Notes under the pieces: model-generated | What the model was told of the DNA's origin: nothing | The model's input: the letters and a program-made list of their open reading frames with translations, nothing else | Database searches by the model: none | Shown here: positions 1 to 64,000 of the stretch, piece after piece | How the letters are laid out: every line of letters begins with the position of its first letter | Position numbering within the stretch: position 1 is the first letter of the stretch | DNA from: a virus | Taxonomy: Duplodnaviria > Caudoviricetes | DNA length: 64,000 bases | IMG/VR virus record: IMGVR_UViG_3300020577_004340 | Span: 59,976 to 123,975 of that record | Direction: 5' to 3' (one strand) | Position numbers and translations under genes: made by a program

Positions 1-1
1 T

Positions 2-223
2 ACTATTGAAAAACAAATAGCTCTACATGATAAATTAATTAATTCAGATCCAAAACATTGGTCTCCTACAGAACATTGTTCTAAAGCAATGACAGCTGTA
101 GAAAGAATGAAGTTTCTTGTTACATACGAGGATTCAAAAGGAAATTATTCGATAAAATATGGAGTATGTAGAAATTATACTGGATTTATCCAATACAGAC
201 ATTTGCTAGATACGGGAGTATGA
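2..223 (+). CDS. thyX: C-terminal part of flavin-dependent thymidylate synthase (truncated by window start)
   Basis: Frame-2 translation gives HWSPTEHC...GVCRNYTGFIQYRHL, resembling the HxSPxEH and NFxGWxQYR C-terminus of phage ThyX proteins; not in the ORF track. Confidence 0.6.
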   Translation, partial: TIEKQIALHDKLINSDPKHWSPTEHCSKAMTAVERMKFLVTYEDSKGNYSIKYGVCRNYTGFIQYRHLLDTGV

Positions 224-1536
224 CATATATAGAAGAATTATCTGAACATAACATAGATAGTTTGGCTGATGATTCTTTAATATTAATACCAGTTTTATCC
301 GATTATAATAACCATTGGGTTGTTAATGATATATCATTTGTGTATGTTTATCATATAATTAAGCGAAAGGGTTATATATTAAATATACATCATAACGATT
401 ATTCACCCAACTCAATTAAATTGTTGGATAGATTGTCTGGCGTTAAATTTATATATAAAAAGAATTTACTCAATCTATCTAATTCATATGATTTGGAATT
501 ATGTTATTGGTTTTATTCTAATGAACCTGGAATACAATACAGAGTACAGAATAAAATATCTACGTATTATAAATGGTACGGCGATAAAAAAAATATTAAT
601 AACATAATTCCAATATATAATTTTTTGGAAACATTTAATATCATTGTTAATATTTTCATGACAATATACGATGACATTGAATTGAATTTCTCATTAAATT
701 TTTATCAAAATATTTACAATACATTAAAGACGATTGAAAAAAATGGAATATGTGTTGATAGAAAAATTATATTAAATAAATTCAGGAAGAATGTAGATGT
801 AGTGTATTCGGAATATAACTTATACACGAGTACCGGACGACCATCTAATAGATTTGGTGGTATAAATTTTGCAGCATTGCCAAAAGATAATGGGACTCGT
901 AAGATGATTATTCCTGAAAAAAATAACAATATATTAATTGAATTTGATTACGATTCATTCCATATTAGATTGGCATCTAAATTAATTAAATATCGACTAC
1001 CTGATATGAATTTACATGAATATTTTGGTATGCAATATTTCGGGAAAACTGAATTGACTGATGAAGAATATACACTTGCAAAAAATTTATCTTTTAGGTT
1101 ATTAAATGGCGCCCGGAATATTGAATTTGATGATATCGTATTTTTTGAAAAAATATATGAATATAGAGAAAAGTTGTGGGATGAATATATTAAAAATGGA
1201 TATATTGAATTACCATTATCAAAGAGAAAATTAAAAAAAGAGTATTATGAAAATATGTCTGAATCTAAATTATTTAATTATGTATTACAGGCAACAGAAA
1301 CTGAATTTAATTCAATAATATTGGATAAAATTAATACTTATTTACACACACAATCCAGTAAATTGATTTTATACACATATGATTCTTTTTTAATTGATTT
1401 TGATTTATCAGATGGAAGAAAGTGTATTGAAGAATTAATAAAAATATTGGATATCAACGGGTTCCATGTTAAAATGAAATGTGGAAATACATATGATGAT
1501 ATGCTTTTAAAACAAATTAATACCAATGGAAAATAA
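220..1536 (+). CDS. Family A DNA polymerase-like protein (short, divergent)
   Basis: TSTGRPS, motif A-like EFDYDSFHIRL, motif B-like AKNLSFRLLNG, LQATETE, motif C-like LYTYDSFLID. Confidence 0.75.
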   Translation: MTYIEELSEHNIDSLADDSLILIPVLSDYNNHWVVNDISFVYVYHIIKRKGYILNIHHNDYSPNSIKLLDRLSGVKFIYKKNLLNLSNSYDLELCYWFYSNEPGIQYRVQNKISTYYKWYGDKKNINNIIPIYNFLETFNIIVNIFMTIYDDIELNFSLNFYQNIYNTLKTIEKNGICVDRKIILNKFRKNVDVVYSEYNLYTSTGRPSNRFGGINFAALPKDNGTRKMIIPEKNNNILIEFDYDSFHIRLASKLIKYRLPDMNLHEYFGMQYFGKTELTDEEYTLAKNLSFRLLNGARNIEFDDIVFFEKIYEYREKLWDEYIKNGYIELPLSKRKLKKEYYENMSESKLFNYVLQATETEFNSIILDKINTYLHTQSSKLILYTYDSFLIDFDLSDGRKCIEELIKILDINGFHVKMKCGNTYDDMLLKQINTNGK

Positions 1537-2656
1537 ATTAAAAAATGTAATTAATGAGTGGTTTTCTCATTCCGATTCCGGATTTATAAATCCACCATAT
1601 AATGAGAAAGATTTAACATTATTGAAAATTATTGTTAACGAATCGGTTGATTTAACGGAAGATGACAAACAAAAATTGACAACACACATAAATAATAAAT
1701 TTAAAACACCTCCTACGCCTGAAAAGAAGGAAAAGCAAGATAGATTTATAGCAAAATCAGCACCATTCATTCAGGATGCTACTAGTTTTATACAATTTAT
1801 TAATCAAGAATATCTTAATCCAGGAATTGAAATTACAGGCTTGGAAGAATTATTTAATAATATTATTGCATTAGAAACTGAAGATTTTAATAATGTAGTT
1901 AAACTATTGGCAAAACATACTAATAGACAGATTGATTATGGTACGTTTAAAATGGGGCAATACGAATTAAAATTGGCAGAATTATTACATAACTCAATTA
2001 CATTAACAGGGGCTTCATATTTAAATTTATTACTTGCTATAATATTCAATGGAAAATTGTCGGGTACATTGGTACCGAATATATCAAAAATTGGAGTAAA
2101 TATTAATGGCGTGATGGTTATTAAAAACGCTTCAAGTGATTTATATGTTCCATTAATTAATTTCAATGATGAGTTATCAACTATTGTTAATAATTTAAGA
2201 ACATTAAATTCGGTTATCAATGATAATGATGGAACTGACACCATGTCTAATTCAGATTTAAATGAATTGTTAAAGGCATTACAAAATGGATCATTGGATG
2301 ATGATATTGCTAATATCATTAATCAATCGAAAACTACTAAAGTTGTTGCAATTAAGACTTTAGCTGGAAAGTTAGAACAAATGTTAAAGGGTAATAATAC
2401 ATCAACTATATATGAATTATTTAAAACGACTTATAATAGTTTAATTCAAGCTTCTAGTAAGAATATTACAAAAATATTTGATGTATTCTCCGATAAGATA
2501 TTAATTGAAACATTCTCTGATTTATATAATAAATTACTATTTAAAGATACTATTCCATCTAATATTGAATTGGGAAGTACTTCAATTAATATATCATCAG
2601 AACTATTAAATTTATCAGGAAAAGAAGAAAAAAATACTGAAAATAATCAACAATAA
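1526..2656 (+). CDS. Hypothetical protein
   Basis: 376-aa ORF overlapping the upstream stop; no recognised motif. Confidence 0.6.
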   Translation: MENKLKNVINEWFSHSDSGFINPPYNEKDLTLLKIIVNESVDLTEDDKQKLTTHINNKFKTPPTPEKKEKQDRFIAKSAPFIQDATSFIQFINQEYLNPGIEITGLEELFNNIIALETEDFNNVVKLLAKHTNRQIDYGTFKMGQYELKLAELLHNSITLTGASYLNLLLAIIFNGKLSGTLVPNISKIGVNINGVMVIKNASSDLYVPLINFNDELSTIVNNLRTLNSVINDNDGTDTMSNSDLNELLKALQNGSLDDDIANIINQSKTTKVVAIKTLAGKLEQMLKGNNTSTIYELFKTTYNSLIQASSKNITKIFDVFSDKILIETFSDLYNKLLFKDTIPSNIELGSTSINISSELLNLSGKEEKNTENNQQ

Positions 2657-2658
2657 AC

Positions 2659-2689
2659 TTTGAAATGTCAGAAAAAAAGTGTATATTAT
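2659..2689 (+). promoter_or_regulatory. Bacteroidota-type promoter (variant -7 box)
   Basis: TTTG-N19-TATATTAT upstream of the SSB gene. Confidence 0.55.
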
Positions 2690-2698
2690 AAAACAATT

Positions 2699-2722
2699 TA
2701 ATTAACTAATTAACTAATTAAC
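2699..2722 (+). repeat. Three perfect tandem TAATTAAC copies in the SSB leader
   Basis: Directly visible, ending 5 nt before ATG 2728. Confidence 0.85.
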
Positions 2723-2727
2723 AAACA

Positions 2728-3594
2728 ATGAATTTAGACAAAGTTAGAGCACGCCTTGCATCGATGAATACAGGGCAAAATCAGAAGAAGCACATTTGGA
2801 AGCCAGCTCCTGGCGATACGGTAATTAGAATAGTTCCGTATATTCACAATCCAGATTTCCCTTTTATGGAATTATATTTCCATTATGAGGTGACGAAACG
2901 TAGTGTGTTATCACCTATTATTAATGAAGATCCAGATCCAGTAGAAGAGTTTGCAGCTCAATTGAAATCAACTGGTGATCCAAACGATTATTCATTAGCT
3001 AGAAAAATTTCTCCAACTATGAGAACATATGTTCCAGTATTAGTTAGAGGCAAAGAAGACGAAGGTCCAAAATTTTGGGGATTTGGTAAAACTACTTACG
3101 AAGAATTATTAAAATTAATTGACGATCCAGATTGGGGGGATATTACATCTTTACGTGACGGAAGAGACATTGTTATTTCATACGAGAAAGGACAAGGTGA
3201 ATCGTATGCTAAGACTACTATTCGTCCAAAACCTAAAGCGACAGTAGCAACAGATGACAAGAATGTATTGGAATTGTTGGCGACTATGCCAAAAGTAGAA
3301 GACATTTGGCCGGTGGCTACTTATTCTGAGTTGAAAATTGCATTGGAACGATATATTAATAATATCGCTGGAGATGATGATTCAAACGATGAAGATGTTA
3401 AACCGGCAAATGAAAAGAGTTCTACACCTCCGCCAGCATCACCGGGTTATACAAATAAAGAAACGTTAGATGATGAATTTGCAGATTTATTAGATTCGAA
3501 ACCATCTGCTAAGAAGGCTGAAACGCCAACTAATAAATCACAAATCAAGGAGACTGTTAATATTGACGAGGCCTTCGACGAAATGTTTAAATAA
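2728..3594 (+). CDS. Single-stranded DNA-binding protein, T4 gp32-like
   Basis: WKP...IRIVP, KFWGFGKT, GDIT..DGRD motifs; acidic tail ending DEAFDEMFK; position beside the recombinase. Confidence 0.8.
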   Translation: MNLDKVRARLASMNTGQNQKKHIWKPAPGDTVIRIVPYIHNPDFPFMELYFHYEVTKRSVLSPIINEDPDPVEEFAAQLKSTGDPNDYSLARKISPTMRTYVPVLVRGKEDEGPKFWGFGKTTYEELLKLIDDPDWGDITSLRDGRDIVISYEKGQGESYAKTTIRPKPKATVATDDKNVLELLATMPKVEDIWPVATYSELKIALERYINNIAGDDDSNDEDVKPANEKSSTPPPASPGYTNKETLDDEFADLLDSKPSAKKAETPTNKSQIKETVNIDEAFDEMFK

Positions 3595-3608
3595 TCTAAA
3601 ATTTTTAA

Positions 3609-4811
3609 ATGGCAAAAACTAAAACGCCTGCCGTTGAGCCGGTTGTTGTTGAATCACTAACTAATGATTTATTGAAATCATTAAATATAAAGTTTAAGAA
3701 TCAACCGGACAAGGCAGCATTTTTCTTAAATGACCCTAATGTTACTTCCGATGTACATAGTTGGATTCCATCTGGAAATGATGTATTGGACATTGCAATA
3801 AGTAATCGACCGAATGGTGGATGGCCAGTTGGAAGAATTGTTGAATTGACAGGGTTAGAGGCTTCGGGCAAAAGTTTATTAGCCGCCCATGCCTTAAAAA
3901 ATACACAAGCTTTAGGAGGGGTAGCAGTTTACATAGATACCGAGTCTGCAGTCTCAGAACAATATTTGGCCGCCATTGGTGTTGATATACCTAAATTAAT
4001 TTATATGCCAATGGATGCCCTTGAAAATATATTTGAGGCGGTTGAGACTATTATATCCAAAGTTAGGGAATCTAGTAAAGACAGATTGGTTACAATTGTA
4101 ATAGATTCTATAATGGGAGCATCTACTATTGCTGAATTGGAATCTACATATGAAAAAGATGGGTATGCTACTTCGAAGGCAATTATTTTATCAAAGGCAA
4201 TGCGTAAATTACCATTGTTAATTGCCAGAGAAAATATATTGTTGATGATGACTAACCAATTACGAGTTAATCTAGGTGTTAGTTTTGGAGAAAAATACAG
4301 TACTTCTGGTGGAAAAGCAGTTGGGTTTGCTGCATCAGTTCGTGTTCGTTTGACAAATAAAAATAAAATTAAAATTAAACAAGAAAACGGATTGGAGGCG
4401 ATAGTTGGAATTAAAACCAATGCGAAAGTTACTAAAAATAGATTAGGCCCGCCATTGAGGGATGTTGATTATGATATTTATTTTGATTCAGGGGTGGACA
4501 ATTATGGTTCTTGGTTGGAAACATTGAAGGATTATAAGGTCGTAACATCTGGAACAAATTGGTCATTACCATTAACTGGAGATTTGGTTGGAATTGAATT
4601 GGTTGACCCGACAACTGGAGAAGTTAAAACATTTTCCGATGGCGTCATGAAATTCAAGTCTAAAGATTTTAAACAATGGTTGGTAGCCAATCCAAAATTC
4701 AAAGATATCTTATATAATATTTTATGTGACAAATTGATAATGAAATATAAGTTAAATGAAGATTTTGGGATTGATGATATATCATATGAAATAGACGACA
4801 ACGACGAATAA
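3609..4811 (+). CDS. recA: RecA/UvsX-like recombinase
   Basis: Walker A GLEASGKS, YIDTE, IVIDS, NQLR, SGGKA, KNRLGPP. Confidence 0.93.
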   Translation: MAKTKTPAVEPVVVESLTNDLLKSLNIKFKNQPDKAAFFLNDPNVTSDVHSWIPSGNDVLDIAISNRPNGGWPVGRIVELTGLEASGKSLLAAHALKNTQALGGVAVYIDTESAVSEQYLAAIGVDIPKLIYMPMDALENIFEAVETIISKVRESSKDRLVTIVIDSIMGASTIAELESTYEKDGYATSKAIILSKAMRKLPLLIARENILLMMTNQLRVNLGVSFGEKYSTSGGKAVGFAASVRVRLTNKNKIKIKQENGLEAIVGIKTNAKVTKNRLGPPLRDVDYDIYFDSGVDNYGSWLETLKDYKVVTSGTNWSLPLTGDLVGIELVDPTTGEVKTFSDGVMKFKSKDFKQWLVANPKFKDILYNILCDKLIMKYKLNEDFGIDDISYEIDDNDE

Positions 4812-5869
4812 TGAACAAAGAACGATTACTTAATTTATATAATAAGATGTCAGATGACTTTACGGGCGTTGATACAAAACATTCCAGAACAGTCATTATT
4901 GATGGTACCAATACATTTATGAGAGTATTTGCAAATGTACCTGCATTAAATGACGATGGGCAACATGTTGGTGGTGTAGTTGGATTTTTAAAATCAATTG
5001 GATTTAATATCAGACAATTCCAGGCAACTAGTTGTATAGTAGTATTTGATGGCTCCGGAGGCTCACTTCGTCGAAAAAAATTATATAAAGAATATAAAGC
5101 AAATCGTACGACTAAAAGTAAATTGAATAGATTCGCTGAATTCGAGGGATTAATTGATGAAGGCGAATCTATGAAATTTCAATTTACTAGAATATTTGAA
5201 TATTTGGATATTCTACCTGTTAATGTAGTGGTGTTGGATAATATAGAAGCAGATGATACTATTGCATACATATCTAAAATATTGGATACTGGCGCTAACA
5301 AAATTAAAATAGTTAGTTCTGACCGTGATTTTCTGCAATTAATTAATGATAATATTAATATATATAGCCCAATTAAGAAGAAATTGTATGATTTAAATAT
5401 GTTATCAGACGAATTGGGTATTCATCCTAAAAATTATTTATTATATAGAGCATTGACTGGTGATAATTCGGACAATATTCCAGGCATTAATGGCGTAGGA
5501 TTAAAGACGATTTTGAAACTATTTCCAGAATTTGCTACTACCGAACTTGATTTGGATGTATTCATACAACTAGTTAATGACAAATTATCTATACCATTAA
5601 AGGGGAAAAAAACACCACCTTCTGTATTAATTAATATTAGTCGTTCCGAAGCTGAATTACGTAGAAATTATCAATTGATGCAATTACAAGATGTTGACAT
5701 TTCAGAAAATTCGAAATATACCATTCGTTCCAAAATTAATAGTAGTAATAAATTGGATTTTTTGAAATTTAAAGAATTATTTTTATACGACAAAATATAT
5801 TCATCTATTAAAAATGGAGATGAATGGGTAAGAAATACTTTTGGCAAATTAAATATATATGCAGGATAA
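4811..5869 (+). CDS. 5'-3' exonuclease / flap endonuclease (T4 RNase H-like)
   Basis: IIDGTN, VFDG, YKANR, EADD, SSDRDF, GDNSDNIPGINGVG. Confidence 0.92.
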   Translation: MNKERLLNLYNKMSDDFTGVDTKHSRTVIIDGTNTFMRVFANVPALNDDGQHVGGVVGFLKSIGFNIRQFQATSCIVVFDGSGGSLRRKKLYKEYKANRTTKSKLNRFAEFEGLIDEGESMKFQFTRIFEYLDILPVNVVVLDNIEADDTIAYISKILDTGANKIKIVSSDRDFLQLINDNINIYSPIKKKLYDLNMLSDELGIHPKNYLLYRALTGDNSDNIPGINGVGLKTILKLFPEFATTELDLDVFIQLVNDKLSIPLKGKKTPPSVLINISRSEAELRRNYQLMQLQDVDISENSKYTIRSKINSSNKLDFLKFKELFLYDKIYSSIKNGDEWVRNTFGKLNIYAG

Positions 5870-7238
5870 ACTTAGTTTATATGGATTCACGTTCCAGACA
5901 AAATTAATAGCATGTATAATGACAGATGCGTCATTTACAAGTAAGATATACGATTTAATTAAATTGAATTATTTTGAAAATAAAAGTATTCAAACTATAA
6001 TTAAGATATGTCTAGATTATTTCATAGAATATAAGACGCCTCCAACTCTTGAAGTTATTAAGGTCAAATTAGAATTAATCAATGATACGACACTTAAGCA
6101 GGAAATAATATCTACATTAAGAGAATCTGTCCATAATGCTAGTGCATTGGATTTAGATTTTATTAAAGAGGAGACGTTACGTTTTTGCAAGAATCAAGAA
6201 TTACGTGATGCTATATTGGATTCGGTTGAGCTCCTTAAACTGGGAAAATTTGATGCCATTAAAGAACGTATAGATGCTGCCTTTAAAGTTGGTTTGGATG
6301 ATAATTTGGGTATTCATTATGAAGATAATGATGCAATAGATGCTAGATATAATGAAGATATACGACAGACGATACCAACCGGATGGGATGTAATCGATGA
6401 ATTATTGCGAGGGGGGATGGCTCCGGGGGATTTAGGTGTAATTTTAGCTTCATCTGGAGTAGGTAAGACTTGGGCATTAATTCATATTGGGGCATATGCT
6501 AAAAAATATAATAAACGAGTAGTACATTATACCTTGGAATTATCGGAAAATTACGTTGCTAAACGATATGATTCTGTATTGACAGGTATAAGCTTAGATA
6601 AAACTTCATTATATGTAGAAAACATTAAAGAGACATTGGCAAAATTACCAGGTGAACTGTTAATTAAAGAATATCCAATGAAATCAATTTCTTTAATGGG
6701 AATTAGAGGGCATTTAACTAAGTTAAAGATGATAAATCAAATGCCCGATATAATTATGTTGGATTATGCGGACTTATTGAAATTTCAAAATTCATCTGCA
6801 TCCAAAGAAGAAAGTTTAGCATTATTGTACGAAGAATTGAAGGGGATGGCTAAGGAATTTAAGGTACCAATTTGGACTGTATCACAATCCGGACGAGAAG
6901 GGATGAAAGAATTAATTTTAGAAGCTGATAAATTATCTGGGGCATTTGCTAAATTATTTCCAGCTGATGTTATGCTATCAATTTCACGACGCCCAGAAGA
7001 TAAATTATCCAATACAGCTCGTATGCACGTTATTAAGAATAGGCATGGTGCTGATGGTTTAACATTTCCAATGACGATGGATACGAATAGGGGCTATTTA
7101 AAAGTTCATCAGGCAAATTCAGAGGAAGGGAAAAGTACAACAAATAGAATGTCGACACCCGATGACTATCAGAAACAAATGTTGAGGAAACGGTACGCTG
7201 AACTTCAGGAAACACCGAAATTACAAAATTTATTTTAA
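5859..7238 (+). CDS. DnaB-like replicative helicase (T4 gp41-like)
   Basis: IPTGW, Walker A ASSGVGKT, TLELSE, LDYADL, WTVSQ, KNRHG. Confidence 0.9.
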   Translation: MQDKLSLYGFTFQTKLIACIMTDASFTSKIYDLIKLNYFENKSIQTIIKICLDYFIEYKTPPTLEVIKVKLELINDTTLKQEIISTLRESVHNASALDLDFIKEETLRFCKNQELRDAILDSVELLKLGKFDAIKERIDAAFKVGLDDNLGIHYEDNDAIDARYNEDIRQTIPTGWDVIDELLRGGMAPGDLGVILASSGVGKTWALIHIGAYAKKYNKRVVHYTLELSENYVAKRYDSVLTGISLDKTSLYVENIKETLAKLPGELLIKEYPMKSISLMGIRGHLTKLKMINQMPDIIMLDYADLLKFQNSSASKEESLALLYEELKGMAKEFKVPIWTVSQSGREGMKELILEADKLSGAFAKLFPADVMLSISRRPEDKLSNTARMHVIKNRHGADGLTFPMTMDTNRGYLKVHQANSEEGKSTTNRMSTPDDYQKQMLRKRYAELQETPKLQNLF

Positions 7239-7258
7239 TTAGAAAAAAAGGATAATAT

Positions 7259-7624
7259 ATGTATGTTTATGAAATAAGATATCTTCCAACTAAAGAATTT
7301 TATGTTGGATATGATACTGAATCAGTTACATTAGCTCAAGCTAAATTAGACCCGTATAATAAATTTAAGAAATACGGAAAGGGGTCAAATGCTCAATTAC
7401 CTTTACCTAATATTGTTAAGACGGTATTGTTTAAAGGTGGAAATGAACAGGAATTGAGAGATTACTTGACAACTATCGCAAAAGATAACGAAAATAACCC
7501 ATTTTTCTTAGGTGTACACTATTTAAATATGAAAAACGATGTAATAGTTAAGACGGATTTTGAGCCGCTTAAAACAAAGGAAAATAAGGAAATTGTAGAA
7601 CCTAAAAAAGAAGACAAAAAATAA
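7259..7624 (+). CDS. Hypothetical protein with GIY-YIG-like N-terminus
   Basis: MYVYEI...FYVGY resembles the GIY-YIG hairpin; remainder not convincing. Confidence 0.35.
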   Translation: MYVYEIRYLPTKEFYVGYDTESVTLAQAKLDPYNKFKKYGKGSNAQLPLPNIVKTVLFKGGNEQELRDYLTTIAKDNENNPFFLGVHYLNMKNDVIVKTDFEPLKTKENKEIVEPKKEDKK

Positions 7625-7632
7625 TAAGGAGT

Positions 7633-9492
7633 ATGATGAATCTATCAACACAGATACTATCGGACATTACAGTTCACATGAAGTATGCGAAATATTTGCC
7701 CGATAAACAACGTCGAGAAAACTGGACTGAAATAGTTACTAGAAATAAGGAAATGCACATAGAAAAGTTTCCATTTTTACGAGATGAAATTGATAAAGCC
7801 TATGAACTTGTATATGATAAAAAAGTGTTACCATCAATGCGTTCTTTACAATTTGCTGGGAAGCCGATACAAGTTAATCCGTCTAGAATATTTAATTGTT
7901 CATATTTACCAATAGACGATTATCGTGCATTCAGTGAAATAATGTTCCTTTTACTTTCAGGGTGCGGTGTTGGATTTTCTGTTCAAACTCACCATGTTGA
8001 ACAACTTCCTGAAATTAAACCACCTAATCAATCTAAGACTACGAGGTATTTGATTAATGACTCTATTGAAGGGTGGTCGGATGCGATAAAAATGTTGATT
8101 AAATCATACTTTAATGGTAGTTCAACATTAAGATTCGACTATTCAGATATACGACCAAAAGGGTCTAGATTAATTACTTCAGGGGGAAAGGCACCAGGTC
8201 CACAGCCATTAAAGGATTGTATATACAATATTAAGAAAATATTAGATGATAAATTAGTTGGGCAAAAGTTAACATCTATTGAATGTCATGATATTATATG
8301 TCACATTGCGGATGCTGTATTAGCCGGCGGAATTCGACGTGCTGCTTTAATTAGTTTATTCAATGCCGATGATGTTGAAATGTTAAATGCTAAGACTGGG
8401 TCTTGGTGGGAATTAAACCCACAACGTGGTCGTGCAAATAATTCAGCGGTTTTATTGAGACATAAAATAACAAAAGAATTTTTCTTTGATTTATGGAAAC
8501 GAATTGAATTATCCGGTGCAGGCGAACCAGGAATATATTTATCAAATGATAAGGATTGGGGAACCAACCCCTGCTGTGAAATTGCCTTACGACCATTTCA
8601 GTTTTGTAATTTGTGTGAAATAAACGCATCTAATATTGAATCCGAAGAAGATTTTATACAAAGAGTAAAGGCAGCTTCATTCATAGGAACATTACAAGCA
8701 TCTTATACTGATTTTCATTACCTACGTCCTATTTGGAAAAAGACAACTGAAAGAGATGCGTTAATTGGCGTATCGATGACGGGGATTGCGTCTAATATCA
8801 TTTTTAATTATGATTTAACTAAAATGGCGCAAATAGTCAACGATGAAAATAAAAGAGTTGCCAGTTTAATAGGAATTAAAGCTGCTGCTAGAACTACTAC
8901 AACAAAACCAAGTGGCACTTCATCCATTGTATTAGGTACATCTTCGGGAATACATGCTTGGCATAATGATTATTATATTCGTAGAATTAGAGTTAATAAA
9001 AATGAATCGATTTATACGTATTTAAATAATAATCACCCAGAATTATTAGAAGATGAATTTTTTAGGCCATATGATACAGCAGTAATTTCTATTCCACAGA
9101 AGGCACCAGTTGGGGCTATATTACGTTCGGAGACGCCTATAGATATATTAGAACGTGTTTCTACTGTATATAATAATTGGATTAAACCAGGACATGTGAA
9201 TGGCGTTAATACACATAATGTATCTGCTACTGTATCGATTAAAAATGATGAGTGGGATGTAGTTGGTAATTGGATATGGGAAAATAAAAATTCATATAAT
9301 GGTTTAAGTGTACTTCCATATTCAGATCATACTTATGTTCAGGCACCATTTGAAGACATTACAGAAGAAGAGTATTTACGATTAGAGAAAACATTACATT
9401 CTATTAATTTAGATAATGTAATTGAATTTGAAGATGATACTAACCTTATGGGGGAATTAGCGTGTGTTAATGGCCAATGTGAAATTGGATAA
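7633..9492 (+). CDS. nrdJ: Class II (B12-dependent) ribonucleotide reductase
   Basis: PSMRSLQFAG, FNCS, GGIRRAA, GEPG, TNPCCEI, KPSGT, C-terminal CVNGQCEI; no beta-subunit gene adjacent. Confidence 0.92.
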   Translation: MMNLSTQILSDITVHMKYAKYLPDKQRRENWTEIVTRNKEMHIEKFPFLRDEIDKAYELVYDKKVLPSMRSLQFAGKPIQVNPSRIFNCSYLPIDDYRAFSEIMFLLLSGCGVGFSVQTHHVEQLPEIKPPNQSKTTRYLINDSIEGWSDAIKMLIKSYFNGSSTLRFDYSDIRPKGSRLITSGGKAPGPQPLKDCIYNIKKILDDKLVGQKLTSIECHDIICHIADAVLAGGIRRAALISLFNADDVEMLNAKTGSWWELNPQRGRANNSAVLLRHKITKEFFFDLWKRIELSGAGEPGIYLSNDKDWGTNPCCEIALRPFQFCNLCEINASNIESEEDFIQRVKAASFIGTLQASYTDFHYLRPIWKKTTERDALIGVSMTGIASNIIFNYDLTKMAQIVNDENKRVASLIGIKAAARTTTTKPSGTSSIVLGTSSGIHAWHNDYYIRRIRVNKNESIYTYLNNNHPELLEDEFFRPYDTAVISIPQKAPVGAILRSETPIDILERVSTVYNNWIKPGHVNGVNTHNVSATVSIKNDEWDVVGNWIWENKNSYNGLSVLPYSDHTYVQAPFEDITEEEYLRLEKTLHSINLDNVIEFEDDTNLMGELACVNGQCEIG

Positions 9493-9493
9493 T

Positions 9494-9673
9494 ATGAAAG
9501 ATTGGATTACTGAATTATACTATTTAGAGACAGTAAAAAAGACAACAACAACTCCGTTGACTAAAGAATTTTTAATACGTCAGGGAGTTTGTTGTGGGTC
9601 TAGGTGTTTGAACTGTCCGTATTCTCCAAAACACATTAAAGGGACTACTCAATTAAAAACAAATTTTAGTTAA
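9494..9673 (+). CDS. Small Cys-rich protein (DUF5522-like)
   Basis: RQGVCCGSRCLNCPY motif; likely start ATG 9494 after the nrdJ stop. Confidence 0.6.
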   Translation: MKDWITELYYLETVKKTTTTPLTKEFLIRQGVCCGSRCLNCPYSPKHIKGTTQLKTNFS

Positions 9674-9690
9674 TTTTAAAAACATTTTAC

Positions 9691-10041
9691 ATGCAAATTA
9701 GAGTTATACAGAATTATAATTTTTCGTGTATATTTAACAATACGAAAAAAATAATACCTCAATCTAAAAATTTAGTTATTGGTTACACTAGACAAATCGA
9801 CACATTAGAATTTGATAGGATTGTAGATAAAGTATTAGATGAATTTCGTGGATTGGTATTTGTATCAACAGAAATAGAAGAATATGAATATTTAGAGCAA
9901 TTGGATTCATTAGGTATTATTGGAATGGCGATAGTAGATTACGTTGATTATGATAATAAATATTTAATAGAATCTATTGAAGCAGAACTTATTTCGGAAT
10001 TACACGAACCAGATGATTCCATTAAAATTCAATTATTTTAA
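9691..10041 (+). CDS. Hypothetical protein, possible degenerate QueD/T-fold paralog
   Basis: C-terminal half resembles the phage QueD pattern but lacks the CxxxHGH metal ligands. Confidence 0.35.
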   Translation: MQIRVIQNYNFSCIFNNTKKIIPQSKNLVIGYTRQIDTLEFDRIVDKVLDEFRGLVFVSTEIEEYEYLEQLDSLGIIGMAIVDYVDYDNKYLIESIEAELISELHEPDDSIKIQLF

Positions 10042-10587
10042 ATGCACACCTTAGCGAAAAATCAACATCATAATGTACGGTTAATAGAATATTGTTTGAC
10101 GAAAGCATATCCAGATGGAATTATTACTGTTGAACGATTAATAAATGACAATTTAGTAAATGGCACACAGGTAGCCGAATTGGCAATTAGTAAAACCTCT
10201 GGCGTTGCAATGTGTACCCAAGGCGTTGGTAGAGATTTAGTTGACAATACCGACGTTAAGACGACGACTGTATATGCGCATAATACAAAATCTTGGGAAA
10301 TTAAAGATAAAAAACGAACTGGCAACTTTAAAGCTGGGATTGAACATGTTGCAAGAGTAACGGGTATCAATTGTAAAATTGGAGCCTTGAGAATTATAGC
10401 ATATAATCCATTTTTTGAACGATGGTATTTTTTAATTGTGCCTAATTCTATTTACCATGGATTGTATGAAGTTACATTGCGATTTTCCAAAGAAAATGGC
10501 GATATTATAGGAAAATATATACCATATGAAGTACCTACGTGGGAAGAATTATGCCGACCAATACAATTTGAAATAAGAAAATATTAA
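10042..10587 (+). CDS. Putative PD-(D/E)XK nuclease
   Basis: AE...RDLVDNTDVKT spacing resembles a restriction-endonuclease-like core. Confidence 0.35.
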   Translation: MHTLAKNQHHNVRLIEYCLTKAYPDGIITVERLINDNLVNGTQVAELAISKTSGVAMCTQGVGRDLVDNTDVKTTTVYAHNTKSWEIKDKKRTGNFKAGIEHVARVTGINCKIGALRIIAYNPFFERWYFLIVPNSIYHGLYEVTLRFSKENGDIIGKYIPYEVPTWEELCRPIQFEIRKY

Positions 10588-10592
10588 TAAAA

Positions 10593-10625
10593 TTTGGAAA
10601 TATGAAATATTTTTACATATATTAC
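10593..10625 (+). promoter_or_regulatory. Bacteroidota-type promoter (variant -7 box)
   Basis: TTTG-N21-TATATTAC upstream of queE. Confidence 0.55.
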
Positions 10626-10639
10626 GAAAAAATAAAAAG

Positions 10640-11506
10640 ATGACAAAGATATTACCAAATAAATTACTTGTAAGTGAAAAATTTCTTTCAATTCAAGGAG
10701 AAGGAATTACCACAGGCGTACCGGCATACTTTATTCGATTAGCTAATTGTAATTTGCAATGTGGAAGTTCCATTAAATTTTTAAATTCAATAAAAAAAGG
10801 AACTGTAATACCAGACCCGAGTAAGCCATTTGTTGGCGATTTAGAAGAATCTGGTGAAGCTACTTGGTCATGTGATTCAACTGCTGTATGGTTGAGAGGT
10901 AACTATGTTGAATTTCAAGATATTATAGATGATTGGAAAGCTCAAGGAATTTATGACGACATTGAATCTGGACTGATTCATATAATATGGACAGGAGGTG
11001 AACCAACAATTAAACAACATCAAGAAAGTATTTATAATTTCAATGAATACTGGAAAGATATGGTATATGGTAACTCACCAGCATACCAACACTCTACTTT
11101 CCAGGCAATGACTCCATTCCAAGAAATTGAAACGAATGGTACTAATTTATTAACATATGACTTGTTTGTAGGTATTAATCAAATTAATTGTTCTCCTAAA
11201 TTATCAAATTCCGGAATGGCAGCTAAACAACGTATCAATCCTAATGTTATCACACAATTCAAAAATCATTGGAATGTCCAATTTAAATTTGTAGTATCAA
11301 CTGAAGATGATATAATTGAAATGTTTAATGATTTTATTACCCCATTTAATATTCCACTAAAAAATGTGGTATGTATGCCAGCATTAACTTCACAAAAAGA
11401 TTTCTTTGAACGTACAAAATGGATAATGGAAATGGCAAAAAAATATAAATTTATTGGATTGACGAGAAATCATATTGCGGCATGGAATGAATTAACTGGA
11501 GTTTAA
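10640..11506 (+). CDS. queE: 7-carboxy-7-deazaguanine synthase (radical SAM)
   Basis: SIQGEG..TG.PA.FIRL..CNL.C, WSCDS, TGGEP, IETNGT, CSPK, KFVV. Confidence 0.9.
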   Translation: MTKILPNKLLVSEKFLSIQGEGITTGVPAYFIRLANCNLQCGSSIKFLNSIKKGTVIPDPSKPFVGDLEESGEATWSCDSTAVWLRGNYVEFQDIIDDWKAQGIYDDIESGLIHIIWTGGEPTIKQHQESIYNFNEYWKDMVYGNSPAYQHSTFQAMTPFQEIETNGTNLLTYDLFVGINQINCSPKLSNSGMAAKQRINPNVITQFKNHWNVQFKFVVSTEDDIIEMFNDFITPFNIPLKNVVCMPALTSQKDFFERTKWIMEMAKKYKFIGLTRNHIAAWNELTGV

Positions 11507-11847
11507 TGACAAAAAGAGAGGTATTTGAATATATTACTAAAACATATCCCAAATACATTTCTAGAGAAAGTGAAGTATTAGATGAAGTATATATATGGAT
11601 TGTTGAACCATATAAACATTATTTAGATATTGTTGAATTACTATTTTATTTAAATAAGAATGGTTGGGCATGCACATATTATAAATCTATACTGTATAAC
11701 AACTCAAAGAAAAGAGATATATTTGTAAAAACCGAAGTATTGGATGCTATTAATAGGAAGATATTTTATAAATTATATCTATCATTTACTCCGAAAGATA
11801 AATTAAATTACGATTTAAATATAATAAAGAAAAAAAATAGAATATGA
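11506..11847 (+). CDS. Hypothetical protein
   Basis: ORF translationally coupled to queE and dut. Confidence 0.55.
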   Translation: MTKREVFEYITKTYPKYISRESEVLDEVYIWIVEPYKHYLDIVELLFYLNKNGWACTYYKSILYNNSKKRDIFVKTEVLDAINRKIFYKLYLSFTPKDKLNYDLNIIKKKNRI

Positions 11848-12281
11848 TAGTCAAAGTTAAAAAAAATGATAAAATGCCCCCATTAGCGTATGCAACAGAT
11901 GGGTCAGCAGGATTTGATATTGCAGCATCGGATACAGTTGTAATAAATCCAGGAGAAACTAAATTGATTCCAACTGGTATATTTATGGAAATACCTCCAA
12001 ATTGGGAATTACAGATTAGACCGAGAAGTGGCGTCACATTAAAGACTAAATTAAGAATTGCCAATTCTCCTGCCACAATCGATTCTGATTTTCGTGGCGA
12101 GATTCTTGTATTGATTGACCATATTGGGTTAAAAGGAGATTCTGAACCCGTAACAATAACTCCAGGGTATAGAATTGCTCAAGGAGTGTTAATGCCTGTA
12201 AGGCGTGCTACATTCGTGTATGTGGATGATCTCTCCACTACGGATAGAGGTGATGGTGGATTTGGAAGTACTGGAGTTTAA
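11844..12281 (+). CDS. dut: Trimeric dUTPase
   Basis: AGFDI, RPRSG, TIDSDFRGEI, RIAQ, RGDGGFGSTG. Confidence 0.96.
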   Translation: MIVKVKKNDKMPPLAYATDGSAGFDIAASDTVVINPGETKLIPTGIFMEIPPNWELQIRPRSGVTLKTKLRIANSPATIDSDFRGEILVLIDHIGLKGDSEPVTITPGYRIAQGVLMPVRRATFVYVDDLSTTDRGDGGFGSTGV

Positions 12282-12321
12282 AAAATAAAAAATAGTAATA
12301 TTTATATAAAAAGGTTTTAAA

Positions 12322-12540
12322 ATGGCGAAAACTAACACGAAAGATTCAACACAACCAAATTTAATTGACAGCGATATTGAGATTCCAGGGAACGACAATA
12401 TAGGTGATTCTACTGATTTATCTAAATTAACACAAAAAGTAGAAGCCGTCTCAACTAGAAATGATTATACAAAAGTACCTTTAACTAAAGGGCAATTAAA
12501 ATCAATGAGCCACCAGGCCGTTGAATTATATTACAAATAA
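12322..12540 (+). CDS. Small hypothetical protein
   Basis: 72-aa ORF with A-rich leader. Confidence 0.5.
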   Translation: MAKTNTKDSTQPNLIDSDIEIPGNDNIGDSTDLSKLTQKVEAVSTRNDYTKVPLTKGQLKSMSHQAVELYYK

Positions 12541-12543
12541 TTT

Positions 12544-13281
12544 ATGAGTATTTTTGAAGGAATTAGCGTTGTCAATGGGGAATTAAATTTTGATTGGGGT
12601 AAAGACTCGAGTCAAGATGTAATTCCTTTGAAAATACAGAACTACAATAAGCGGGTATCAACAATATCTAAATTCCCATATTATCTGGCATATCGTTTTC
12701 CTAAAACAGTCCCCAAAGAATCTAAAGATCGAGTTAGGGAATTAATAAAATATTTAAAGACTCCTAAAACAAAAGATGTTGAATTGATGGTTAATAAGGC
12801 AGTTATGCAATTTAATAATATTGATTCGTTAAATTCATATGATACTGTTGTATTACCCCAATCAAGTAGCGTCTTATTAAAATTGATATTATCAAAAATA
12901 AAGCCTAAATTAAATCAACATGTCACGATTACCAACCAAGCAATTGTAAAATTGCATGCAAGTGAAGTGACATTTAAAATGGATAAATTTGAAAAGTTAA
13001 ACGACATACAAAAGAAAGCATTTGTAAAGGCTGTAATGTCAAAGAAAAATTTAGATAATTTCAAAATGACAAATCTCCACGCCAGACAACGTTCATTAAT
13101 TGACCAGTTTTTATCATTATCCAATGATTTTTGGATTAGTAAGATTGTAAATAAGAAAGTATTATTTATTGATGATATAACCACAACGGGTGCAACAGTT
13201 GCAGCAGCTTCAAAATTATTATTGGATAAAGGTGCTAATAAAGTAATGTCTTTTATATTCTTAGGCCAACAAGATATTTAA
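12544..13281 (+). CDS. Type I phosphoribosyltransferase-domain protein
   Basis: PRPP-binding motif VLFIDDITTTGAT; LPQSSS loop. Confidence 0.75.
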   Translation: MSIFEGISVVNGELNFDWGKDSSQDVIPLKIQNYNKRVSTISKFPYYLAYRFPKTVPKESKDRVRELIKYLKTPKTKDVELMVNKAVMQFNNIDSLNSYDTVVLPQSSSVLLKLILSKIKPKLNQHVTITNQAIVKLHASEVTFKMDKFEKLNDIQKKAFVKAVMSKKNLDNFKMTNLHARQRSLIDQFLSLSNDFWISKIVNKKVLFIDDITTTGATVAAASKLLLDKGANKVMSFIFLGQQDI

Positions 13282-13284
13282 ATA

Positions 13285-13316
13285 TTTGGAAAATTGATAT
13301 TAAATATATATCTTTG
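13285..13316 (+). promoter_or_regulatory. Bacteroidota sigma70-type promoter
   Basis: TTTG-N20-TATCTTTG. Confidence 0.7.
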
Positions 13317-13583
13317 TTGAAAATTATTTTATATGATAACTAAGAGAGCTTTCAAGAAATCTAGAGTTTGGGAAACATTTATTATTGAATTGGAAGATAT
13401 TAATACAAAAGCTATTCAGAAAATGGAGGTGGATGGTACATATTCATTGATGAGAATGAAGGCATTTCAATTAATGGGTCCTGGCATGTTGATAAAAGAT
13501 ATCTATCGAAAAAATAAATAAATTATGAAAAATAAAAATCTAGATGTGATTACTTTTAAATAATATAATACTAAAATTATCAT

Positions 13584-13973
13584 ATGATAACGGCTTTTAA
13601 AATTGCTAAATTTAAAAAGGATGATGTCGGTTTTACTAAAACTGGCTATGATGAATATATCGTGACATATATATTAGGTCCAAAAGCTCATCAATTACGC
13701 ATCGTTGTTAATGGATTTATAACCAAACAAACTATCAATTTAATTAACGGAAATTCAGGATATAAAAATAATATATTATTGGGTATTAAGGAATATCTTG
13801 AGTTAAAATCAATCCCGACTAATAAAGTAGTGAAAAAGATTACACTACACTATTTAGAACAAATCTATTCTAAACGCCTTGTTAATAATATCAAAACACA
13901 TCTAATAAACATTAACAAGGAAGAATCACGTGATAAACTAACTAAACTTGGTTTTGTTGACAATGTTATATAA
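13584..13973 (+). CDS. Hypothetical protein
   Basis: 129-aa ORF. Confidence 0.55.
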   Translation: MITAFKIAKFKKDDVGFTKTGYDEYIVTYILGPKAHQLRIVVNGFITKQTINLINGNSGYKNNILLGIKEYLELKSIPTNKVVKKITLHYLEQIYSKRLVNNIKTHLININKEESRDKLTKLGFVDNVI

Positions 13974-14217
13974 TAATTAAAATTTTAAAATATGTTAAAA
14001 GACAAATCAGAAATACCTAATTATGATTATATGGCATCAATTCTTAAAGAATCTGGGTGGGAAACGTGGTACCATGATGACAATTGGATCAAAGTGGAAT
14101 GGGTTCAACAAGGAAAACGATATGATATGATGGGGCGGTCAACGGAAAGTGCATATAAAAATGTTATTTCTTTACAAAACAAACCGCCGATTTAAATTAA
14201 AAATAACCAGAGAAAAA

Positions 14218-14249
14218 TTTGGATATTTGAATTATTTTACTTATATTTA
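14218..14249 (+). promoter_or_regulatory. Bacteroidota-type promoter (variant -7 box) for the folE-dpdA-polB operon
   Basis: TTTG-N20-TATATTTA. Confidence 0.6.
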
Positions 14250-14275
14250 AATATAAATAAACAAATAAATAATAA

Positions 14276-14896
14276 ATGAGTGATATTTTATTAAAATACG
14301 CTAATGATAACATTCAATTAACCCATACTGAACGGGAGAATGTTATAACAAAAGCTGCCGAGGCATATGCTTTATTTTTAGATGCATTGCAAATTGATTG
14401 GAAAAATGACCCTAATTCGAGTAATACCCCATTACGAGTAGCTAAATCGTATGTTAATGATTTGATAACTGGTTGTTATGTACCGCCACCAGATGCTACA
14501 GCATTTGATAATTTACAGAATTATGATGGCATAGTATGTCAGACAAATATAGAAGTGAATTCAATATGTTCACACCACCACCTTCCATTCATTGGGAAAG
14601 CCCACGTTGCATACATCCCCGGTAAAAAAGTAGTTGGGTTATCAAAGCTAAATAGAATTGTTGAGTGGTTCTCTAGACGACCACAAGTCCAAGAAAATTT
14701 AACAATGCAAATACATGATTTTGTAAATGTAATATGTGAAGGAAATGGGGGTGTAGCTGTAATGATTGAATGTAATCATTTATGTGCATGTCTACGTGGG
14801 GTGAAACATGATTCTGTAATGAAGACGGCAAAATTGTCTGGTGCATTTAAAACAGATGAAATGGCTAGAGAAGAATTTTATAATTTTGTAAAATAA
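14276..14896 (+). CDS. folE: GTP cyclohydrolase I
   Basis: TPLRVAK, SICSHHHLPFIG, GLSKLNRIV, RRPQVQE, HLCACLRGV. Confidence 0.95.
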   Translation: MSDILLKYANDNIQLTHTERENVITKAAEAYALFLDALQIDWKNDPNSSNTPLRVAKSYVNDLITGCYVPPPDATAFDNLQNYDGIVCQTNIEVNSICSHHHLPFIGKAHVAYIPGKKVVGLSKLNRIVEWFSRRPQVQENLTMQIHDFVNVICEGNGGVAVMIECNHLCACLRGVKHDSVMKTAKLSGAFKTDEMAREEFYNFVK

Positions 14897-14904
14897 TATA
14901 AAAA

Positions 14905-15252
14905 ATGCACACTTCAATATTTGTAACATTGCAATTAGAAGGATTACATCGATGGCCATTAGCAAATGAAATTCAACCAGAAGTTGGATTCTTAAGTAAT
15001 GTGCATCGACACATGTTTCATTTTTATTTAGAAAAATTAGTTTATCATGATGATCGTGATATTGAATTTATTATGTTTAAGCGTGACGTCACATCATATT
15101 TATTAAAAACATATATGAATAGTAATGGAGTATTAGATTTTGATTCAAAGAGTTGCGAAATGATAGCAATTGATTTATTAAATAAATTTAAATGCACAAT
15201 TGTATCAGTTTCCGAAGATGGGGAAAATGGTGCTAAAATAACTGCTATATGA
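14905..15252 (+). CDS. QueD-like T-fold protein, DpdL-like (putative CDG decarboxylase)
   Basis: EGLHRWP, LSNVHRHMF (LxxxHRHxF), DRDIEFI, SCEMIA, VSEDGENG; lies between folE and dpdA. DpdL signature recalled from literature and needs HMM confirmation. Confidence 0.7.
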   Translation: MHTSIFVTLQLEGLHRWPLANEIQPEVGFLSNVHRHMFHFYLEKLVYHDDRDIEFIMFKRDVTSYLLKTYMNSNGVLDFDSKSCEMIAIDLLNKFKCTIVSVSEDGENGAKITAI

Positions 15253-16235
15253 TTCATTATTTACCATTAGAACATATTGATTCTAGATATACTTGTCATA
15301 TGGATTTTGATATAGTTAATTATTTAAATCAAGAAAATATTGATTATAATCGAATATATCCTGATATAGATGTATATCCACTTAAACCAGGTCAATTTTT
15401 GGAATCATCAACAACTATTAAATTTAAAAATTTACAATTATCTGAAATCTCTGATGGGTATTATTCAGATAAAATACTGTCAGAAGATGTTATTTGGTCA
15501 AGTGATTTGTGGTTTCCTGGTATTGAATCAATTGGATATTTGAATTTATTTCACAAAAAAAACATTAAATTACAAGGATTACTACATGCAGGATCTTGGA
15601 CAACTTCAGATTCAATTTCTAAGATTGAACGTTGGGGGAAATATTTTGAGGAAATGGTATTTGATATATCAGAAAAGTTGTTTGTTGCAAGTGAGTTTAT
15701 AAAAAATGATATTTTGCAAAAGCGGAATGTACCGGCAGATAAATTAATTGTAACGCCGTTTCCGTTAGATTCAAAATTGAAAAATTATAAACCAATTGCT
15801 GAAAAAGAAGATATTATATTGTTTACTGGGCGAAATCATCCAGAAAAACAGCCTTGGTTATTTAATGAATTACGAACGATATTAGAAAAGAAATATCCTA
15901 CATATAAATTTATATGGACATTGGATTCGAATTTAACAAAAGATGAATATTACACATTATTAAATAAATCAAAATATATAGTTAGCTTCGCCTTGCAAGA
16001 AAATTTTGGGTATAGCATTGCTGAAGCAGTTTATTTAGGTGTAATTCCAATACTACCAAATCAAGTAGTATATCCTGAATTTTATAATGAGGCTTATTTA
16101 TACACTACATTTACTCAATGCGTTGAATTATTAGATAGTTTAATGTCAAACGAAACTAAACCAACAATTGCTCCATTTAAAATCAATTCATTTAAGCAAT
16201 TAAATCACCAATCATTACATAATTGGTTTAACTGA
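15249..16235 (+). CDS. GT-B (GT4-like) glycosyltransferase
   Basis: LHAGSW, FTGRNHPEKQP, ExxxxxxxE motif QENFGYSIAE. Confidence 0.8.
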   Translation: MIHYLPLEHIDSRYTCHMDFDIVNYLNQENIDYNRIYPDIDVYPLKPGQFLESSTTIKFKNLQLSEISDGYYSDKILSEDVIWSSDLWFPGIESIGYLNLFHKKNIKLQGLLHAGSWTTSDSISKIERWGKYFEEMVFDISEKLFVASEFIKNDILQKRNVPADKLIVTPFPLDSKLKNYKPIAEKEDIILFTGRNHPEKQPWLFNELRTILEKKYPTYKFIWTLDSNLTKDEYYTLLNKSKYIVSFALQENFGYSIAEAVYLGVIPILPNQVVYPEFYNEAYLYTTFTQCVELLDSLMSNETKPTIAPFKINSFKQLNHQSLHNWFN

Positions 16236-16251
16236 ACATAACAATATTTTT

Positions 16252-17484
16252 ATGAATAAAAAATTTATTTATTTTCCATCATTCTCTGCAGGGGAAATGG
16301 GTGGTGGTTTAAGCAAAAACACAATACTACGAAATGATCTACCATCGAGATTTTATTCAACCGATTTTCCAGAAAAATACCGACATCCGTATTTTTTAAC
16401 TACTGCTGGCCATTTTTATAAGAAAAAAAATTTTAAAACTACTTGGGGATTTACTGATAATCCTGATGTTCTGTTATTAGGCGATTCAGGAGGATATCAA
16501 ATTGCTGCTGGGACTATTAAATGGGATAAAAATATTGTCCCAGTTATATTAGATTGGTTGGAATGTAATTCACATATTGCAATGAATTTGGATATACCCC
16601 CTAGATTAAAATATGTTGATAAATTTGATGAATGTTTAGATATTAGCATTCAAAATTTTAAATACTTTTCCGAAAATAGATCTGGGCAAACTAAATTTTT
16701 AAATGTTTTGCAAGGAAATTCAGACGTATCATATGATAAATGGTATAATAATGTTAAATCATTTGATTTTGATGGGTGGGGTATTGGAGGATGCGGTGGA
16801 TCATTGTATCGATTTATGGCAGGAATAATGGTGTTATTAGAAGGTAAAGAACATTATAATGTCAACAATAAATATTTACATATATTAGGAACTAGTAAAA
16901 TTATAGATTTTTTGATTCTATCTCAATTACAAAAATCATTAGATAAATGTAACTCAAAAATACAAGTAACTACTGACTCGTCAACGCCAAGTCGTGCTAC
17001 TGTTTTTGGTATGTTTTATAATGACGCTAATTTAAGAAGGGGGTCTTTTTCATCAATACATTTTCCAAAAGAAAGAGGTGATTCAATTAAAAATAAGAGT
17101 GTACATTCAACAAATTCATTACGTGATAGTGTAAGTTTAATGCCTGAAATTATTGAATTTGATACTCTCTTGCAAGGGGCATATACCCAAGATGATTTAA
17201 TTAATTGGACTAGTGAAGCATATATATCTTTAGTATTGCATAATTTCATGTTCTTCAATTCTATTATTGATAAAATTAATATGTATGTTGATGGGCATCC
17301 GTATATTCTTGAACAAGTTATAAATCCTGATTCATTTCTCATATTAAAATCAATTGACGAGATGGTGCTGGCGTATGAAAATGGAACTACTCCTCGAAAA
17401 GTTTTTGATTCATATAAACAATTGTATTATAAATTGTCAAACACTAATATCCCGACTACTACTATTCAACATTCATTTTTTTAA
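16252..17484 (+). CDS. dpdA: TGT-fold DNA-guanine transglycosylase-like protein (DpdA family)
   Basis: LGDSGGYQ, MNLDIPP, NVLQG, GWGIGG, HILG, TTDSSTP; inside the folE/que cluster. Confidence 0.8.
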   Translation: MNKKFIYFPSFSAGEMGGGLSKNTILRNDLPSRFYSTDFPEKYRHPYFLTTAGHFYKKKNFKTTWGFTDNPDVLLLGDSGGYQIAAGTIKWDKNIVPVILDWLECNSHIAMNLDIPPRLKYVDKFDECLDISIQNFKYFSENRSGQTKFLNVLQGNSDVSYDKWYNNVKSFDFDGWGIGGCGGSLYRFMAGIMVLLEGKEHYNVNNKYLHILGTSKIIDFLILSQLQKSLDKCNSKIQVTTDSSTPSRATVFGMFYNDANLRRGSFSSIHFPKERGDSIKNKSVHSTNSLRDSVSLMPEIIEFDTLLQGAYTQDDLINWTSEAYISLVLHNFMFFNSIIDKINMYVDGHPYILEQVINPDSFLILKSIDEMVLAYENGTTPRKVFDSYKQLYYKLSNTNIPTTTIQHSFF

Positions 17485-17493
17485 AATAATTTA

Positions 17494-19590
17494 ATGTATC
17501 AAAATATATATTTCGATAAATTCCAAAATGAAATCCATATTTGGGATGACAAGACGGGGTATGACCGAGTTAAATTCAAAAATTATGCTTATTTATTAAA
17601 TGATACTGGAGATTACACTACAATTGATGGGGCAAGATGTAATAAGGTATATAGTTGGTCTGAAACTGCTGTTAAAACTAAAATGGTATGTGAACATGAT
17701 GTTCCGGAGACAACTAGATATTTAATTGATAGATATGGAGATTCAGATGCCGTTTCTGATAATGTAATTACAATGTTCTTTGACATTGAGGTAGCTAAAG
17801 AGGGAAAATATAGTACGCCAGAAGATGCAAACAATACAATTACATCAATTGCATATTATACTGAATTGCATGGTTACCATACATTGTTATTGGATAAACA
17901 TAATCCACCTAGAACATACACAACGATAATTAAACCAGATAAAAAAGAACTTAGTATAGAGGTTAAAACATTTAATGATGAAAAATCATTATTGTTTGCT
18001 TTTTTAAAGGAATACCGAAATATTAGCCCCCATATATTAACTGGTTGGAATATTGATTACTATGATATTCCTTATTTATACAACAGAATGATAAATGTTT
18101 TGGATGTTCAATATGCCAATCAATTATCACCTATAAATAAAGTCAGAGTAAAGAAATATGACAATAACAATATAATTCAAATTGCAGGGGTTACCGCATT
18201 AGATTACTTGATGTTGTATAAGAAATTTACTTATGCGGAGCAATCTAATTATAGATTAAATACAATATCTAATATAGAGCTTAAACGTTCTAAAATAGAA
18301 TATACAGGGGATTTAGATTATTTATATTCAACTGATATTAATAAATTTATCGAATATAATGTTGTCGACGTTGATTTAGTATTGGAACTAGATAGAAAAT
18401 TAGATTTAATTAATATAGCTAGGGGTATATGCCATAAAGGACATGTGTCATACGATGATATCGTTTTTACTAGTAAATATCTGGATGGTGCAGCATTGAC
18501 ATATTGTCGTAGAAACAATTTAATTGCAACCAGTACCAGAACAAGTGGAGAATCAACAACTGCTGAAGGGGCATATGTAAAAGACCCAACGCCTGGGTTG
18601 TATAAATGGGTATATGATTTGGATTTAACATCATTATATCCAATGAATATTATTAGTCTAAATATTTCACCTGAGACTAAATTCGCAAAAATATTAAATT
18701 GGGATGAAGAGGATTATGTTAATTCCCCTAATAAATTGTATAATATTAAATTATTCCGAGATGATACTGTTTTAGGAAATTTTAGTAATGAATTTGGAGT
18801 AAAAAGCGATTCAGTTAGAATATCTGGTAGCCAAGCTTTGTTGGAATTTGTTAAAAAACATAATTTATCAATTGCATCCAATGGAGTGATGTACACATTA
18901 GATAAGATTGGATTGATACCAGCAATATTAGATACTTGGTTTGCTGATAGAGATGATTTTAAAAATTTACGAAAGCAATATGAAAAGTCGGGTGATTTAG
19001 TCTTGGCTGCATATTATGATAAGCAGCAATTAATTACTAAAATTATGTTGAACTCTTTTTATGGGGTGTTATTGCTTGAATCATTTAGAGTTTATGACAT
19101 AGACAGCGGCGAAGCGGTTACAATTACTGGAAAATCGGTAATTAAATGGGGAAGTAAAATGGCTAATTATTTCTATAATAAAAAGTTAGGAAATGAACAT
19201 ATTACAGATTATACTATATATATTGATACGGATTCGGTAGCGGGTGATTCAAACATTATAGTTAACGGGGATACCCCCAGAACGTTAGATGATGTATTTG
19301 CAGATTCAATTAAAAATTCGTATTTTGTAGACTCCAATCATAGAGAATTTACATTTCCATCAATTAAATTGCCATATTATGATGAATCTACAAAATCAGT
19401 TAAATTAGGAGATGTTGAATATATTGAGCGCCATTACATAAAAAAGCGAAGATACAAAATTACACTAAAATCTGGAAAGCATATAGTAGTGACCGAAGAT
19501 CATAGTGTTATGGTGGAATTGGATAATGGGGAGTTGGTACAAAAATTGACTAAAGATCTAACAATATCCGATAAAGTAATTTCTATTTAA
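17494..19590 (+). CDS. Family B DNA polymerase N-terminal precursor (N-extein plus split-intein N-half)
   Basis: ExoI FFDIE, ExoII GWNIDYYDIPY, motif A DLTSLYP, motif B KIMLNSFYG, ends at YIDTD followed by intein sequence. Confidence 0.93.
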   Translation: MYQNIYFDKFQNEIHIWDDKTGYDRVKFKNYAYLLNDTGDYTTIDGARCNKVYSWSETAVKTKMVCEHDVPETTRYLIDRYGDSDAVSDNVITMFFDIEVAKEGKYSTPEDANNTITSIAYYTELHGYHTLLLDKHNPPRTYTTIIKPDKKELSIEVKTFNDEKSLLFAFLKEYRNISPHILTGWNIDYYDIPYLYNRMINVLDVQYANQLSPINKVRVKKYDNNNIIQIAGVTALDYLMLYKKFTYAEQSNYRLNTISNIELKRSKIEYTGDLDYLYSTDINKFIEYNVVDVDLVLELDRKLDLINIARGICHKGHVSYDDIVFTSKYLDGAALTYCRRNNLIATSTRTSGESTTAEGAYVKDPTPGLYKWVYDLDLTSLYPMNIISLNISPETKFAKILNWDEEDYVNSPNKLYNIKLFRDDTVLGNFSNEFGVKSDSVRISGSQALLEFVKKHNLSIASNGVMYTLDKIGLIPAILDTWFADRDDFKNLRKQYEKSGDLVLAAYYDKQQLITKIMLNSFYGVLLLESFRVYDIDSGEAVTITGKSVIKWGSKMANYFYNKKLGNEHITDYTIYIDTDSVAGDSNIIVNGDTPRTLDDVFADSIKNSYFVDSNHREFTFPSIKLPYYDESTKSVKLGDVEYIERHYIKKRRYKITLKSGKHIVVTEDHSVMVELDNGELVQKLTKDLTISDKVISI
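19234..19587 (+). mobile_element. Split intein N-half (118 aa, Ser1)
   Basis: Starts SVAGDS directly after YIDTD; block B VVTEDHS; ends DLTISDKVISI-stop; contains no Cys. Confidence 0.88.
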
Positions 19591-19591
19591 A

Positions 19592-19693
19592 CAACATCCA
19601 GATATCGAGGATGTTCTTATAATATGGGAAAGTGATTTTAGAAACAACAAAACTGAAACAATTAAAAAATGTCTAGAATTTATAAACCAGTAA
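19592..19693 (+). pseudogene. Relic C-terminus of a Vsr/DUF559-like endonuclease gene
   Basis: Alternate frame reads QHPDIEDVLIIWESDFRNNKTETIKKCLEFINQ-stop with no start codon; overlaps the intein-C start. Confidence 0.6.
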
Positions 19694-19806
19694 CAGATGA
19701 AATTTCTTCAATCGAAGAGTTGCCATTGGAAGATGTGTATATGTATGACATTGGGATGAAAGATAGTCCCCACACCTTTTTTGCCAATAATATATTGGTA
19801 CACAAC
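19669..19806 (+). mobile_element. Split intein C-half (46 aa)
   Basis: Block F YMYDIGM..PHTFFAN and terminal VHN with Ser+1. Confidence 0.88.
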
Positions 19807-20622
19807 AGTTTATTTTTACCAATACTTCCATTATTAAATGATGTTAATATTGAAGAGTTAACAGATACAGAATTAATTGAATTGGCTAAACCATTAGTTA
19901 AAGAAGTTCAAGAATTTATAAATACATCATACACACCATATGCGAAGAAATTCCATATGATAGATACTCACCGTTGGGACATTAAACAAGAATTAATTGC
20001 TAGACGAGCCTTTTGGATTACAAAGAAAAGGTATGCTCAATGGATAGTTGTTAAAGAAGGATTTCCCATAGAAAAATTGGATGTGAAGGGTTTGGACGTA
20101 GTTAGATCATCATTTCCAACAGCATTTAGAAATTTATTAAAACAAGTTTTAATTGACATTTTACATGATAAATCTAAAAAAGATTTAGATATATTATTGT
20201 TAAATTTCAAAAAAACAGTTAATACCACTGAATTAAATAACATTTTATTCCCTACAGGTGCAAAGGAAATTAAAAAATATGAAACTGGTGTTATAGGTAG
20301 AGTTAAATCTGGAACTCCAGCACATATCAAATCTGCTATTAATTATAACCATTTAATGGATTTGTTTAATATTGTAGATATACCAAAAATATCAGATGGG
20401 GATAAAATATTATGGGGATATTTACACAATAATCCGTATAATTTCGAATCTTTAGCTATAACTGGTAATTTCGATGATGAAAAGATTATTGAATTTATGG
20501 AGAAATATGTAGATAAAAATAAAATATTTGAATCAGGACTGTTAAAAAAACTTCAGGCATATTGGGATGCTATGGGATGGGGAAAAATTACATTTAATTC
20601 CAATGTTAATAAATTTTTCTAG
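19669..20622 (+). CDS. Family B DNA polymerase C-terminal precursor (split-intein C-half plus C-extein)
   Basis: Intein end FFANNILVHN then SLF; KKRYA, VKGLDVVRSS. Confidence 0.93.
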   Translation: MSRIYKPVTDEISSIEELPLEDVYMYDIGMKDSPHTFFANNILVHNSLFLPILPLLNDVNIEELTDTELIELAKPLVKEVQEFINTSYTPYAKKFHMIDTHRWDIKQELIARRAFWITKKRYAQWIVVKEGFPIEKLDVKGLDVVRSSFPTAFRNLLKQVLIDILHDKSKKDLDILLLNFKKTVNTTELNNILFPTGAKEIKKYETGVIGRVKSGTPAHIKSAINYNHLMDLFNIVDIPKISDGDKILWGYLHNNPYNFESLAITGNFDDEKIIEFMEKYVDKNKIFESGLLKKLQAYWDAMGWGKITFNSNVNKFF

Positions 20623-20630
20623 AAAATAAA

Positions 20631-20662
20631 TTTGGAAAAGTGAAATAATATTCGTATATTAG
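20631..20662 (+). promoter_or_regulatory. Bacteroidota-type promoter (variant -7 box)
   Basis: TTTG-N20-TATATTAG upstream of the clamp gene. Confidence 0.6.
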
Positions 20663-20683
20663 TTAATAAACAATAATAAAAAA

Positions 20684-21397
20684 ATGGAAAAGAAAAAACT
20701 TATTAATTTTATCAATAAATATCATTTAGGCGGAACAGTTAATGCCGTGAAAATTAAGAGTAAAGGCGACAAATTATTAACAACATTCACCACAGATTCG
20801 AGAACAATTCTTGGATTCGTAGCAACTAGTGGAATTCCATTTGATGAATGTGAATTGGGGGTGTATAATACACCACTGTTATTGAAATTGTTAAATGCAA
20901 TGGATACTGAAATTGAATTAACACCAATCATTGAAAGAAGTAAATATACTGGTTTAAATTTAAAAGACAAAAGTCTTAAAGCAACGTTTATCCTTTCTGA
21001 TTTGGATGTAATACCAGATGCACCTGAATTACAGAATTTACCGACAACTACTTTCGAAACAAATATAACTCCAGAATTTATTTCAAGATTTGCATCAGCA
21101 AAAGCCGCATTATCAGATGCTAAGACGGTGAGTTTTGTTCAACAAGGTAATGAGATTCATTTGATTATTAATTATGAGGATTTTAATTCAGACAGGATAG
21201 CGATAGACTTGGGTATTGAATATTCCAATCCATTAATGCCACTGAAATTCGATTCAGATGCCTTTTTATCTATAATTAATGCAAATAAAGATTGTACTTC
21301 TGGAAAGATGTTAGTTAGTGAAGAGGGGTTACTTACCTTAACATTTACTGGTGATGGTTTCCAAACCAAGTATCTTTTAGTAATGTTAAGTAAATAA
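20684..21397 (+). CDS. Sliding clamp (gp45/PCNA-like)
   Basis: 237 aa, LGVYNTPLLLKLL and C-terminal VSEEGLLTLTF..YLLV pattern; position after PolB. Confidence 0.65.
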   Translation: MEKKKLINFINKYHLGGTVNAVKIKSKGDKLLTTFTTDSRTILGFVATSGIPFDECELGVYNTPLLLKLLNAMDTEIELTPIIERSKYTGLNLKDKSLKATFILSDLDVIPDAPELQNLPTTTFETNITPEFISRFASAKAALSDAKTVSFVQQGNEIHLIINYEDFNSDRIAIDLGIEYSNPLMPLKFDSDAFLSIINANKDCTSGKMLVSEEGLLTLTFTGDGFQTKYLLVMLSK

Positions 21398-21564
21398 TTA
21401 AATAATGACTGAATTAATAAGAATTGACGAAATATTAGCTGAAGCATCATCATATTTTATCAGAGGAGAGGTGACTGTTTTAGCTACTGTATTTAAATTG
21501 ATACACCCACATAAATCTAATAGTGAGTGTTATAATGATGCTTTTTTATATTTAATAAATTTGT

Positions 21565-22107
21565 ATGGAATATAAGAAATTATTGAGTGAAAATGAAATT
21601 GACACTATTGTAGACAGTTTAGCTTTCTATTTATCGAGGGATTATTTAGATGAAACCAATCAATATTTATTTGTCAATGTATTAGATGGAGGCACTCCTT
21701 TTTTTAATTTATTGTATGATAAATTAGATAACACACGGTTTAAATTAATTCCAGATTCTGTAAAATGTAAATCATATACTGGTGTGAATACAACGGGTTG
21801 GAAATTAATACAACCGATTCATAATACCGATGAAACAATTAAGAAAGTTATAATAGTTGATGACATTCTAGATAGTGGACTTACATTATATAATTTAACA
21901 GATTATTTTATGGAATTAGGATTTAACGAAATAATTTGTGTTACACTATTGGAAAAAGATGTACTTAATAAAACATATCATCCTGTCCCCAAATATATAT
22001 CGGGTCATTACATAAATGACATTTGGGTTTGTGGTTTTGGTATGGATTCAATAGATGGAACCCGCAGGGATGCGAGAGAAATATATCAAATATTAATGTT
22101 AATATAA
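21565..22107 (+). CDS. Hypoxanthine-guanine phosphoribosyltransferase-like
   Basis: VLDGG, KSY, VIIVDDILDSGLT, LLEK, WVCGFGMD. Confidence 0.85.
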   Translation: MEYKKLLSENEIDTIVDSLAFYLSRDYLDETNQYLFVNVLDGGTPFFNLLYDKLDNTRFKLIPDSVKCKSYTGVNTTGWKLIQPIHNTDETIKKVIIVDDILDSGLTLYNLTDYFMELGFNEIICVTLLEKDVLNKTYHPVPKYISGHYINDIWVCGFGMDSIDGTRRDAREIYQILMLI

Positions 22108-22451
22108 TTGTAATGGAGGTAATAAGGCATTTATTTGGAATGTGTGGTGAACATTCACACCCGTCCATATTCAATATAGGGATGATTATCCCAGAAGTGT
22201 ATTTTGTAATTAAAATAGTCAAACATCTGTTTTATGGGAAAACGAAAACAGACATTTCGCCAAGGAAATTTGTTATATAATACAGTAGATAATTATTTTT
22301 GTATTTATATACAAAAAAATACTAAATTTAATTATCATCATATATTTCAGTTGGAAGAAGGTAATATTGTTGGGATGTACGTAGTAAAGGGGACAGAACT
22401 CACTATACCAAATACAATACCAGAATATTTAAATCATTTAATTAATTAATT

Positions 22452-23265
22452 ATGGGAAAAAAACAGTATATTACTAGAAAAGGGAATTTTGATTCGGGGC
22501 ATCGTGTTATGAACGAACGTCTTAAATGTTTTCATGTCCATTTTTAATTGATGGTGGACACTAAATTGGGTGAATTGCTGGAACGCTAAGTTATTTAATA
22601 TGCCAATCAGCAGCCAAGACTAACTTAGGTTTAAAGAGTTAGTAAGGTTCAGAGACTAGGAAGTGAGCCTAACAATATTCTTCCCACGAGCGCCCAACAC
22701 TTATTAATAGGTGATGATATAGTCCGAACTTATAAGAAATTATAAGAAGTGAATGATAAAGAACTTTCACGATAACATTTTGGGTCATACGTATTTGTAT
22801 CAATTAACTTTTTCCTTTAATTCCATGGAAGAAATTGGTTATGCAATTGATTTTAAAGAAATCAAAAGAGTAATGTGTCAATGGATAGACGATTATTTAG
22901 ATCACGGTATAATTTTAAATCCACATGATTCAGTATTAATATCAGCTGCTGCAGAGTTAGGCAGTAAAATGTGGTTAATGTCCCTAAATGGGATTGGCGA
23001 ATATTGTAACCCATCAGTAGAGAATATCGCTAAAGAAGTGTGCATTGCAATTGATACTTTGACGAGACTTTTATATGCCAAATCCTCTACTAAATTAACT
23101 TTACATAAAGTTAAAATATATGAAACACCTAATTGTTTTACTACAATTAAAAGAGAAGATATACCTAAAAGTGAAGTGAATAATTTTTTAGATAAAAACA
23201 TGCAATTTCTTGTTGATTATGCTAAAGAAAAGGGTGTTGTTCAATACGATGATAGAAAATTGTAA
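22452..23265 (+). CDS. queD: 6-carboxytetrahydropterin synthase, spliced (exons 22452-22541 and 22783-23265; 190 aa)
   Basis: Joined exons give FDSGHRV..KCFHVH|GHTY (CxxxHGH), IDFKEIK, LDHG, NPSVENIA, YETP. Confidence 0.88.
22542..22782 (+). ncRNA. Group I intron (IA-like, ORF-less, 241 nt) in queD
   Basis: P GAATTGCTGGAA, Q AATCAGCAG, R GTTCAGAGACTA, S GATATAGTCC; P3 TTGGGTG/CGCCCAA; P7 GACTA/TAGTC; P1 TGTCCAT/GTGGACA with U.G at the splice site; terminal G. Confidence 0.92.
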
Positions 23266-23288
23266 TTTTTAATATTAAAATAAAAAAG

Positions 23289-23501
23289 ATGGAAAAATTT
23301 TATGAAGTAAAAGTGGTGGTTAAAACTGAAAATGACAAGGGTGGATTAAAAAAATCAACTGAAACTTTTTTAGTTAGTGCTGTAGGTGTTACCGATGCTG
23401 AAGTTATCATTACTAAAGATTTTGAAGGTGATAGGAGAGAATGGGAAATTTCTGCTGTAAGAGAAACCAAAATAATTAAGGTATTATCTGCAAATGAGTA
23501 A
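23289..23501 (+). CDS. DUF4494-like protein
   Basis: FYEVKV..ENDKGGLKK.TETFLV.A..VTDAE pattern typical of this Bacteroidota-associated family. Confidence 0.65.
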   Translation: MEKFYEVKVVVKTENDKGGLKKSTETFLVSAVGVTDAEVIITKDFEGDRREWEISAVRETKIIKVLSANE

Positions 23502-24546
23502 GAGAATATATATCTTCGATAATTCAACTTCTGGACTAAGATATAATATTCAATGGAGTAAGTTTATTCCAGATGAATTACAATCTTGGGGTTATGAAGT
23601 TCAGGTTATAAGTGGCCTTGAATTAAATTACCATAAGTTGGGTTATCGAGGAAATATATTAAATAGTGGCGCCCTAATAACTAATTTAGGGAATCTATTA
23701 TTGGAAAGTAATTTAACTGAAAAAAGTATTTTTATATTCCCTGAAGCAAGAAATCCAATGGTCATTTATCTTAATGAATTACGTCAAATGTATGATTTAG
23801 ATATTACAATTATTGGGTGGTGGAATGACCATACATTCAATACCGATGGGAATATACGAAAACAATTTTCCAGAAGAAAACGAGATTGGACGGTTAAAGT
23901 TGATAGAGCCTTAATGTCGGCATATGATTATAATATGTGTTACACAGATCGACAATATAAGGTATTAAGTTACAACAACCGCCATGAAAAGAATATATAT
24001 AAATGTTGTTTGCCATTATCGAGTATCAATGGAGAAAATGTAGATAGATTGTTAGGATATGATTATACAAAGGAAGACAGAATTATCATTAATACTAATT
24101 TTAACAATCGTTATGACCCTGATTTTATAAAGACATTACAGTTATTATATAAAGATTATGAATTTCATGTAGTACACGAACAGAATTTAACATATAAAGA
24201 ATATTATCAGATTGTACGTAAGAGTAAACTTTGTATTAATGTTAATCAGACTGATACTACACCTTGGTCAATTTATGAAAATTTAGTTTTAGGAGCAATT
24301 CCAATACTACCTGCCACTGAATTATACACACATATATTTTCAGAAAAACAATGTTTATTTTTTAAAAAACACTTGATGAAAAAACCTTATATTAAATACA
24401 TGAGAAACACTGAACATATTACAGAATATGTTAAACGTTTATTAACCGATTATGACGATATGTATGCGCAATTGGATATTCAAAGCATCCATGACGCATA
24501 TTTCAATTCAAACGATTTAAAACAGATTTTAAATGAGCTTAAATAG
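23494..24546 (+). CDS. Divergent GT-B glycosyltransferase-like protein
   Basis: Collinear with 15249-16235 (RY..., LTYKEYY, LGAIPILP) but HAGS and ExxxxxxxE motifs are altered. Confidence 0.55.
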   Translation: MSKRIYIFDNSTSGLRYNIQWSKFIPDELQSWGYEVQVISGLELNYHKLGYRGNILNSGALITNLGNLLLESNLTEKSIFIFPEARNPMVIYLNELRQMYDLDITIIGWWNDHTFNTDGNIRKQFSRRKRDWTVKVDRALMSAYDYNMCYTDRQYKVLSYNNRHEKNIYKCCLPLSSINGENVDRLLGYDYTKEDRIIINTNFNNRYDPDFIKTLQLLYKDYEFHVVHEQNLTYKEYYQIVRKSKLCINVNQTDTTPWSIYENLVLGAIPILPATELYTHIFSEKQCLFFKKHLMKKPYIKYMRNTEHITEYVKRLLTDYDDMYAQLDIQSIHDAYFNSNDLKQILNELK

Positions 24547-25165
24547 AAACATTGAAAATACCTTATGGGTAGAAAAATACAGACCAAAAACAATGGACGA
24601 TTATGTTGGTAATCAATCGATAATCGATACTATTAAAACGTATATTGAGAATGATGATATTCCAAATCTATTATTATATGGTAGTGCAGGAACTGGTAAG
24701 ACAACGTTGGGAAAAATCGTAACTAATACACTTGATTGTGATTGTCTATATATAAATGCGTCCGATGAAAATAATATTGATACTGTTCGAGATAAGATTA
24801 AATCATTTGTTAGCTCAATTGGTTTTAAGAAATGGAAATTGGTATTTTTAGACGAATGTTTAGAAGCGGGTACATTAGTTCGTATCTTGAGAAATGGGGG
24901 TGAAATATCCATACCAATTGAAGATTTGGACCCAATTAATGATTTAGTTAAATCATTTAATGTTGATACAAAATGTATTGAGTGGGTTCCGTTTACATTG
25001 TATTACAAAGATATACAGAATATTTGGGAAATTGAATTAGAGAATGGATTTATTATTAGATGTACAGATGACCATAAATGGTATGTATTAGATGACGTTG
25101 GAGAGACGATAGTAGTAAAAACGATTGATTTACATAAATATGACCATATATTAAGTCCAAAGTAA
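24533..25165 (+). CDS. Clamp loader (RFC/gp44-like) N-terminal precursor plus split-intein N-half
   Basis: LWVEKYRP, GSAGTGKTT, INASD, LVFLDE followed by intein CLEAGT. Confidence 0.92.
   Translation: MSLNRNIENTLWVEKYRPKTMDDYVGNQSIIDTIKTYIENDDIPNLLLYGSAGTGKTTLGKIVTNTLDCDCLYINASDENNIDTVRDKIKSFVSSIGFKKWKLVFLDECLEAGTLVRILRNGGEISIPIEDLDPINDLVKSFNVDTKCIEWVPFTLYYKDIQNIWEIELENGFIIRCTDDHKWYVLDDVGETIVVKTIDLHKYDHILSPK
24857..25162 (+). mobile_element. Split intein N-half (102 aa, Cys1)
   Basis: CLEAGTLV start; block B IRCTDDHKW. Confidence 0.88.
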
Positions 25166-25206
25166 TACATATAAATTTAAAAACATGTTGTATATGTGGT
25201 GTTGGT

Positions 25207-26445
25207 ATGACTAAAAATCATTTACGTCGGCATAACATATCTAGACGGGAGTATTATGATTTATATGTAAAGAGTGATACTGAAGGTATTTGTAATGGGT
25301 GTGGAATACCAACACAATTCATTAGCTGTACCTTTGGATATATAAATAATTGTATATTATGTTCTAACCGTTTAATAGGAAAAAACAAAGCGGATACAAA
25401 TAAAAAGAAATTAATAAAATGTACATGTAAAATATGTAATACAGAATTTTTAAATAAAATTTTTAGAAATATATGTACTAGTCGTAAATGTCGAATATAC
25501 ATTCAAACATGTCCAATAGATGATTATACAAAGGTATCGTTCATTGAATATATGAGTTGCCCATATTGTAATAAAAAATTTAATAAGTTATCCGGTTTCA
25601 AAACTCATTTACGTACTCATTTTTCGTTCGAACGCGTGCCTGAGATTCTACAATATATTGGAATGTCCGTTTGGAAAACGGCTATACCAAAATGTAAATA
25701 TTGTAATAATTTATTTATTGAAAAATATTCCGATAAATTCTACAATTCAGTTGGACAATGTTGTCCGGAGTGTTTTGAGTCCAAGATATGGTTATCTAAT
25801 GAATTTCGTGACAGAAAGGCGATAGGTAAAAAAATTGGGGAAACTAGAAAAATTACCAATAAAACTGAAAGAGGTAAAGCTATTCTGAAGAGAGTTGGCG
25901 AAATAAATTCCAAGAAAATGCAGTTATATTTAAAAACTGATATTGGTAAAGAATCTATGTTATTACGTGCGAAGAAGAATTCAATTAAGATGAAGAAGAA
26001 TATTGCAAATGGCAAATTCACTCCATGTATTACAAATTCTTGGACACATTGGAAATCACAGATAATTTTAGAAGACGGTACAATTAAAAAATTTAGAAGT
26101 AGTTGGGAAGCATGTGTATGGAATAGTAATAGGCATTTGGAGTATGAAACAATTAGGATACCATATCAATACAATGAAGACACTAAAAATTATGTTGCTG
26201 ATTTTTACGACAAAGAAACCAATACTATATATGAAATAAAACCAAAAAAGACTTGGGATAAAGTTCATACTAAAATGGAACAGGTGATATTTTATTGTTC
26301 AGAAAAAAAGATTAATTTTATTTGGATAAATGAAGATAATATATTATCTTATATAAACACTTTAGATTTTGAAGGTGAGAATTTAACACAATTAAATAAA
26401 TTATACAATGGAATTACAACAAATAAAAATAAAAACAATAACTAA
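25207..26445 (+). CDS. Free-standing putative homing endonuclease (zinc fingers plus TnsA-like PD-(D/E)XK domain)
   Basis: Multiple CxxC/C2H2 motifs; FRSSWE, YETIRIPY, YVADF, IYEIKP; inserted between intein halves in a different frame. Confidence 0.75.
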   Translation: MTKNHLRRHNISRREYYDLYVKSDTEGICNGCGIPTQFISCTFGYINNCILCSNRLIGKNKADTNKKKLIKCTCKICNTEFLNKIFRNICTSRKCRIYIQTCPIDDYTKVSFIEYMSCPYCNKKFNKLSGFKTHLRTHFSFERVPEILQYIGMSVWKTAIPKCKYCNNLFIEKYSDKFYNSVGQCCPECFESKIWLSNEFRDRKAIGKKIGETRKITNKTERGKAILKRVGEINSKKMQLYLKTDIGKESMLLRAKKNSIKMKKNIANGKFTPCITNSWTHWKSQIILEDGTIKKFRSSWEACVWNSNRHLEYETIRIPYQYNEDTKNYVADFYDKETNTIYEIKPKKTWDKVHTKMEQVIFYCSEKKINFIWINEDNILSYINTLDFEGENLTQLNKLYNGITTNKNKNNN

Positions 26446-27148
26446 TACACAAACAAGTTCGCCTGTTTATGATTTAACTGTTCCGTCGAATCATAATTTT
26501 TTTATTGGAGAGTCGGGGGACATATTAACCCACAATTGTGATTATTTGACGACCAATGCCCAATCAGCATTAAGAAATTTAATAGAAACATTTTCTAAGA
26601 ATTCACGTTTCATTTTAACATGTAATTATGTCGAAAAGATATTAGACCCTATACAAAGTCGGTGCACAGCATTTCAAATTCATCCCCCGACACAACAAGA
26701 TATCGCAAAAAGATTGTTTACAATATGTAAGGCAGAAGATATTAAATGTGAATTACCAGATATAGTAACAATTGTTAAAAAGACGTATCCAGATATTAGA
26801 AGATCTATAATGTCATTGCAACAGCAAAGTATTTCAGGTGAATTGAAATTGAATAATGATTTGTTGTTGGAAACTGGCTATCTTGGATTAATATTGACTG
26901 AACTATGTAATATTAAAGACCCGAAGACAACATACAAAAATATACGAAAGATAATTGCCGATTCTAAAGTTAGAACATTTGAATCTTTATACAGATTTTT
27001 ATATGATAATTTAGATTCTTACAGTAAAGCAAACCAAGCAAACATTATATTAATAATTGCAAGATATCAATATCAAGATTCGTTCGTTGTTGACAAGGAG
27101 ATAAATGTAATGGCAATGCTACTAGAAATATTTTCGGAACTAAAATAA
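26408..27148 (+). CDS. Clamp loader C-terminal precursor (43-aa split-intein C-half at 26408-26536 plus C-extein)
   Basis: VYDLTV..NHNFF..ILTHN|CDYLT.NAQSALR, FILTCNY, IQSRC, DIRR. Confidence 0.92.
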   Translation: MELQQIKIKTITNTQTSSPVYDLTVPSNHNFFIGESGDILTHNCDYLTTNAQSALRNLIETFSKNSRFILTCNYVEKILDPIQSRCTAFQIHPPTQQDIAKRLFTICKAEDIKCELPDIVTIVKKTYPDIRRSIMSLQQQSISGELKLNNDLLLETGYLGLILTELCNIKDPKTTYKNIRKIIADSKVRTFESLYRFLYDNLDSYSKANQANIILIIARYQYQDSFVVDKEINVMAMLLEIFSELK

Positions 27149-27157
27149 AAAACTATT

Positions 27158-27376
27158 ATGACACCTGATATGTTAATGACCCACGCCAATGACGTGGAAT
27201 GTAAGAATTGTAAATCTATATTCTTTACCCAAGAATTTTTATTAAAGAGAGTATCAAAATTTGTAACTGCACAAGAAAAGGATACTGTAATGCCAATACC
27301 AGTATTTAGATGTAGTAATTGTTTAGCGCCCCTAGAGTTGTATGATGAAACAAATCCATCGGATTTAATTAATTAA
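27158..27376 (+). CDS. Small zinc-ribbon protein
   Basis: CKNC...CSNC. Confidence 0.6.
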   Translation: MTPDMLMTHANDVECKNCKSIFFTQEFLLKRVSKFVTAQEKDTVMPIPVFRCSNCLAPLELYDETNPSDLIN

Positions 27377-27381
27377 AAAAT

Positions 27382-27831
27382 ATGAGTAAAAGTATATTTG
27401 AATTCATTTCGGATATTTTTGAAAAAAAAACACCTTGGGCTGATTTAACAGAAAGTGATCGAAAATCATTTAATACATATATGCTTAATCGATGGATATC
27501 CATGAATCCAGATTATACAGAATTTATTAATATGATTCAACAATATTCAATAGGAGTGTTGAATGCCAGAGAGGTGTATAAACTTTATCAAGATATTCTA
27601 CCTAAAACTAAATTTTATGTTAAATATGTTAAAGGGGATGGCGTTAATAAAGATTTTAATGATAATTTAATTGAGTTTATAGCAAATAAAATGGAATGGT
27701 CTCAATATCGAACCGTTCAGTATTTAGAGTTATTAAAAATGTTGGACACTGATAATAATATCCTAAAAGAATTTATTGGAAAATATGGTTTTGATGCACC
27801 CACATTGAAAAAACAATTTGGTTTAAAATAA
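27382..27831 (+). CDS. Clamp loader A subunit (gp62-like)
   Basis: FNTYMLNRWISM pattern; position after the gp44-like gene. Confidence 0.6.
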   Translation: MSKSIFEFISDIFEKKTPWADLTESDRKSFNTYMLNRWISMNPDYTEFINMIQQYSIGVLNAREVYKLYQDILPKTKFYVKYVKGDGVNKDFNDNLIEFIANKMEWSQYRTVQYLELLKMLDTDNNILKEFIGKYGFDAPTLKKQFGLK

Positions 27832-27837
27832 AATAAT

Positions 27838-28800
27838 ATGGATGAAAAGGATTCGATAAAATATGCTTCGGGTATCTTTGCAATTAAACCTAAGCCAATC
27901 GATTGGTCGTGTGAAAAAATAGTTTCTTTTTCTCAATTTTCGTCTTTTAATTCATGCCCCAAAAAATGGGCATTGCGATATATTCATCGTCACAAATTAC
28001 CATCAGAATCAATTGATTTAGTATATGGTACTGCTGTACACTATGTGATTCAACTATATATCAAAACTATGTTTTTAGAAACAATTAAAAAGGCGAATGA
28101 ACTAGATTTAAATGATATATTGTTAAACAAATTAAAATCAGAGTATAAACTAAGAGTAGAAATCAATGGGGGGCATTTTTCAACACCAACAGAATTGGCG
28201 ACATATTATTCATATGGAGTAGAAGTGTTAAATTATCTTAAAAAGCATAGAGCTAAATATTTTACAACTAAAAATACTAAATTAATTGGAATTGAATTGC
28301 CTATAAGTACGATATCTACACCGGATAGACCTTTCACTAGATTAGAATGTCATTTAGATTTAGTATTATATAATACAGTTATTGATAAATATTCAATAAT
28401 AGATTTCAAGACATCCAGACGTGGATGGAATGAATATAAAAAGAAAGACAAAAACACCACCAATCAATTGGTGTTGTATAAGAAATTCTTTTGTGAAACA
28501 TACAATATAGACTATGATAAGGTTGATGTACAATATTTTATATTGAAATCAGAAATTGATGCAAATTCATTGTGGCCACAAAAAAGAATACAAGAATTCA
28601 ATCCTTCACACGGTAAGATTTCAATGGGAAATGTATATAAAGAATTTAAATTATTCATAGAATCTTGTTTCAATCGCGATGGCACATATAATATTAATAG
28701 AAATTACCCAGCATTTGCTAGTAAGGGTGGTTATAATTGTTCATTTTGTCCATATCTAGATCGAGATGATTTATGTCCAAAAAATAATAGAATTACTTAA
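27838..28800 (+). CDS. Cas4/RecB-like PD-(D/E)XK exonuclease
   Basis: SFSQ..CP, GTAVH, LDLV, IIDFKT, QL.LY, CSFCPY..C. Confidence 0.8.
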   Translation: MDEKDSIKYASGIFAIKPKPIDWSCEKIVSFSQFSSFNSCPKKWALRYIHRHKLPSESIDLVYGTAVHYVIQLYIKTMFLETIKKANELDLNDILLNKLKSEYKLRVEINGGHFSTPTELATYYSYGVEVLNYLKKHRAKYFTTKNTKLIGIELPISTISTPDRPFTRLECHLDLVLYNTVIDKYSIIDFKTSRRGWNEYKKKDKNTTNQLVLYKKFFCETYNIDYDKVDVQYFILKSEIDANSLWPQKRIQEFNPSHGKISMGNVYKEFKLFIESCFNRDGTYNINRNYPAFASKGGYNCSFCPYLDRDDLCPKNNRIT

Positions 28801-29204
28801 TGGAACATATTGCTATATTCGGGACGACTACATATTTCAAAAAAAGTAGTATTATATCTTTGTTAGCTAAATTGAAAAAAACCTATGGGCCAAAATATTT
28901 GACTATTAATACGAGTGGTAACCAAGAAGGGGCTGACCCGATAATTAAGAAAATATCATTGGAATTGGGATTTTATGTAAAAGAATATAACCCAAGCTAT
29001 ACAGGGTATCACATGTATTCAGCTGAATCAAGGGAATATTATGGAAAATCGTTCCATATATCACATATATATCATCGGTATAATCAATTATTTAGAAACA
29101 GTACGAAAATAATAATATTTGCTGAAAAAAGTACACATCCCGAATTAAAAATTCCAATGGGGATTCTAACAAAATACAATATTCCTATAATTATAATTAA
29201 TTAA
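28800..29204 (+). CDS. SLOG/YspA-like protein
   Basis: IAIFGT, SGNQEGAD motifs. Confidence 0.45.
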   Translation: MEHIAIFGTTTYFKKSSIISLLAKLKKTYGPKYLTINTSGNQEGADPIIKKISLELGFYVKEYNPSYTGYHMYSAESREYYGKSFHISHIYHRYNQLFRNSTKIIIFAEKSTHPELKIPMGILTKYNIPIIIIN

Positions 29205-29217
29205 GGGAGTATGACAC

Positions 29218-29994
29218 ATGAGACCACTGTTGATATTATTGATAATATTTAATTGCATTGCTTGCATAAAGAATACGAATACTACATCTGTTAAATCGGA
29301 ATATTATAATAATAGTATTATTGATACTCCTCCATTGGAAAGTAAGACTATAACAATTAAAATTAAATATCATTATTTAATTAATACCGATGCTATTATT
29401 AATTATGATGGGTTAATGAGAAGGGTTAATTTATATAATAATAATTTAAATTTAGCATTTAAAAATGTCATTAATTTTAAATGGAATCAAGAAATTTTAA
29501 TTCATCCATTTGACACATTAACTCTTAATAATTTATATAACGAATCAATGATTAATAGTGCACACAATATATATGATTCCACTATTAAATCATACAGTCA
29601 AACTGGTTATTACAATGTTTATATTGTTAGGACAAATTTCAATGTATTCGGGGATATTTTATTAGGATTTACTCCGGTGTTAAATTCACCCGACACAACA
29701 GATTATTCGGCACTTATGCCTAGGTTTGACAATACATTTATAGCATATGAATCTATAGTTGATGATGAATATCTTACTGAAAATACATTAATCCATGAAA
29801 CAGGGCATTGGTTGTCATTAGACCACCCATGGGAATTATCGGATTCAATGAAAGTTATTATGGGGTTGAATTCGAAAAGTAAATATTGTATTAATTATAT
29901 GAATTATAATTGTTATACTTCAGAATTTACCAATCAACAATTAAATAAAATGTATTATTTTGCAAAAAACTATCGAAAATATTTGGTTAATTGA
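29218..29994 (+). CDS. M43-like zinc metalloprotease, probable lipoprotein
   Basis: HETGHWLSLDH, Met-turn NYMNY, N-terminal hydrophobic signal ending in Cys. Confidence 0.75.
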   Translation: MRPLLILLIIFNCIACIKNTNTTSVKSEYYNNSIIDTPPLESKTITIKIKYHYLINTDAIINYDGLMRRVNLYNNNLNLAFKNVINFKWNQEILIHPFDTLTLNNLYNESMINSAHNIYDSTIKSYSQTGYYNVYIVRTNFNVFGDILLGFTPVLNSPDTTDYSALMPRFDNTFIAYESIVDDEYLTENTLIHETGHWLSLDHPWELSDSMKVIMGLNSKSKYCINYMNYNCYTSEFTNQQLNKMYYFAKNYRKYLVN

Positions 29995-30013
29995 TAAAAA
30001 AATTGTATATTAA
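29982..30013 (+). promoter_or_regulatory. Bacteroidota-type promoter (variant -7 box)
   Basis: TTTG-N20-TATATTAA. Confidence 0.5.
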
Positions 30014-30016
30014 TAT

Positions 30017-30526
30017 ATGACACATGAATATAATTGTTTAATGTTATCAGTTGGATTTACTAATTGGGATGTTTGGAAAAATCGCTTACCATATTCCATA
30101 TTGTATTCACCGGATGACCCATCATACGGCTTAGAAACATCCCCACATATTACAATTTGTTATGGGTTACATCTACATATTACACCGGAAATGATAACAG
30201 AAAAGTTACCACAATTAATTGATTTAAATGATATATATCTAACAGGTATTTCGACTTTTCCAACTGATAAAGGTTATACAGTATTAAAATTTGATGTTGA
30301 CTCACAAAGTTTAAAAAATTTAAATTCAACATTAATAGAATCATTTCCTTGTTTTGTACAATTTCCGATTTACAAACCACATGTTACAATTGGATTTATC
30401 GACTCTAAATTTGACACACAAATACAAAAATTTATAGGAATATTTGACCCAATACAAATTATTCCAAAAAATTATAATTATAATTACAAAGGGACTAAAA
30501 ATATATTATATGCAGGGAACAATTAA
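30017..30526 (+). CDS. 2H phosphoesterase (T4 57B/Acb1-like)
   Basis: Two HxT motifs: PHITICYG and YKPHVTI. Confidence 0.75.
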   Translation: MTHEYNCLMLSVGFTNWDVWKNRLPYSILYSPDDPSYGLETSPHITICYGLHLHITPEMITEKLPQLIDLNDIYLTGISTFPTDKGYTVLKFDVDSQSLKNLNSTLIESFPCFVQFPIYKPHVTIGFIDSKFDTQIQKFIGIFDPIQIIPKNYNYNYKGTKNILYAGNN

Positions 30527-32042
30527 TGTAAATGATTTGCAGCTAATACCATTCAATCCAGACAAGCCAACAATACTACTATTATCAGATGATTTAAATG
30601 CACCAAGTGGAATTGGTACAGCAGCAAAATCATTTGTATTTGGTACAGTAGATCGGTTTAATTGGATACAAGTAGCAGCAGCAATTAAACACCCAGATAC
30701 GGGTAAAATATTAGACATATCAAGTGCAGTAGCTGAAGTTACTGGTGTTGAAGATGCCAATGTTAAATTATATCCTTATGATGGGTATGGCGACCAAAAC
30801 TTAATTAGATACATATTACAGAACGAAAAAGTAGATGCAATCTTACATTTCACAGATCCTAGATTTTGGATTTGGTTGTACGATATGGAATATGAACTTC
30901 ATACTACATTCAAGGTTCCGTTGATGTATTATTCAATTTGGGATAACCTACCATATCCTTTTTGGAATTTTCCATATTATGCTTCATGTGATTTAATAAT
31001 GGGTATTAGTAAGCAATCCCACATAATTCATCAACAAGTATTGGCATATGGGAAGCGTGAAACACTTGATATCACAGATAAAACTGCTGATGATGTAGAA
31101 GTGTTTGAAGGTACACCACCAGTTCTGTTATCATATGTTCCACATGGAATAGACAGACAAGAATACAGACCAATTTTAGAAATTGGTGACAAAGATCCAG
31201 ACTATGCAGAATTCATTAAATTCAAAAAAGAGTTCGCCGAAAAGAATTCAGCCAAGTTTGTCGTATTTTGGAATAATAGAAATATTGCAAGAAAAATGGG
31301 ATCCACAGTGATTCTAGCATTTAAAGAATTTGTAGATAGTTTAGATCCAGCAGAAAGAAGTGGATGTGTACTGTTAATGCATACAGATCCAGTAGACCAT
31401 AATGGAACTGATTTATATGCAGTACATGAAATGTTAGCACCAGAATGTCGAGTTATATTTTCAAGTAACAAGATTGATAAACGTGGAATGAACTTCTATT
31501 ATAATCTAGCTGATGTTACTATCAATATAGCTAACAATGAAGGATTTGGATTATCAAGTGCTGAATCTATAATGGCAGGTACAATGGTTATTAACAATGT
31601 GACTGGTGGATTGCAAGATCAAATGAGATTTGTGGAAGATGAATCTCCTGATACAGTCTTTAAACCAACATCTAAAATACCAAGTAACCATTGCGCTAAT
31701 TGTTTAGGATGTGGTGATTGGGCAATTCCAGTATTTCCAGAAAATAGATCATTAAATGGTTCAGTGGCAACTCCATATATTTTAGATGATCGGTGTGGGA
31801 TATTGGATATAGCAGAAGCAATTTTAACAGCATATTCTATAGATCCAGAAGTTAGATATGCTAATGGATTGGCTGGTAGAGAATGGATGTTAAGCAATGA
31901 AAGTAAAATGTCAGCAACTGCAATGGCAGACGGAATTGCAAATGGTATACTAACTTGTTTGAAAACATTTAAACCAAAGAATAAATATTCATTGGAAAAG
32001 GTTGAGACTCGCAAAAAGTTAGATACTGGTATCATATTTTAA
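30510..32042 (+). CDS. GT4-like glycosyltransferase
   Basis: SGIG, VPHGID, NRNIARK, NEGFGLSSAE, TGGLQDQ; likely start ATG 30510. Confidence 0.85.
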   Translation: MQGTINVNDLQLIPFNPDKPTILLLSDDLNAPSGIGTAAKSFVFGTVDRFNWIQVAAAIKHPDTGKILDISSAVAEVTGVEDANVKLYPYDGYGDQNLIRYILQNEKVDAILHFTDPRFWIWLYDMEYELHTTFKVPLMYYSIWDNLPYPFWNFPYYASCDLIMGISKQSHIIHQQVLAYGKRETLDITDKTADDVEVFEGTPPVLLSYVPHGIDRQEYRPILEIGDKDPDYAEFIKFKKEFAEKNSAKFVVFWNNRNIARKMGSTVILAFKEFVDSLDPAERSGCVLLMHTDPVDHNGTDLYAVHEMLAPECRVIFSSNKIDKRGMNFYYNLADVTINIANNEGFGLSSAESIMAGTMVINNVTGGLQDQMRFVEDESPDTVFKPTSKIPSNHCANCLGCGDWAIPVFPENRSLNGSVATPYILDDRCGILDIAEAILTAYSIDPEVRYANGLAGREWMLSNESKMSATAMADGIANGILTCLKTFKPKNKYSLEKVETRKKLDTGIIF

Positions 32043-32061
32043 TCATTAAAACAAAACATAA

Positions 32062-33333
32062 ATGTATAGTATAGTATTTGCAGGACCAATTAATTCTAGG
32101 AGTGGGTATGGTGCTAGGTCATTAGACATTGCCAGAACACTAATTAAAATGGGTCATAATGTTGGATTTATATTCACTTCATGGGGAGTATGCCCAAATA
32201 ATGTATTGGATAGGAATAAGCCAGATGATTTGGAAATATTGAATCGAGTTATTACAACTGGGTTAAATTATAAGCCATCAGTATTTTTACAATGTACAAT
32301 TCCAAATGAATTTCAGCCAATTGGTGTATACAATATTGGAATAACCGCTGGTATTGAAACTGATACTTGTAGATTGGAATGGATTGAAGGTTGCAATAAA
32401 ATGGATTTAGTTCTAGTATCAAGTAACCATGCTAGAAATGTATTCAAGAATATCAAATTTGACAAGGTTGATAAGCAATCCAATCAAGTTATTGAACAGA
32501 TATCATTGACAACTGAATGTGAAGTATTGTTGGAAGGATGTGATGTAAATGTATATACACCTAAGAATACTGTCACTATCAACGACTTTGATAATCTACC
32601 AAAATTCAATTTTCTATGTGTAGGTCATTGGTTACAAGGTGACTTGGGTGCTGATCGTAAGGATATTGGTATGTTGATTCATACATTCCTACATACATTC
32701 ATTCAGATTCATCCTAAGAATCAACCAGGATTAGTATTGAAAATATCTGGTGCTGGATTTTCAATTACTGAAAAAGAAGCTATTCTAAATAAGATTGAAG
32801 CCATTAAAAAAATGGTTAGGGCAAACAATACCAATTCCAATCCATTACCACCAATTTACTTGCTGTATGGAGATTTAACTGATATTGAAATGAATTCAGT
32901 GTATAATCATCCAAAAATTAAAGCAATGGTATCTTTTACACATGGGGAAGGATTTGGTAGACCACTACTTGAATTTAAAACCACAAATAAACCGATTGTA
33001 GCATCTGCATGGAGTGGGCATATAGATTTCCTTAATAAAGAAACATCTGTATTACTACCAGGACAGCTTCAACAAGTACCTAGAAGTGCTGTCAATGATT
33101 GGATTATTGCTGAATCTAGATGGTTTATTGTTAATTATAGTGTAGCGGCACAATTTTTATATGATATATACAGAAACTATCCAACATATTTGGAAAAGTG
33201 CAAAAAAAATAGTATGTTTGTGAATAACAATTTTTCATTGAAAAAAATGGGGGAATCATTGAATACTTTTATAAAAGATAAAGTATTAGATGTTCCAATT
33301 GTTACTCAATTACAATTACCAATTAATAATTAA
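32062..33333 (+). CDS. GT4-like glycosyltransferase
   Basis: SRSGYG, DRKDIG, HGEGFGRPLLE, WSGHIDF. Confidence 0.85.
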   Translation: MYSIVFAGPINSRSGYGARSLDIARTLIKMGHNVGFIFTSWGVCPNNVLDRNKPDDLEILNRVITTGLNYKPSVFLQCTIPNEFQPIGVYNIGITAGIETDTCRLEWIEGCNKMDLVLVSSNHARNVFKNIKFDKVDKQSNQVIEQISLTTECEVLLEGCDVNVYTPKNTVTINDFDNLPKFNFLCVGHWLQGDLGADRKDIGMLIHTFLHTFIQIHPKNQPGLVLKISGAGFSITEKEAILNKIEAIKKMVRANNTNSNPLPPIYLLYGDLTDIEMNSVYNHPKIKAMVSFTHGEGFGRPLLEFKTTNKPIVASAWSGHIDFLNKETSVLLPGQLQQVPRSAVNDWIIAESRWFIVNYSVAAQFLYDIYRNYPTYLEKCKKNSMFVNNNFSLKKMGESLNTFIKDKVLDVPIVTQLQLPINN

Positions 33334-33335
33334 AA

Positions 33336-33800
33336 ATGACAGGGTCAGACAGAAAATTTTTAACAACCATAAAAAACATTAAACTACAATTAGAAAATTT
33401 AGTGGATGATGTATCACCATCCACACATAGTAAAACAGTAATTACTCTTGATTGTGGTGATAAGGTTTGTTTAACAAGTGGGTATATGAAACCTGTTGAT
33501 ACTCTCGACCCACTTATCCCAATTCCTGATTATATTAATAATACCAAAATCGTTGATTTGGATGGTAATTATTGGTATTACACTATTTTAACATTCAACG
33601 AATATTTATTGGAGCCCATTAATTTTGTTGACGGTAATCCGACGGCTTGGCAAATTTCAATGTTAACTCCAATTGATAATCCACTTGATGTTGCCGATGA
33701 TGTTGAAACTATTTTGTTAGATAATCAATGGCATAAAGTTAGTAAAGCGGAATTTTCAAAATTTGTTGATGCATTTATAGCATTTAAACTACTTAATTAA
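33336..33800 (+). CDS. Hypothetical protein
   Basis: 154-aa ORF within the glycosylation cluster. Confidence 0.5.
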   Translation: MTGSDRKFLTTIKNIKLQLENLVDDVSPSTHSKTVITLDCGDKVCLTSGYMKPVDTLDPLIPIPDYINNTKIVDLDGNYWYYTILTFNEYLLEPINFVDGNPTAWQISMLTPIDNPLDVADDVETILLDNQWHKVSKAEFSKFVDAFIAFKLLN

Positions 33801-33801
33801 T

Positions 33802-34485
33802 ATGACAAAAATAACATATGCAATAACAGCCTCTACTGAAATCAATGAATTAAAATTATTGTTGGATGTGTTGAGGACTAACATTGATTTCAGTACTGGA
33901 GAATATGAATTACTAATTCAATTGGATTCAGATAATTACGATAAGTTTTTATATGATTATATAGTTGAATTGATAGATTCAAATAGTGAATTGGATATTA
34001 CCTTAATAATGTATCCACTTAATAATAATTTTGGAGAGTTTAAAAATAATTTAAGTAAACACTCTAATGGGGAATACATATTTCAAATTGATGCTGATGA
34101 ATTATTGGGAGATAATTTATTAGACCCAGTAATATTAAGAAGTATATTGGATTTAAATAATGTTGAATTCTATATGGTGCCTAGAATTAATATAGTTGTT
34201 GGCATAACAGATGAGTATGTTAAGAGTCAAGGATGGTCTTCCGAATTCAAAGGGTTTTCAGTGGAAGAAACATTACAACATAAAACTATTAATTATCCGG
34301 ATTATCAAGGTAGAATTTATAAAAATCTACCATCGATTAGTTGGGTTGGGAATGTGCATGAAAGGATTGTTGGTCCTAAGACGATGACATTTTTCCCACA
34401 ACGAGAAGAATATTCATTAACACATATTAAATCATTTGAGAAACAAATTTCACAAAATAATTTATATAAAAATATACAGGGATGA
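33802..34485 (+). CDS. GT2-like glycosyltransferase
   Basis: YIFQIDADE (DxD), YPDYQGR, W.GNVHE. Confidence 0.85.
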   Translation: MTKITYAITASTEINELKLLLDVLRTNIDFSTGEYELLIQLDSDNYDKFLYDYIVELIDSNSELDITLIMYPLNNNFGEFKNNLSKHSNGEYIFQIDADELLGDNLLDPVILRSILDLNNVEFYMVPRINIVVGITDEYVKSQGWSSEFKGFSVEETLQHKTINYPDYQGRIYKNLPSISWVGNVHERIVGPKTMTFFPQREEYSLTHIKSFEKQISQNNLYKNIQG

Positions 34486-35696
34486 GAAAGCAAATACCAT
34501 TATTTAAAGTTTTCATGTCAGATGCAGCCATCAATTTATCAACTGAAACTCTATTGAGTGGGTGTGTTGGAGAAGGTCCAAAAGTTATTGAATTTGAAAA
34601 TAAATTAAAAGATAGATTTACTCGGAATTCCAATGGTTATTACGATGTAATTACTTGTAATTCAGCAACGTCTGCTGAACATTTAATATATTATTATCTA
34701 AAACAGCCGAGAAAATTAATAAATTACTTTCCATGGGGGAGTACGGAATTAAATTGGAAGGGTTTTGATGTAAATAAACACCATGTATTAACGACTCCGT
34801 TGACATGTACTGCTACAAATTTTCCAATCTTACTAAATGGGATGAAATTAAAATGGGTTGATGTAAATCCATTTACAATGAATATGGATTTGGGCGATTT
34901 GGAAAACAAAATAGATGAAAACACACGAATCATTACTGTGGTTCATTGGGGTGGCTATCCAATCGATTTATATAAATTACATTCGATTGTAACAGCCGCC
35001 AAGAAACGATATGGTAATGATATATTGATTATTGAAGATTGTGCCCATTCATTTGGTTCGACGTATGATGGTATCCCATTAGGATTCCATGGCAATATCG
35101 GTACATTTTCTACACAAGCTATAAAACACTTAACCACAGTTGATGGGGGATTTATTTCATCTCCGTATAAAGATTTAACCGATAAATCAAAATTGTTAAG
35201 GTGGTATGGCATTGATAGAAATACACCTAGAACTGATTTTCGTTGTGAACAAGACATTCCAGAGATTGGATTTAAATTCCACATGAATGATGTTAACGCA
35301 TCAATAGGATTGGGTAATTTAAAATATATCGATGATTTGGTTAATACACACAAACAAAATGCTGATTATTACAGTACTTATATCGATAAAGCTGTATTGA
35401 AGGATGTAATTCAGTTTAAACATGAATATCTTAATATTGAAATTGACCCGGCTTATTGGTTATATACAATCTTAGTGGAAGATAGGCCAAATTTTATGAA
35501 AAAAATGGAATCGGCTGGAATAATGACTTCTCGAGTCCACGAAAGGAATGATAAACATTCATCATTAACTGAATTTAAGACTGAATTGCCATTATTAGAA
35601 TCTTTTATTGATAATATGGTATGTATTCCAGTTGGTTGGTGGGTTCAACCTGAAGACCGTGAATATATAATACAGACTATTAATTCAGGTTGGTAA
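34482..35696 (+). CDS. DegT/DnrJ/EryC1/StrS PLP-dependent sugar aminotransferase
   Basis: NSATSA, VHWGG, IEDCAHSFG, FSTQAIKHLTTVDGG. Confidence 0.92.
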   Translation: MRKQIPLFKVFMSDAAINLSTETLLSGCVGEGPKVIEFENKLKDRFTRNSNGYYDVITCNSATSAEHLIYYYLKQPRKLINYFPWGSTELNWKGFDVNKHHVLTTPLTCTATNFPILLNGMKLKWVDVNPFTMNMDLGDLENKIDENTRIITVVHWGGYPIDLYKLHSIVTAAKKRYGNDILIIEDCAHSFGSTYDGIPLGFHGNIGTFSTQAIKHLTTVDGGFISSPYKDLTDKSKLLRWYGIDRNTPRTDFRCEQDIPEIGFKFHMNDVNASIGLGNLKYIDDLVNTHKQNADYYSTYIDKAVLKDVIQFKHEYLNIEIDPAYWLYTILVEDRPNFMKKMESAGIMTSRVHERNDKHSSLTEFKTELPLLESFIDNMVCIPVGWWVQPEDREYIIQTINSGW

Positions 35697-35757
35697 ATAT
35701 GAATATGGATAAACATATTAGAATAGTTGAATCTGTTGATAGAGTAAAGGAATTTAT

Positions 35758-37071
35758 AGAATGGAGCGTAAAACCCATTGGTCAGCTTTGCTGCCGATGG
35801 GATGTAAGCGACTCCTTTACACTTACATTTTAAATAATTTTGACATTTTGTCAGATTTGTATAAATTGGTATGGTTTTTGCAGTAATTAAAGTATGTATA
35901 AAGCATTTAAATATCGTCTGTATCCAACAGAGCCACAAAAAGAGCTTATTGCCAAACATATTGGTAGTAGCCGTTTTTTGTACAACCTTGCGTTGGAAAC
36001 TAAAAACGCTGCATATATAAGTGCTAAACATAATTACAGTGCTTTTGATTTAGTTAAACAACTTCCTGAACTCAAAAAAGAACTTCCTTGGTTAAAAGAA
36101 GTAAACTCACAAAGTTTACAACAAGCCATCCAAAATATGGACATTGCTTTTAAGAAGTTCTTTAAAGGCTCAGGTTTTCCTAAGTTCAAATCAAAACATA
36201 AGGGGAAACAATCTTTCTCAATACCACAAAATGTAATAGTAGAAAATGACCTTTTGATAATTCCTAAATTTAAAGAGGGTATTAAGATGTCTTTACATCG
36301 TCCGACTAAAGGTATAATCAAGAGTGCAACCATAAGCGTTACACCTACTGGTAAATACTTTGTTTCTATTCTTTGTGATACTAAAGAAGAAATACCTACT
36401 AAAGCTCCTATTAAAGAGAACACAACTATTGGAGTAGACCTTGGAATCAAAGACTTTGTTATTACATCAGATGGTGAAGTTTTTGAAAATCCTAAATACC
36501 TGCGTAAAGCACAAAGCAAGCTAAAATATGTACAACGTAAATATTCAAAACACAAAGGTAAGCATACTAAAAAGAAACTTGCCAAACTACACGAAGATGT
36601 AGTAAACAAACGCAAAGATTTTTTACACAAACTTTCTACAAAACTAATTCGTGAGAACCAAACAATTTGTTTAGAAACGTTATCTGTAAAGAATATGGTT
36701 AAAAACCACAAACTTGCACAAGCAATTAGTGATGTAAGTTGGTCAACATTTGTGACTATGCTTGAATACAAGGCTGACTGGTATGGTAAAAACATCCTAC
36801 GCATAGGACAATTTGCACCATCATCAAAGACTTGCTCCTGCGGAGTAATCAACAAGGACTTAAAACTATCCGACAGAGAGTGGACTTGTAAGTCTTGTGG
36901 AACTACACACGATAGAGATATTTTGGCTGCTTGTAACATAAAATCATTTGCTTTAAAAAATATTTTGTCTGGGGAACACAGACTTAAAAATCAGGACGAA
37001 CTGCCTACGTTGGTAGGAGTGTTGACTCCTGAAGCCCAACCCATCGGCTTTGCCGTGGGTGGGTAGTTCAC
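35758..37071 (+). mobile_element. IS200/IS605-family element, tnpB-only (non-autonomous)
   Basis: Left end GGAGCGTAAAACCCA..hairpin..TGGGATGTAAGCGACT and right end ..GTGGGTGGGTAGTTCAC shared with the 49445-51212 element; preceded by TTTAT. Confidence 0.88.
35894..37066 (+). CDS. tnpB: TnpB RNA-guided nuclease
   Basis: KAFKYRLYPT, RuvC GVDLG / CLETL / DRD, zinc finger. Confidence 0.95.
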   Translation: MYKAFKYRLYPTEPQKELIAKHIGSSRFLYNLALETKNAAYISAKHNYSAFDLVKQLPELKKELPWLKEVNSQSLQQAIQNMDIAFKKFFKGSGFPKFKSKHKGKQSFSIPQNVIVENDLLIIPKFKEGIKMSLHRPTKGIIKSATISVTPTGKYFVSILCDTKEEIPTKAPIKENTTIGVDLGIKDFVITSDGEVFENPKYLRKAQSKLKYVQRKYSKHKGKHTKKKLAKLHEDVVNKRKDFLHKLSTKLIRENQTICLETLSVKNMVKNHKLAQAISDVSWSTFVTMLEYKADWYGKNILRIGQFAPSSKTCSCGVINKDLKLSDREWTCKSCGTTHDRDILAACNIKSFALKNILSGEHRLKNQDELPTLVGVLTPEAQPIGFAVGG

Positions 37072-37153
37072 TTTGGAACAGTTATTTTATTTTTCCTGGG
37101 GGTATGTTCTAGGGTTAATAATTCAATTCATATATAAATTTATATTTTAAGGG

Positions 37154-38368
37154 ATGAAAGTTAATTATGTAGTTGCCGTATATTTAGGTCCGAGGCGGTC
37201 TAAGCTAATGAAAATGTTGAATGTTATCAATACAACATACCACATAGAAAGTCACTTAGAGGCGTTAAAAACACTAAATATCAAAGAGATTTCTAGAGTT
37301 ACTTTTGTTATCAACGAATATTCTAACGAAACAACAGAACTTGCTAAAAAATTAATAACAGACTATCCAATAGATGTTGAAAAAGAAATAATTGTTCGAA
37401 AGAATAGTGGCTTTTCATATGGAGCTTGGCAAGATGCAATTCTCTCTACTATTACAGATAATATGTTTGATTATTATTTTTTAATTGAAGATGATTATGT
37501 GCCAGTAGATTCGGAATTTCTTAATATTTTTCTAGAGAAAATACAAAGTAGAAATGATATTGCATTTGTTGCCCAACTATGGAGGGATAACCATGCATCG
37601 ATATCGAATGGGTTATTATCCACAAAGGCAATAAACAATATATACACATTAAACAGCCAAGAAAAGATATTTGATTTAAAATTGGGTGATTCGTATGATG
37701 ATGCTATATATAATCAATTGAAATATTTAAGATATTTTCAAGACGCTAATTATAAATTTACTGATATTACAGATGTATCAACTATTCCATTTCTTGAAAG
37801 TGACCATGATAAATTAATACATTATGGGTCAATTGATAAACCGATACATATCAATATTAACATTCCTGAGATAACAATTACTTATAGAATGTCAAAAAAA
37901 GAAGACATTCCATTAATTAATGAAATTCGTAATTTTTATGCTGAAGAATTTTTACATGATTCTAGATTATTCACACTAGATGAAACAATGACATTTTATA
38001 ATGAACATGTTGGTAAAGATTTTTATTATATTATGATAGAATTTTCTGGAATTACTGTTGGGTACTTTAGAATATCAAACTATTCCAGACAGAATAATAA
38101 TTGTTATTTAGGTTGTGACATTCACCCCAAATATATTGATATGGGAATTGGATATCGATCATATGTTGGATTGTTACCCAATATACAAACCTTACCTATC
38201 TTTAAAACCCGTTTACATAAAGTATCATTGGAAGTCTTATCTACAAACGTTCGGGCGATAAAATTATATAAAAAATTAGGATTTATTGTTGATGGCGTTA
38301 AGCGTGCTGAAGTTTATAAAGACGGTATATATATAGATTCAATAATAATGTCTATTTTATTTGAATAA
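37154..38368 (+). CDS. GT2-like domain fused to a GNAT N-acetyltransferase
   Basis: N-terminal NSGFSYGAW, LIEDDY; C-terminal DIHPKY..MGIG, LEVLSTN.RAIKLYKKLGF. Confidence 0.75.
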   Translation: MKVNYVVAVYLGPRRSKLMKMLNVINTTYHIESHLEALKTLNIKEISRVTFVINEYSNETTELAKKLITDYPIDVEKEIIVRKNSGFSYGAWQDAILSTITDNMFDYYFLIEDDYVPVDSEFLNIFLEKIQSRNDIAFVAQLWRDNHASISNGLLSTKAINNIYTLNSQEKIFDLKLGDSYDDAIYNQLKYLRYFQDANYKFTDITDVSTIPFLESDHDKLIHYGSIDKPIHININIPEITITYRMSKKEDIPLINEIRNFYAEEFLHDSRLFTLDETMTFYNEHVGKDFYYIMIEFSGITVGYFRISNYSRQNNNCYLGCDIHPKYIDMGIGYRSYVGLLPNIQTLPIFKTRLHKVSLEVLSTNVRAIKLYKKLGFIVDGVKRAEVYKDGIYIDSIIMSILFE

Positions 38369-38381
38369 TTTATACAAAAAA

Positions 38382-38414
38382 TTTGGAAATGTGATAGTAT
38401 ATACATTATATTTG
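38382..38414 (+). promoter_or_regulatory. Bacteroidota sigma70-type promoter
   Basis: TTTG-N21-TATATTTG. Confidence 0.75.
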
Positions 38415-39107
38415 TAGCATAAACAAATAAATGGTATGAATAACAATACTATTATTAATGCAACAACAATTGAATTATTAAAATATATACGAGATACTGA
38501 ATTAAATTTGGTTAAATTTAATGATGACGAATCTACTGGATATTATTATTTATGTGATTCAGTGTCGATTATACATTCTGAAGTAAAAGAATTATTGACA
38601 AAAATTGTTGACGGGGAATATACATTGTACTCACCAACACTTAAGGAGAGTCCATATTATAATATTATACATACTGTATATGATACACCAGAAAGTTTGT
38701 ATGATTTTGATGAAGTTTTATTTACTATACAGACTTTATTCAGCATTAATAAAAATAGATTAGGTGCGCCTGAATGGTGGAATGTCCCAAAAGATAGATA
38801 TGATACGCCGGAGAAATTAAATTACATAATACAGCAAAAAAAGAATTTTCTAACTAAATTAATTCAAATTTTAGATGGAAACAGCTAAAAAAATAGAAAT
38901 AATAGGTGTGTGTATTTTATATTATTTAATACTTTATATAATACATTTATTTTCATATTATATGATATTTGGAGTATTTGGTAGTATTAATGATTCTTTG
39001 TATGTGTTAACAGTTCGTGGAGTATTAGCAATATTTCTAACTATATTAACATATATGCGCCCACCAAAATCACCTAATATATTTACTACATAAAATTTAA
39101 ATTTTAA

Positions 39108-39545
39108 ATGAAATTAGATAACGAAGTTTTTATTAACCGACTGTATGAAGATTTAAAATTATACAAAGGTAAAATTATTGTTGCCGTTGATTACGATGAT
39201 ACGATATCACCGTGGAAAGTAGTAACCAAAGAATTTTGTCAAGAAGTGATTAATGTTATAATCAGGGCTCAAAAGAGTGGAGCTTATATAACAATATTCA
39301 CCAATTGTAATTCAGATAGACACGAAGAAATCAAATCATATTGTTACTCAAAAGGCATTCAGATTGATTCTATTAATATAAATCCGATTCAATTACCGTA
39401 TGGTAATGAAGAACATAGTAAGATATTCTATAATATTTTATTGGATGACAGAGCTGGATTATTAGAATCTATTAATATATTGGATTCTGCATTGGTTAAG
39501 TACAGGATGTCAGATTTAGTTACACATGCAAGCCCAATCTCATGA
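39108..39545 (+). CDS. HAD-superfamily phosphatase
   Basis: VAVDYDDT, IFT, LLDDRAG. Confidence 0.75.
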   Translation: MKLDNEVFINRLYEDLKLYKGKIIVAVDYDDTISPWKVVTKEFCQEVINVIIRAQKSGAYITIFTNCNSDRHEEIKSYCYSKGIQIDSININPIQLPYGNEEHSKIFYNILLDDRAGLLESINILDSALVKYRMSDLVTHASPIS

Positions 39546-39627
39546 ATACTGTAATATTTGTAGTAATAATGGTAGTGTTATTTGTATATTTAACATTTAA
39601 TTCAAACGATTATAAACATTAAAATAT

Positions 39628-40986
39628 ATGGCAAAAATTAAATTAGAATTGATTCCAGGGTCGACAAATTATGGTGCGGTGCCTGTTCGTATTGCACAAG
39701 TATATCCAATACCTGGCGCCGACAATATTGTTAGAACTGTTATTGAAGGTAATGACGTTATTATCGGAAAAAATGATATAGTTGTAGGTGATAAAGTATT
39801 ATATTTTCGTTCAGGTACTCGTTTATCTGAAGAATATTGTAAATATAATAATCTGTATGATACACCAGAAAATAATGCAGATGCAACAAAACGTGCTGGT
39901 TATATTTCTTTTAGAAAAAGAAGAGTTAAAGCAATTAAACTTAAAGGGATAATTTCTGATGGTATGGTCATGCCAATTAGTTCACTATTACTGTTACCAT
40001 CATTGAAAAATGTGTCAAGTATTTCGGAAATTTTTGATATTACTACTGATTTTAATACTATTAACGATGTATTGATTTGTGATAAATATATTATAGAGCC
40101 CCCTACTCAATCAACATCAATAAAAACAATTTCAGAGAGGAACAGCAATAATAAAAAATTGAAGGGTATATTGGTGGATAACCAATTTAAATTCCATTTT
40201 GAAACTAGTCACTTCGGAAAGAATATTTTTAAAATCAATCCAAATGACCGGTTAATTATTACTGAAAAATTTCATGGTTCGTCTGTCATATTATCTAGAG
40301 TAAAGACACATCGTCAATTGACATTTTCCGAGAGAACTTTAGGTAAATTTTTTAAAATGAATATCCTAGATACTGAATATAGGGGGATATGGTCATCAGG
40401 TAAACCAAAAAACAATTTGCCAAAAGGGATTGAAAATTTCTGGGAAACGACGAATAAAAGTTATTATAAAACGGATATTTGGAAAAGATGTTGGGAAGAT
40501 TATTCATATGCTGTTGAACCAGGAATTACTATCTACGGTGAGGTATGTAATGCCCAAATTCAAAAAGGATATGATTATAGTAAATACACACATCCGAATC
40601 CAACCCACCCACAATATTATGTTTTTGTAGTGTACAGAATTACTAGAACAAATGATGTGGGTATCACTGATGAATTTACATGGGATAAGGTAGAACAATA
40701 TTGTCAAAAATATGATTTATTGACTGTCCCTGTTTTATTTGTTGGCACTCCATTAGAATTGATGCCACATGAAACTAATATGGATGCATTGTTGGAATTC
40801 CTCCAAATAAAATATTTAGAAAAACCACAATGTAATTATTGTACTAATAAAGTCCCGAACGAAGGAATTTGTATTAGAAGAGATTCTCCTAATATGGACA
40901 TCTGGAAATTGAAAAGTAAATTATTTATTAAACGAGAAAATGACGAAATCGATGCGGGAATTACCAATGTTGAAGACGAACAGTAA
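39628..40986 (+). CDS. ATP-dependent RNA ligase (Rnl2/DRB0094-like) with N-terminal OB domain
   Basis: PIPGADNI, KLKGIISDG, motif I TEKFHGSS, IYGE, EGICIR, KLKS. Confidence 0.82.
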   Translation: MAKIKLELIPGSTNYGAVPVRIAQVYPIPGADNIVRTVIEGNDVIIGKNDIVVGDKVLYFRSGTRLSEEYCKYNNLYDTPENNADATKRAGYISFRKRRVKAIKLKGIISDGMVMPISSLLLLPSLKNVSSISEIFDITTDFNTINDVLICDKYIIEPPTQSTSIKTISERNSNNKKLKGILVDNQFKFHFETSHFGKNIFKINPNDRLIITEKFHGSSVILSRVKTHRQLTFSERTLGKFFKMNILDTEYRGIWSSGKPKNNLPKGIENFWETTNKSYYKTDIWKRCWEDYSYAVEPGITIYGEVCNAQIQKGYDYSKYTHPNPTHPQYYVFVVYRITRTNDVGITDEFTWDKVEQYCQKYDLLTVPVLFVGTPLELMPHETNMDALLEFLQIKYLEKPQCNYCTNKVPNEGICIRRDSPNMDIWKLKSKLFIKRENDEIDAGITNVEDEQ

Positions 40987-41299
40987 ATTATATGATGCAG
41001 TTTTAGAATTTCTAGAATCTGAATTAGGAGATTATACATATAGATGTACTTATACATTTATATCATCAGCCGAGACAACGAATTATATTGAATTTAGGTT
41101 TAAACATGATTTTCATTCTAATTATGGAACATGTGTCATTGATATGGGATTTTCATTAATGAGTAATATAGAAGGTGCAGCAGATGGGGAGGATGTTTTA
41201 ATGTTAGAATTTGGAGATGATATTTGGCACGAAATAGCATATTATGATGAATCTGTTAAATATTTTTGGATGAGGTTATTAGCAATTTAATTAACAAAT

Positions 41300-42109
41300 A
41301 TGAATATTTTTATTACAAAAGAAGAACATGACTATCTTCAAGAACATCTACTTGACACAACTATTTTAATAGGGTCAAAAATGTATGGTACTGATGATGA
41401 AGAGTCTGATACTGATTATTTATGTATAATTAAACCTATATTAAATACAGTATTAACTGAATGGTATAATTGTCTTCCAAATATACATCAATTCCAATAT
41501 AAAGATTTGGAGAATAAAATAGACTATATCTATACAACCGAATTACAATTTTATAAAAATATGTATTCTGGTGATAGTACTATCAATACCGATGTATGTA
41601 TATATCACAATAAAATACCAATTAGAAATATACGAACATATAAAATAATAAAATCGTATTTGGGATTTGCGAAACGAGACATTAAATTTTTAAAGAAAGA
41701 CAAAGCGAAGTTATTACAAAATAAGACACACCATGAATTAATCAGTCGAGTATCACATATTAACCGTGGTTTGTATAATGCTAATTGTTTATTGAGTAAT
41801 ATACGTCCTGATTTAGTTTACAATAAGAAGTTTACTGTAAACCTAAGAAATGATATTTCTACATTACAATCACCCGGAGATATAATAGATTATATTGATA
41901 CTTATCTTACAAAAGCTTCTACATGGGAAGGAAATATGCGTACAGATAAAGAATTGAATCCAAATACTATACCTATGTATCCAGATTTTACTGAGAATAT
42001 AAATTTATATAAGTTGCCACCTGAGGATGATTACGATAATCTTAATATTCGTATGTCTCTTGCTCAAAAATTATTGGCTTCGAATAATATTCTTGAATTT
42101 AAATATTAA
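41300..42109 (+). CDS. Pol-beta-superfamily nucleotidyltransferase
   Basis: IGSKMYGT...SDTDY. Confidence 0.7.
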   Translation: MNIFITKEEHDYLQEHLLDTTILIGSKMYGTDDEESDTDYLCIIKPILNTVLTEWYNCLPNIHQFQYKDLENKIDYIYTTELQFYKNMYSGDSTINTDVCIYHNKIPIRNIRTYKIIKSYLGFAKRDIKFLKKDKAKLLQNKTHHELISRVSHINRGLYNANCLLSNIRPDLVYNKKFTVNLRNDISTLQSPGDIIDYIDTYLTKASTWEGNMRTDKELNPNTIPMYPDFTENINLYKLPPEDDYDNLNIRMSLAQKLLASNNILEFKY

Positions 42110-42113
42110 AAAA

Positions 42114-42146
42114 TTTGGAAATACGGTTAAAACTATATTATATTTG
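42114..42146 (+). promoter_or_regulatory. Bacteroidota sigma70-type promoter
   Basis: TTTG-N21-TATATTTG. Confidence 0.75.
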
Positions 42147-42287
42147 TAGTATAAATTTTAACAATATGAAAAAAGTATTTTTTAACATTGTAATAACAAT
42201 ATTATTATTTTTTAATTTATTGTTTTTGGTGTGTATCAAAAATAATTTAGACATTGATTTAGTGTTGGAATATTTAAACTTTAAATT

Positions 42288-42827
42288 ATGGAAACAAATA
42301 GATATGCTATTTTAACTGTTGGTATTTCAGGGTCAGGGAAAACAACATGGGCAAAAAATTTAATCAATCATATTGAAACTCCTGGATTCCTTAAGGATAG
42401 AGATTTTGTTCGTGTTAATTATGATGATATACGCAAAACATTAGTTGGAGATTTAATAGAACCTGATTATTATTCTAGGCCAAATCGTCAGGATTTAGAA
42501 AGTATTGTATTTACAACGGCAGATAGTATGCTTGGGACTATTGGATTAATGCGTAGAAATTTAATACCTATATTTGATAACACAAATTTGAGAATTAAAT
42601 ATGTTACTAAATTAATCAATCAATTAGAACAATATGATTACAATGTATTGTTTAAGTTTTTTCCAGTGAAACCAGGTGTTGCTGTCAATCGAGTATATCA
42701 TAGAGATTTTGAAGAAGTAGAAAATAATTCAGAACGAACTGATTATATTAGTAAGCAATATCAACAATATTTAACCTTTCGGAAAGATTTCGATACACAT
42801 TTTAAAAATTATTTTATTATAGAGTAA
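42288..42827 (+). CDS. Polynucleotide kinase-like P-loop kinase
   Basis: GISGSGKTTW, NYDDIR, DNTNL. Confidence 0.8.
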   Translation: METNRYAILTVGISGSGKTTWAKNLINHIETPGFLKDRDFVRVNYDDIRKTLVGDLIEPDYYSRPNRQDLESIVFTTADSMLGTIGLMRRNLIPIFDNTNLRIKYVTKLINQLEQYDYNVLFKFFPVKPGVAVNRVYHRDFEEVENNSERTDYISKQYQQYLTFRKDFDTHFKNYFIIE

Positions 42828-42828
42828 C

Positions 42829-43518
42829 ATGAATAGAATTTTTTTCACATCAGATACACATTATGGCCACAAAAATATTTGTAGAGGAGTTTCTACGTGG
42901 CCTGATATACATTCAACACGAGATTTTAATACGGTTGAAGAGATGAATCAAACAATAATTGATTCTATTAATAAATATGTAGGAGAAGACGATGTGATGT
43001 ATCATTTAGGTGATTGGTCATTCGGTGGAATTGATAATATATGGGAATTCCGAAAACAAATTAAATGTAAAAATGTGCATTTAATACTAGGAAATCACGA
43101 CCAACACATTGCAAAAAACAAAAAAATGCGGAATGTTTTTATTCAATTTAATTCAGGTAGAATTGTTGATATAGAAAATAGTACAAGTGATTGGGATGAA
43201 GTGGCAGAAGCCCAAGATTTATTTACAAGTGTTAATCAAGTACTTAATGTTAAAATAAACTCACAACCGAAATGTGAAGTATTTTTAAGTCACTATTCAC
43301 ATAGAGTTTGGGATAGGAGCCACAAAGGTGTGATACATTTATATGGGCATTCACACAATTCAATTGATAATAATTATGGGAAGAGTATGGATGTGGGCAT
43401 GGATGCCATATACGCCCTAAAAGGAGAATACAGACCAATTTCCATTGAAGAAATATTGGATATTATGAAAGATAGAGATGTAAAATTAGTCGATCATCAT
43501 TCTCCTGATACTAATTGA
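42829..43518 (+). CDS. Calcineurin-like metallophosphoesterase
   Basis: SDTHYGH, LGD, GNHD, HY, GHSH, DVG. Confidence 0.88.
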   Translation: MNRIFFTSDTHYGHKNICRGVSTWPDIHSTRDFNTVEEMNQTIIDSINKYVGEDDVMYHLGDWSFGGIDNIWEFRKQIKCKNVHLILGNHDQHIAKNKKMRNVFIQFNSGRIVDIENSTSDWDEVAEAQDLFTSVNQVLNVKINSQPKCEVFLSHYSHRVWDRSHKGVIHLYGHSHNSIDNNYGKSMDVGMDAIYALKGEYRPISIEEILDIMKDRDVKLVDHHSPDTN

Positions 43519-43551
43519 TAGGATAAGTGTTGACATATTTTTAATTGTTTT

Positions 43552-43660
43552 GTGTGGTGGTGTGTGGTTAAAACAGTCCAACAGGCTAGTAGACAAGTAC
43601 TACAAAGGTAAGTGCCTAAAACTTATATACCACGGTTATAACCGGATTGTGCCACCACAT
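43552..43660 (+). other. Candidate structured RNA / cis-regulatory element
   Basis: GC-enriched intergenic block with closing stem GTGTGGTGG/CCACCACAT and several internal stems, followed by a T-run. Confidence 0.45.
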
Positions 43661-43693
43661 TTTTAAAAAATTATTATATAAATTTAAATTATT

Positions 43694-44404
43694 ATGAGAA
43701 AATTAACATTGAACAATTTTTTATTTTTGTTTGTATTGGGATTCCCAATATTGATAGCAAGTACGTACAATCCAGAAAAGCAAACAAAGGACAAAGTGAC
43801 TGTTATCAATAAAAGAATTACAAGTAAAATTCCAATCAATGTAATACATTATTATAATTATAATGAGTTGAGTGATTGGAATCAACTTCGTTACAATTTA
43901 GCTCAAGGCATTAAGAAAACACATGGAACAACAGATTTTGCTTTACTGTATGACAATTATGCAAAGGTATTGCATTGTGAAAGTGATAACTGGAAAAATT
44001 CTAGAAATCCAAAATCTTCAGCATCTGGGTTGTTCCAATGTATGAAAGATACTTATCGTGATATGCGGACATCAAATATTAATAATAGTTTATTTAAGAC
44101 CACAAATTTCACTAAATTTCGGAGTTTGCCTTTAAAAGAACAAGCACGGTATTTTGAGTATTATTTAAAATTATATCCTGAAAAGGTTGCTAAATTGCAT
44201 AGTAAATTAGATAGGCAAACTCGTCAGGTATATGCATATTTAATGATATTAAAACCAGCAGCGGTTGGGAAGAATTGGAATGCGCCGGTATTTGTTGAGG
44301 GGCAATTTGATTATAAACCCAACAAAGGAATTCCACATAAAGGTGGTATAATTAAAGTATCAGACATATATACTTTCTGTATTAATAAATTTAATAACCA
44401 ATGA
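43694..44404 (+). CDS. Lytic transglycosylase-like (SLT/lysozyme fold) protein with N-terminal membrane segment
   Basis: CES...NPKSSASGLFQ motif. Confidence 0.65.
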   Translation: MRKLTLNNFLFLFVLGFPILIASTYNPEKQTKDKVTVINKRITSKIPINVIHYYNYNELSDWNQLRYNLAQGIKKTHGTTDFALLYDNYAKVLHCESDNWKNSRNPKSSASGLFQCMKDTYRDMRTSNINNSLFKTTNFTKFRSLPLKEQARYFEYYLKLYPEKVAKLHSKLDRQTRQVYAYLMILKPAAVGKNWNAPVFVEGQFDYKPNKGIPHKGGIIKVSDIYTFCINKFNNQ

Positions 44405-45076
44405 CAATGATATTTAATATTTTTATTGCATTGTATTGTATAATGTGTATTATCTTTGTATATTATATGTATAAAATAATCAACTTTACAATACAATCGA
44501 TATGTAAATTTATTGTATCTATGTTAACTTATCCGTATAAATAATGAATAACAAAATTACGTACTCTTCCTTACTGGAATTTTTAAAGCAATATGATATA
44601 CCATACCGAACTGTTAAACCTGATTGGGATGACACGGAAATAGAATTTACATTGCCTAATGGAGTTGAATGTACTGCTATGACGGTATGTTGCAACGAAC
44701 CTGTAACAAACATTACTGTTGGAGCATTTGATGAATGCATTTTAATTGAAACTCTTAATGAGTTATCAAGCTTCATAACCAAAGATTATAATTCTATTAT
44801 ACATGAACTAGCAGCATCAGATCCGGAATTTCCAATTGAAGACTATTTAATTGAAGATTCTTATAGCAATCCGAAAGCTTTTAAAAAAATGTATTATATC
44901 GATGGTGGGCCTAATGACAGAGGAAAGGTGATAGATTACAAAGTAATAGAAGGTGATGACCCTACACCAATAAATGATAACGGTTTCGAAGTGTGGGAAA
45001 GTATAACTATGGATGAATATTATAGGGCTAAGAAAGAAGCCCAGAAACAAATTGACATGTTTAAATATTAAATTAT

Positions 45077-46030
45077 ATGTTGTTTTACATAATTCGTAAT
45101 AATCAAATAGAAACTACCTTTTCTGTTAAAAGATTAGGATTTTCAGATACACACTTCAGAAATCAGTATCCCCTGTATTATAATGGGGTAATTCCTATAT
45201 TAAGAACTTGTTTTAGTTTAGGAGATTGGGGTATATTATCAGGATTGCCTAGGGCTCTTAATACACTGCATCCACAGGCATCAATTGCTATACCAAGCCC
45301 GCAATGGGCTGAAAAAGTATTTTCCAATTTTTATGAACCTAGTTCTATATGGAATAATTGTTGGGAAAACATAAATGTAATTTTTGCTAACAATCCATTT
45401 ATTCATGTAATATTCAATGACCAGAATTCATTTAATTATACTGAATTGCCACATGACCATTACAGAGTGTTTAAAGAAGATTGTGAGGTAGAAGAACCAT
45501 TAGCCAATCAAATGTTCAGATTTTTAGGAGGTGACCCAACTAAATTCGATTTACGCCCAGAATTATACTTTACTCCCGAGGAAGTAACTATTGGAGACGC
45601 AATATTAAGAAAATTAAATATAAATGTTTTTGGTACATTATTATTGGCGTCATCGTTTAAATTCGACTCAAGTTCAAATGGTCAATGGCCAGAAAAATAT
45701 GAACTTCCATTAATGGATTTGGTTGAAAGATATTTAGATACGTATCCAGATATGAAATTCTTGTATTACAGTGATTTCGATATATCGGATACAAAATGGA
45801 ATATATTTAATAAATCACGTGGAGTTAAACTAATTGATATTAAGAAATTGGATATTCCTATTAGAATTCAATTATATTTAAAAACGCAGGCAATTGTTAA
45901 TATTGGATATCAATCTGGAATGAATGATTCTGTAGGGTCTAGATATGCTGATATGTTTACCGTATCGCCATATTCCCCAAAAGAACTTGGGTCAAACCGT
46001 ATTGATAAAGTTAATTATATATTTGTTTAG
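45077..46030 (+). CDS. GT9-like glycosyltransferase
   Basis: SLGDW...LPRAL, FANNPFI, PELYFT, IGYQSG. Confidence 0.5.
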   Translation: MLFYIIRNNQIETTFSVKRLGFSDTHFRNQYPLYYNGVIPILRTCFSLGDWGILSGLPRALNTLHPQASIAIPSPQWAEKVFSNFYEPSSIWNNCWENINVIFANNPFIHVIFNDQNSFNYTELPHDHYRVFKEDCEVEEPLANQMFRFLGGDPTKFDLRPELYFTPEEVTIGDAILRKLNINVFGTLLLASSFKFDSSSNGQWPEKYELPLMDLVERYLDTYPDMKFLYYSDFDISDTKWNIFNKSRGVKLIDIKKLDIPIRIQLYLKTQAIVNIGYQSGMNDSVGSRYADMFTVSPYSPKELGSNRIDKVNYIFV

Positions 46031-46477
46031 GCGTGGTATATACTAATATCTTTTATAGTGTTAGTATTACATCAACCATATAAGATAAGTGTTTAGAATT
46101 AAAATAAAACAGTAAATTATTTAATTATGTTAATGAAGAAAATTTTATCTGATAATTCCAATTTACCACCATTCGAAACGGTTGTGTTATTAGGGGCAAT
46201 TAAATCAAAAATAACAAATTCCGATGGTACCGTTATTGAACATGGTGTAGTTATTACTGGTAAATTAACGGCTGTAACTAAAGATGGCCCTATTTGGGAT
46301 ATAGACAATTCACACACATTGAGTAACTTTGATCTTACCAATATATTTTCTACATTTAATTCTGCTTCACTTTTTACTGAATTTGGAACAAAATTTAAAC
46401 CAACTCATTACATGGATTTAACTGATTTAAAATTTGAACCGTGAATATAATTATATTAACAATTTCAGAGTTAAAAA

Positions 46478-47035
46478 ATGAAAATTAAAAAATTATATAA
46501 TTTATTCCGAGAGGTGCGATTAGATGAGCGTTATATCAATTTATTTAAAGATGATTTACACCAATATATTGATATTATTTGGGACATGCTTCAAAAGGCA
46601 TATAAAGATTTAGATGGTGGATTTGCAACTGCGACAACACCTGAAGAATTAATTAATAAAACTTGGTTGACTAAGTGTGTCAGACGAGATGGAAAAATAG
46701 TAGCATGTAGATTATATTCCGATAAATTCGGGAGAAAATCAATTGCTGGGGCAACTGATGGTACGGCCGTCGGAAAGGCTGCATTCTATAAATTAATTGA
46801 AGAAGACATAGCACAAGGCAGAGCTTGGGGTGAAGTATCTGATAAAATGGAACATGTGATAATTAAACGTGGTGGCACACCGATACCTAACATATACGCA
46901 AGTAAATTGACTAAGAAAGATATATTACAATACAATCCGGATGGATATCATTATACAAGGCTGATTAATGGAGCCCCTCATGAAAAAATAATTTTTGCAT
47001 ATGAGGGATTTATTTCTGATAAAAATTTGGATTGA
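46478..47035 (+). CDS. Hypothetical protein
   Basis: 185-aa ORF. Confidence 0.55.
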   Translation: MKIKKLYNLFREVRLDERYINLFKDDLHQYIDIIWDMLQKAYKDLDGGFATATTPEELINKTWLTKCVRRDGKIVACRLYSDKFGRKSIAGATDGTAVGKAAFYKLIEEDIAQGRAWGEVSDKMEHVIIKRGGTPIPNIYASKLTKKDILQYNPDGYHYTRLINGAPHEKIIFAYEGFISDKNLD

Positions 47036-47057
47036 TGGTATATTAGTTGTATATTTG
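47026..47057 (+). promoter_or_regulatory. Bacteroidota sigma70-type promoter
   Basis: TTTG-N20-TATATTTG. Confidence 0.75.
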
Positions 47058-47087
47058 TGTATTGTTAATGAATAAAATTAAAAATAT

Positions 47088-47669
47088 ATGATATTATACA
47101 TTTCAGGACTAACTTCAAATAAAAAAGAATACATTCATAATATTTTACATGAAGAATTTCCAGGAGAATTAATAGAATGTAAATGGTTGGTACCACCAAT
47201 TAATGTTTTGGCATATTATAATGATATAAGAACTATATTGGAAACCTCCACTGAAGAAATTTATGTAGTTGCCCATTCAATGGGAGCATTTATGATTTTA
47301 TCGTTATACCCTGAATTTAAACATAAAATTTCTGGAATACATTTAATTAATCCTTTAATAGACATTGATAAAGAATATTGGCTAGCTGCTGATGATACAA
47401 TATCTATTGAAGAATATCAAAATTTAAAGACATTACGTCAACCAATGTCTTTGATTGGTGATAACAATATATTGCCAATTGTAATTTATCAAGGAAATTT
47501 TGATGAACGAATAGAAAAAAATCAAAACAAATATTTTGCATTGAAAACTAAATCAAGATATTATGAGACTAGTTCCTATCATCGTTTTACTACCAATGAA
47601 TTTTCATATGTTATACATTTAGCTAAGGCATATATATTGTTGCCGTCATTAAATTTAAATTTAATATAA
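47088..47669 (+). CDS. Alpha/beta hydrolase (YqiA-like)
   Basis: ILYISG, AHSMG nucleophile elbow, LINP, DE, HRF. Confidence 0.7.
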   Translation: MILYISGLTSNKKEYIHNILHEEFPGELIECKWLVPPINVLAYYNDIRTILETSTEEIYVVAHSMGAFMILSLYPEFKHKISGIHLINPLIDIDKEYWLAADDTISIEEYQNLKTLRQPMSLIGDNNILPIVIYQGNFDERIEKNQNKYFALKTKSRYYETSSYHRFTTNEFSYVIHLAKAYILLPSLNLNLI

Positions 47670-47670
47670 A

Positions 47671-48357
47671 ATGGAAAAATATAATGTTATTGGCGACCCA
47701 GATGAATTACAAAAATTTATTGATTGGTTGCCTGTTTTAGAACCCAATGAAAAATATTATTTATGTTTGTTTGCAAGAAATAAATACTGTAAACAATTAA
47801 CCCATATCAAAACAGATAAAGCCCAATTGAAACGATTCGTTTCCGACAAGGAACGAATGTATAATAAAATTAAACAATTGGAAACAGAATATGGGAATTA
47901 TACACAACGAGATTTGGTAGTTCCACAAGAAGCAATTGCTTTGTACATAACAGTCAATCCAAGAAATATGTATAACGCTACGGTTAATACAATGGTTAAA
48001 CTAGCTCAGAGTATTCGAGACCAAAATGTATCAATGAATCCACATCAAGAGGCATTGAGTGAAATTCAGAAAGCTAAATCCCGAACATTGGTTGTTGATT
48101 TTGATGTCGATGATAAGAATTTATCAGTTGAAGAGTTAAAAATTGCATGTTATAGAGTGTGTGGTAGTGCTGATATTACATTTTTGGAAACACGAGGTGG
48201 ATATCACGTATTGGTTCACGTAAATACTATACCAGCACACTTGAAGGGAGTTTGGTATAATAATTTACAAACTGTACTGAAGCCTGATCAGCAGGGTGAT
48301 TTAATGATACCGGTACCAGGGTGTTTTCAAGGGGGGTATATTCCTAAATTTGTTTAA
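47671..48357 (+). CDS. AEP-superfamily-like protein
   Basis: VVDFDVD, ETRGGYHVLV, GDLMIPVPG. Confidence 0.45.
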   Translation: MEKYNVIGDPDELQKFIDWLPVLEPNEKYYLCLFARNKYCKQLTHIKTDKAQLKRFVSDKERMYNKIKQLETEYGNYTQRDLVVPQEAIALYITVNPRNMYNATVNTMVKLAQSIRDQNVSMNPHQEALSEIQKAKSRTLVVDFDVDDKNLSVEELKIACYRVCGSADITFLETRGGYHVLVHVNTIPAHLKGVWYNNLQTVLKPDQQGDLMIPVPGCFQGGYIPKFV

Positions 48358-48366
48358 TTTTATATT

Positions 48367-48993
48367 ATGTGTGTAAAACAAAGAAAATATGACCACAAGT
48401 CATATGCAATTAAATATATCAACCAATATTTTGGATTAAAGTGTTCAGCTGAAATGCAAGAACTCAGGTTATTTCCAAATTTGAAGGAGATACAAGAATC
48501 ATTTTCAATAATTAATAACGTACAGAATTACTGTATGAAAACGGATACTAATATTGATTTCAAGAATCCAAATATCAATGTATATGTTATAGGTGATGGT
48601 GTTACCCCTAGGACGGCGGCAGTTTTCAATTTTCTAACTAAATGGAAAACATTTTCAATCGACCCATTAATGAGAATTGAAAATGATTATTCAACCATAC
48701 AGAATTTAAATGTCTTTAAAGGAAAGGCGGAAGATGTATTTGTTGATAATCCAGATATAGTTGAACAGAAGGATTATATTTTTATTATTCTACCACATTC
48801 TCATATTGAGAACACGAATTCAATATATCGATATTTTAAAAATCAAAAGACGTGGATAATCAATTTGCCATGTTGTAAACCTAACCAAGACAATACGTTA
48901 CCTATTGAGTCCTGGATTGGGATAAAGGATAGATATATTAATTCTGACAAAAATATTTTAAAAATTTATAATAATTATTTGGATATACTGTAA
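48367..48993 (+). CDS. Possible SAM-dependent methyltransferase-fold protein
   Basis: VYVIGDG..PRTA, SIDP, LPCC. Confidence 0.35.
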   Translation: MCVKQRKYDHKSYAIKYINQYFGLKCSAEMQELRLFPNLKEIQESFSIINNVQNYCMKTDTNIDFKNPNINVYVIGDGVTPRTAAVFNFLTKWKTFSIDPLMRIENDYSTIQNLNVFKGKAEDVFVDNPDIVEQKDYIFIILPHSHIENTNSIYRYFKNQKTWIINLPCCKPNQDNTLPIESWIGIKDRYINSDKNILKIYNNYLDIL

Positions 48994-49009
48994 TTTTATT
49001 GTATATTTG
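48978..49009 (+). promoter_or_regulatory. Bacteroidota sigma70-type promoter
   Basis: TTTG-N20-TATATTTG. Confidence 0.7.
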
Positions 49010-49313
49010 TACTTTAAATTGTACATAGATACAAAGCAGTATTGCGTTTAACTTTAAATTTTATGAAACATGAGAACAGTTTAGATTATTTCAGAAAAAA
49101 TGCTATTAATGCTCAAATGATTACAGGTGGGTTCAACAATAGCTCAATCCCTTATTTTATGATTAGACATGGGTTAGCGGTCAATCCAATACCGCCAAAG
49201 TGTTTAGGGCAATTATTTAAACCATAAATTTATAATTCTTTCAAATTTGAATTAAATTATTTATTAATAACAAACGTTGGTTTAGATAATATAAGATACA
49301 GGAGATTGTCGAC

Positions 49314-49441
49314 AAAAAGGTATTATACCAACATATAAAAAATAAAAAGTATAGATATAATAATTTTATTTAAAAATAACATTATTCGTAACATACACAA
49401 AATACTTAATTTTTAAAAATGTTGTTGTATAATACCTTTTT
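49314..49441. repeat. Long imperfect inverted repeat abutting the IS left end
   Basis: AAAAAGGTATTATACCAACAT ... ATGTTGTTGTATAATACCTTTTT. Confidence 0.7.
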
Positions 49442-49496
49442 TATAAAACGGAGCGTAAAACCCACTGATGCCGTAGGCTCGGTGGGATGTAAGCGA

Positions 49497-49898
49497 CTAA
49501 CCCTGATTGAGAATATACTCACGAATTGTATCGGGAGACGCTTCACCTATTGAACAAACGAAATACCCATCACTCCATAAGAGACGCTGATACCAATAAT
49601 ATTGATGTAAAGTGGTAGAATGTAATAGCCATAATTGACGAGTAGATTCTTGTTTTAACCTACGAGCAATTTGAGAAATAGACAAACGAGGAATATAACG
49701 GATAAGAAAATGAATATGATTAACGTCTGATTCAAACACCTCTATTTCAAAATCCGAACCATTTGCAATAGACGTAAAAATATCTTTTAAATCATCATTT
49801 AACTGACCAACTAAGATGTTTCTACGATACTTAGTAACTAAGATTAAATGGCATTTTAAATAGTGCTTTGAACGATTTGTACTGATGTAGTGAGACAT
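49497..49898 (-). CDS. tnpA: IS200/IS605 Y1 HUH transposase
   Basis: HLILVTKYR, NHIHFL, LWSDGYF, YILNQ. Confidence 0.95.
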   Translation of the reverse strand: MSHYISTNRSKHYLKCHLILVTKYRRNILVGQLNDDLKDIFTSIANGSDFEIEVFESDVNHIHFLIRYIPRLSISQIARRLKQESTRQLWLLHSTTLHQYYWYQRLLWSDGYFVCSIGEASPDTIREYILNQG

Positions 49899-50010
49899 AT
49901 TGTGAAAGTTTTTTACCCGAAGACGGAAACTTTCACAATATGTTGAACGGTATGATATGACAAATTTACATAAAACACTATTTTGGCATAAATTTTGATG
50001 TATAATAAGT

Positions 50011-51207
50011 ATGAAAATGATTAATAAGACATATCGTTTTAGATTATTGCCAACAAAAGAACAGGAAGTATTGTTAAATCAACACTTTGGACATTCTCGT
50101 TGGGTGTATAATCATTTTCTAAATGAACGTAAAGAACAGTATCAGAAAGATAAAAAATCTGACAATTACTATAAACAGGCTGCCACACTGACAAAACTTA
50201 AAAAAGAAGAAGAGACAAAGTGGTTGAAAGAAGTTAATAGTCAAACTTTACAATTTGCTTTACGTTCACTTGACACAGCTTTTTTAAACTTCTTTAGAGG
50301 TAATGCACAATTCCCTAAGTTTAAATCAAGAAAACATAAGAACACTTTTACCATTCCTCAATTTGGAACTTTAGCTGACAATAAAATATCAATACCTAAA
50401 TTTAAAGAAGGTATCAAAGTAAAATTACACAGAGAAGTTAAAGGTAAAATTGGTAAGATGAGTATTACCAAAACACCTACTGGTAAATATTATGTTTCAA
50501 TTTTCACAGAACAAGAGGCTGATGAATTGCCAAAAACAAATAGACAAGTGGGTATCGACCTTGGTTTGAAAGATTTTGTTATTACTTCTGATAATAAGAA
50601 ATTTAAGAACAATAGATACACAAAAAAGTATGCTAAACAATTAAAGAAAGCACAACAGCACCTTTCTCGTAAGCAAAAAGGAAGCAATGGTTTTGAAAAA
50701 CAAAAAATCAAAGTTGCCAAGATACACGAGAAAATTGCAAGTTGTAGATTAGATACCTTACATAAAGTCAGCAAAGAACTTGTTGAATCTTATGATTTAA
50801 TAAGTATTGAAGACTTAAACGTTAAAGGTATGATTAAAAACCACAAACTATCTAAACATATTGCAGATGCAAGTTGGGGTAACTTTGTTACACTTCTTCA
50901 ATACAAGTGCGATTGGTACGGAAAGGAACTTGTTAAGGTTAATCGTTTCTATCCTTCGAGCAAGTCGTGTGGAGACTGTGGTTGGATAAATCAAGAATTA
51001 AAACTTTCAGATAGAGAATGGACTTGCAAATCTTGTGGTGTTGTACACGATAGGGATGTAAATGCAAGTAGAAATATCCTAAAAGAAGGTTTAAAAATAT
51101 ATGGTAAGGGACTTGCCATTACAAAGGTGGAGGATAAATCAGACTACTCAGGTAGCACGTCCGTTGAAGCCCGAAGCCCATCCCATCGCTTTAGCGTGGG
51201 TGGGTAG
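50011..51207 (+). CDS. tnpB: TnpB RNA-guided nuclease
   Basis: GIDLG, IEDL, CGDC..CKSC, HDRDVNA. Confidence 0.95.
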   Translation: MKMINKTYRFRLLPTKEQEVLLNQHFGHSRWVYNHFLNERKEQYQKDKKSDNYYKQAATLTKLKKEEETKWLKEVNSQTLQFALRSLDTAFLNFFRGNAQFPKFKSRKHKNTFTIPQFGTLADNKISIPKFKEGIKVKLHREVKGKIGKMSITKTPTGKYYVSIFTEQEADELPKTNRQVGIDLGLKDFVITSDNKKFKNNRYTKKYAKQLKKAQQHLSRKQKGSNGFEKQKIKVAKIHEKIASCRLDTLHKVSKELVESYDLISIEDLNVKGMIKNHKLSKHIADASWGNFVTLLQYKCDWYGKELVKVNRFYPSSKSCGDCGWINQELKLSDREWTCKSCGVVHDRDVNASRNILKEGLKIYGKGLAITKVEDKSDYSGSTSVEARSPSHRFSVGG

Positions 51208-51765
51208 TTCACTTGTGCTGTAAGTATGTATATAAAAAGGTACTTTGATTATGATTATAAAACTCATTGATAATGAGAATTTGGATTTGGTTACTGTAGA
51301 AATTTTCATGAGAAATGATTTAGTTGATTTGATATCTACAGTTCACATAATACCATATTCTAAATTAGTATTGACACAAATATCCGAACACTCGGAAAAA
51401 ACAACAGATGTTGAATTATTAACAGATTTAATTGAAATATTTCATAATATGCAATCTTTTAGGTTTTGGTTGTGGAATGTACATGGTGAAACAGAACATT
51501 TGGGTGAAATTAAAGATTATATTTTAAATTTCATGGAATCTGTTAGGAAAAAATTTAAATTAAAAAAAGTTAGTATAGAATAATGAGTCTTAAGATAAGT
51601 TTACAACAATTAGAATATATGCCATATAAGTCATTTCGAAGATTTTCCAATAAATTTTGGAAACGTTGGAGAAATAAATGGTTGCGCCGAACCCCTAAAG
51701 ATGAAATACCACCTGTTAAAAAATACACAAGTTGGAGATATTAATTTAATTTTATATAAAATAAA

Positions 51766-51797
51766 TTTGGAATATTAATAAAATGTATTTAACTTTG
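51766..51797 (+). promoter_or_regulatory. Bacteroidota sigma70-type promoter
   Basis: TTTG-N20-TAACTTTG. Confidence 0.75.
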
Positions 51798-51829
51798 TAG
51801 AATATTAAAAAATTTAAAATAAATTAAAA

Positions 51830-52243
51830 ATGGTTGATTTAAACGACACAACAAGTCCGGAAGAATTTCCAAGTGTGGACCCAGCTGGTTCAACAGAACA
51901 ACGAATTGAAAGGTTTGCTCACGTATTAACTAGAAGTACTACTCAAATAAAAGCAGACAGAGCTACAGAAATTGCCGAAATGGCTGAAATTGAAACTAAA
52001 CGAAAAGTTGAAGATTTAGAAAGAGAGGTTAAATTACTAGAAAGAAAGAAAAAATCAATGACGGATTTATCGCCTGATAATACATATAGTATTATGAAAG
52101 TCAAAGATTTTGACCCGACAGAGTTCTTAGAAGCATATACAGGTCTTAATATAAAATTAAGAGAGGCTAAAATTCTATTAAATATTGCCAAAGAGACATA
52201 CAACGAATTATTTGGCAAGGTTTATGAATTAATTAACATTTAA
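51830..52243 (+). CDS. Coiled-coil hypothetical protein
   Basis: Charged helical sequence; first gene of the vWA-PurA operon. Confidence 0.6.
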   Translation: MVDLNDTTSPEEFPSVDPAGSTEQRIERFAHVLTRSTTQIKADRATEIAEMAEIETKRKVEDLEREVKLLERKKKSMTDLSPDNTYSIMKVKDFDPTEFLEAYTGLNIKLREAKILLNIAKETYNELFGKVYELINI

Positions 52244-52253
52244 AAAATTAAAA

Positions 52254-53195
52254 ATGGGAAGTGATCTTTATAATGTATCCGCAAGAGTTCTTCGTTCTGC
52301 GACTAGTGGATACCATACTGTGACCAAGAGTACTACAGACCACGTATTCACTCAAAACAGAGAACGGAAATCCCACTCGGAGATGAATCCAAGAAATATG
52401 AAGGGTGGCATTCGTGAATCAAGAGATTCGATAAACCATCCTAAAAGCATACCAGTACAATTATATTTGGATGTAACTGGTTCAATGATGGATATTCCAG
52501 TATTATTCTTGAAAGATGGGTTGCCTACTTTATTTACTAAATTATTAAATAAAAAAATCGACGATGTATCATTGATGTTTGGTGCCATTGGAGACCATGA
52601 ATGTGATTCGTGCCCATTACAAGTTGGACAATTCGAATCTGGTGACGTTGAATTGGATATGTGGTTGACACGAACTTTTCTTGAAAAAGGTGGCGGTGGT
52701 AATAATGGAGAAAGTTATGGGTTAGCATGGTTTATGGCAAATAATTTCATTAGAACTGATGCCAAAGATAAACGCCAACAAAAGGGGTTTGTGTTTACTA
52801 TCGGCGATGAACCTGTATTACACAATTATCCATTGCATGCTTTACGAGAAATATTCGGCCCAAACAATGTTAAAGCTAAACAAGGAAATATGCCTTATAC
52901 ATTTACGGCAAAAGAATTGTATGAGGAATGTTGTAAAAACAACCATGTATATCATTTTCATGTAAATCATAATAATTATTCTGAGACGAATTTGAGTAGT
53001 ATAATGGGACAAAATTGTATTTTCGTAAATGATTTCAATACAATACCAGACCTTATCGCTGATATCATTTTGAAACACACTGGTGCTGCTGTACAACCAA
53101 CAAGTGACATTGAAATCGTTAAGGTAGATACTAAAGAAGAGCCTACTCCTACAAAAACACAAGATTCAACAGTATCTAATCCTATAATGTTATAA
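52254..53195 (+). CDS. vWA-domain protein
   Basis: MIDAS-like LDVTGSM, GGGGNNGESY, FTIGDE. Confidence 0.8.
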   Translation: MGSDLYNVSARVLRSATSGYHTVTKSTTDHVFTQNRERKSHSEMNPRNMKGGIRESRDSINHPKSIPVQLYLDVTGSMMDIPVLFLKDGLPTLFTKLLNKKIDDVSLMFGAIGDHECDSCPLQVGQFESGDVELDMWLTRTFLEKGGGGNNGESYGLAWFMANNFIRTDAKDKRQQKGFVFTIGDEPVLHNYPLHALREIFGPNNVKAKQGNMPYTFTAKELYEECCKNNHVYHFHVNHNNYSETNLSSIMGQNCIFVNDFNTIPDLIADIILKHTGAAVQPTSDIEIVKVDTKEEPTPTKTQDSTVSNPIML

Positions 53196-53197
53196 TT

Positions 53198-54301
53198 ATG
53201 CATACTCGGACAACAACAGCCGTAATTGATTTAGGCTTCGGAGATTCTGGTAAGGGAATTACCACTTCATATTTGTGTTCCAAACACGATCCGAAAAATA
53301 CCATTGTAGTTAAAAGTAATGGTGGGCAACAGTCTGGACATACGGTTGTTGTTGACGGGTTTAGACATATATTTTCACAATTTGGGTCAGGCACATTGCA
53401 AGGTTTTCCAACATATATAAGTAAATTTTGTACTGTATCTCCTCCTGCTATGTTAAAGGAATATGAATTGATTGAACAATTTAATCCAATAGTATTCTAT
53501 GACCCATTAGCGATGTTAACTACTCCATTTGATATTGAATTTAATATTCAGAGAAACAATATAACTAATCATGGTACTGTTGGCGTTGGATTCGGCCAAA
53601 CAATTCAAAGAAATGAAGACTATTATCATTTAACTTTAATGGATATTGAATTTGAAAATATCTTCAAAGAAAAAATGAAAAATATTGGGTTGAAATATTA
53701 TCAATTGCCGATGGAATATATTGTACCGGTAATAGATGAATATTATGAAGCTTGTCAAACCTTATTTAGTAAAAATATTTTACAGAAAAAATACTGGCAT
53801 GAAATTTACCCCAATTATAATATAATATTCGAATCTTCCCAAGGTATAATGTTAGACCAACACCATGGAATATTCCCCCATGTAACCCGCAGTAATACAA
53901 CTACCAAGAACATGTTAGAATTGTTACCGGATTTATCGGAAGTAACATATGTTATGCGTACATATCAGACTAGGCACGGCAATGGATTCATGACAAATCG
54001 GACAACTTCCCTAGAATTAGATTATACAAATGGCCCGGAAACCAATAAGTACAATGAATTTCAAAGAGAATTCCGTATAACTAAATTGGATATTGATTTA
54101 ATATGTTATGCTTTATTGTGTGATTTGACATATAATTCCCATTTACCTATTAAACGCAATTTAATGGTTACATGTGTTGACCAACATCCTATTGATTTTG
54201 ATTGGTTATTAACAACTATTCAGATTAAAACTGGTATAACATTTAATAAAGTTACAGCATCATACGGACAATCGTATAAAACTATTGAAATTGTGAAATA
54301 A
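53198..54301 (+). CDS. Adenylosuccinate synthetase-like protein (divergent)
   Basis: DLGFGDSGKG, GGQQSGHTV, GTVGVG, ESSQGIMLD, PHVTRSNT, TRHGNG. Confidence 0.85.
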   Translation: MHTRTTTAVIDLGFGDSGKGITTSYLCSKHDPKNTIVVKSNGGQQSGHTVVVDGFRHIFSQFGSGTLQGFPTYISKFCTVSPPAMLKEYELIEQFNPIVFYDPLAMLTTPFDIEFNIQRNNITNHGTVGVGFGQTIQRNEDYYHLTLMDIEFENIFKEKMKNIGLKYYQLPMEYIVPVIDEYYEACQTLFSKNILQKKYWHEIYPNYNIIFESSQGIMLDQHHGIFPHVTRSNTTTKNMLELLPDLSEVTYVMRTYQTRHGNGFMTNRTTSLELDYTNGPETNKYNEFQREFRITKLDIDLICYALLCDLTYNSHLPIKRNLMVTCVDQHPIDFDWLLTTIQIKTGITFNKVTASYGQSYKTIEIVK

Positions 54302-54315
54302 TAATAGTATCTTTG
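54284..54315 (+). promoter_or_regulatory. Bacteroidota-type promoter, possibly producing a near-leaderless denV mRNA
   Basis: ATTG-N20-TATCTTTG, 4 nt before ATG 54320. Confidence 0.55.
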
Positions 54316-54319
54316 TGTT

Positions 54320-54760
54320 ATGACTAGAATTAATATCATTCCACCTAGACAATTAATGGATCAACATTTAATTGCGGAATACAGAGAAATTAGATTATTA
54401 ACTGCAAATTTGCAGAGAACATTGGAGTCTAAAAAAGGATTTCAAGAAAAAAAAGTTCCAAAAAACTATAAATTGGATACTGGACATGTATATTTCTTTT
54501 TTCCAAAAGGAAAATATATCCATAAACGATATGAAGAAATACGAAAAGAAATGACAAATAGAGGTTTTGCCAATGAATTAGAATTTGAACGGGACAAGTG
54601 GCCTGATTTCTTATACAATGATTGGGTTCCTGAACTTACTGATTATTCAGTTATACACGAACGTATCCAGGAGCGTATTAATGCAAAGCCTCATTTTTAT
54701 AAATATTACGGTAAAAATATTAATAGAATTTATTATGAACCAACAAATAGCGATATTTAA
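54320..54760 (+). CDS. denV: Pyrimidine-dimer DNA glycosylase (T4 endonuclease V-like)
   Basis: MTRIN....L.DQHLIAEYREI, LDTGHV.FF, EM..RG. Confidence 0.92.
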   Translation: MTRINIIPPRQLMDQHLIAEYREIRLLTANLQRTLESKKGFQEKKVPKNYKLDTGHVYFFFPKGKYIHKRYEEIRKEMTNRGFANELEFERDKWPDFLYNDWVPELTDYSVIHERIQERINAKPHFYKYYGKNINRIYYEPTNSDI

Positions 54761-55148
54761 GTTAAATAATGGAAATGGGGCACTACTTTGTTCCAATTGT
54801 AGCGTTATTATTAAGACTGGTAGAGAATTTGATATAATTGAAATGGCGGCAATGCGTGGTGAAATTAATATGTTCCCACAATATTGTTCCAAATGTATTG
54901 ACTTAGTCAATGAGGCTAAAATGTATGCTAAAATAGATCCAGACGTTAACGTTAATTCATATGAAGAACGCTATTATAATAATAATGTGGACAAATATGA
55001 TGCATACATTGCAGGAGCGAATTCCGAGTTTGTGTATAAACAACAATTACATTCTCAAATTCAAATTTTAGAATATATTTTACTAAATAATAAGAACTCA
55101 AAAGATAATATACGAAATTTAATTAAAGAATTACAGAAAAATATTTAA
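54735..55148 (+). CDS. Zinc-ribbon hypothetical protein
   Basis: FKLNNGNGALLCSNC...YCSKC; likely start ATG 54735. Confidence 0.55.
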   Translation: MNQQIAIFKLNNGNGALLCSNCSVIIKTGREFDIIEMAAMRGEINMFPQYCSKCIDLVNEAKMYAKIDPDVNVNSYEERYYNNNVDKYDAYIAGANSEFVYKQQLHSQIQILEYILLNNKNSKDNIRNLIKELQKNI

Positions 55149-55208
55149 AATTTTTTGGAATTCTTAAATATATTACTTAACTTTATAATATTATTTAAAA
55201 AAAATAAA

Positions 55209-55427
55209 ATGGCAAATAGTGTAAAAATATGCAGTTGGTGTTACGGTGAATTTTCTCCCGATTACAGAAATGTAGCTAGAGGTTGGGGTAAAGCATGTTC
55301 TAAAAAATGTGCTGCAAGCTTGCGTGAACAAAATAAAAAAGCTTTAATAAATAATCCCCCGAAAAATGTAGATGTGATAACACCCATAATTATGACACAA
55401 AAAAGCATACCGGTTTGGTTACTATAA
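55209..55427 (+). CDS. Small zinc-binding protein
   Basis: CSWC...RGWGKACSKKC; likely start ATG 55209 after a promoter at 55154-55185. Confidence 0.55.
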   Translation: MANSVKICSWCYGEFSPDYRNVARGWGKACSKKCAASLREQNKKALINNPPKNVDVITPIIMTQKSIPVWLL

Positions 55428-58084
55428 TAAATTTAAATTACACGTGAATAAACAAATTATTGAAAATGCGTTGGATTATTACCGTGATGGGTTGATGCAT
55501 AAATTAAAAATAGCCCAAACCAACAATCATCAAATTGAAATTAAAATTTTAACCCACCAGTTGTCAGAAGTTAACAGTGAATTGAAAAAGATGAATAGTA
55601 TATTTTTACATAAAAATTCATAAACATGGATAATAAATTTAAATTAACAAATGTTGTATTATATGCGAAAGGGTGGTATTTACGTACAAATGATATTTGG
55701 GCGGATTTAACAAAAATATTGGAATTGGATGGTTACAGCCCACAAAATAAATGGGATATATATAATATCATATTAAAGTCTGTCGAAATATTACCAGACC
55801 ATATACAATGGAAAAAGATTAGTTCTTATCCATTATCCTGATTGTCAAAAATGTTTAAAACGAGATAGTTTATGGAAGCAAAACTGATTAAATTAGAACA
55901 AGGATATATTCTTGTGTCCAAAGAACAACCTGTAGATGGTGATTTTTCTATGCATCCAAATGGAACTATTGGTATTATAGAAACAGCTCTTGCTATTGCT
56001 ATTTTTAAAGAGACTGATGAAGGTTCTTACGTAGAAGATTGTAAAAAAATAATAGCATCTACATTTATATCTGAATTACCGGGTGTAGATTTTAATGGGT
56101 TTGAAGAGGAATTCGGTATAGTTTCATATCATAAGTTATATAATGAAGATATAAAAAAATACAACATTTCGTATTCATCTAATAATTCAGATACTTATTT
56201 AGGATTTAATTTAGGATTCGATAAGTGTTTGGAACTCGATAAAGATAAGTTATACACTTTGCAAGATTTAAAAGATGCTTTTGAATCAGGTGAACATTAC
56301 GGTAGAACGTGGTCCGAATTTTATAATACTGATTCAGTTTCAAGAGACTTGGCGGAAAGAGTGGAAGATTTTAATGGTTTTATTCAATTATTACAACCTA
56401 AAACAGAATGGGATGTAGAAGTGGAGATGACTAATTGGTTTGAAAACGACTATACAATTATAATGAAATTAAACTAATCAATATTAAAACTATTTAATAT
56501 GCGAATTCAAATTGATTTGTTGGACGAACCAGAAAGTTATGACTTACAATTATTAGCAATAAATGAATATATTAAACGTAATACAATTAGTAGACAGGAC
56601 TATAATTTTCTCGGAGGATTAAAAAAGAAAAATGAGTTATGTTTATTTTCCAAAATTGTAATAAATGAAACTTTTAAAAACACAAGTGTAATTATCACTC
56701 CAAAGGATACCTGGAGGAAATTCTACGTTTCATGTAAACGAACAAATACAATGTATAAATTTAATATTAGAAACGCAAATTAAAATAATTATGTCATTAA
56801 CAATAACTAATATAAATCCAACACAAATTTGTAGTGTTAAAAAACTATTCAAAAAAGAATATAATAACATTAAATGGGAACCGGCTAGCAGAGGATGGTT
56901 AGGTCTTTTTAATCAAAAAGAAGGGTTTTATGATAAATGGCATGACATGTTTTGGGAAACTGAAGAAAATTTATTAAAATTTCTAGCTGATGATAATAAC
57001 ACTGAAGTTTTTATAGAAAATAAACAACTATTTGTATATCCAACATTGAAAATTTCAATGTCCAACAAAGATGTGTTTTATGTAACATTTAAAACAGATG
57101 AAGAGTTGATTAAATATACAGACGAATTTGTTAATAAATATTCATTTATTGAGAATTTCGATTAAAAGTATAAATATGATTGACTATCAAACTCTAACTA
57201 CATATAAAAACGACCCATTTTATCGAGATGACTATTTAAAAAAAGCATTTGGTGTAAGTATAATGGAATACAATGAAGAATATCGACAAAAATTGTGGGA
57301 GTTTTATTTTGTAGTTAGATATCTAGCTGAAAATAGTATTAATTTAGAATTCAATCAACCATAAATATTAACTTTATATGACTGCAGATGAATTAAGCAT
57401 TGGAAAAAAAGTTACATACATTCCGAAATTTTGGTTTTGGTCGTACAATAACAGAGAGCTTGGAATCGTGACTAGTTGGAATGATAAATATGTATTTGTA
57501 GATTATGTTGGTAATGGTAGAGGAGTTGCCACTAGATTAGAAGATTTAGTAGCTGGAGATCAGACATTTTATTGTGCGGATGAACATAATAGTGTAATGG
57601 ATGGTGCTTTTGGTAGATGCCCAAATCAATGTTCTAATTGTCGTTTGGAGCGTACTCGTAAATATTAATAAAAATATGTTAAGTATAAAAGAATTAAGAC
57701 AATTTAATATTGTCCAATGTAATGGCGTACAGTTTTACATATATTCACTTCAAGGCGAACAGCCTAGATTAGGTGTTTTTAATAATACCGCAGTGGTTAC
57801 ATTATTAAATTTCGGAATGATGGATGTATCTATTGATAAAATAGAAGGGATTGATCTTAATTCTGAATGGTTAAAATCATTTGGATTTACCAATAATTTT
57901 GGACTATATACTTTTAACAAAGACTGCCTAGAAATAACATGTCAACCAGGCTATCCCATTACTACACGATTTAAAGAAGAATGGGGAGCAAAAACGCACT
58001 TAATTCCAATTAAACTTGAATATGTACACCAATTACAAAATTTATATTTCGCATTACACAACAAAGAATTAAAAAAAATAACAC

Positions 58085-58381
58085 ATGAATAATATAATGT
58101 TGGACATTGAGACTCTAGGTAATGTGAGTTACTCAAGCATACTTAGCATCGGGGCAGTTAAATTTGACATAAACACCGGAGAGACAGGTGATACATTTTA
58201 TGTGACTGTTGATTTACAGAGTTGTCTAGATGCTGGGTTAATTATAACAGCATCAACATTCAATTGGTGGTTGGAAAAAGATGATGCTGCAAGAAATTCA
58301 TTATTAAATTCACTTAAAGCGCCATTGGCTGATGCATTATCGTTATTCAATGAATATTGCACTAAATATTATGATATATGA
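58085..58381 (+). pseudogene. Truncated DEDD 3'-5' exonuclease (DUF5051-like)
   Basis: IMLDIETLG, ILSIGAVKF, WW present; stops at 98 aa before the ExoII/ExoIII motifs. Confidence 0.6.
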
Positions 58382-58786
58382 GTAAATTCGTAACATTTCA
58401 ACAGGCTAAAATATTTTTCGAAAAGGGGTATAATACAACTGAACAAGGGTATTATGTTCCAATGTATGATATTGATGGAAATAGAATAAAAGAAAAATTG
58501 GGATACCAAAAACAACCCGGTGAGTTATTCGATAATGGATTTATTTTATGCCCCACCCAATCAGAGATAAATGATTGGTTATTTGAAACACATCATATCT
58601 TTATATCACTGATTTACGACTATGTTTTATTTGACATAACAATTTGTTATATAGGATATTATAACCCGGACTATATCAAAATACCAGGTTCATTGTGTAA
58701 TGATGAAAACTTTTTTACTACCCCGCAACAAGCATACTCATTTGCATTCGACTATATTTTAAATAAGTTAATATAATAGATATTAA

Positions 58787-59560
58787 ATGATGGAAGAGAA
58801 ATCTAATCAAGAGTTTAAATTCAAAAATAGACAATTGGGGGCTGCTGGATTTGTAAGCGGCAAGGTACTGGATGAAATATTTGATAAAGTGAAAAGAACT
58901 GAATTATACAATTCAATTTATTCACTTGTAAAACAAATACCAAGAAAGAATGTTGCAGAAGAAGATTATATTGACTTTAAGAAAACAAAAAAAGTAGCAA
59001 AACAAAAAGAAATAGGGTATAAATCAAAAACGCAAACTGAGAAAAACATTGCTTGGTTTTTACCACGACCAAAAAAAGATAGATACAAAGGTGGTAAACC
59101 TTTATACTGTGAAGAATGGCTCATTGACTTAGCAAAAGATATTTTAGGCAAAAAACCTAATTTATTAAACCTTTTTTGTGGAATGAACAAGTATGGTTTT
59201 AGGATTGATGTAAATGAAAAAGTAAAGCCAGATTTATTGTGTGATGCACATTCATTTGCTGATAAATTAGAAGGCAAAACCTTTAATCTGATAATAGCAG
59301 ACCCGCCATATTCAACAGAAGAAGCAAGAGATATTTATGGAACGCCACCATTGAAGTATAAAAAATGGACTGCTGAATGTGATAAAGTTTTGGAAGAAGG
59401 CGGTTTGCTTATGGTTTATCATAAATATGTTATGCCTAATCCTAACCCTGAAAAATACATTGTTGTAAAAAGGGTTTTTATAGGTAACAGAACAATGCAC
59501 TTGCCTCGTGTTTGCATAGTCTTTCAAAAGAAGCAGAAGCACATATTCAGTCAGATGTGA
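58787..59560 (+). CDS. Amino-type DNA methyltransferase-like protein
   Basis: LNLFCG, RIDVN, IIADPPY. Confidence 0.7.
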   Translation: MMEEKSNQEFKFKNRQLGAAGFVSGKVLDEIFDKVKRTELYNSIYSLVKQIPRKNVAEEDYIDFKKTKKVAKQKEIGYKSKTQTEKNIAWFLPRPKKDRYKGGKPLYCEEWLIDLAKDILGKKPNLLNLFCGMNKYGFRIDVNEKVKPDLLCDAHSFADKLEGKTFNLIIADPPYSTEEARDIYGTPPLKYKKWTAECDKVLEEGGLLMVYHKYVMPNPNPEKYIVVKRVFIGNRTMHLPRVCIVFQKKQKHIFSQM

Positions 59561-59634
59561 ACACAAGATACGCAAACGACCAAAAGAAAATTGTCAAACG
59601 TGAATATATTATTAGGTAGTGTCTTTGCCATTGC

Positions 59635-59774
59635 CTATAACGGTTCGCAGGTATATTTAGTTGCGGACTTAGAATTACAAAACTTTAAATTTAGAAAAAA
59701 TGAAATTAGAAAACGAAAACTTGAATGAAGCAGAAAACCCGCAATTGAATATACCTGCTGTTAGTTGCAGTGTT
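59635..59774. repeat. attC-like imperfect inverted repeat
   Basis: CTATAAC..GCAGGTATATTTAGTTGCGG / CCGCAATTGAATATACCTGC..GTTAGTT (18/20 complementary arms). Confidence 0.7.
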
Positions 59775-60056
59775 GTTCATTGTAAGAAAGCACCTTATGA
59801 TGTTTATGTTGGGAGACCAAGTAAGTGGGGTAATCCATTCACACATTTGAAAGATGGTAAAACACTTGCGAAATATATTGTAGGAAGTAGAGATGAAGCA
59901 GTTGAGGCATATCGTGAATGGATTACAAATGGTGATGGTAAACATTTGATGAAAGATTTACCTGAACTTAAAAATAAGGTGATTGCTTGTTGGTGTAAGC
60001 CACAATCTTGTCACGGAGATGTTCTTTCGGAGTTGGTCACTAAACATTGCAACTAA
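59700..60056 (+). CDS. DUF4326-family protein
   Basis: DVYVGRPSKWGNPF, R.EAVEAY, IACWCKPQSCHGDVL. Confidence 0.85.
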   Translation: MKLENENLNEAENPQLNIPAVSCSVVHCKKAPYDVYVGRPSKWGNPFTHLKDGKTLAKYIVGSRDEAVEAYREWITNGDGKHLMKDLPELKNKVIACWCKPQSCHGDVLSELVTKHCN

Positions 60057-60309
60057 CTACAAGATAACCGCAGTTCAATATTTTGAACCAATAACAATAC
60101 TATGAATATCAACGAATTACAAAATATTATTGGAGAGTCAATTGAGAAAAATAGATTTCAAATAATTACAAATGAAAGTAGAAAGTACAAATGTACAGCC
60201 TAGTACTAAAGCCCCACTTTTGCCAAACCCTTGTTGTACGCTGTTTTTGTTTAGTAGTCAGCACTTTATGAACTATTTTAAAAATATTTTAATTATTTCT
60301 TTGAAAAAG

Positions 60310-60340
60310 TTTGCAGTTTCAAATAAAAGTATTATCTTTG
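60310..60340 (+). promoter_or_regulatory. Bacteroidota sigma70-type promoter
   Basis: TTTG-N19-TATCTTTG. Confidence 0.7.
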
Positions 60341-61314
60341 TAGTGTCAATAAGGCAAAACAAATTAAAATATAAAAAAATGTCAAATTTCTTTATTGAAC
60401 AAAACTAACACACATTAAACCAACTAAAAAATCAGCTCTACAACTTCATGCCATAGCTTGTTGGGGTGAAAATTTAATATAATACAATAATAAATTATGG
60501 AAAAGAGATATTTTATACCTAATATGGAATGTTATAAACAAGTACTCGATGGACAACTTTCTATGATATGCCTAGGAATACTGGAAATGGTAGATGGGAA
60601 TTATATTCCTAATATTATAAGAGTAAAGAAATATAATTCAACCGACGTTTATGAGTTTCATATAAATTTACACTTTTTAACGGAAGTAGTGAAAAATGAA
60701 TTTGATACATTTAAGATAATACAATAATAAATTATGGAATTGTACGAGATTATTAAAATTTGGATATTAACTTTATTGTTAACATTTATAATTATGTCTA
60801 TTATAAAGCGTATAACAGATTGTATCAAGAAATAAACGATATATATTAATGAAATTAAAGAATATAAAATATTTTATTGGTTATGTTCCAGGTGTTCCAG
60901 GTACGACTACATTACAGTCCAACTCGGATAATAATTTACATAAAATAGATTCATCAATTTCCGGTGCCATTAAACATAAATTAAATGAAGACTCCCAAGA
61001 ACTTTATACACTGAGAGATACGGCAGCAGCATATGATTACAATAAACCTTTTTATTATAAATTTGCAAAGAATCACAAAAAGAAAAGGTAATGAAAATTA
61101 ACATAATAGCCACAATTGAAGAGGAGTATTTACTTAGAAAAGAAAGAAATTTATTACCTTATATTATGTTTTATGCTGATGTTGTGTTACCTAATAAGAT
61201 ACCCACTATTGAAATGGATGACCATACTATGAATGTGAATTTCAAATTTGTAAATTTTAATTTAAATATCAATCCAAATAATTCTATTATTTTAGAATAA
61301 TTTTTACAAATAAA

Positions 61315-61346
61315 TTTGGATAATTGAAACAATACATTTAACTTTG
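61315..61346 (+). promoter_or_regulatory. Bacteroidota sigma70-type promoter
   Basis: TTTG-N20-TAACTTTG. Confidence 0.75.
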
Positions 61347-62045
61347 TAGCATAATTTTTAACAATAAAAATAAAGAGAATTGAATATGAATGTAGATCTA
61401 ATAACATTTGAAACGGCTGAACTAGCTAAAAAATGTGGGTTTAATGAATTTGTTGGATGGTATTATTATCCCGAAGCATATCAGGTAGATGGAAGTCCAA
61501 TACCAATAGCTGATGGGGCAAATGATGATATTAACACAACTTATTACAACGGTAATAATATTTGTAATGATAATGGAGCTCCTGCACCACTTAATTTAGA
61601 AGACCATAATAATAATGGAGTTGGATTTATATCTGCTCCAGAACGAACATTATTACAAAAATGGTTAAGGGAAAAATATAAAATACATGTTAATCCATAT
61701 ATGCCAAATATATCTGGATATTATGCTCATAGTTTAGAACATAAAGCAAAATATGATTCATATGAAGAAGCTTTGGAGGCTGGATTATACGAGGCATTGA
61801 TATTATTAACAAAATTAAATTCATAAAAAATGGAAGAAAATTTTGAAAAATTAGGGCAAATTATCGATGGATTAGATAATTTAGCATCAGGGTTAAATTT
61901 ACCATTACCAAATGAAATGCACTTAGATAATTTGAAAGTAATATTGCCTCGAATGGTGGAAGAATTAAAACAATTGTTTGTAGAAATGTCTGGTGAAGAC
62001 CCATGGGATTAAATATTAATTTCTTATTAATTTTTGGAATAAAAA

Positions 62046-62077
62046 TTTGGATAATTGATAAAACATATTTAACTTTG
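62046..62077 (+). promoter_or_regulatory. Bacteroidota sigma70-type promoter
   Basis: TTTG-N20-TAACTTTG, near-copy of 61315-61346. Confidence 0.75.
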
Positions 62078-62380
62078 TGTTATTATTAACAATAAAACAA
62101 TTTTAATTATGAATAACTTAAATGAATTAAATCCAAAAACCGTAAGTGTATTAGATATTTTAACCAACAATAAAGGTTATTCAGCCAGTGGTTATTGTAA
62201 GGGAGAGCATACTTATATTACACATATGGAATATTTAGATAGAAAGGGTAAACCTGTAGTCACTATTCCTTACGAAGCTAATCAATTATTAGAGCAAGCT
62301 TTATTTTTAATAAGATTGGCTAACCATTCAATAGAAACCGATAAAAATATTAGATATTAAAAAATAGTATTAGGTAAGAT

Positions 62381-62450
62381 AGTCAGGTGGCGGAATGGTA
62401 GACGCTAGTCATATGGATGAAAGGTACAGGTTCGAATCCTGTCCTGACTA
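62381..62450 (+). tRNA. tRNA-like element with degenerate anticodon arm (no assignable isotype)
   Basis: Acceptor stem AGTCAGG/CCTGACT, D-arm GCGGAATGGTAGACGC, T-arm ACAGG-TTCGAAT-CCTGT; only 20 nt between the D and T arms. Confidence 0.7.
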
Positions 62451-63670
62451 CGAGCGGACTGTTACTAATTCATAGACTGTATTACTACGGGTGCAATTAG
62501 AATTAGAGTTTAGTTAAGTATTAGAAATAATTACTTCTTTAGATGCACAGATGGACTGATTGTATGACCATTCTGGTAAACTTTAAGGAGTTTTAATCCT
62601 AAACACTTAATTATCAATGGAATATGCTAAGAAAGATTGATGCCGATAACTTAGTGGAATTTTTTGGAGAGTAATTAACTTTAAAATTGGGTACACATTG
62701 GCAAACGTTGTTCAAATTAATCTTAGAGTTGATATTATAACATAATCCAGAGATGGTAAACATTCCTTGACACGGATAAAGATTATTTATACTTACAACT
62801 TCCACCTTCAGCAAGTGGACATATTCTTTTTAATTAATATATAAAATTAATACAGATGGCAGATTTAGAACAAAATTCCCAACCTAGAAATGGGTTACCA
62901 TTTCGCCATAGACTTGGAAATGTGATAATGGCAATCATTGGAATTGCAGAGAATTTAACATTGATATTAACATTCAGTAGTATTATGCCAAAATGGACAA
63001 TAACATGGATAGTGTTTCGTATGGGAAAAGGTAAACGTTGGTTTTGGGGGTAGATACTATAAAATTAATAAACATGAAAGATTTTTTACTTAAGATTGCA
63101 ATCGCATTAAAAATAACTCAAGAGAAAACAAATCCAAAAAATTCTCCAATTATATTTGGAAAAGGGTATTCAAGAGCGTACCGTTTAAATCCATATAATC
63201 CATTGTCATATGTTTTGTATATAATAATTATACCAATTTCTTTCATAATATATGGATTAATAGGAACATATAACTTAATAGCAACCAATCCATTTAAATG
63301 GCAATAAATTTTTCAAATTATGTTAAATTTCAGTGAAATAATTAAAAAATACTTAGAAGAAGAATACCGTTTGAATGTAGAAAAACTTTTTGATTTTGAA
63401 CTAGATTCAGATGGTGGTAGTTGGGGTCAATTTAAGTATAGAGATACTGAAGGGGGAACTTATACTCAGATAATTAGTTATAAAATGCTAGTATTATGGC
63501 TTATATCTGGGGCGTCATCATATACATTAAAAACAATAGATGATGACAATGATAAAAAAATTAGAATGTTAAAATATCTAGATAAACAAACTGCATATCA
63601 AATTGGTGTTATATGCAAAGATTGTGGATATAAAGTAGTATATGTTTTTTAAAAAATAAATTGAAAAATA

Positions 63671-63702
63671 CTTGTAAATGTGGAATGATTGTTGTATATT
63701 TG
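63671..63702 (+). promoter_or_regulatory. Bacteroidota sigma70-type promoter
   Basis: CTTG-N20-TATATTTG. Confidence 0.65.
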
Positions 63703-63737
63703 TAGCGTAAATAAAATGATATAAATAAATATTTGAC

Positions 63738-64000
63738 ATGAGCAAAAAACTTGAAATATTAAAAAAATCACTTGCCAAAAAAGAGCAAGAATTACAACGC
63801 AGATTTGATGTGCATTTTGAAACCGTAAGACAATCAAATGGGCAACCGTTAAACGATAAAAGAAATGGACAAGCGACCTTAAATAAATGGGAACGCCAAA
63901 ACGATGCAATACGAACAGTAAAAGGAAGTATTGAGAAAACAAAAAGAGCCATTGAATTTGAGGAAAGTAAAATAAAAGGTGTTGAACATGTTAATACGTT
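63738..64000 (+). CDS. Hypothetical protein (runs off window end)
   Basis: MSKKLEILKKSLAKKEQ...NGQPLNDKRNG open to the end; promoter upstream; not in the ORF track. Confidence 0.65.
   Translation, partial: MSKKLEILKKSLAKKEQELQRRFDVHFETVRQSNGQPLNDKRNGQATLNKWERQNDAIRTVKGSIEKTKRAIEFEESKIKGVEHVNT

Follow-up and report, generated by a model that had tools for sequence, protein, structure and literature searches.

A family B DNA polymerase encoded in two parts by an uncultured T4-like phage, and a Cys-free split intein that very probably rejoins them

In the DNA of an environmental phage with 29.7% GC (a stretch of 64,000 nucleotides, positions 59,976 to 123,975 of IMG/VR record IMGVR_UViG_3300020577_004340, here called the window), a family B DNA polymerase (PolB) is spread over two adjacent open reading frames, ORF1 and ORF2, which raises the question of whether, and how, the two parts are brought together in one enzyme. 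An initial annotation, made from the sequence alone, had proposed a Cys-free split intein at the catalytic motif of the polymerase. Overall, our analyses indicate that the two polypeptides are very probably rejoined by a Cys-free trans-splicing intein of the Aes123/CP21 type, whose endonuclease gene was lost by a 969-nt deletion.

The features of the locus are listed in Table 1. ORF1 and ORF2 share a reading frame and are separated by five in-frame stop codons (TAA, TGA, TAG, TGA and TAA), which excludes readthrough or a single sequencing error as an explanation for the break. Coordinates and translations agreed with the initial annotation in that ORF1 encodes PolB as far as YIDTD and then a 118-aa N-terminal intein half (IntN; Ser1, TEDH), that ORF2 starts with a 46-aa C-terminal half (IntC; LVHN) followed by Ser, that neither half contains Cys, and that the stops in the spacer (it had named TAA, TGA and TAG) preclude readthrough. 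The split between these two separate translation units is canonical, i.e., at the endonuclease-insertion position; its 118 and 46 aa fall within the range of such splits (IntN about 100-120 aa, IntC about 35-46 aa). The intein is also Cys-less in the strict sense (0 Cys in IntN and IntC, Ser at positions 1 and +1); the C-extein, too, is without Cys.

Table 1. Features of the split PolB locus (positions in the window)
Feature	Position	Strand	Details
ORF1	17494..19590	+	698 aa: 580-aa PolB N-extein, then 118-aa IntN
PolB N-extein	17494..19233	+	580 aa; exonuclease and polymerase domain to motif C; ends YIDTD
IntN	19234..19587	+	118 aa, 0 Cys; stop codon 19588-19590
IntN residues (ORF1 numbering)			Ser1 = S581; motif NX R646-H647; block B T667-E-D669-H670
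Spacer between ORF1 and ORF2	19591-19668		78 nt
Endonuclease gene remnant	19589..19693	+	last 34 codons and stop, frame +2
ORF2	19669..20622	+	317 aa: 46-aa IntC, then Ser+1 and rest of PolB
IntC	19669..19806	+	46 aa, 0 Cys; ends LVHN
IntC residues			block F Y26-D27 and H35; block G H45-N46
PolB C-extein	19807..20622	+	271 aa and stop; palm and thumb; begins with Ser+1 (SLFLP), final motif C residue

The N-extein matched the Pfam families DNA_pol_B_exo1 (3.9e-23) and DNA_pol_B (2.2e-22). Its last 69 residues align with residues 556-623 of RB69 gp43, with YIDTD opposite YGDTD (619-623), and the C-extein aligns with residues 700-886. Of 80 related IMG/VR loci, approximately 70 have a single intein-free open reading frame in which residue 580 of the N-extein directly abuts residue 1 of the C-extein; the junction therefore lies exactly at DTD/S (the slash marking the junction), corresponding to D623/S624 of RB69 gp43. 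The alignment with intein-free polymerases that the initial annotation had called for thus found collinear exteins joined at 580/1, and both RB69 and the intein-free loci fit its claim that joining rebuilds YIDTD-SLF, the PolB motif C. As the present intein was found in none of the 80 nearest IMG/VR PolB loci, its distribution among closely related polymerases is sporadic. In L005, the nearest PolB relative, no intein is recognisable; the gene is broken differently, and its reading frame changes close to motif C. Among cultured phages, the nearest PolB is that of Microcystis phage Mel-JY01 (39.5%), which also gave the sole blastn match to the locus (137 nt). The polymerase encoded by ORF1 and ORF2 is the only PolB found in the record, which is 66% complete; in line with the initial annotation, replication of this phage would depend on the rejoining of its two parts.

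Pfam Intein_splicing (PF14890), used for the Hint-domain check proposed earlier, matched each half separately (31 and 14.6 bits) and matched the two halves read through with 49.7 bits, above the cut-off. The best PDB match of IntN was 9HTH, the Aes123 PolB1 intein (E 5.6e-7), while IntC best matched 8CPO/8CPN, the PolB16 intein (4e-8), and also 9HTH (1.8e-3). Among split homologues of 29-54% overall identity, S581, H647, D669 and H670 never vary and T667 shows at least 90% conservation (18 IntN homologues; alignment A1), and Y26, D27, H35, H45, N46 and S47 (i.e., Ser+1) are invariant (15 IntC homologues; alignment A2). The residue set of a class 1 intein is thus complete, including the nucleophiles at 1 and +1, T-x-x-H in block B, Asp and His in block F and the terminal His-Asn; R646-H647 represents motif NX (K/R-H), which is specific to Ser1 inteins (PMC10189870). 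The Ser1/Ser+1 chemistry proposed in the initial annotation is consistent with Ser at both positions and with this conservation. When the window was compared to a 97.5% identical allele (L088), the intein halves differed by 10 synonymous and 2 non-synonymous codons and the exteins by 46 and 16, respectively, a pattern that is purifying as judged from this pair of alleles.

As a class 1 intein would require both halves to form a horseshoe HINT fold, we also modelled IntN and IntC as a complex. The ipSAE score was 0.77, compared to 0.00 in the best of 3 controls (of 80 solved complexes, 58 reached the mark for this score, as did 2 of 110 mismatched pairs), but this score would reflect likeness to known inteins rather than binding by the present copy, and may reflect memory, as similar structures have been solved. 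At least 88% of contacts were common to the model runs, partner pLDDT was at least 74, and a long antiparallel strand contact was predicted between residues 654-658 of IntN and 12-16 of IntC.

While the spacer contains the stop codons that the initial annotation reported, it is not mere non-coding filler. It consists of the remaining 3' end of a free-standing gene for a Vsr-like homing endonuclease, and this stump overlaps the start of the IntC gene by 25 nt; a tblastn search of the whole window with the endonuclease of relative L085 detected it (E 1e-7; 32 aa aligned with 50% identity). In strain L092, which is approx. 98% identical, an intact gene for a 339-aa endonuclease is present, and its 3' end matches the stump in the window exactly over the nucleotides compared. 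The window lacks positions 1955-2923 of L092 (969 nt), with the deletion junction at TTAA (19587-19590). The 339-aa gene is intact between the intein halves in sister strains L092 and L095, and an intact endonuclease gene also separates the halves in relatives L085, L086 and L104; in L102 the gene lies between the halves as well, and the contig begins inside it. By comparison, the window holds only the 34-codon stump in the place of the intact endonuclease gene of a fractured gene. In a second lineage (L103), a deletion likewise stopped before the endonuclease 3' end that overlaps the IntC start. The occurrence of stumps in two independent lineages suggests that the stump may have been co-opted as the region for initiation of IntC translation.

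The intact endonuclease matched neither Pfam families nor, by phmmer, PDB entries. It is 33-36% identical to VSR-annotated genes located between the intein halves of Aes508 (2e-49) and PTm1 (5e-32), and its match to phrog_22677 also supports a Vsr-like nature. Together with its motif EFNGDYWH, which we take to resemble Vsr, these similarities point to a putative Vsr-like endonuclease. In the same phage, the clamp-loader and terminase genes are also fractured, with a split intein and endonuclease arrangement.

Promoter and terminator signals at 19300-19900 were no better than in shuffled sequence, and a Shine-Dalgarno sequence was visible neither upstream of ORF2 nor upstream of most other genes inspected. 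ORF1 and ORF2 are probably co-transcribed, and the retained stump may be needed for translation of IntC.

Under the mechanism that we propose, the gp43-like PolB of this uncultured T4-like phage would be made as PolB(1-580)-IntN and IntC-PolB(581-851), each from its own gene; these neighbouring genes lie on the same strand and probably share a transcript. IntN, with its basic C-terminal lobe, would associate with the acidic IntC and fold with it into a class 1 HINT domain, where Ser1 would undergo an N-O acyl shift, Ser+1 would receive the N-extein through transesterification, and the IntC residue Asn46 would cyclise, so that the intein is released; splicing would involve oxyester chemistry only. 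The resulting D580-S peptide bond would restore motif C (YIDTD-SLF) in an 851-aa polymerase. This trans-splicing activity is predicted from sequence features. Members of the Aes123/CP21-type family normally have a free-standing gene for a Vsr-like homing endonuclease between IntN and IntC; in the present allele, this gene was lost through the 969-nt deletion at the TTAA microhomology, which retained the last 34 codons with the upstream region and the overlap with the start of the IntC gene.

The halves could also have ceased to splice and only keep the polymerase fragments together non-covalently, as a dimerisation module, comparable to the intein-less split gp43A/B of some Aeromonas phages. 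We consider this improbable. T4-like phages with a non-splicing split gp43 do exist (cited in PMC2677866), an additional gp43A/B break is present in Aes508, and the L005 polymerase has a break close to this position without a recognisable intein. However, Ser1, the NX His, the block B His, Asp and His of block F, the terminal His-Asn and Ser+1 are all invariant, and the block B Thr nearly so; the mostly synonymous differences between alleles point to selection on chemistry and not on binding alone. Moreover, dimerisation only would leave a 164-aa domain between D580 and Ser+1, inside the metal-binding motif C.

Other readings place the break in the data or at the RNA level, and we regard both as very unlikely. 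As the source is a metagenome-derived viral contig, an assembly or sequencing artefact might conceal a gene with a contiguous intein or none, or a defective phage might carry the locus as a decaying pseudogene; an assembly error was also considered in the initial annotation. Contigs assembled from seven other sequencing runs, however, contained the whole 3129-nt arrangement without gaps (97.5-100% identity), and agreement among seven independent assemblies indicates that it is not an assembly artefact. Five in-frame stops within 78 nt and dozens of diverged homologues that stop at the same intein position also argue against an artefact, while the purifying substitution pattern argues against artefact and pseudogene alike. 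Alternatively, the two frames could be joined into a cis-splicing mini-intein at the RNA level, through recoding or a self-splicing intron within the spacer, an idea favored by the shared frame of ORF1 and ORF2 and by the group I intron that Aes508 gp43 has elsewhere in the gene. Rfam gave no family at E ≤ 1 in 17000-21500, and an intron in the spacer was dropped as a candidate on this result; 78 nt is far below the size of group I or II introns, the spacer is accounted for by coding sequence of the deleted endonuclease gene, and homologues with an intact 1-kb gene between the halves must trans-splice.

IntN matched 471 clusters (50% identity), with most of the top matches being split; among the best 150 of these 471 clusters, at least 94 terminate with IntN, and DTD/S is seen in at least 64. 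In 70 representatives with a clear DTD/S junction and a complete IntN, this half is 111-132 aa long (median 120), and it is Cys-free in only 14 of the 70 (about one in five). Matches of IntN by tblastn include Aes123, CP21, PTm1 and PA5oct, and cultured phages with family members are Aes123/Aes508, CP21/F379, PA5oct, PTm1, SCTP-2 and Lak phages. Characterised members are Aes123 PolB1, CP21 PolB1, LCGC14, GOM-OPS-1 and PolB16 (PMC11923092, PMC12707363, PMC10189870). Judged by these similarities, the present split intein belongs to the Aes123/CP21/LCGC14/GOM-OPS-1 family of T4-like PolB and is new as a sequence only, with no 50%-cluster representative being more than 56% identical to it. The initial annotation was therefore right to call it a new and natively Cys-free intein, although the family itself had already been characterised; similarly, the rarity that it claimed for Ser1/Ser+1 Cys-less PolB split inteins holds among characterised inteins but not in metagenomes, where the 471 cluster matches show them to be common.

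Characterised Cys-independent split inteins are few (Aes123/CL/CLm, CP21, LCGC14, GOM-OPS-1 and PolB16), and there is active interest in further ones that are efficient and mutually orthogonal, both for multi-segment labelling and for ligations in an oxidising environment (PMC12707363). The natural homologue sets A1 and A2 could guide engineering of a natively Cys-free pair. For annotation, ORF1 and ORF2 should be treated as one polymerase, not as a pseudogene. More tentatively, and with slightly less than even confidence, we propose that the locus may capture the life cycle of a homing endonuclease in a split intein at the population level, with endonuclease-plus and -minus alleles coexisting in approx. 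98% identical phages and with a co-opted stump, and, separately, that the Cys-free 118/46 pair might serve for efficient ligation, orthogonally to CLm and LCGC14, being one of three split inteins in a phage that must not cross-react.

Among the known systems, the atypically split PolB16 OarG intein (PMC10189870; 8CPN/8CPO) shares DTD/S, Ser1/Ser+1 and the NX histidine with the present one, but is split non-canonically after 15 aa (15/168) and natively contains two Cys. CP21, LCGC14 and GOM-OPS-1 are also Cys-independent Ser1/Ser+1 split inteins at DTD/S of T4-like or metagenomic PolB. The CP21 IntN is approx. 36% identical to the present IntN; LCGC14 and GOM-OPS-1 were compared by eye, using sequences from the published supplement. 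GOM-OPS-1 also has a 46-aa IntC, and its two ORFs are 47 nt apart according to the supplement coordinates, so that an adjacent arrangement without endonuclease has a precedent. Natural LCGC14 and GOM IntN each contain one non-catalytic Cys, which was mutated for use, whereas the present pair is natively Cys-free.

Aes123 PolB1 (Aeromonas T4-like phages Aes123/Aes508; PDB 9HTH) shares the gp43-type host gene, the DTD/S site, Ser1/Ser+1, the lack of Cys, the K/R-H motif NX, T-x-D-H in block B and the HN end. Both splits are canonical (120/39 aa as compared to 118/46 aa), with the present IntC being 7 aa longer, and BLASTP identity is 39% over 57 IntN residues and 48% over 33 IntC residues; the phages themselves are only distantly related. 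Wild type Aes123 showed approx. 30% splicing in vitro, natural family members vary widely in efficiency (PMC11923092), and the Aes123 intein was engineered into the CL and CLm inteins; formation of soluble aggregates is a known limitation of Aes123. In Aes508, the endonuclease gene is intact, lies between the two intein halves and overlaps each of them, whereas here 34 codons remain. Fractured genes, as described by Dassa et al. 2009 (PMC2677866), combine a split intein with a free-standing, often Vsr-like, homing endonuclease gene, and L092, L085, L086 and L104 show exactly this arrangement. Compared to this model, the window allele corresponds to the predicted next step, endonuclease loss, with a stump that can be dated and an intact allele that coexists with it; the paired endonuclease-plus and -minus alleles provide a clean natural example of that step.

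As the initial annotation had proposed, the PolB gene of this uncultured T4-like phage is split into two ORFs carrying the halves of an intein, IntN and IntC; the ORF list, sequence and residue count confirmed every element described, i.e., Ser1, TEDH, LVHN followed by Ser, absence of Cys from both halves and in-frame stops between the ORFs. IntN opens with S-V-A-G-D-S, representing intein block A with Ser1, and contains E-R-H and T-E-D-H further in. The 26 codons that separate ORF1 from ORF2 include TAA, TGA, TAG, TGA and TAA in frame. A Hint-domain profile check (Pfam Intein_splicing) matched each half, and the sequence read through the stops scored 49.7 bits, above the curated cut-off.

Split genes and associated features (positions in the window unless stated)
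Feature	Position	Description
ORF1	17494..19590	698 aa; Pfam DNA_pol_B_exo1 and DNA_pol_B; PolB part up to ...YIDTD, residue 580
IntN	19234..19587	118-aa tail of ORF1; 0 Cys (residue count)
Endonuclease stump	19589-19693, frame +2	last 34 residues of endonuclease; tblastn over whole 64-kb window, E 1e-7, 50% identity
ORF2	19669..20622	317 aa; same frame as ORF1
IntC	first 46 residues of ORF2	ends ...FFANNILVHN; 0 Cys
PolB C-extein	ORF2 after IntC	271 aa; opens S-L-F-L-P
Clamp-loader large subunit (gp44/RFC-like), N part and IntN	24533-25165	split at Walker B, ...FLDE/C...
ORF between clamp-loader halves	25207-26445	412 aa, intact, zinc-finger and endonuclease-like; phrog_15427 'endonuclease'
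Clamp-loader large subunit, IntC and C part	26408-27148	IntC ...ILTHN/CDYLT at ORF start
Terminase large subunit	L004 (same record, outside the window; G000:C1:24725-27853) 13-2151	33-aa IntN, junction ...IASQE/CVSGDT...

Comparison with intein-free PolB genes showed that the junction is exact: among the 80 IMG/VR loci whose PolB is closest (38-46% identity), approx. 70 have N-extein residue 580 directly abutting C-extein residue 1, in the same frame and at adjacent coordinates. As the exteins are adjacent in these relatives, excision of the 118 and 46 intein residues would give a collinear, normal polymerase of 851 aa. In RB69 gp43, the end of the N-extein aligned to residues 556-623 (YIDTD over YGDTD, 619-623) and the C-extein to residues 700-886; as D621 and D623 are the motif C metal ligands of RB69 gp43, the intein directly follows the second catalytic Asp. 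The viral record (123,975 bp, 29.7% GC), which is 66% complete, has no PolB match other than this split gene.

Records from other samples include the ORF2 protein unchanged and a version of the ORF1 protein with 98% identity. Seven other sequencing runs yielded contigs (L088-L091, L093, L094 and L096) that aligned to the locus without gaps at 97.5-100% identity; five cover the full 3129 nt, two end at a contig edge, and all seven contain the spacer. An assembly artefact was ruled out by this recurrence of the arrangement.

Several features point to a working intein. Among 18 PolB-N/IntN and 15 IntC/PolB-C proteins, otherwise 29-54% identical, Ser1, the NX His, the block B Asp-His, the IntC Tyr-Asp, His35, His-Asn and Ser+1 were invariant and the block B Thr was at least 90% conserved. 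Between the window and L088 alleles (97.5% identical), the intein halves differ by 10 synonymous and 2 non-synonymous codons and the exteins by 46 and 16, respectively, a pattern that, in these small numbers, agrees with purifying selection. Net charge is +2 over the last 58 residues of IntN and -5 for IntC, a charge segregation also described in other split inteins found in nature (PMC11923092). When residues 574-698 were modelled in complex with IntC residues 1-54, the ipSAE was 0.77, whereas the best of three controls scored 0.00; of 80 solved complexes, 58 attain this mark, as do 2 of 110 mismatched pairs. The runs had at least 88% of their contacts in common, with a partner pLDDT of at least 74. 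As similar inteins have solved structures, the model represents likeness to known inteins rather than binding. We infer that the PolB halves are joined by trans-splicing.

In two relatives, L085 and L086 (IntN 49-52% identical to the window), a gene of 339-361 aa lies between the intein halves and overlaps or directly adjoins the start of the IntC gene. This Vsr-like endonuclease gene has no match in Pfam; it matches phrog_22677 and is 33-36% identical to the same-position genes of Aes508 (2e-49; noted as having a VSR endonuclease domain) and PTm1 (5e-32; annotated as VSR endonuclease). Contigs L092 and L095 from two further runs (98% nucleotide identity) have an intact 339-aa endonuclease gene and an ORF2 protein identical to that of the window. 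Compared to L092, the window allele has a 969-nt deletion (L092 1955-2923) whose ends have TTAA in common, and the retained nucleotides displayed are identical. The deleted allele is not ephemeral, as it is carried by lineages now 2.5% diverged (L088). In a more distant relative (L103, 3325-3528), a 67-aa ORF that is flanked by a PolB-N/IntN gene of 772 aa and by the IntC gene matches the last 63 endonuclease residues (51% identity, 3e-23) and also overlaps the IntC start; this truncation is independent of the window deletion. We infer that the endonuclease gene has kept its 3' end because the IntC gene has its translation-initiation region there. By its given coordinates, GOM-OPS-1 has 47 nt between its ORFs, so that an adjacent arrangement without endonuclease is precedented among known members. 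These endonuclease-plus and endonuclease-minus alleles represent informative natural variation and neatly illustrate how an endonuclease is lost.

No promoter-like or terminator-like signal above background was found in 19300-19900, and no Rfam family matched at the locus. The leaders of 28 window gene starts are A/T-rich and almost never carry an upstream Shine-Dalgarno-like sequence, which may hint at a Bacteroidota host or another lineage not reliant on Shine-Dalgarno initiation.

Among cultured phages, Microcystis phage Mel-JY01 has the nearest PolB (39.5%), and T4-like cyanophages come next (approx. 30%). The closest PolB relative overall (46% identity; contig L005, 5560-6200) has no recognisable intein but is likewise interrupted a short way upstream of motif C: its ORF stops approx. 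8 aligned residues too soon and ends in 40 unrelated residues, and ...HIIYVDT and DSIFVS... follow approx. 330 nt on, each in a different frame. An intein-less fracture or a frameshift error could account for this. Upstream of PolB, a 410-aa ORF (16252-17484) without a match in Pfam or PHROG has a GDSGGYQ motif reminiscent of tRNA-guanine transglycosylase/DpdA. ORF 21565-22107 encodes a phosphoribosyltransferase, ORF 22753-23265 has a PTPS (QueD-like) gene as its counterpart in contig L090, which is identical, and L085 has a QueC/GATase gene nearby; these neighbours suggest a 7-deazaguanine (queuosine-precursor) pathway.

Two more genes of this phage are fractured, i.e., those for the clamp-loader and terminase large subunits. 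The clamp-loader split intein is Cys1/Cys+1. In the terminase gene, a 299-aa ORF lies between the halves and the next ORF opens with a 114-aa IntC ending ...ILSHN/CDCDF; this atypical 33/114-aa split is like the AceL/GOS TerL type.

Overall, the initial interpretation was supported, with caveats on novelty and rarity. In an exhaustive HMMER search, IntN matched 471 cluster representatives at E <= 1e-3 (55 at E <= 1e-10). Among the top 150, at least 94 proteins end with IntN, and are thus split at the same position as the window intein, and DTD/S is visible in at least 64. Cultured carriers (30-38% identity) are Aeromonas phages Aes123, Aes508 and AS-gz, Campylobacter phages CP21 and F379, PA5oct-like Pseudomonas phages, Tenacibaculum phages PTm1/PTm5, Salicola phage SCTP-2 and Lak phages. 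Cys-less Ser1/Ser+1 PolB split inteins had been considered rare; a Cys-free IntN is indeed a minority state (14 of the 70 split representatives with a complete IntN), but it is not unique and the family is large. Several homologues among the matches (P0029, P0038, P0039, P0053, P0062 and P0068) read ...LVHN-TD-SV..., where one intein ends, two extein residues follow and a window-type intein starts, implying two inteins two residues apart within motif C (D/TD/S).

The claim of a new natural Cys-free split intein holds for the sequence, which is new and natively Cys-free, but not for the kind of element, which is already known; as a candidate for the Cys-less toolbox the intein is useful, but it would not surprise specialists. 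Its motif NX (R646-H647) is of the K/R-H type, described as a specific trait of Ser1 inteins (PMC10189870). The best solved-structure match of IntN was 9HTH, the Aes123 PolB1 intein (PMC11923092), and those of IntC were 8CPN/8CPO, the PolB16 OarG intein, with 9HTH next. Split inteins of the Cys-independent Ser1/Ser+1 kind are established at DTD/S in T4-like phage PolB, i.e., Aes123 PolB1 (120/39 aa), from which CL and CLm were engineered, CP21 PolB1 (115/39 aa), LCGC14 PolB2 (120/42 aa), GOM-OPS-1 PolB2 (120/46 aa) and the atypically split PolB16 (PMC11923092, PMC12707363, PMC10189870).

Follow-up and report, generated by a model that had tools for sequence, protein, structure and literature searches.

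A compact IA-like group I intron within the zinc-binding motif of a queD-like gene from an uncultured marine phage

Results and discussion

A group I intron of 241 nt was located at positions 22542-22782 of a marine phage DNA, inside the coding sequence for the CxxxH|GH zinc-binding motif of queD, and sequence comparison confirmed it as a genuine member of its class. It is very probably a functional, self-splicing phage intron of the IA-like kind, which holds no open reading frame (ORF) and interrupts the only queD (CPH4 synthase, PTPS-I type) of its contig. The intron itself is an ordinary, well-known mobile phage intron and its mechanism is not new; what is new is the host gene. The DNA analysed (the window, 64000 nt) was taken from a 124-kb IMG/VR contig (IMGVR_UViG_3300020577_004340, positions 59976 to 123975) with about 30% GC and an estimated completeness of 66%, which belongs to an uncultured T4-like marine phage. 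All coordinates below are window positions unless a locus (L followed by a number) is named.

Exons and boundaries of the split queD gene

The Infernal-type search with the Rfam group I model RF00028, which an earlier sequence-only reading had proposed as a check, gave a full-length match (model positions 1-253) at 22514-22746 on the plus strand, with a score of 110.4 bits against a gathering threshold of 50 and an E value of 8e-28. It was the one group I intron that RF00028 found in the whole 124-kb contig. The gene and its intron were delimited as follows.

22452-22541, plus strand: queD exon 1, 30 aa (MGKK...KCFHVH), with His17, the catalytic Cys26 and the zinc ligand His30
22542-22782, plus strand: group I intron, 241 nt, ORF-less, IA-like (P7.1 present, P2 absent)
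G22782, plus strand: omega-G, the terminal intron guanosine at the 3' splice site
22783-23265, plus strand: queD exon 2, 160 aa plus stop, first residues GHTY

The boundaries at 22542-22782 were fixed by the split of the PTPS profile together with the colinearity of intron-less homologues. In the Pfam PTPS profile (PF01242), exon 1 matched positions 1-25 (17.5 bits) and exon 2 matched positions 26-120 (62 bits), and three intron-less genes from IMG/VR (L002, L003 and L004; 57-63% identical) read contiguously as ...KCFNIH GHTY... across the intron site. The ORF-less intron of 241 nt that had been postulated is thus exact in its bounds, and the proposed split of CFHVH|GHTY was borne out as well, with exon 1 ending in CFHVH and exon 2 beginning with GHTY at consecutive PTPS positions. 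The 5' splice site lies directly after U22541, which forms a U.G pair with G22554. At the other end lies a GGG run, of which only G22782, as the last intron base, leaves exon 2 in frame and regenerates HGH. Within the 241 nt, no open frame is long enough for an endonuclease.

When joined, the exons encode a QueD-like protein of 190 aa, and homologues typically have 190-192 aa. Exon 1 was 77-86% identical to the N-termini of homologues, exon 2 matched phrog_2389 (QueD-like), and queD was the sole PTPS-family gene of the contig. Joining of the exons creates C26-F-H-V-H30/G31-H32, that is CxxxHGH, a motif which is absent before joining. It has been reported that CxxxHGH is the signature of QueD (PTPS-I), CxxxxxHGH that of PTPS-II and ExxHGH that of PTPS-III (PMC5041015), and that in the QueD motif both histidines ligate zinc while catalysis falls to the cysteine (bioRxiv 10.1101/2023.04.13.536721). 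With P0002, the closest intron-less homologue, as intermediate, CxxxHGH was aligned to KCGRLHGH of E. coli QueD (4NTM). The cut-off of TIGR03367, the NCBIfam QueD equivalog (89.25), was reached neither by exon 2 (35.4 bits) nor by the intron-less P0002 (65.6 bits). The protein is therefore called QueD-like, and its enzymatic product is a presumed one.

The ORFs drawn on the unspliced DNA do not represent this protein. One (22452-22547) consists of exon 1 followed by a single Phe codon and TAA, and the other (22753-23265) begins with MIKNFHDNIL before it continues into GHTY.... Public databases call a truncated protein of 170 aa (P0001/P0121) from the ATG at 22753, which lies inside the intron. 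Such public proteins (170 aa, or 146 aa), starting in the intron, lack the catalytic Cys and two Zn ligands, so that reconstructions of 7-deazaguanine DNA modification would score these phages as QueD-defective or QueD-less.

Directly upstream of queD, a 71-aa ORF (22234-22449) fills the gap to an HGPRT-like gene and matches no Pfam or PHROGs family. It was considered as an endonuclease remnant and rejected as such, since it belongs to no family and has no similarity to the HNH protein of locus L002.

Predicted secondary structure and proposed splicing

A model comprising P1 to P9.1 was built from the Rfam alignment and by inspection. Its elements, all on the plus strand, are listed below.

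22535-22541 with 22554-22560, plus strand: P1, exon bases against the internal guide; U22541.G22554 marks the 5' splice site
22545-22547, plus strand: in-frame TAA, one codon into the intron, which would stop ribosomes leaving exon 1
22550-22552 (GAU, guide side) with 22784-22786 (GUC, exon 2), plus strand: candidate P10, 3 bp
22566-22572 with 22691-22697, plus strand: P3, enclosing P4-P6, the 5' strand of P7 and P7.1
22576-22581 with 22607-22612, plus strand: P4
22585-22586 with 22602-22603, plus strand: P5
22591-22592 with 22597-22598, plus strand: P5a, only 2 bp in the window
22613-22614 with 22647-22648, plus strand: P6
22619-22626 with 22636-22643, plus strand: P6a
G22652-C22725, bulged A22653, and 22654-22658 with 22720-22724, plus strand: P7, forming a pseudoknot with P3; contains the R and S consensus elements
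22659-22663 with 22680-22684, plus strand: P7.1 hairpin with a 16-nt loop, a peripheral element typical of subgroup IA
22698-22713, plus strand: P8 hairpin, 6 bp, UUAA loop
22729-22746, plus strand: P9 hairpin, 7 bp, GAAA tetraloop at 22736-22739
22749-22770, plus strand: P9.1 hairpin with the conserved loop AUAAAGAA; holds the ATG at 22753, the false start of the database ORF

The elements named in the sequence-only reading, namely P1 with its U.G splice-site pair, P3, P7, P8, a P7.1-type extension and the terminal G, are all present, and the fold is supported by covariation. Its P10 has to be revised: a P10 was retained in a candidate 3-bp form, and the claimed pairing ATGGT/GTCAT was discarded because two of its bases also belong to P1 (3' strand), which makes the two helices mutually exclusive. 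The comparison favours GAU/GUC as the better candidate, weakly, as it draws on two sequences only, the window and L126 (GUC/GAC in the same register). The minimum free energy fold recovered P1, P3, P7.1, P8, P9 and P9.1 (z = -2.35).

P7.1 forms a 30-nt insertion relative to the Rfam consensus. In the predicted fold it supplies the extra helix between P7 and the 3' strand of P3 that characterizes subgroup IA in the Michel-Westhof scheme, and the intron is referred to as IA-like. The pair G22654-C22724 in P7 is presumed, by analogy, to bind guanosine. The internal loop GCUAAG/UAUGC in the P4-P5a region (22576-22612) resembles in its motif the 11-nt GAAA-tetraloop receptor and might serve as one. 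Introns of bacterial genes are known to have in-frame stops near their start, which keep ribosomes off the ribozyme (PMC3984707).

In the proposed course of splicing, the pre-mRNA would fold into P1-P9.1 and ribosomes on exon 1 would halt at the TAA one codon into the intron. An exogenous guanosine nucleotide, held in P7, would attack after U22541; G22782 would next enter the G site, and the exons would be ligated as ...GTCCAT|GGTCAT.... The product would be the 190-aa protein with a complete C26-x3-H30-G31-H32 zinc/catalytic motif. Unspliced RNA would yield only a peptide of 31 aa, or a protein shortened at its N-terminus, without Cys26, His17 and His30. We infer the splicing chemistry (because of family membership), the guanosine-binding pair and the acquisition route discussed below.

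Covariation across related introns

When IMG/VR was scanned with a pattern for the R...S core, 119 related introns were retrieved, and the 21 closest were aligned with the window intron (alignment A1, n = 22). In A1, 84.2% of the cells were paired, compared with 31-41% when the 3' partners were slid, and the covariation score was 0.455 against 0.08-0.10 for the slid arrangements; none of 500 shuffles reached the observed values. Double changes were seen in 47 of the 64 pairs and supported P3, P5a, P6a, P7.1, P8 and P9. At the level of single helices, five of the seven pairs of P3 were changed on both sides (84% of cells paired), all eight pairs of P6a covaried (94% paired), as did five of five in P7.1, five of six in P8 (95% paired) and every pair of P9. 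P7 is invariant in A1 because the search pattern fixed its bases, and is thus without independent comparative support. P1 and P9.1 align poorly between the different host genes in A1; for P9.1, which contains a U.U mismatch, the family alignment is weak and 61% of cells were paired.

A second queD lineage carrying the intron

Metagenomes were scanned for the 3' tail of the intron family followed by GGNCAYAC, and loci L124 and L126 were obtained, which come from two samples and are 99% identical to each other. L125 also fits this pattern and was set aside as a chance match, having neither queD nor an Rfam intron. The queD gene of L126 is arranged as follows.

L126 6269-6183, minus strand: queD exon 1
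L126 6182-5939, minus strand: intron, 244 nt
L126 5938-5465, minus strand: queD exon 2

The L126 intron scored 101.7 bits in Rfam and occupies the same queD site as that of the window. When the Rfam gathering search was run over three loci at once this intron was missed, and with L126 alone it was found (a filter effect); absence of an intron in such multi-source runs is therefore unreliable. In L126 the TAA is formed by intron bases 1-3, so that in both lineages an in-frame stop follows the 5' splice site at once or after one codon.

The two introns are 78% identical, and exon 2 is 56% identical in protein and 68.5% in DNA. Of the 68 pairs compared, 46 were unchanged, 15 were changed on both sides and still paired, two had become wobble pairs and five were broken, mostly at alignment gaps. 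The differences were enriched at paired positions (34/126, compared with 12/115 at unpaired ones). Six of the eight P6a pairs were doubly changed; A22735-U22740 in P9 is replaced by G-C in L126, and G22751-C22768 in P9.1 by A-U. In P1, the exon change G22536>A (GTC>ATC, a Val to Ile codon) is matched by C22559>U in the guide. The middle pair of the candidate P10 was also doubly changed, from GAU/GUC in the window to GUC/GAC in L126, at the third position of a Gly codon. The maintenance of pairing through 15 double changes implies selection on splicing. With one site, divergent alleles and a compensatory change between exon and guide, these introns are a clean natural case of an ORF-less intron.

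The DNA identity between window and L126 was 76% in exon 1, 78% in the first 120 nt of exon 2 and 65% in its distal part. Co-conversion was considered as a reading of the higher identity near the intron and was not adopted, since the conserved N-terminal half of QueD explains it equally well.

Distribution of the intron among queD homologues

In 117 of the 120 best-matching database homologues, CxxxH runs straight into GH. The exceptions are the cluster of the window itself (P0001/P0121), P0003 and P0020. P0003 is 70% identical, and its N-terminus, MIKSFHGNNL|GHTY, corresponds to the translated 3' end of an intron of the window's family; P0020 starts with M|GHTY. The DNA encoding P0003 was not found in viral contigs, genome contigs or cultured phages, and its intron is therefore deduced from the protein only. 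The same queD site is thus occupied in at least one other sequenced lineage (L124/L126) and, judging from these protein starts, probably in two more. The window allele itself recurs in several samples.

In an IMG/VR survey, the best 80 of 115 queD relatives were uninterrupted over the whole gene; the survey favours contiguous matches and is biased against split genes, and the figure is a lower bound on intron-less alleles. On a quick maximum likelihood tree of 124 exon-2 sequences, the intron-bearing rows require at least four gains or losses. Intron-less sisters were found for all three intron-bearing alleles checked: P0002 for the window clade (support 96), P0008 for P0003 (94) and L003 for L126 (99). 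This patchy pattern indicates either horizontal spread or repeated precise loss.

Origin of the intron and possible homing

The closest relatives of the window intron reside in genes for the large subunit of ribonucleotide reductase (RNR), in L047 and in Pseudoalteromonas phage J2-1. Other relatives were found in ThyX (L032), in three kinds of major capsid protein (L026, L013 and L053) and in a tape-measure-like gene (L097); none of the 119 related IMG/VR introns is hosted by queD. HNH or homing-endonuclease ORFs read into the ribozyme core in L047, L032, L035, L059 and L012. Both queD introns, of the window and of L126, are free of an endonuclease ORF, and no endonuclease gene flanks queD in either locus. 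An intron-encoded homing endonuclease, by which mobile introns are recognized, is accordingly absent from the window intron.

In L094 (334-954), L015 and L031, two introns of the family lie a few hundred bases apart. In L094 the open frame downstream is similar to the one in L012, which matches capsid protein E only weakly.

We propose that the intron came from this mobile family, whose other members are found in genes for RNR, ThyX and capsid proteins, often with HNH genes of their own, and that it would have reached queD by horizontal transfer. It would have been inserted where the gene is most conserved and would now be a neutral, selfish passenger. Any particular mechanism of mobility at the queD site is conjecture.

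The queD locus of L002 (IMGVR_UViG_3300005613_000130, 2026-4214) is crowded with selfish genes. After an 89-aa fragment of the queD N-terminus (2026-2295) there is a free-standing HNH gene (2265-2912) which overlaps the start of the full, intron-less queD (2905-3483); then come a GIY-YIG-like ORF (3555-4214), queE, folE and another GIY-YIG-like ORF from 5780. From its gene order the locus looks like the scar of endonuclease-driven gene conversion.

Instead of being a neutral passenger, the intron could have been kept or spread because it disrupts a homing endonuclease site in the CxxxHGH-coding sequence, serving as weapon or shield in competition between phages. That would amount to collaborative homing or to immunity, on the model of the cyanophage psbA intron and F-CphI. 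Such a mechanism has been documented in phages (PMC3984707), the distribution of the intron is patchy, the intron is ORF-less though its relatives carry HNH genes, and in L002 an HNH gene abuts queD next to a queD fragment and GIY-YIG-like ORFs. However, queD is without a flanking endonuclease gene in the window and L126, the duplication junction of L002 lies near residue 66, away from the intron site, and the L002 HNH, which was examined as a shared endonuclease and rejected, is not similar to the HNHs that the introns of L047 and L032 encode. We regard this explanation as unlikely. Little confidence is likewise placed in its more specific form, in which CAT|GG in the zinc-ligand motif of queD would be a recurrent homing target in marine Bacteroidota-type phages and a putative trans-acting endonuclease would spread the intron and protect its carrier; if that were true, a DNA-hypermodification gene would be a locus of phage-phage interference competition. 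In a still rarer variant, splicing would gate 7-deazaguanine synthesis.

Pathway context and retention of function

Further genes of the 7-deazaguanine pathway were identified in the window.

10640-11506: queE-like gene, weak match
14276-14896: folE, 170 bits
14905-15252: DpdL-like T-fold protein, 115 aa; its LSNVHRHMF corresponds to the published DpdL signature LxxxHRHxF

The DpdL-like protein is 44% identical to a protein of Cellulophaga phage phiST. No queC was found in the contig; in L126 and L002, queC adjoins queD. The presence of a DpdL-like protein and the absence of queC suggest a 2'-deoxy-7-deazaguanine pathway of the phiST type, and from this gene content the queD product most likely supplies CPH4 for a DNA modification.

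The gene directly upstream of the 71-aa ORF and queD (21565-22107) is HGPRT-like, with 74.6 bits, below the cut-off. Within the 7-deazaguanine cluster there are also a PRTase/PRPP-synthetase-like gene (12544-13281) and a dUTPase gene (11844-12281). Together, the HGPRT-like, PRTase-like and dUTPase genes hint that the modified base could arise at the nucleotide level, through base salvage.

The absence of queC bears on whether the gene still works, since by the classical scheme the pathway is incomplete without it. The intron might have decayed to a non-splicing relic, with queD a pseudogene and the phage using the QueD of its host or skipping the pathway; the shortness of P5a and P10 could be read in the same way. 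This is very improbable. A set without queC (folE, queD, queE-like and DpdL-like genes) matches the type of Cellulophaga phage phiST, neither exon is damaged or out of frame and every motif residue is kept, the allele recurs in several samples, and despite an intron divergence of 22% the pairing was preserved by the 15 double changes, which extend to the pairing of exon and guide in P1.

The least credible possibility is that splicing is regulatory, guanosine dependence or 7-deazaguanine intermediates at the G site tuning QueD to the guanine-nucleotide pool. Circumstantially, the pathway draws on GTP and the ribozyme on a guanosine cofactor, and an allosteric group I ribozyme controlled by c-di-GMP exists in Clostridioides difficile. 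Against it, the guanosine Km of group I introns is micromolar and cellular GTP is millimolar, so the cofactor should saturate; no riboswitch or other RNA family lies by the intron (the Rfam matches in the window are the intron and a single tRNA); closely related introns reside in capsid, RNR and ThyX genes, which have no link to GTP; and the intron is missing in 117 of the 120 close homologues and in the best 80 of 115 IMG/VR relatives. The link between guanosine-dependent splicing and GTP levels, which the sequence-only reading had put forward as speculation, thus found no support, with no sensor RNA nearby and relatives in unrelated genes.

Relation to known systems

The intron resembles the subgroup IA introns of phages (T4 td, nrdB and nrdD, Twort orf142, SPO1, Bastillevirinae) in its P1-P9 core, the P3/P7 pseudoknot, the R and S consensus elements, a P7.1 placed between P7 and P3', the splice-site U.G pair, the terminal G and the early in-frame stop. 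It also shares with them insertion at a highly conserved, catalytically critical codon and relatives that carry HNH endonucleases. It differs from them in its host gene queD, in the absence of P2 and of an ORF, and in being very compact (241 nt).

The intron of the RNR alpha gene of Pseudoalteromonas phage J2-1 (MF370964, between ASU03313 and ASU03314) was among the closest matches from cultured phages, with 74% identity over the P3-P9 core, and it likewise is unannotated and lies between the halves of a split gene. Its host gene (RNR) and its exon-specific guide sequence are different. Like the psbA intron of cyanophage S-PM2, the queD intron is ORF-less and patchily distributed, and its conserved insertion site lies in an auxiliary metabolic gene of a T4-like marine phage (PMC3984707). 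The S-PM2 intron is paired with the free-standing F-CphI (collaborative homing); for the queD intron a partner endonuclease is hypothetical, and the analogy is one of mechanism only. The encoded protein agrees with QueD/PTPS-I (E. coli 4NTM and phiST-type clusters) in its PTPS fold family, its CxxxHGH motif and its folE, queE-like and DpdL-like neighbours. It departs from this type by scoring below the NCBIfam cut-off, by a C-terminal extension of about 70 aa and by the splitting of its gene by an intron.

A full-text literature search yielded no paper in which phage group I introns are linked with queD, with 7-deazaguanine genes or with 6-pyruvoyl-tetrahydropterin synthase, and the main text of recent phage intron surveys mentions neither queD nor queuosine. 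That queD is an unusual host gene, as had been claimed, holds in so far as it is unreported in the literature searched and hosts 0 of the 119 related introns. It holds less well in another respect, as queD is a nucleotide/DNA-modification gene, and phage introns are known to favour genes of nucleotide metabolism (PMC12350094). The list of intron-invaded phage genes is thereby extended to a gene for a DNA-modification precursor.

Other split genes were observed in the window. PolB (17494-20622) and a clamp-loader ATPase (24533-27148) are each represented by two ORFs, with matches to intein N- and C-terminal splicing domains at the break, and the halves of the clamp-loader gene are separated by a gene for a 412-aa endonuclease (25207-26445). 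A tRNA gene (62381-62450; RF00005, 44.2 bits) is located near the end of the window.
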